Below are positions 1 through 20,000 of a DNA stretch of 20,000 nt, one piece after another. The notes under the pieces were generated by a model. The model was not told the origin of the DNA. It saw only the letters and a program-made list of their open reading frames with translations, and ran no database searches. Positions within the stretch are counted from its first letter, which is position 1, and each line of letters begins with the position of its first letter. Made by a program: the position numbers and the translations under genes. The stretch is from an uncultured virus (IMG/VR IMGVR_UViG_3300028416_000015) (taxonomy: Duplodnaviria > Heunggongvirae > Uroviricota > Caudoviricetes > Crassvirales). Where the stretch lies: IMG/VR virus record IMGVR_UViG_3300028416_000015; one strand, 5' to 3'.

Positions 1-51
1 ACTCACTTGATAACTGCCTTCGTAACCAGGTACATCTTTAAATATTTCCAT
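1..51 (-). CDS. N-terminus of NUMOD4-motif protein, probably an HNH homing endonuclease (runs off window edge)
   Basis: Manual translation from ATG at 51 gives MEIFKDVPGYEGSYQVS, 15/17 identical to the start of the 8457 protein (MEIFKDIPGYEGIYQVS). Not in the ORF track. Confidence 0.85.
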   Translation of the reverse strand, partial: MEIFKDVPGYEGSYQVS

Positions 52-141
52 AAACAAAAAGCCCATCAAGTTTTCAGGGTAGTGCATCCTTACTCACTTA
101 ATGGGTCTTCAATAATGTTTTTAATACTGGCACTACTCAGT
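52..141 (-). ncRNA. Putative structured 5' leader RNA (kissing-loop + terminator-like hairpin), copy 1
   Basis: Minus strand: P1 ACUG/CAGU with loop AGUAGUGC. P2 CCCAUUAAG/CUUGAUGGG with inner AGG/CCU and loop AUGCACUAC. GUAGUGC pairs with GCACUAC. U-tract, then ATG. Same architecture as 8370-8451. Confidence 0.75.
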
Positions 142-145
142 TATA

Positions 146-178
146 CAAAGATAACTAAATAATTCATATTATTTTCAA
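146..178 (-). promoter_or_regulatory. Bacteroidota sigma70-type promoter
   Basis: TATCTTTG (-7 element TAnnTTTG) at 153-146; TTG at 178-176, 22 nt upstream. Confidence 0.65.
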
Positions 179-181
179 TTT

Positions 182-382
182 CTAATCTATTAGTTCAACT
201 TCGCTCGGGTCATATTCAACACCATCGACCTCTATATATCCACAAGTGTCAAACAATTCTCTTACAGTAATTGCCTTGCCATCGTACAAATATTCATACA
301 ACATACACCCTGCATTGTTAATATCTGTATCATCCATAAAGTACCAATCAAGGAACTGTCTCTTTGTTATCTTTGCTTTCAT
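182..382 (-). CDS. Hypothetical phage protein
   Basis: ORF track 182..415. ATG at 382 (MKAKITK) preferred because of the AGGTTATGAA context shared with neighbouring genes. Confidence 0.7.
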   Translation of the reverse strand: MKAKITKRQFLDWYFMDDTDINNAGCMLYEYLYDGKAITVRELFDTCGYIEVDGVEYDPSEVELID

Positions 383-408
383 AACCTCTGGCTTTTTATA
401 ATTCATAA

Positions 409-726
409 CTACCATGAAACCTCTACTGAATAGCTAGGCGACCACAATATAACACGAAAACCCTTTTCTTCTAAGTAAGGCTTCATCTCTGTTTCTACTA
501 ATGTTTGAATAGTGAACTTGTTATTGAATAATTCTCGCATTAATTCATAATTATTGTTTCTTGATAAGTTATCTGTTAATCTTATTTTATTCTTTTTAAG
601 CTTTTTAGCATAACTTTTAAATTCTGGTAGCAGTACCTCATTAAATACTCTGTCTAGCTTTTTAATATCTATATCTTTACTCACTGTACTACTTAATTCT
701 TGTAACTCTTGTATAATATCTTTCAT
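409..726 (-). CDS. Hypothetical phage protein
   Basis: 105 aa ORF in a tightly packed minus-strand array; GTTATGAA start context. Confidence 0.75.
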   Translation of the reverse strand: MKDIIQELQELSSTVSKDIDIKKLDRVFNEVLLPEFKSYAKKLKKNKIRLTDNLSRNNNYELMRELFNNKFTIQTLVETEMKPYLEEKGFRVILWSPSYSVEVSW

Positions 727-761
727 AACCTTTAATCTATTAATTCATAACCTTATTTATT

Positions 762-1499
762 TTACATTTCAAATTCAATCCACTTACCTCTATTTTCATA
801 GTAGAAAGCTTTCTCTACAATTTCCTTGCTTACACCACTGTTTTCAGCAATTCCATCAATATCCTCTCCATAGAATCCACCACAACCATCGTAATGATCC
901 CACTCAATTTCATCCTCTACACCCTCAAACCTACTTGCATTAAAATCCTCTCTAGTAAGCTTCACTATTTCAGTTGCCTCCTCTACCTCAAATCTATAAA
1001 CATCCCCCCATGCCCAGGCATCAAATAGTTTTCGAGAACCTTCTAGTATCTCTTCATACCTATTTCTATCACAACCAGTTCTTTCATAAAAATCATCTGT
1101 TAAGACTAATAACACCTCAGCCCAATCCCTTTGACTGTAACCTATTGATTCGTGATGAGAGTGATGTATGTTAAACAGTTCACATAAATCTACTAACTGC
1201 TCTATACTTAAACTATCATCAATCTCCCACCTAATCTCGTCAGCCTTCTCATCTTTAGTAAGCTCACGTTCACATAAGTAGTCATGATCAATCTCTAAAA
1301 TGTCACATAAAGTCACTTGATGCTTTATGATTTGTCCATTTGTAGGAAAATCTTTTATAAACTTAACTATCCTACCATTACTACAATCATTTACGTCATT
1401 TCTTTCGTATCTGTAAATTAGCTCAGGTTCACAGTCCCAAGCTTCAAATGGATTCTCTGACCAATCATCTCTCTCTATTTTAATTCTATATTTATTCAT
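762..1499 (-). CDS. Hypothetical acidic phage protein
   Basis: 245 aa, D/E-rich; 4-nt overlap with the upstream gene. Confidence 0.8.
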   Translation of the reverse strand: MNKYRIKIERDDWSENPFEAWDCEPELIYRYERNDVNDCSNGRIVKFIKDFPTNGQIIKHQVTLCDILEIDHDYLCERELTKDEKADEIRWEIDDSLSIEQLVDLCELFNIHHSHHESIGYSQRDWAEVLLVLTDDFYERTGCDRNRYEEILEGSRKLFDAWAWGDVYRFEVEEATEIVKLTREDFNASRFEGVEDEIEWDHYDGCGGFYGEDIDGIAENSGVSKEIVEKAFYYENRGKWIEFEM

Positions 1500-2311
1500 A
1501 ACTTCATCCCTATTTCGTTAACACTATCTCTATTTATTTTGTGGCATCCTATTGTTAATGTACCATTCAAACTAGTTACTGTGTACCCATCTATCCTATG
1601 ACCTACAATATCTATATTATTCTCGATAGCTTGATACAATTTCTTAGCTTCTAGCCTGTCTACACTTACACCTTGAGATGTTTCTACCTTAGTTTTATCT
1701 TTACTTAGTCTTAAATAATCTTCATTACCTACTCTGAAAGACCTTATCTCATGGTTCATAAACTTTGGAAGTACCTCAGCTAGTTTCTTTTTAGCTAATT
1801 GCTTTTTTCGTTCGTCTTGTTTTTTAGCCTCAGCTTTGATTAAGTCTAAGTACTCTGGCTTGTTTAACGCCTTATATATCTTCCTTATCTCTTTATACTC
1901 CTCGCTAAGACCTTTAATCTTAGAATAAGTCCTCCACTCCATGTATTTCTCGTAAAGGCTTGTAATATTATTTATATAAGTAATAGGTTTCCTTGCACGT
2001 GCTAATTTACCTTTTAATTCAAGGATCCTATCACGTACTAGGTGTATATCTGTTTCAGTCTTGTAAAATTGCTTGTACTGTCTTGTTGCTCCAATGGTTA
2101 TACCTATATGCTTGTTTGTAGTTGAACTATACCCTTTATCATTGATAATGATTGCCTTACCGCTATCAATAAACTCAGCTAAAAGATAATGTTTTCCATA
2201 ACTGTATAACATATCTCCTTCAAAGAATACATTACTACATCTTCCTTCTTCCTGACTTCTTTGTGCAAAAACGTGAATTGTATCACTTGCACTACTAAAT
2301 ACTTTTTTCAT
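1496..2311 (-). CDS. Hypothetical phage protein (YSYG...YSxTTxKH motif)
   Basis: 271 aa ORF; motifs LYSYG and YSSTTNKH, which I recall from phage early proteins; function unknown. Confidence 0.8.
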   Translation of the reverse strand: MKKVFSSASDTIHVFAQRSQEEGRCSNVFFEGDMLYSYGKHYLLAEFIDSGKAIIINDKGYSSTTNKHIGITIGATRQYKQFYKTETDIHLVRDRILELKGKLARARKPITYINNITSLYEKYMEWRTYSKIKGLSEEYKEIRKIYKALNKPEYLDLIKAEAKKQDERKKQLAKKKLAEVLPKFMNHEIRSFRVGNEDYLRLSKDKTKVETSQGVSVDRLEAKKLYQAIENNIDIVGHRIDGYTVTSLNGTLTIGCHKINRDSVNEIGMKL

Positions 2312-2319
2312 AACTCTAT

Positions 2320-2676
2320 TTATTTTAATTTGTTTCTTAATTCTCTCATTTCACTAGTATGACACTGACCAGCACAATAGCTGATTCTAGCATCACTTTT
2401 TTTATACTTACTTACAAAGAACCTATCTAAAGCCCAATGCTGAGGACTCTCAAATTTCAACGTGATTCTGACATCTCTCTTTGTTCTCTCGTGTCCACCT
2501 ATTTGGTCAACTAGATCATCTATTAAACTATCCCTAAATTCGTCAGTCAGTTTTACTTTTGACCAGCCAGACGTTTTTAAATACATTCTACCATTCAATA
2601 ACTGTTGTGCTGATATTTGTCCACCTGCTACCTTCCATGCCTTGTTAAGGCTATCTATTTTTGTTAATCTTCCCAT
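2320..2676 (-). CDS. Hypothetical phage protein
   Basis: 118 aa ORF in the operon-like array. Confidence 0.75.
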   Translation of the reverse strand: MGRLTKIDSLNKAWKVAGGQISAQQLLNGRMYLKTSGWSKVKLTDEFRDSLIDDLVDQIGGHERTKRDVRITLKFESPQHWALDRFFVSKYKKSDARISYCAGQCHTSEMRELRNKLK

Positions 2677-2682
2677 TGCTAT

Positions 2683-2964
2683 TTATTTTTTAAAACGTCT
2701 TATAGATATACCATAACATCTATTTTTATTTACCTGTAATTCTGGGTAACCATGTTCATCTTCAATACAAGTCAATAAGTCAGGCTCTATTTTAGACATG
2801 ATATGATATATTTGATAGTCAATCATGTTTTCAGTTGTTTCAAACGTGTGCTCTATAACTCCACCATCGTTAAGTAGTATATATATAATTACTACATTTT
2901 CTAGTATTTTATTCATAACTCTATTTATTTTTTGTCGTTTAAATTCTTGATATGTTTTATCCAT
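2683..2964 (-). CDS. Hypothetical phage protein (alternative start 2916)
   Basis: 93 aa ORF; the in-frame ATG at 2916 has the shared GTTATGAA context. Confidence 0.65.
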   Translation of the reverse strand: MDKTYQEFKRQKINRVMNKILENVVIIYILLNDGGVIEHTFETTENMIDYQIYHIMSKIEPDLLTCIEDEHGYPELQVNKNRCYGISIRRFKK

Positions 2965-3207
2965 TCATTGAATGAATAGATCGGATTTTTTGGTAATGTT
3001 GTTTTCATATTTCTTTGTTTTTAAGGTTAACATTTCATCGTATGTGAATACACCTGTTTCTAAGTATTGATATACCTCAGGCTTATATGCATATTCAATT
3101 ATTGTATCATCATCACATTGGATATTGTACATCTGCCTTCCATCGTTTACATCTCCTAGTACTATCTTACCTATGAAGATAAGATATATAAATTTTAGTG
3201 TTATCAT
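2965..3207 (-). CDS. Hypothetical phage protein with hydrophobic N-terminus
   Basis: 80 aa ORF abutting both neighbours. Confidence 0.65.
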   Translation of the reverse strand: MITLKFIYLIFIGKIVLGDVNDGRQMYNIQCDDDTIIEYAYKPEVYQYLETGVFTYDEMLTLKTKKYENNITKKSDLFIQ

Positions 3208-3208
3208 T

Positions 3209-3430
3209 TTAATGTGTCTTTTTTAATTCGTCATACTTATCTTGATACAATTCAACCTCTCTCTCGAAATTAAAGTTGTGTATATCTACTAAACATAAAT
3301 TATCTAATCTATGTTTGTTTGCTTTGTAGTATTCTAAACGGTCATTTTTACCGTGTTTATTACCTACTATCTTATTGATCCTTTCTACTATCTTATTATA
3401 TAGATAGTCTTGTTTACTTATTGTATTCAT
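3209..3430 (-). CDS. Hypothetical phage protein
   Basis: 73 aa ORF; GTTATGAA start context. Confidence 0.7.
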   Translation of the reverse strand: MNTISKQDYLYNKIVERINKIVGNKHGKNDRLEYYKANKHRLDNLCLVDIHNFNFEREVELYQDKYDELKKTH

Positions 3431-3432
3431 AA

Positions 3433-3774
3433 CTATTTATTTAAATAATTCACTTGAATGGTTTCTTTGTTCTTATGGATATGCATTAATATCTTATAAC
3501 TCGAATACTCTCCTTTTTTATTTGGTTCTATATTCGCTTTAAAATATTCATACAGGTCCTTTCTTTTACTTTGTCTTATTACCTCTTCTATTATAGGACA
3601 AACCTCAAACTTTTGTTCGTCCTTAAACTTTACAATATTGTCTAATTGCTTTCTTAATGTATATAAATTCGCTTTGTACATTTGGTTAAAAAGTTGTACT
3701 TCTTTGTATTCGCTAATGAATGGTAAATCCATACCTTTAATGTAGTCACCGATTTTTTTAATTACTTTTTTCAT
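3433..3774 (-). CDS. Hypothetical phage protein, first gene of the leftward operon
   Basis: 113 aa ORF preceded by an A-rich leader. Confidence 0.75.
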   Translation of the reverse strand: MKKVIKKIGDYIKGMDLPFISEYKEVQLFNQMYKANLYTLRKQLDNIVKFKDEQKFEVCPIIEEVIRQSKRKDLYEYFKANIEPNKKGEYSSYKILMHIHKNKETIQVNYLNK

Positions 3775-4035
3775 AACTTTTATTTTTATTTATTTATTAA
3801 TTTAATTATTTGTACCTATACAACAAACCAATGTTATATAGGTATATATAATAAGCCACGTGAAACTGCTTACACTCTATTAATCCCTTATCTTTTTGGA
3901 TAGGTTTTGACTATATACCAACTGAGAATTGTATTTATAGCCCTACAACTTGGACGGTATTTTATGCCCCGTTTTTTGCAGCCAGGGCAAAACTAAATTA
4001 ATAGTTAAGAGTTTACCCCTGTTAATTATACTTTT

Positions 4036-4049
4036 ATATTTCAATGAAC
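4036..4049 (-). promoter_or_regulatory. boxA-like antitermination element
   Basis: GTTCATTGAAATAT on the minus strand inside the long untranslated leader. Resembles rrn boxA (GCTCTTTAACA; Bacteroidota-type GTTCATTGACATAT, from memory). Confidence 0.45.
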
Positions 4050-4234
4050 GACTTACGCAATTAAATGCAGCCTTAAATACTCAATTCTAGTCTGACAAAT
4101 AGTCTGAACAGTCTTATTCCATTACGTTTGCCCTCGCATCCGTTAACTTGTTACTGTTATTTATTTGCCGTTAAAAATCTTTAGATTCTTTTTTCAAGGA
4201 TTAAACAACTCGTTTGTTGTTCGTTTTGTTGTTA

Positions 4235-4272
4235 CAAAGATATGTATTAAGTTTTGATTGTGCAAGCTTTTT
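4235..4272 (-). promoter_or_regulatory. Leftward early promoter P1
   Basis: AAAAAGCTTG-N20-TATCTTTG(TAA) on the minus strand; fits the Bacteroidota -33/-7 consensus. Confidence 0.8.
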
Positions 4273-4440
4273 TTAATATTTATTTTCTTAGTGTGCCTAT
4301 TTTGCCATTTCTTCAAATGTTGTCTATTCATAAGAGACTATTAAAGTAAGATAATTAAATTTATTAACTACCTATATTAATATGCCTTTTAAATACTAAA
4401 CTTGTCAATTTTAAACTTCGCTACCGTTGTAACTACATTA

Positions 4441-4477
4441 CAAAGATAGTAAACAAATGTTAATAAACAAGCTTTTT
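4441..4477 (-). promoter_or_regulatory. Leftward early promoter P2
   Basis: AAAAAGCTTG-N19-TATCTTTG(TAA); both boxes identical to P1. Confidence 0.8.
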
Positions 4478-4701
4478 ATAAAAAATTATTAGTCCGATTT
4501 TTTGACAAAATTTAACAATCGCTTGATAGTTAGATGTTTAAATCGCTCTGAAGGGCAAAAATAAATTTTTTAAAGTGGGGAGAGGGAGGGAGGGGTGTCA
4601 TAATGTCAGTACTAAATGTATCTAACCAACAAAAAAAGTTGGCAACATGACAGAATGACAGACTGACAGGCGTTTGGCTTGTAAATAAATAGGCAATTAA
4701 A

Positions 4702-4775
4702 TAGATAGGTAGACAATAAGCAACAGAACGACCGATCGACAAACAGAACGACCGAAAAAGAAACCTACCTATCTA
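4702..4775. repeat. 11-bp inverted repeat enclosing two 14-bp direct repeats
   Basis: TAGATAGGTAG (4702-4712) / CTACCTATCTA (4765-4775); AACAGAACGACCGA at 4722-4735 and 4742-4755. Confidence 0.8.
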
Positions 4776-5034
4776 AATAAAGCCAAAACAAAAAGCCAAA
4801 AACGTGGAGCGAAAAAACAAAACTCAAGCACCCCCATACGAAAATAAGATCGGTTTCCCTTTTCAAAAGTTTTTGTAAAATGCTACTATTACCCAAACCC
4901 TCCGAATTTCTGACAATTACACCAAATGTTACAGTTAAAAGCTCTACAGCCCACGTCAGCTGTACAATCGGGCGAAAACGGCTGTTTCTAGACCAATAGC
5001 AAAGTGGGTTCTATCCCTTGCTATGACTGAATAT

Positions 5035-5340
5035 CCGAAACTCCTACATGGTTCATATCACAGCTCCTACGTCGGGATACAGCGCTACGACTAGGAAACA
5101 TATACTCCTACGGGGCGCACCACCTCTTTCGAACTTTTTTTTATTTTTCTATATATATATATATATTTTATTTTGAAATCTATTGAAAAAAGTAGGTTAG
5201 TGGTAGGAGTCATCGTCAAACCTAGATACAGTAAGGGCTAGAGTACAATATGTTCAGTTTGTGCACTGCTTAGGAGTTTCGGGATTTGTTACATTTGCGA
5301 TTACATAAACCCTAGTGTTTATAGGGGGTCTTTACTCCTA
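5035..5340. repeat. ACTCCTA(C) motif cluster flanking an AT-rich core with (AT)8; origin-like
   Basis: Plus copies at 5040, 5064 (CTCCTAC), 5104, 5334; minus copies at 5203-5210 and 5271-5277; 12-bp IR 5035-5046/5271-5282; (AT)8 at 5151-5166. Confidence 0.6.
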
Positions 5341-5449
5341 TTGGGTGCACATATCCTCAGCTGAGAGCGTAAAAATATGACTCCCTTCCTAGGAACTCTA
5401 CACACTACTAGCGTTGCACCCCGAAAGGTACAAATAAATCAGTATTTTC

Positions 5450-5480
5450 TTGCATAGTTAAAAAAAAGGCGTTACATTTG
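5450..5480 (+). promoter_or_regulatory. Rightward promoter
   Basis: TTG (5450-5452)-N20-TACATTTG (5473-5480), 16 nt before ATG 5497. Confidence 0.75.
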
Positions 5481-5496
5481 TCAAAAATTCAATATT

Positions 5497-6222
5497 ATGA
5501 GAGAAGGAAAATTTATGGGTCACAGAGTGACTAGCGACGGAAAAATCTTCGGAAAGCGTAATCCTAATGTTACACTTAAACCGTATTTGAGCCATGGGAA
5601 GTTGGCATTAAAGATCAACAGAGAGACACATTATTTGCATAGAATTGTTGCAGAGGTGTTCAATTTGAATGGTTTTAATAAGTATGACAAGAGTAAGGTT
5701 GTGTTATTTAACGATGGAGATTCTATGAACTGTTCTTTGGATAATTTATATGTTCAAGATTTAGAGGATAGGATGAACGAGGTTAGACAGGAGATGGTTT
5801 TAGATATGGGTAGAGGTGTTAAGACTTCTATGTATTCTTATGTTTATGCTAAGAAGGATAAATGGGTTGGTAAGTATAAGGGTAAATACTTAGGTACTTT
5901 TAAGAATGAGGATGATGCTTACTATGCTGTTGAGGAGCATAGGAGATCAGTTGATACAGTTCCAGTTCATAAGTTCGATGGTTTGTATAAGGTTAATAGG
6001 CTTGGTGACATTTTTAGTGTTAGGTATAATAAGGTGTTGTCTCAAGGTGCGCTTGATGGGTCTGTTTCACTTACTGACAAGGATGGTAAGCGTACACGCA
6101 GGTCTATTGGGCTGTTGGTGTATAATTCGTTTAATAGGAAGAACCCAGCGAAGAGGGTAACACATATAGATGGTGACCCGATGAATAATATGTTAGGTAA
6201 TTTGAAGGGGGAGAAGGCATGA
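5497..6222 (+). CDS. HNH-endonuclease-derived protein: degenerate HNH + AP2-like + NUMOD4/HNH
   Basis: LHRIVAEVF...FNDGDSMNCSLDNL (His replaced by Phe); TSMYSYV..KW...YLGTFKNEDDA (AP2-like); GLYKVNRLGDIFS (NUMOD4-like); VTHIDGDPMNNMLGNL (HNH). Confidence 0.75.
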   Translation: MREGKFMGHRVTSDGKIFGKRNPNVTLKPYLSHGKLALKINRETHYLHRIVAEVFNLNGFNKYDKSKVVLFNDGDSMNCSLDNLYVQDLEDRMNEVRQEMVLDMGRGVKTSMYSYVYAKKDKWVGKYKGKYLGTFKNEDDAYYAVEEHRRSVDTVPVHKFDGLYKVNRLGDIFSVRYNKVLSQGALDGSVSLTDKDGKRTRRSIGLLVYNSFNRKNPAKRVTHIDGDPMNNMLGNLKGEKA

Positions 6223-6347
6223 GTAAATTAATTATAATAATAGCTTGTATATTATTTCTGACAGGATGTGTATCTTCGTCAGAGATATATGATGGCTACA
6301 GTAGAGGTGGTCATCCATTGGGTAAAAGTAAATATAAGGGGAAATGA
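6219..6347 (+). CDS. Small putative lipoprotein (42 aa)
   Basis: Manual translation MSKLIIIIACILFLTGCVSSSEIYDG...; lipobox LTGC; ATGA overlaps on both sides. Confidence 0.65.
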   Translation: MSKLIIIIACILFLTGCVSSSEIYDGYSRGGHPLGKSKYKGK

Positions 6348-6523
6348 GAGAACAAGAACTACAGGAAGAGATAGAAAGACTTAGAGCTACATTAAAAGGC
6401 GATATATTTGCCGATGGAGAGACTATGCAGAAGATCTATGAGATTAAGAAGATGTTGAATCCAGCTATCGTTGAGCGTCCAGAATTGGATGAAGATGATG
6501 AGTGTCTTAGTTGTGGTGCGTAA
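6344..6523 (+). CDS. Small protein with C-terminal CxxC (59 aa)
   Basis: Manual translation MREQELQEEIERLRATLKGDIFADGETMQKIYEIKKMLNPAIVERPELDEDDECLSCGA; overlaps both neighbours (ATGA, TAATG). Confidence 0.75.
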   Translation: MREQELQEEIERLRATLKGDIFADGETMQKIYEIKKMLNPAIVERPELDEDDECLSCGA

Positions 6524-6801
6524 TGTTTGGAGTATTAAGAGCACCAAAAGAGAAGCTCACTAAGGCTGTATATCAGAAGAAGAAGATGACTTATGAGGAT
6601 GCTGTTATGTACTACAATCCACAATGGATTGAGCGTAAGGCACTTAAGTATTTAAAAAAGAATCACAGACGACTTATGAGTATGGATGACTTCTTGGACG
6701 AGCTGTATGAGCAGTTTAAGCATAGGATAGTAAATTTACCTATGTATAAGAATAAGAATGGTAATGGCTATGTAGGTCAAGTTTATAAAGAGAGAGTATG
6801 A
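6523..6801 (+). CDS. Hypothetical phage protein
   Basis: ORF track 6511..6801; ATG 6523 overlaps the previous stop (TAATG). Confidence 0.7.
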   Translation: MFGVLRAPKEKLTKAVYQKKKMTYEDAVMYYNPQWIERKALKYLKKNHRRLMSMDDFLDELYEQFKHRIVNLPMYKNKNGNGYVGQVYKERV

Positions 6802-6953
6802 TAAGATTTTTGGTTACATATAAGAGAGTTCACAATTTCGAGATTACTACAGAACCTTTAACTGTTGTGGAGAAGAACTTGTTTGAAAGAGAGTTGTTGA
6901 AGGATAGTAACGTTGAGTATGCTTACTCGACACAAATACAGATAATAAAATGA
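6798..6953 (+). CDS. Hypothetical protein (51 aa)
   Basis: Manual translation MIRFLVTYKRVHNFEITTEP...; fills the gap with ATGA overlaps at both ends. Confidence 0.6.
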   Translation: MIRFLVTYKRVHNFEITTEPLTVVEKNLFERELLKDSNVEYAYSTQIQIIK

Positions 6954-7144
6954 TAAATAAGATAGGATTGGTATTTGGGGTTGTTCTTATGATAGTATTT
7001 TACTACATAACGTTCAACCCTCAGATATTAGACGTAGAGACAGAGTTTGATCGCTTGTACAGGATAATAGGTACATTTGTAGCTAGTCATGGTTTTTTTG
7101 GTGCATATTTATGGATAAATTATAAGGAATGGAGAGGATATTAA
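6950..7144 (+). CDS. Small membrane protein (2 TM)
   Basis: 64 aa with two hydrophobic stretches. Confidence 0.65.
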   Translation: MINKIGLVFGVVLMIVFYYITFNPQILDVETEFDRLYRIIGTFVASHGFFGAYLWINYKEWRGY

Positions 7145-7503
7145 TAAATAACGAGTGGTACGTAAAGGAATCTAGTCAAGCACCTAAAGAAGATATTAAG
7201 GTTGACTTTATGTTTAGTAACTCATGCATTGTAGAGACAGATAAGTTCTGTTTTGAAGCTACTAGATGTATGAAAGATGGTAATGTAGAGTATTATCCAG
7301 ACATATCTATAGATGTTACAAAAAAAGAAGGTGATAGAAAGGATTGGGGCAAAGAATATTGGGATGGTAATGAATGGATGAGAGGCGTGTTAAATGGAGA
7401 CACTAAATGTTTAGCAGGTCTAGCAGAATATGTAACAGACGCTTACAATCAGAAGGTGTTTATGAAATTATTAAAGAAACTAGGTGAAATAGGTTGGTTA
7501 TGA
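7129..7503 (+). CDS. Hypothetical phage protein
   Basis: 124 aa ORF in the operon. Confidence 0.75.
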   Translation: MERILINNEWYVKESSQAPKEDIKVDFMFSNSCIVETDKFCFEATRCMKDGNVEYYPDISIDVTKKEGDRKDWGKEYWDGNEWMRGVLNGDTKCLAGLAEYVTDAYNQKVFMKLLKKLGEIGWL

Positions 7504-7895
7504 TAGTATTAGGTGTAATTTTAGTAGGATTAGCAGGATTTTTTAAAGCTGTGATGGATAAACTTCAGTTCCATTGGCATAGATCTGTGTTTGCTGTGAA
7601 TCCTGTTCGTTATAGGGAGTTGTTTTGGAATCCATCTATCAGCTGGATAAACAAGTATGAGCCAGGGACTAACTATAAGGAAGAAAGGTTTAAATTCTCA
7701 ACAACATTGTTAGTATTTTTAACAGATGCTTGGCATTTGGCACAAATGAGTATGACGTTATTGCTTTTTGTTGGTATTGGTATGATAGGCTATATGTCTG
7801 ATAGCTTTTTACAGTTATTATTGTTCGTATCTTTGGCTAGAATACTATACGGAGTTACATTTGAGTTGAGTTTTAAATATTTATTAGAAGCATAA
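7500..7895 (+). CDS. Multi-pass membrane protein
   Basis: ATG 7500 overlaps the previous stop; several hydrophobic segments; TDAWH motif. Confidence 0.75.
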   Translation: MIVLGVILVGLAGFFKAVMDKLQFHWHRSVFAVNPVRYRELFWNPSISWINKYEPGTNYKEERFKFSTTLLVFLTDAWHLAQMSMTLLLFVGIGMIGYMSDSFLQLLLFVSLARILYGVTFELSFKYLLEA

Positions 7896-8032
7896 TGGTT
7901 AGATTTGTTGATAAGTTCGCTACTACTAGTTGTTTGACTCTAGGGAATTATTATATAGTAGACCGTGTTGAAGGAAATTACTATAGATTAGTAAACGTAA
8001 AGTATAAATATCCAAAATATTATTTCGAATGA
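7895..8032 (+). CDS. Hypothetical protein (45 aa)
   Basis: Manual translation MVRFVDKFATTSCLTLGNYY...; TAATG and ATGA coupling with neighbours. Confidence 0.55.
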   Translation: MVRFVDKFATTSCLTLGNYYIVDRVEGNYYRLVNVKYKYPKYYFE

Positions 8033-8340
8033 AGGTAAAAGTAAAATGCATCGATGATAGTATAAAGCCAGAATTCATTATAGAAACAGTAAAGTATTTT
8101 AAAAATTGGCTCGTGAAGGGCGAGATATACACTGTTTATGATGTTGTAAATAACGATGGCATAGTGGAGGGGTATTTATTGGAAGAGCTAGAGAACGAGC
8201 CAGTGTATCAAAAGTTATTAGGTAAGGAACAAGAACCCGCATTCAGAACTGATCGGTTTGAAGTCGTATCTTACGAAGAAGAAGAAGAGGAGGAAGAAAG
8301 TGAAGAAGTTGAGCATCTTTTTGAAGTATTTTTGAATTAA
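8029..8340 (+). CDS. Hypothetical protein with poly-Glu tail
   Basis: 103 aa; GAA/GAG run near 8275-8298. Confidence 0.75.
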   Translation: MKVKVKCIDDSIKPEFIIETVKYFKNWLVKGEIYTVYDVVNNDGIVEGYLLEELENEPVYQKLLGKEQEPAFRTDRFEVVSYEEEEEEEESEEVEHLFEVFLN

Positions 8341-8364
8341 ATTAAAAAATAATTACTATCTTTG
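8331..8364 (+). promoter_or_regulatory. Bacteroidota-type promoter
   Basis: TTTG 8331-8334, TATCTTTG 8357-8364; same 22-nt spacing as the promoter at 146-178. Confidence 0.65.
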
Positions 8365-8369
8365 TAACC

Positions 8370-8451
8370 GTTGAGTCGTACCAACATTTATGAAATTATT
8401 TAAAATCCCAGCAATGATAGGAAGTACGACCCTTGATTTGTTGGGTTTTTT
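8370..8451 (+). ncRNA. Putative structured 5' leader RNA (kissing-loop + terminator-like hairpin), copy 2
   Basis: P1 GUUG/CAAC with loop AGUCGUAC. P2 CCCAGCAA/UUGUUGGG, internal loop UGAU/UGAU, inner AGG/CCU, loop AAGUACGAC. GUCGUAC pairs with GUACGAC. U6, then ATG at 8457. Confidence 0.75.
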
Positions 8452-8456
8452 ATTAT

Positions 8457-9123
8457 ATGGAAATATTTAAAGACATACCTGGTTATGAGGGTATTTATCA
8501 AGTTAGTGATTTAGGTAGAGTTAAGAGCCTTAAGTTTAACAAAGAAAAAATATTAAAGCCAGGAGTAAATAATCATGGTTATTATACTGTAGTATTATGC
8601 AAAGGAAAACGAAAAACTATTAATGTACATCAATTGGTAGCTATGGCTTTTTTAAATCATGAGCCTTGTGGTTATAATGGATTAATAGTAGATCACAAAG
8701 ATAATAATCCTTTAAACAATAGATTATCTAATCTACAACTAATAAGTCAAAGAGAAAACACAAGTAAAGATAAAAAAGGATCATCTAAATACACTGGAGT
8801 TAGTTGGAATAACCCATAATAGTAAATGGGTTTCATCAATAGTAATAAACGGTAAATTAAAATACCTAGGTTATTTTGATTTAGAAGAAGAGGCAGGTAA
8901 ATATTATCAAGATGCGTTAAAATCTATAGAGGAAGGAAGTGAAATAATAGTTAAAGAACCTAAAACATCTTCTAAGTACAATGGTGTTTGTTGGGATAAA
9001 AGAGCTAATAAATGGAGATCTGTTATAAAAATAAACGGAAAACAAAAACACTTAGGTAGTTTCAACTGTGAACTAGCAGCATCTGCTGCATATCAAAAAA
9101 AACTAGCCGAAATAAGTAAATAA
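8457..9123 (+). pseudogene. NUMOD4-HNH-AP2-AP2 homing endonuclease, split by a +1 frameshift near 8813-8815
   Basis: NUMOD4 (FKDIPGYEGIYQVSDLGRVKS) and HNH (VDHKDNNPLNNRLSNL). AP2 starts SSKYTGVSW, stops at 8819, and resumes in the +1 frame (HNSKWVSSIVINGKLKYLGYF...SSKYNGVCWDKRANKWRSVIKINGKQKHLGSF) to TAA 9121-9123. Confidence 0.85.
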
Positions 9124-9163
9124 ATAAATAAATTGATTATCTTTATAAAAAATTTAATAGAAA

Positions 9164-10648
9164 ATGGACAAAAAATTAGAAAAAATGGTCGTTTTTGATA
9201 AGAAAGACTTATTAGAAGGAGTTGAGACTTTAAGAAACGCAGTTGAAGTAACATTAGGACCTAAAGGGGAGTACGTTCTGCTGCAATCGCCACTCTATGT
9301 TGGCGGTAAGGCTTACACTAAGGACGGCGTAAGTGTTGCTAAGGCGGTTATCTTAGACAATAAGATTCAAGATCTTGGTATTCAAACGGTTAGAGAGGCT
9401 GCTCTTAAGACAGCTGAGGAGTCTGGTGACGGAACTAGTAATACAATCATCGTGGCTTCATCGTTGGTTGAGGCAGCAGATGACTTTATTGATGAGAGTC
9501 ATAACAAGAATGAGGTTATTCGTGACATGAATGCGATAGCCAAAGAGGTTGAGAAGTATTTATTGAAGAAATCTAAGAAGTGTAATAACTTGACTTTGCG
9601 TAAAGTCGCTGAGATAGCAGGTAATGGCGATAAATCTACAGCTAAAATGGTTGCTGACTTGTATAAGAATACAGAGCAGATAATTTTAGAGAGAGGTAAA
9701 AAGTCTAGTACTTATTCAGAGGTTATTGATGGTTTAGTTATTGACCGTGGTTTTACGTCTAAGTTCTTTGTTAATAATCAGAAGAGACAAGAGTGCGTTT
9801 TAGAGGACGCTTTAATCTTATTCACTGATACAGAGATAGATAACACTCAGTCTATTGAGCATGTATTAAAATATGTTGTTAAGGAGGATATTCCTTTACT
9901 TATCGTAGGTAATTTAACAGCTCCTGCATTGGCTACAATGAACTTGAACGTTCAGAAGGGGAATATTAAGTTTGCTAATATAATTCCACCTAGTATGGGT
10001 TATCAGAAGGAATTACTTATGACAGACTTAGCTGCTATGAGTGGTGGTATCTTCTATAGTGAGATGAGTGGTGATAATCTTAGAGATGTTACTTTAGAAG
10101 GTCTAGGTAAAGCCTCTAAGGTTGTTGTAGGTAAAGATAAGACTATTATTATACCAAAAGAAGAGAATACAAGCTATTTAAACGAAATCAAAGGTTCTGA
10201 ACAGACAGACTTCTTAAAAGAGCGTATAAGTAAGATTTCTGGAAACTTATCTACTATATATGTAGGAGCTAAAACTGAGTCAGAGACTAATGAGTTGTAT
10301 GACAGAATAGAAGATGTTATCTTGAGTTGTAAATCAGCTATCGAGCAAGGTGTATTACCTGGTGGAGGTGTAGCGTTAAAGGATGCGTTCTTGAATTGTG
10401 ATATTGAAGCTAGTGATGTAGCTTATAAGATAATGAGACAAGGGTTATTCACACCTATACAAACATTATCTGGATATAAGCCTGTGAATACGGAGAGAGG
10501 GATAGGTTATGACGCAAGAACTGGAGAAGAATGTGATGTAGCTAAGAAAGGGATTTATGATCCAACTAAAGTTACAATATCAGTTCTTCAGAACTCTATG
10601 TCTGTAGCAACAACAATTATTAACACAAAAACTATTGTCTTACAATGA
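9164..10648 (+). CDS. groEL: Phage-encoded chaperonin GroEL-like (Cpn60)
   Basis: Motifs VTLGPKG, TKDGVSVAK, GDGT, DRGF, DRIED, PGGGVAL, GIYDPTKV; 494 aa; no GGM tail. Confidence 0.95.
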   Translation: MDKKLEKMVVFDKKDLLEGVETLRNAVEVTLGPKGEYVLLQSPLYVGGKAYTKDGVSVAKAVILDNKIQDLGIQTVREAALKTAEESGDGTSNTIIVASSLVEAADDFIDESHNKNEVIRDMNAIAKEVEKYLLKKSKKCNNLTLRKVAEIAGNGDKSTAKMVADLYKNTEQIILERGKKSSTYSEVIDGLVIDRGFTSKFFVNNQKRQECVLEDALILFTDTEIDNTQSIEHVLKYVVKEDIPLLIVGNLTAPALATMNLNVQKGNIKFANIIPPSMGYQKELLMTDLAAMSGGIFYSEMSGDNLRDVTLEGLGKASKVVVGKDKTIIIPKEENTSYLNEIKGSEQTDFLKERISKISGNLSTIYVGAKTESETNELYDRIEDVILSCKSAIEQGVLPGGGVALKDAFLNCDIEASDVAYKIMRQGLFTPIQTLSGYKPVNTERGIGYDARTGEECDVAKKGIYDPTKVTISVLQNSMSVATTIINTKTIVLQ

Positions 10649-10920
10649 AAGCATTAGGACACTATATATTAATAAAGCCAATAGAGAAAACTAAGGAGAC
10701 CAATAAAAAGACAGGTCTCCTTCTAACCTCTACATCAGCAGAGAATGAGCGTTACCAAGAAGGTATCGTTCAACTTGTTGGAAATCAGATAGATACTATA
10801 AAAGAAGGTCAAAAAATCTCCTTCGACAAAGTCTCAGGTCATTATATCAAGATAGATGATGAGCATCTAATGATTATAACTTTTCGAGACGTTGTTCTAG
10901 TTTTTGATGAGGAGGAATAG
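10645..10920 (+). CDS. groES: Co-chaperonin GroES-like (Cpn10)
   Basis: MKALGHYILIK...TGLLL (mobile loop)...GIVQLVG...IKEGQKISF...DVV; 91 aa; ATGA-coupled to groEL. Confidence 0.85.
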   Translation: MKALGHYILIKPIEKTKETNKKTGLLLTSTSAENERYQEGIVQLVGNQIDTIKEGQKISFDKVSGHYIKIDDEHLMIITFRDVVLVFDEEE

Positions 10921-11386
10921 CAGCATCTATTTCTCTATTAACTGAATTGACTGCAGCTACCAGACCATTATTTTCATAACCTGTTAGCTGCATTCTTTTT
11001 TCTCCTTTGAATAGTTCATAAGTATGCTTAACTATGTTCTTTCCTTTAAGAGTCATGTGATAAAGGTCTCTTCTCATACCATCTTTCTTTTTACCAGCCC
11101 ACAAACATATTAACCCTCTGTCTAACAGGTATTCTAACGATCCGTTACCACTAGCGTTCATTCTATAGGTTCTTATTATGTCTGACTTACCGAAAATATG
11201 TTCTGTATATAGGTAGAACAGCACATCTAGGTCTGCCTTTTTTATTTGGTATTTATTTGATACAAACCTTATGATAATCTTATGGTATTTCATAAAGTCG
11301 TTAGTTGGGTTTGTGTATCCGTAATTCTTGTATCTTACTTTTTTCTTTCTTTTAGTGTGTACAGGTATGTAATATCTATCGCTCAT
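10874..11386 (-). CDS. Putative winged-helix (MarR-like) DNA-binding protein
   Basis: Likely start ATG 11386 (MSDRYY), downstream of a minus-strand TATCTTTG. DLDVLFYL...LEYLLDRGLI...RRDLYHMTLKGK resembles a MarR-type wHTH wing. Confidence 0.65.
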   Translation of the reverse strand: MSDRYYIPVHTKRKKKVRYKNYGYTNPTNDFMKYHKIIIRFVSNKYQIKKADLDVLFYLYTEHIFGKSDIIRTYRMNASGNGSLEYLLDRGLICLWAGKKKDGMRRDLYHMTLKGKNIVKHTYELFKGEKRMQLTGYENNGLVAAVNSVNREIDAAIPPHQKLEQRLEKL

Positions 11387-11394
11387 ATTTTTAG

Positions 11395-11426
11395 TATATT
11401 TGTATTTAATTTTTTTTACAAAGATA
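11395..11426. promoter_or_regulatory. Face-to-face promoters for divergent genes
   Basis: Plus TATATTTG 11395-11402 and minus TATCTTTG 11426-11419, within a 40-nt intergenic gap. Confidence 0.6.
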
Positions 11427-12737
11427 ATGATATTTGCTCGACCTTTAAAATATGTATTAGGTAGAATTGTCCCTTTTGGGCAGTTTGAGACTATTAATCC
11501 TATTAATTTAGGTACAGGTGAAGCAGATAGTAATAAATTTTTGAATGGAGATGGGCTTTGGGCTAATATAACTGGGGGAGATATTAATATTGACGATTTT
11601 GTTTTTGTATCTGCAAAATCTGATTTGCCTACACCAGTATCAAACGTAATAACCTTAGCAGACAACGTAACTTATTACTTCACTACAACAGTAGATTTAT
11701 TAGGAGATAGATTAGTAGGTGGGGAGAACACAGTTATACTTGGTGCTTCTTCTGAAAATAGTAGAATTAAATCAACTGGGTTAGGTGTTGGAGTAGCTTT
11801 ATTCACTACTGAATGGACAACACCAATAAGACACGTAACTTTTCAAGATGTAGATACTGCTTTAGACATAGATGGAAGTGTTAATCCTCCATTAGCTTTA
11901 GATTGGACAGGAGTAAACTTTCTAAACGTGCCTAATATAGGTAAAATTGACACTGCTGATAACTGGATATATTCTAAAGGTGCATTTCTTAATAGTCAAA
12001 ATTTGCAATTTGATGGAAGTCATGGGACAATAGGAATAGACAATAGTATTTTTGTTGGTAGTGGCTCGGCTGGAAATATATTAGATGTACTTTCGACTTG
12101 TACAATTACAAGAAGATTTAGGTTAATTTATAGTTCTGTTGTGGCTTTCGGCTCTAGTGTGGGTATAAATGTTGATGTAAGTGCAACTATACCAACAGAG
12201 GGTTATATTTTAGATACAATAAACTTTAGTGGTGGTGGTACTTATTTAAGTGGTGTTGATTATACCGATAATAAAACACGTTTTGTTAACTCTAAAGGTA
12301 TTGATAATACTGCTGAGATAGGTAACTATTTTATGACAAATAATGCTACTACAACAACTATTTCAACAGTAGATACACCTGTTAAAGCATTAGGTACAAC
12401 AACTGCAAACGCTATAAATCAAAAATTCACTCATACAGATAATAGACTTACTTATGTAGGTGCTTTAATTCGTGATTTTCAAGTTACTGCTACTATATCC
12501 TTAACAAGTGGTAATAATAAGGTTATAGGTGTTTATGTAGCTAAGAATGGTACAGTAATAACATCAAGTGAAATGTATTCAACAACTTCGGGAAGTGGTC
12601 GTGCTGAATCCGTTACTTGCCAAACTATCTTAGAATTAAACGAAAATGATTATGTTGAAATTTGGGTAGAAAATTCAAGTAATACAGATGATGTGACAGT
12701 TGAGTATTTGAACGTAATATGTAAATCTTTAAATTAA
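11427..12737 (+). CDS. Virion/tail-fibre-like protein, beta-rich, with C1q/TNF-like C-terminal domain
   Basis: Start ATG 11427 (MIFARP); T/S/G/N-rich; ends ...ILELNENDYVEIWVEN, typical of C1q/BclA-C-like folds. Confidence 0.6.
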   Translation: MIFARPLKYVLGRIVPFGQFETINPINLGTGEADSNKFLNGDGLWANITGGDINIDDFVFVSAKSDLPTPVSNVITLADNVTYYFTTTVDLLGDRLVGGENTVILGASSENSRIKSTGLGVGVALFTTEWTTPIRHVTFQDVDTALDIDGSVNPPLALDWTGVNFLNVPNIGKIDTADNWIYSKGAFLNSQNLQFDGSHGTIGIDNSIFVGSGSAGNILDVLSTCTITRRFRLIYSSVVAFGSSVGINVDVSATIPTEGYILDTINFSGGGTYLSGVDYTDNKTRFVNSKGIDNTAEIGNYFMTNNATTTTISTVDTPVKALGTTTANAINQKFTHTDNRLTYVGALIRDFQVTATISLTSGNNKVIGVYVAKNGTVITSSEMYSTTSGSGRAESVTCQTILELNENDYVEIWVENSSNTDDVTVEYLNVICKSLN

Positions 12738-12740
12738 ATA

Positions 12741-12917
12741 ATGATACAAGTAACAAGTAAGCAAAAAGGGCTCGGAGATACTATCGAGTACATTACCGAG
12801 AAGACAGGTATAAAATATGCTGTAGAAATGGCTACTAAGGCTGTAGGTATAAAAGATTGTGGGTGTAATAAAAGAAAAGATATACTTAATAAATATGTGA
12901 ATTATGGGAGAAAGTAA
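12741..12917 (+). CDS. Small phage protein (GLGDT...TGIK...DCGC motif), 58 aa
   Basis: Manual translation MIQVTSKQKGLGDTIEYITEKTGIKYAVEMATKAVGIKDCGCNKRKDILNKYVNYGRK. Confidence 0.75.
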   Translation: MIQVTSKQKGLGDTIEYITEKTGIKYAVEMATKAVGIKDCGCNKRKDILNKYVNYGRK

Positions 12918-13164
12918 GTCAAGTAAATATTACGCATCTAATCCAGCAGCGAAAGCAAAAAAGAACGCTTACCAAAAGGAATATAACAAAACAACAGCTG
13001 CTAAGAAACACAGAGCTGAATGTAATAAAGGTAGAAAGAAGTTAGGATTAAAGAAAGGTGATAAGAGAGATGCTAGTCATACAAAGTCAGGTAAAATGGT
13101 AGCAGAAAAGAGGTCTACTAATAGAGCTAGGCAAGGAGCTGGAGGCAAAAGAAAATTGAAATAA
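12904..13164 (+). CDS. Small very basic protein, minimal HNH-like
   Basis: 86 aa, K/R-rich; DASH...STNRAR resembles a reduced HNH motif. Confidence 0.65.
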   Translation: MGESKSSKYYASNPAAKAKKNAYQKEYNKTTAAKKHRAECNKGRKKLGLKKGDKRDASHTKSGKMVAEKRSTNRARQGAGGKRKLK

Positions 13165-13169
13165 ATTCG

Positions 13170-13177
13170 TAACTTTG
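13170..13177 (+). promoter_or_regulatory. -7 promoter element
   Basis: TAACTTTG in the intergenic gap, 22 nt before ATG 13200; no clear -33 element. Confidence 0.5.
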
Positions 13178-13199
13178 TATCACTTAAAAAATTACAGAA

Positions 13200-13553
13200 A
13201 TGGTAAAACAGAAACAAAGATATATACCTAAAGTTAACAATGTAGATGTTACAGGGTGGAACGCTGCAACGGACTTCACTACTGACTTTATAGAGTTCCC
13301 AGAGTCAACACAGTGGCTTTTAGATGTTCAAGATTGGGCGAGTGTAACAGCTGGAACACCAGTACTTAGCATTTTGGTAAGTAATGAGCAAGATGGAGAA
13401 TATAAGAACTATAGTGCGTTAGCTTCATCTATTGACTTAACTGTTGCTAACAATAGGGTAATATATGATGAGATTTTCTCTAGTAGATATATGAAGATTC
13501 AATATACTTCAGGTGGATCTACAGGTACGTTTGATTTAATACTTAGTAAATAA
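13200..13553 (+). CDS. Putative virion protein
   Basis: 117 aa, beta-strand-like, in the structural cluster. Confidence 0.6.
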   Translation: MVKQKQRYIPKVNNVDVTGWNAATDFTTDFIEFPESTQWLLDVQDWASVTAGTPVLSILVSNEQDGEYKNYSALASSIDLTVANNRVIYDEIFSSRYMKIQYTSGGSTGTFDLILSK

Positions 13554-14731
13554 TGGATTTAAGGAAACAGAATGACATAGTAACTCCTAGTGAGATAGTA
13601 AATTTTGACCAAGACACTCCTACAACTGGAGGTGTTGTTTTTGATCCTAATACTCCAGCTACAACAGATGTTTTATATGTATCTAGTACTAATGCTAGTA
13701 CTTGGATATATAACGGTTCATCTTACGTTACTTATGATGTACCTAAAGTTCAGTCTACACCATTTTTTCTTTATGGTACAGATATAGATGCTGGAGGAAA
13801 TAAAACAGCCTTTATACAGCGTAATGGTCCTATATTTATTAATTCAGGTGCAGCTAACGGTAGTAGGTACGCTGGATATATTTACAGCAGAACAACATCT
13901 GGAGTAAGTAATGGGCTTGTAGTAAAAAAGGATTTAAGAACTACGTCTGGTAATTATTTACTTTTACAAGGTCAGAATTTTTCTACAGGTGCTACAGAGG
14001 ACAAGTTTAAAGTAGATCACGATGGTAAGACATCATCTTACGGTACTCATCAACCTAATATTCAATCAGTAGTTTCTTCGGCAACAGTAACACCAAACGC
14101 AGATACGGATGATGAAGTAGTAATTACAGCACAAGCAGAAGCCTTGACTATTGCTAATCCTAGTGGTACACCAACTGATGGTCAAGCTATGTTTATAAGG
14201 ATTTATGACGATGGTACAGCTAGAGGTATTACATGGGGAGTTAATTACGCAGGAACAGGTTTACCGACAACAACAGTAGTTGGAACAAGCATCTACGTTC
14301 CGATAGTGTATAATTCATCTACAAGCAAATGGGATAATATAGACCAAACAGGGGTAGTTAATTCTATTCCAGTATCTATTCAGTTAGCTATTTCAGATGA
14401 AACCACAGCACTAACAACAGGCACATCTAAATTGACTTTTAGAATGCCTCATGCTATGACTTTAACAGAGGTAAGAGCGAGTTTAACAGGAGCAGGTTCT
14501 ACAAGTGGAACTACTACTTTTGATATAAATGAGGGTGGAGTGAGTGTTCTTTCAACTAAGTTGACTATTGATTTTGGAGATACTACTTCGGTTGGAGCTA
14601 CAACTCCTGCTGTAATTTCAGATAGTGATTTAGCAGATGATTCTGTTATAACGATAGATATTGATGCTGTTACAGGTGGAGCAGATGAAACAGGTGGTAA
14701 AATAACATTAATAGGAACTAGGTTGTTATGA
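13553..14731 (+). CDS. Tail fibre-like mosaic protein
   Basis: 392 aa, T/G/S-rich, modular; coupled to neighbours. Confidence 0.6.
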   Translation: MDLRKQNDIVTPSEIVNFDQDTPTTGGVVFDPNTPATTDVLYVSSTNASTWIYNGSSYVTYDVPKVQSTPFFLYGTDIDAGGNKTAFIQRNGPIFINSGAANGSRYAGYIYSRTTSGVSNGLVVKKDLRTTSGNYLLLQGQNFSTGATEDKFKVDHDGKTSSYGTHQPNIQSVVSSATVTPNADTDDEVVITAQAEALTIANPSGTPTDGQAMFIRIYDDGTARGITWGVNYAGTGLPTTTVVGTSIYVPIVYNSSTSKWDNIDQTGVVNSIPVSIQLAISDETTALTTGTSKLTFRMPHAMTLTEVRASLTGAGSTSGTTTFDINEGGVSVLSTKLTIDFGDTTSVGATTPAVISDSDLADDSVITIDIDAVTGGADETGGKITLIGTRLL

Positions 14732-15405
14732 TAATAAATCCTTATATATTTGGCGGTGCTACTAATCCTCTTTGGAATGGATTACAAGCCTACTATACAG
14801 CTGATAGTACTCCTAACGATGCAATAGGTAGCAATAACGGTACACTTGTAAACGGTGCAACTTATGGGACTGGAATAATTAATCAAGGTTTTAGCTTAGA
14901 TGGTGTTAACGATTATATTGATATGGGTACTTCATTTCCAATTATTACTGGAGATATGACTCTATCATTTTGGTTTAAAGGTTCTTTTCAAAATGCATCT
15001 GTAGGACATTTAAATAGAATGGGAGGACCTGGGTTTCGTGGTTTTTTATTTGGAGCAAATAATACTAACAATTTTTTAAGATTTGATATCTCCCCGGACG
15101 GGTTAACGTTAAAACAATTAACTTATTCACATGGTAGCACTTTTTCAGCAACAACATGGTATCATGCAGTTGCAGTTTTCAAAACTTCTAGTTATATGCG
15201 TATCTATTTAAACGGTAGTCAAGTAGCTGAAGAAACTGCTTCTATACCTTCTACTCAAACTCAGCCTAGTTCATTTGTTTTTGATATAGGCAAGAGAGGT
15301 TCATTAATGGGTGTTACAGATGAAATAGGTGTTTGGAATAGAGAATTAACACCAACAGAAGTAACAGAATTATATAACAGTGGTTCAGCATTACAATATT
15401 CATAA
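14728..15405 (+). CDS. LamG/concanavalin A-like jellyroll protein, copy 1
   Basis: LDGVNDYI, TLSFWFK, TWYHAVAV, IYLNG, DEIGVWNRELTPTEVTELY: Laminin_G_3 signature. Confidence 0.85.
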   Translation: MIINPYIFGGATNPLWNGLQAYYTADSTPNDAIGSNNGTLVNGATYGTGIINQGFSLDGVNDYIDMGTSFPIITGDMTLSFWFKGSFQNASVGHLNRMGGPGFRGFLFGANNTNNFLRFDISPDGLTLKQLTYSHGSTFSATTWYHAVAVFKTSSYMRIYLNGSQVAEETASIPSTQTQPSSFVFDIGKRGSLMGVTDEIGVWNRELTPTEVTELYNSGSALQYS

Positions 15406-15422
15406 ATAAATAAAAAAAAATC

Positions 15423-15626
15423 ATGGCATACGCAATAAAACCAATAGCAGAATTAGAAACGTTTGATTATTCACTTTGTAGTGGTTATTCAACAAAGGAC
15501 ACAGTTAGAAAGTCATTAGACGGTCAATTCTTCTTAGTAGAGGGAGAAACTTTCACAGACTTTACACACGCTGAAATATTAGTGGAAATGGAAAAACCTA
15601 ATTGGACAGAACAAACACCGATATAA
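15423..15626 (+). CDS. Small acidic protein, LamG partner copy 1
   Basis: 67 aa, paralogous to 16341-16541 (VEGETF..FTH..IL....KP.WTEQ). Confidence 0.75.
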   Translation: MAYAIKPIAELETFDYSLCSGYSTKDTVRKSLDGQFFLVEGETFTDFTHAEILVEMEKPNWTEQTPI

Positions 15627-15628
15627 CT

Positions 15629-16327
15629 ATGAACGGATACTACAGACTTATAGCCTCGATGAGTAGGGGTGGTGGTGGAGTCAATCCTTTATGGAATGGC
15701 TTATTAGCTTATTATACTGCTGATAACACTCCTAACGATGCTTTAGGAACTTACAACGGTACACTTGTGAACGGTGCAACTTATGGAACTGGTATTATTA
15801 ATCAAGGGTTTAGTCTTGATGGCGTTAATGATTATGTTGATATGGGGACTTCATTTCCTATTATAACAGGAGATATGACTCTTTCTTTTTGGTTTAAGGG
15901 TGCTTGGCAAGGTGTTAACGTTGGTGGGTTAGGTAGGTTAGGTGGAGGTGGGGCCAGAGGTTTTCAGTTCGGGTCTAGTACACTCAATAATTTTTTGAGA
16001 TTTGATTTAGCACCAGACTTATCGACATTAAAGCAATTAAGTTATTCTCATGGAAGCACATTTTCACCTACTACATGGTATCATGCAGTCGCAGTTTTCA
16101 AAACTTCTAGTTATATGCGTATTTACTTAAATGGTAGTCAAGTAGCTGAAACAACAACGTCTATTCCATCTGCTCAGGCTCAAAGTCCAGCTATTCCGTT
16201 AACATTTAATTTTAGAGGTTTGTTAAGTGGAGTTGCAGATGAAATAGCTATCTTTAACACAGCAAAAACACCAACAGAAATTACAGAATTATATAGTGGC
16301 GGTAATGCCTTACAATATCCAAACTAA
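15629..16327 (+). CDS. LamG/concanavalin A-like jellyroll protein, copy 2
   Basis: Start ATG 15629 (MNGYYR); close paralog of 14728-15405. Confidence 0.85.
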   Translation: MNGYYRLIASMSRGGGGVNPLWNGLLAYYTADNTPNDALGTYNGTLVNGATYGTGIINQGFSLDGVNDYVDMGTSFPIITGDMTLSFWFKGAWQGVNVGGLGRLGGGGARGFQFGSSTLNNFLRFDLAPDLSTLKQLSYSHGSTFSPTTWYHAVAVFKTSSYMRIYLNGSQVAETTTSIPSAQAQSPAIPLTFNFRGLLSGVADEIAIFNTAKTPTEITELYSGGNALQYPN

Positions 16328-16340
16328 AAAAAATAAAATT

Positions 16341-16541
16341 ATGGGATACGATATAAGACCAATAAGTGAAATAAACACAATAGATAAATCCTTATGTGTA
16401 GGCTATCCAGAAGTAGAATTTAACAACATATCAAAAGATGGTAATTTTTTTGTGGTAGAGGGTGAAACATTTAATACTTTTACTCATTCTCAGATATTAT
16501 TAGAATTAAAGAAACCTTATTGGACTGAACAAGAGATATAA
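16341..16541 (+). CDS. Small acidic protein, LamG partner copy 2
   Basis: Start ATG 16341 (MGYDIRPI), aligning with MAYAIKPI of copy 1. Confidence 0.75.
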   Translation: MGYDIRPISEINTIDKSLCVGYPEVEFNNISKDGNFFVVEGETFNTFTHSQILLELKKPYWTEQEI

Positions 16542-16855
16542 TGGAAGCACCAAACTATATAATTATTTCACTTGTAACGGTACTTTTCGGGGTTGCTCGA
16601 TACTTCTTTAAAGACTTGCACAAAAGTTTCTTAGAAAGCGAAAAAAAGAATGACTTGATAAGTAATAAAGTAACTAAACTCGAAAGCAAAGTTATAAGAC
16701 TTGAGGAAAAAATGCCTAGTGATATTCAGCATTTAGAAACTGTAATTAACTTGAAATTAGACGAGGTAACGAAAACGATTAAACACTTAGAGAGGTCTCT
16801 TAACAATCAAGCAGATGCATATGTTCAGTTGTTAAAGGAATACACTAAGAAATGA
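16541..16855 (+). CDS. Single-TM coiled-coil protein (holin/antiholin-like)
   Basis: N-terminal TM followed by a heptad-like region; upstream of the endolysin. Confidence 0.55.
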   Translation: MEAPNYIIISLVTVLFGVARYFFKDLHKSFLESEKKNDLISNKVTKLESKVIRLEEKMPSDIQHLETVINLKLDEVTKTIKHLERSLNNQADAYVQLLKEYTKK

Positions 16856-17076
16856 AGAAACATATAATATCACTAATTAACGACACGTTAAAGAAAGATG
16901 GGAAGTGGAGTAGAACCTCTTTAACCATGTTTAGTGCATGGTTATTGGTGGTCTATATGGTTATTTATGACTTGTATAAAGAGGGTTTTAGATATGATGT
17001 TTTTGCTACTATGGTAGGTGTAGCTTTAGGTACTAAATTAACTGATTCAATAGGTAAAAAAATAGAAAAGAAATGA
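16852..17076 (+). CDS. Putative holin (2 TM)
   Basis: 74 aa, two hydrophobic helices, basic C-terminus, lysis context. Confidence 0.6.
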   Translation: MKKHIISLINDTLKKDGKWSRTSLTMFSAWLLVVYMVIYDLYKEGFRYDVFATMVGVALGTKLTDSIGKKIEKK

Positions 17077-17564
17077 GGTGGAAAGAGTTAATTATAGTAA
17101 TGTTAGTAGCTACTTGTATATATCTAATGTACATGAAAAGACCTATTTATTCAACTGGTAGGCTTCAAACTATTGAGCACGTTATACATGGTAAAGATAG
17201 TATTATAGTGAAATGGAAAACTAAGATAGTAGAAAACAAGTCAAAGGTTAACGGATTGAATAGTCAAATAGAACGATTAAAAGATAGTTTAAGCGTTTCT
17301 AAGCAACTTAAAGATACTATGACTATAATAGAATACCAAGACACTATAATAAGCCAACAGGACACGATTATTAAGTTCTATGAAGGTTTAACGAGCAGAT
17401 GCGACACTATAATTACAGAACAAAATAAGGTCATAGAGTTAAAAGATAGTGTTATTTTTATTCAAAAAGAAAGAATAAAAGACTTTAAGAAAAAAAAGAA
17501 ACGTAGAAAGATAAGTAGTATATTTGCATCCATTGGATTATTAACTTTATTAATTGTTAAGTAA
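17073..17564 (+). CDS. Putative spanin-like protein
   Basis: N-terminal hydrophobic segment with Cys, coiled coil, polybasic stretch, C-terminal hydrophobic segment; directly before the endolysin. Confidence 0.5.
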   Translation: MRWKELIIVMLVATCIYLMYMKRPIYSTGRLQTIEHVIHGKDSIIVKWKTKIVENKSKVNGLNSQIERLKDSLSVSKQLKDTMTIIEYQDTIISQQDTIIKFYEGLTSRCDTIITEQNKVIELKDSVIFIQKERIKDFKKKKKRRKISSIFASIGLLTLLIVK

Positions 17565-18055
17565 TGGATAAAATAACACTACAAAGAATTGAAAAGGCTC
17601 ATCCTACTATTAGAGAAGAGTTGAAGCAAGATTACCTTTATTGTAACAATAGGTTATTAGGTAGGGGAGTAAGGCTGAGATTTGCATCTGTATACCGATC
17701 TAATGAAGAGCAAGATGAACTATACAGTAGAAGACCTAAAGTAACAAATGCAAAAGGTGGGCAATCTATACACAATTACGGTTTAGCCTTCGATGTAGTT
17801 TTACTATATGACAAAGATGGCAACGGAACTTTTGAAACTGCTTCATGGGATACTATTAAAGATGGTGACAATGATGGTAAGTCTGATTGGATGGAGGTTG
17901 TTAATTTCTTCAAGGCAAAAGGTTGGTCATGGGGAGGTGACTGGCGATATTTTAAGGACAAGCCTCATTTCCAGAAAGACTTTGGGTATACATGGAGAGA
18001 ATTAAAAGAGAAAGAAAAATTTATTGATAACGGGATTGAATATCCAAAATTATAA
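17564..18055 (+). CDS. Endolysin, peptidase M15 (L-Ala-D-Glu peptidase-like)
   Basis: YRSNEEQDELY, VTNAKGGQSIHNYGLAFD (SxHxxGxAxD), WGGDW, DKPHFQ. Confidence 0.92.
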   Translation: MDKITLQRIEKAHPTIREELKQDYLYCNNRLLGRGVRLRFASVYRSNEEQDELYSRRPKVTNAKGGQSIHNYGLAFDVVLLYDKDGNGTFETASWDTIKDGDNDGKSDWMEVVNFFKAKGWSWGGDWRYFKDKPHFQKDFGYTWRELKEKEKFIDNGIEYPKL

Positions 18056-18061
18056 GAAAAC

Positions 18062-19477
18062 ATGGGAAGAATAGATCAAGATTACGCAACAGACGCAACC
18101 ATAACAGGTACAGATAAAGTTATTGGTACAGATGCAGCAGATGGAAGCACTAAGAATTTTACTATTGATGGTATTAAGGGGTATATGGAAGGCAACTTAA
18201 CTGGTGCTAGTAATTCTTACACATCTCTAGATGGCAAAACAGTCACTTCAACAAATGGCTTAACTACATCTATTACATCTGCGAGTATTCCTACTGACGC
18301 AACAGTTACAGCTAATGATTTATTGAGAGGTGTAGATTCAGCTGACGCAACAGTAAAAAATTATACAGTAGATAGCGTTAAAGATTATACTTTAAACGCA
18401 TTAGATGTAGATAATTTAGTCTATACTGTATATGATAACATAGTAATGAATAATACTACTAGCTCATCTACAACTGTTTTGGATTATGGAGTAAATGTTA
18501 TTAGAACATCAACTACAACCGATCTTGCCTGTAAACTACCTCAACCAGTTACAGGTAAGAGAGTAACAGTAGTTAATAAATCTAGCATGGCTATAAAATT
18601 GTTTCCTTCTAATGTTGGTGGTCAAATAAATAATTATCCTATTGACACTCCAGCTATAGTACCTAATGATGGTGTATCATATGATTTTGTATGTACAGAG
18701 AATCCATTACCTGGAGAATGGACATGGGACGCTCCAGCTACAGCACAATATGATTTCGGAAATATGTCTGTAGCTTTAGATTCAACTACGCCTTATACGT
18801 TTGGCGTAACGGTAGGTTTTGCTGGTACATCAAATGTTATAGCTAGTGGAGAAGGATCTCAAACATATACTGTGTCAAATGGTGTGAATCAATCACCAGC
18901 TTTTGCGTCTCTAACATCAGGTACGAATTATGCATTTGCTCAATTTAAGCCATTAAATAAGTGGAATGGTATGACTAAAATAAAAGTGTATACAAATGTT
19001 ATAGATCAAACTGGTAGTGGTTATAACAACCCAGTGGTTAGGATTATTATGGGTAGCGGTATAGATTACTATGACCAATCTACTGGAGATTATATCACAA
19101 ATGGAGGTAGAACAGGATTAGAGGAAGTTTTTTACTATAGTCTTAATAAAGTAATATCAGGCACTCCATCAGGTACATATTTTTCATCTAATATTGGGGA
19201 TCCAGGTACTGCATATGGAGAGAAGTCGTTTAACTCTGGTGTTAATAATTATGGATATATAACATCAGATGCTGAAGGAAATGCTCAAACATCATTAGGC
19301 GATGGAGCTCCAGTAAGTGTAACTTATCCATTTAGTGATGGTTCTGCGTATGTTGGATTACCTGTAGATGAAATATATACAGGAATTATTTATCCATATA
19401 TACAACCATTTGGTTCATCTAAACCTCCATATGGGGCTGATACGTTTAAGTTTAAGGTTGTTATAGAATATTATTAA
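18062..19477 (+). CDS. Virion/tail-associated protein with duplicated N-terminal module
   Basis: 471 aa, T/S/G-rich; internal repeat TDATITGTDKVIGTDAADGSTKNFTID / TDATVTANDLLRGVDSADATVKNYTVD. Confidence 0.6.
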   Translation: MGRIDQDYATDATITGTDKVIGTDAADGSTKNFTIDGIKGYMEGNLTGASNSYTSLDGKTVTSTNGLTTSITSASIPTDATVTANDLLRGVDSADATVKNYTVDSVKDYTLNALDVDNLVYTVYDNIVMNNTTSSSTTVLDYGVNVIRTSTTTDLACKLPQPVTGKRVTVVNKSSMAIKLFPSNVGGQINNYPIDTPAIVPNDGVSYDFVCTENPLPGEWTWDAPATAQYDFGNMSVALDSTTPYTFGVTVGFAGTSNVIASGEGSQTYTVSNGVNQSPAFASLTSGTNYAFAQFKPLNKWNGMTKIKVYTNVIDQTGSGYNNPVVRIIMGSGIDYYDQSTGDYITNGGRTGLEEVFYYSLNKVISGTPSGTYFSSNIGDPGTAYGEKSFNSGVNNYGYITSDAEGNAQTSLGDGAPVSVTYPFSDGSAYVGLPVDEIYTGIIYPYIQPFGSSKPPYGADTFKFKVVIEYY

Positions 19478-19496
19478 TATTATATTAGTTAGATTT

Positions 19497-19525
19497 AGTC
19501 CCAAATTATTAGTATATTTGGGACT
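19497..19525. promoter_or_regulatory. 10-bp inverted repeat overlapping a -7 promoter element (terminator or operator)
   Basis: AGTCCCAAAT (19497-19506) / ATTTGGGACT (19516-19525); TATATTTG at 19513-19520. Confidence 0.55.
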
Positions 19526-19540
19526 TAAATTTAATTTAAT

Positions 19541-19789
19541 ATGAAACAGTTAACAAAAGAAGAATTAGAGTCTTACGCTAAGGCTCGTGAAAGTTATTTT
19601 GATTTAAAGAGTCAGATAGCTGACATCACTATTAATCAAGAGAGATTAAAGCGTCAAAAAGAAAGTACATTATTAAACATTGAGTTAGCTTTTGATGAAT
19701 TGGTAAAGAACCAACGTGACATTGAAGGTAAATATGGAGAAGGAAGAGTTGACTTGCAAACAGGTGAAATCCATGCAATTAATTCGTAA
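19541..19789 (+). CDS. Coiled-coil hypothetical protein
   Basis: 82 aa, helical, ending KYGEGRVDLQTGEI. Confidence 0.75.
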   Translation: MKQLTKEELESYAKARESYFDLKSQIADITINQERLKRQKESTLLNIELAFDELVKNQRDIEGKYGEGRVDLQTGEIHAINS

Positions 19790-19994
19790 AATATCCATAG
19801 GTCCAGACTACAAGACCTCTATGCACTATGTTGTAGGGCAGGAGGTTTTAGATAAGTCTTACGTAATTGAGACGATAAGAGTTGTAGATGGAGGAAGTAT
19901 CCAGATATGGATAGAAAAAAACTCAGAAGTAATACTTTGGAAGTCTTTTAATGAGACTATCCCTAAAGTAATTGAATTTAATATAAACTTTTAA
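19773..19994 (+). CDS. Hypothetical phage protein
   Basis: Likely start ATG 19773 (MQLIRKISIGPDYKTSMHYVVGQEV). Confidence 0.75.
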   Translation: MQLIRKISIGPDYKTSMHYVVGQEVLDKSYVIETIRVVDGGSIQIWIEKNSEVILWKSFNETIPKVIEFNINF

Positions 19995-20000
19995 TCAAAT

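Follow-up and report, generated by a model that had tools for sequence, protein, structure and literature searches.

A conserved folded RNA leader with a covarying loop–loop helix upstream of nuclease and replication-initiator-like genes in Bacteroidota phages

Two leaders and their nuclease genes

The window, a 20,000-nucleotide stretch of DNA from an uncultured virus of the Crassvirales, carries two genes of the NUMOD4-HNH type. Each is preceded by a −7 box, a short hairpin (P1), an A/U-rich linker, a long hairpin (P2) and a U-tract. Copy 2 lies on the plus strand and copy 1 on the minus strand, where its gene runs beyond the window edge.

Copy 2
8357–8364, plus strand: −7 box of the sigma-A type, TATCTTTG; transcript start predicted from sequence at about 8369
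8370–8385, plus strand: P1 hairpin, GTTG/CAAC, arms 8370–8373 and 8382–8385
8374–8381, plus strand: P1 loop, 8 nt, AGTCGTAC, with the loop–loop segment GTCGTAC at 8375–8381
8386–8406, plus strand: single-stranded A/U-rich linker, 21 nt, with ATTATT inside
8407–8445, plus strand: P2, terminator-like hairpin, whole
8407–8414 and 8438–8445, plus strand: P2 basal stem, 8 bp including one G-U, CCCAGCAA with TTGTTGGG
8415–8418 and 8434–8437, plus strand: P2 internal loop, symmetric, UGAU/UGAU, tandem G-A type
8419–8421 and 8431–8433, plus strand: P2 apical stem, 3 bp, AGG/CCU
8422–8430, plus strand: P2 loop, 9 nt, AAGUACGAC, with the loop–loop segment GTACGAC at 8424–8430
8375–8381 with 8424–8430, plus strand: loop–loop pairing, GTCGTAC with GTACGAC
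8446–8451, plus strand: U-tract, T6, directly 3' of P2; gene ATG at 8457
8457–8819, plus strand: NUMOD4-HNH frame, 120 codons, stop codons at its end (Pfam NUMOD4, E 2e-17; HNH_3, E 1.1e-9)
8821–9123, plus strand: continuation of the nuclease in the +1 frame, two AP2-like repeats (Pfam AP2, E 4e-11)

Copy 1
153–146, minus strand: −7 box, TATCTTTG; predicted transcript start at about 141
141–126, minus strand: P1 hairpin, ACTG/CAGT, arms 141–138 and 129–126, loop AGTAGTGC with the segment GTAGTGC at 136–130
125–106, minus strand: A/U-rich linker, 20 nt
105–62, minus strand: P2, 10-bp basal stem including one U-G, apical stem AGG/CCU
within 105–62, minus strand: P2 internal loop, asymmetric, GAGUA/GAAA, loop-E-like (AGUA opposite GAA)
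85–79, minus strand: loop–loop segment of the 9-nt P2 loop, AUGCACUAC
136–130 with 85–79, minus strand: loop–loop pairing, GTAGTGC with GCACTAC
60–56, minus strand: U-tract, T5, one base beyond P2; gene ATG at 51
51–1, minus strand: second NUMOD4-HNH gene, start only (MEIFKDVPGYEG...), continuing beyond the window edge

The architecture that the original prediction had described for both copies is thus present at the positions listed, as is the 7-nt complementarity between the P1 and P2 loops. The two leaders are 80% alike, and their loop–loop helices differ at two pairs, both compensated. Duplexes formed by the loops are orthogonal between the copies, the cognate combinations having energies of −9.0 and −9.4 kcal/mol and the crossed ones −2.3 and −3.2 kcal/mol. 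The minimum-energy fold of either copy (ViennaRNA) consists of P1 and P2; it is clearly better than shuffles for copy 1 (z −2.88; 1/200) and weakly better for copy 2 (z −1.49; 24 of 200 shuffles fold equally well). Folded singly, P1 has an energy of −2.0 kcal/mol in copy 1 and −1.2 kcal/mol in copy 2, and P2 −15.4 and −12.8 kcal/mol, respectively. In the fold of both copies, an A-run 5' of P2 is able to pair with the U-tract. Downstream of another promoter-like box, the region 5296–5450 has a fold that does not surpass those of shuffles (z −0.12).

The nuclease gene of copy 2 is frameshifted near 8806–8822, and its full-length relatives are proteins of about 160–237 amino acids with AP2. Over the part present in the window, the copy 1 gene is 88% identical to it (tblastn). 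When leader and gene were compared by blastn with phage records, matches began about 10 bases 5' of the start codon (query position 105 or higher) and continued from there, while P1, linker and P2 remained unmatched. No RNA run containing the sequence was found for 7800–9300. The borders of the cassette were sought in the DNA contigs of four runs over 7000–10500, which returned short fragments only, none of them joining across the cassette. An empty site was not found among IMG/VR relatives of the downstream GroEL-like gene, and megablast of 9164–16000 gave no match among known phages.

Covariation and distribution of the fold

A covariance model blind to the loop–loop pairing aligned 33 leaders, 30 of them distinct. 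In these 30, the structure made up of P1, P2 and the 7-bp loop–loop helix has 93.6% of its cells paired, as compared with 58.5% in shuffles. Its covariation score of 0.82 (0.20 in shuffles, 0 of 500 as high) drops to 0.06–0.10 when the partners are slid by 1–3 columns. Retention of loop–loop complementarity in homologous leaders had been set beforehand as the test of the prediction, and it is retained: six of the seven pairs have changes on both sides, 90–93% of cells are paired, and several positions take three or four pair types among the 30 leaders. All four P1 pairs covary, as had been claimed from two copies, and so do all eight P2 basal pairs. RNAalifold, unaided, predicts P1 and the P2 basal stem, with compensatory changes at 12 of 12 pairs. 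The stems hold 30 G-U as against 10 A-C cells, so that the folded strand is the sense strand, as the wobbles in the window copies had suggested. Because the loop–loop helix is nearly free of G-U (1 of 191 cells), covariation within it does not by itself tell RNA pairing from a strict inverted repeat in the DNA. A descriptor search found loop–loop complementarity in 64 of 267 unique upstream regions and in 10 of 1335 shuffles; the descriptor misread copy 2 in favour of a spurious A/T-rich pair, and this copy is covered by the covariance model. The leader is a real, conserved, sense-strand folded RNA and not a product of chance, in agreement with the predicted RNA module.

Some parts of the fold vary across the family. 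Linkers are generally A/U-rich, as predicted (median 17 nt, 89% A+U), but the AUUAUU motif (ATTATT in the DNA) seen in the window recurs in just 8 of 54 linkers. The P2 internal loop keeps a non-Watson-Crick module, either tandem-GA or loop-E-like, in 34 of 54 leaders. The loop–loop helix is 7 bp long in the window copies and reaches 12 bp in relatives. An apparent correlation of linker length with helix length (rho −0.45) proved to be an artefact of the way the descriptor splits stem and linker, and nothing was concluded from it. A second model, R2, built from 33 leaders, detected the long-P1 type no more sensitively than the first.

In whole phage records the model gave 39 matches, of which 30 stand before HNH genes, 7 before replication-initiator-like genes and 1 before a GIY-YIG nuclease gene, and 1 is cut off. 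In three of the seven replication-initiator cases the same arrangement of a small ORF and the initiator is conserved. Matches in nuclease-centred loci, a sample that is biased as regards the share of replication-gene contexts, all lay on the gene's strand and ended at its ATG (52/52). No match was found in 150 other host-family genomes. The original prediction had the module travel with a selfish nuclease; that restriction does not hold, and the leader is not tied to NUMOD4-HNH genes, the wider gene association being new here. Even the HNH genes behind leaders differ in architecture. Identity between leaders is uncorrelated with identity between nucleases (r = 0.05 over 1326 pairs), leaders 96–97% identical stand before nucleases 39–49% identical, and identical loop addresses recur in unrelated phages. 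The leader is thus a portable, generic module. Since leader identity does not track nuclease identity, autoregulation by the nuclease, through a binding site for the HNH protein as had been suggested, is disfavoured. The leader is common in marine and freshwater phages. In Polaribacter phage P12002L, a class-1 leader precedes gp44, and class-2 leaders precede the HNH genes gp22 and gp33.

Promoter, terminator form and start codon

The box motif TATNTTTG occurs 22 times in the window as against 8.4 expected, a number that 0 of 200 shuffles reached. Both copies and 54 of 64 descriptor matches have the TAnnTTTG box of a putative promoter, from which the transcript start was predicted; in Flavobacterium, the −7 box is described at −12 to −5 (PMC9723704). 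In 29 of 30 leaders, P1 opens between +0 and +2 relative to the predicted start. Leader and promoter move together, since the block shared by two loci (L325 and L326) starts at the −7 box and their flanks differ.

At its other end, P2 has the form of an intrinsic terminator, a long hairpin with an immediate U-tract: its foot is closed by three to four G-C pairs, T6 or T5 follows, and its energies of −12.8 and −15.4 kcal/mol bear out what had been predicted of this form. In a custom stem-plus-T-tract scan, the P2 hairpins are among the few terminator-like hairpins of the 20-kb window. A generic promoter and terminator scanner, whose scope does not extend to Bacteroidota promoters, did not call P2 because the P2 loop and internal loop exceed its rules. 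By a rough length estimate, the median linker of 17 nt is long enough for the loop–loop helix and full P2 to exist together.

In all 30 distinct aligned leaders, 9–13 nt separate P2 from the ATG. No conserved short frame that could encode a leader peptide was found. ATGs within the two window leaders lie at different places and in different frames, and the aligned family lacks the ATG found in the linker of copy 2, which argues against a leader-peptide attenuator. In some relatives, namely 4 of 54 leaders of class 1 and all 8 tested of class 2, the loop engaged in the loop–loop contact also complements the bases immediately 5' of the ATG, and class-2 leaders have two direct copies of the segment before the ATG in addition to one inverted copy. 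This complementarity points to start-site control in those relatives. From the U-tract to ATG+10, neither window copy offers a convincing complement to the loop: there is none in copy 1, and in copy 2, where the test used a mis-parsed P2 loop (5 nt, shuffle p 0.77), none was found by eye.

Known systems and proposed function

Scanning the whole window against Rfam 15 (cmscan, E up to 10) gave nothing at 49–153 or 8357–8459, and the original prediction had likewise matched the leader to no known family. Weak unrelated matches to Rfam 15 occur in the window at 12306–12373 and 13490–13513 only. Literature searches found no published description of the leader. It is a widespread, uncatalogued folded RNA of Bacteroidota phages.

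Several known systems share one or other of its traits. HEARO, which Rfam includes, and the omega RNA of IscB are structured RNAs beside an HNH-domain gene, but they are much larger guide RNAs, whereas the leader has no free guide segment and no IscB. ColE1 RNA I and RNA II form fully paired loop–loop helices, about 7 nt long, and their specificity lies in the letters; there the partners are two molecules, and here they lie in one leader. In lambda nut/tR1 and HK022 put, a structured RNA between an early promoter and a terminator controls access to delayed-early genes, among them the replication initiator. The leader has no sequence likeness to these, its fold includes the putative terminator hairpin, and neither an N-like nor any other factor was identified for it. 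Likenesses to hammerhead, pistol and k-turn were rejected because the core letters misfit and Rfam gave no match.

The closest layout is that of the guanidine-IV riboswitch (mepA motif), described as P1, linker, P2 terminator with poly-U, and kissing loops in the same order (PMC11611296). Its kissing loop, according to that description, depends on guanidine, has conserved letters and opposes the full terminator stem, with exporter genes downstream (PMC11611296). The leader, by contrast, has a 7-bp loop helix with freely varying letters and no apparent ligand pocket, precedes nuclease and replication genes (HNH, GIY-YIG, replication-initiator-like) rather than exporters, and has no Rfam match. 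Layout is therefore what the two have in common, while the conserved ligand-site nucleotides and the exporter context of guanidine-IV are not found here.

Homing endonucleases of T-even phages are likewise kept low or late by a 5' terminator or by structure at the start site (PMC2790892, PMC3014915). T4 mobE is described as limited by an intrinsic terminator of 30–50% efficiency (PMC2790892), and I-TevI, Aeh1 mobE and segB by start-site hairpins (PMC3014915). These brakes are simple hairpins without a tertiary loop–loop contact. T4 mobE differs further in having no promoter of its own and a terminator inside the gene. The T4 hairpins mask the Shine-Dalgarno site, whereas Bacteroidota mRNAs, in the account of PMC6847099, lack such sites.

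The observations comprise the fold and its covariation, the placement of the leader with respect to promoter and start codon, and the genes behind it. The leader most likely gates how much or when the downstream genes are read. As to how, we lean towards a portable promoter-proximal terminator that throttles or times expression; judged from sequence, attenuation appears the best of the mechanisms originally suggested. Host RNA polymerase would start at the sigma-A type promoter, and the RNA would begin at the foot of P1. Once the top of P2 has been made, 7 bases of the P1 loop (in relatives, as many as 12) would pair with the P2 loop. P2 would be stiffened by its tandem-GA or loop-E-like internal loop, with the U-tract following at once. 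Most transcription, whether begun at the leader's own promoter or in upstream genes, is predicted to stop there and give an RNA of about 83–86 nt, so that only read-through would reach the gene. In leaders of the window type, where the gene starts 9–13 nt after P2, the folded RNA probably also hampers ribosome loading. The outcome would be low or delayed expression independent of where the cassette lies, which would suit homing nucleases and, in related phages, a replication-initiator gene. P2 would terminate, the loop–loop contact would probably stabilise the closed state rather than open it, and a trans factor may open the gate.

The sign of the loop–loop effect could be either, since the contact in guanidine-IV opposes the terminator (PMC11611296). 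A possible reading, to which we give clearly less weight, is that the contact, alone or held by a phage or host protein reading the tandem-GA or loop-E module, works against the completion or the action of the terminator, so that the leader would be an antitermination switch for delayed-early genes (replication initiator and nucleases), nut/put-like or resembling guanidine-IV without a small ligand. A pure brake would be odd before a replication initiator that is presumably needed (7 of 39 matches, three with the small ORF and initiator conserved), which favours a factor-opened gate over a constitutive throttle. The protein-friendly non-Watson-Crick module in 34 of 54 P2 hairpins and the layout shared with guanidine-IV, whose kissing loop is reported to hinder the full terminator stem (PMC11611296), point the same way; pairing of the A-run with the U-tract would leave less of the linker free, which is also described for guanidine-IV. 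On the other hand, the roughly estimated 17-nt median linker lets the loop–loop helix and full P2 coexist, the unconserved loop letters leave no obvious ligand pocket, and no factor emerged as a candidate. Alternatively, the product might be the terminated RNA itself, a small RNA of about 85 nt that acts in trans, for instance antitoxin-like on nuclease mRNAs of its own phage or of a co-infecting one, with the variable loop as address. Its anatomy (5' hairpin, A/U-rich single strand, terminator with U-tail), the orthogonality of the window copies and the loop complements before the start codon in class-2 and four class-1 relatives are what such an RNA would have. We nevertheless consider this unlikely, as the addressed loop of the window copies is occupied in cis and has no complement near the start codon, contrary to the antitoxin-like role once proposed, while the element is always joined directly to the gene in fixed register and identical addresses recur in unrelated phages.

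The strict Watson-Crick copying of the loop–loop segments could also reflect an element acting at the DNA level, with the 7-mers as inverted protein sites (for example, for the AP2 domain of the nuclease as an autorepressor) or with the whole structured, A/T-rich stretch as an origin or primosome-loading signal beside replication genes. I-TevI represses its own promoter, class-2 leaders combine two direct copies before the ATG with an inverted one, and the leader adjoins replication-initiator genes. Such an element is very improbable given that the segments are invariably found in hairpin loops, on stems that covary and have the G-U bias of the sense strand, the predicted RNA start falls at P1 in 29 of 30 leaders, a U-tract follows P2, and the same 7-mer precedes unrelated proteins without leader identity tracking that of the nuclease. 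Promoters and terminators are expected at cassette borders anyway, and the leader might be an ordinary pair of them whose loop–loop complementarity is a by-product without effect on expression. This we regard as highly implausible: complementarity is kept through two-sided changes at six of seven positions in 30 distinct leaders, 64 of 267 unique upstream regions show it as against 10 of 1335 shuffles, and P1, barely stable alone, would hardly be kept without a partner.

Going beyond terminator-mediated throttling or timing, the leader may, tentatively and with rather low probability, represent a new kind of RNA delayed-early switch. It would be a promoter–terminator leader with a freely evolving loop address that gates the replication initiator, has been captured by homing-endonuclease cassettes, and is opened by a trans factor reading the kissing fold together with the tandem-GA or loop-E module. 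The principle would be nut/put-like in a new design, and in relatives the loop would pair alternately with the P1 loop, as a decoy, and with the start-codon region.

To our knowledge, gene control in Bacteroidota phages is almost unmapped. Bacteroidota hosts have their own promoter type and no Shine-Dalgarno sites. The leader, about 85 nt long, offers a compact candidate regulatory RNA in which a tertiary contact covaries. If termination occurs as proposed, it would explain how selfish nucleases are restrained from doing harm at any site in which they land. The nucleases would then share a control device with the replication initiator, coupling homing to the replication phase. A freely reprogrammable 7-bp loop–loop lock on a terminator is also a possible natural part for orthogonal control in Bacteroidota. 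Cultured phages have the leader as well, among them Flavobacterium phage FCV-1 and Polaribacter phage P12002L.

Architecture of the two leaders

The anatomy put forward in the original prediction was matched base for base on both strands of the window. Each leader precedes a NUMOD4-HNH nuclease gene and carries a small first hairpin (P1) and a terminator-like second hairpin (P2), with a loop-loop helix between the P1 and P2 loops.

Parts of the two leaders, read from the window
8357-8364, plus strand: copy 2 promoter box, TATCTTTG
8370-8373 and 8382-8385, plus strand: copy 2 P1, GTTG paired with CAAC around an 8-nt loop
8386-8406, plus strand: copy 2 A/U linker, 21 nt
8407-8445, plus strand: copy 2 P2, 8-bp basal stem with one G-U pair and a symmetric UGAU/UGAU internal loop
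within 8407-8445, plus strand: top of copy 2 P2, 3-bp apical stem and 9-nt loop
8375-8381 with 8424-8430, plus strand: copy 2 loop-loop segments GTCGTAC and GTACGAC, exact 7-nt complements
8446-8451, plus strand: copy 2 T6
8457, plus strand: copy 2 ATG
153 to 49, minus strand: copy 1, parts in the same order as in copy 2
within 153-49, minus strand: copy 1 P2, 10-bp basal stem and an asymmetric GAGUA/GAAA internal loop
136-130 with 85-79, minus strand: copy 1 loop-loop segments GTAGTGC and GCACTAC, exact 7-nt complements

The two copies are 80% alike and lie in different contexts and orientations. Both differences between their loop-loop helices are compensated, as had been claimed. The Flavobacterium sigma-A box, TAnnTTTG, lies at -12 to -5 (PMC9723704), and the window contains TATNTTTG more often than expected (22 occurrences versus 8.4). 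Applying the Flavobacterium rule, RNA synthesis would start at 8369 for copy 2 and at 141 for copy 1. In 29 of 30 aligned leaders, P1 starts at +0 to +2 of the predicted RNA start.

Using ViennaRNA, the minimum-energy fold of both copies is P1 plus P2, at -17.6 kcal/mol (z -1.49) for copy 2 and -23.1 kcal/mol (z -2.88) for copy 1. Taken separately, P2 folds strongly (-12.8 and -15.4 kcal/mol for copies 2 and 1) and P1 only marginally (-1.2 and -2.0 kcal/mol). The cognate loop duplexes reach -9.0 and -9.4 kcal/mol, which suggests that the loop contact is what would hold the weak P1 in place. Loop duplexes crossed between the copies reach only -2.3 and -3.2 kcal/mol; thus, the two copies should not cross-pair.

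Relatives and covariation

DNA around nuclease relatives was fetched from IMG/VR (80 of 187 relatives kept; 80 of 540 with a protein alignment as query), from metagenomes (80 of 486, representing 79 loci) and from species genomes (80 of 259). On visual inspection, many upstream regions shared this layout yet differed completely in their loop letters. A covariance model was seeded with 12 leaders and supplied with P1 and P2 only, leaving out the loop-loop helix. Two sets of 100 sources yielded 24 and 28 matches, respectively; all 52 lay on the nuclease strand, ending at its ATG, and within the window only the two copies were matched. With a threshold of E 0.1, a second model matched 41 sites in 286 sources. 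Apart from one in a PVC-group MAG (L169, E 0.088), it matched none of the searched non-Bacteroidota genome loci or distant loci (L021-L080 range).

The covariance models mainly cover the short-P1 type. We also used a rule-based descriptor combining a terminator-like P2, the promoter box and Watson-Crick complementarity over 7 nt or more from the P2 interior to an upstream hairpin loop. Of 267 unique upstream regions, 64 fitted it (54 with the box), as against 10 of 1335 shuffles (2 with the box) and 7 of 267 reverse complements. In bacterial genomes, matches occurred only at phage-like nuclease loci, in two of five genomes (150 candidates scored per genome, of several thousand). A search of 150 further genomes from the same family, scoring 26 candidates per genome out of several thousand, yielded no leader at E up to 0.001. 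The leader is present in two cultured phages, Polaribacter phage P12002L (E 1.4e-10) and Flavobacterium phage FCV-1, before gp61 (E 1e-9). The FCV-1 leader lies at L342:1055-1160 (NC_041845.1 40354-40459). The gp61 product, annotated as hypothetical, combines an HNH nuclease with a pair of AP2-like repeats, and its relatives occur in about 60 deposited F. columnare phage genomes.

To count pairs, we took the 33 best matches, which give 30 distinct rows, and entered the loop-loop helix as a pseudoknot. The covariation claimed for P1 and the loops holds across these leaders: 93.6% of cells are paired versus 58.5% in shuffles, and the covariation score is 0.82 versus 0.20, with none of 500 shuffles as high. 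Sliding the partners by 1-3 columns lowers the score to 0.06-0.10. Both-sided changes occur in 4 of 4 P1 pairs, in 8 of 8 basal P2 pairs and in 6 of 7 pairs of the loop-loop helix, in which 90-93% of cells are paired. The alignment was not fitted to this last helix because the model cannot represent a pseudoknot. Independently, RNAalifold recovered P1 and the basal P2 stem, with compensatory changes in 12 of 12 pairs. Stem cells contain 30 G-U versus 10 A-C combinations, which indicates that the sense strand is the folding strand, again as predicted. Of 191 loop-helix cells, 175 are Watson-Crick and one is G-U.

The internal loop of P2 is not random. UGAN/NGAU, as in copy 2, occurs in 21 of 54 leaders and AGUA opposite GAA, as in copy 1, in 13; we take these to be of tandem G-A type and loop-E-like, respectively. 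The linker is 89% A/U with a median of 17 nt; ATTATT, originally listed among its features, is present in merely 8 of 54 linkers. The ATG follows the end of P2 by 9-13 nt in all 30 leaders.

Neither copy matched any family in Rfam 15, even at E up to 10, and we found no description of such a leader in the full-text literature, subscription-only papers aside. The kind of element is already known, as terminator-based leaders and as a kissing loop on a terminator. What is new is the leader family, its variable-letter lock, the tandem-GA/loop-E module and the gene set. Lambda, HK022, ColE1, I-TevI autorepression and HEARO provide background comparisons.

Genes behind the leader

Searching the whole IMG/VR records that hold the fetched loci gave 19 matches in 18 of 36 records and 20 matches in 19 of 50, a sample biased in that every record had been chosen for holding an HNH relative. 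NUMOD4/HNH-type genes, with AP2, double AP2 or other C-termini, follow 30 of the 39 matches (HNH called by Pfam for L325 and L326, by PHROGs for L345 and L347, and otherwise by N-terminal motif or as tblastn loci). The proposed coupling to NUMOD4 nucleases therefore describes most matches and fails for others: seven precede replication-initiator-like genes (PHROGs: replication initiation O-like, DnaD-like helicase loader, primosomal protein) and one, at L360, a GIY-YIG gene (PF01541, 23.2 bits versus a cut-off of 22.6). At L355 the gene is lost at the contig end.

Leaders of replication-initiator-like genes
NC_028924.1 34373-34477, minus strand: L332, before gp44 of Polaribacter phage P12002L
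L333, L337, L338, L351, L352, L357: further loci with such leaders

Loop-loop complementarity is kept in all seven, each with its own letters (judged by eye). At L333, L337 and L357, the replication-initiator-like gene is preceded by a conserved ORF, about 68 aa long and without known family. The small GIY-YIG gene (L360:109-426, minus strand) has a class-1-like leader, that is, of the window's type, with 10-nt complementarity. GIY-YIG nucleases are unrelated to the HNH type, so leaders of this kind precede two nuclease families.

Sequence identity between leaders shows no correlation with that between their nucleases (r = 0.05; 1326 pairs, 52 leaders), and proteins 39-65% identical stand behind leaders 96-99% identical. 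At L325 and L326 (IMG/VR records G031 and G008), for instance, the leaders are 96% identical and the nucleases 39%; the shared block begins at the -7 box, and the homologous neighbour is found on one side of the cassette at L325 and on the other side at L326. The missing correlation and the mixed contexts suggest that promoter and leader form a portable unit shuffled among genes. Such shuffling counts against a site read by a particular nuclease, and hence against the autoregulatory site for the adjacent nuclease that had been offered.

In the window, the gene behind copy 2 encodes a NUMOD4-HNH nuclease and is frameshifted (8457-9123, plus strand): NUMOD4-HNH stops at stop codons 8817-8825, and two AP2-like repeats resume in the +1 frame at 8821-9123 (Pfam AP2, E 4e-11). 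Its relatives read uninterrupted across this site. Contigs of run X3 include a form without 8807-9030, which would leave one AP2 repeat. Directly 3' of the cassette, the phage carries GroEL-like (PHROGs E 3e-100) and GroES-like genes at 9164-10920 (plus strand); a peptide-pattern scan found no close relatives in IMG/VR. An HNH endonuclease gene from a different family, the third in the window (5497-6222, plus strand; PHROGs HNH, E 8e-24), has a TACATTTG box 17 nt 5' of its ATG, without a structured leader. Another TACATTTG box, followed by a stretch that seems G+C-richer by eye, lies at 5290-5450 (plus strand), in a large non-coding region separating divergent gene blocks; the fold of this segment does not surpass shuffles (z -0.12), and Rfam gave no match for it.

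Proposed regulation and related designs

We somewhat favor a promoter-proximal attenuator giving low or delayed, context-independent expression. Transcription would begin at P1, whose loop would quickly capture the P2 loop; the rigid P2 followed by U's is predicted to stop most transcripts at about 83-86 nt. In leaders of the window's type, with the start codon near P2, the folded RNA should hinder ribosome loading as well, so that expression would be low or delayed wherever the cassette sits. In Bacteroidota, mRNA structure tunes initiation (PMC6847099). Homing nucleases of T-even phages have the same low or delayed expression, through the mobE terminator, 30-50% efficient according to PMC2790892, or through start-site hairpins, which PMC3014915 describes at I-TevI, Aeh1 mobE and segB.

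Other readings are less probable. Guanidine-IV is the only studied RNA of this layout and, according to PMC11611296, its kissing loop opposes the terminator. This, and the oddity of a pure brake ahead of a replication-initiator gene, would fit a gate, opened either by the kissing loop itself or by some factor; we consider this reading unlikely. We doubt more strongly that the leader is a trans-acting small RNA: its anatomy would suit one and the window's copies are orthogonal, but the loop is already taken in cis and neither of these copies has a target at its own start site. A DNA-level element, operator or origin, is very improbable; the strictly Watson-Crick loop words and the neighbouring replication genes speak for it, against which stand the placement of the words in loops, the G-U bias toward the sense strand, the promoter register and the lack of co-variation between protein and leader. 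Least probable is a by-product without effect.

Beyond the attenuator that we favor, some leaders may add a further pairing. In 4 of 54 class-1 leaders (L090, L289, L261 and L280), a second copy of the P1-loop word (7-9 nt; shuffle p up to 0.005) lies 0-2 nt ahead of the ATG, so that the P2 loop could pair with P1 or with the start region. The window's copies are without this repeat. A related design, class 2, precedes other HNH genes, including both of P12002L. Its outer stem, together with the U-tract, closes a three-way junction in which GGAUAG and GAAAG are conserved.

Class-2 leaders
L339:1430-1535: class-2 leader
L343:790-890: class-2 leader
L267, L264, L011, L110, L311, L144, L140, L147, L158, L087: further loci with class-2 leaders

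Both classes have a short-stemmed 9-nt loop inside a terminator-like stem, seeking a distal partner. The class-2 hairpin has a 3-bp stem. In all eight leaders tested, its 9-nt loop is complementary to a word immediately 3' of the U-tract (shuffle p up to 0.01); this word mostly occurs twice, near positions -20 and -6 relative to the ATG. In a MAFFT alignment of 10 class-2 leaders, 94.7% of cells are paired versus 72.5% in shuffles, and four of the seven pseudoknot pairs carry both-sided changes.
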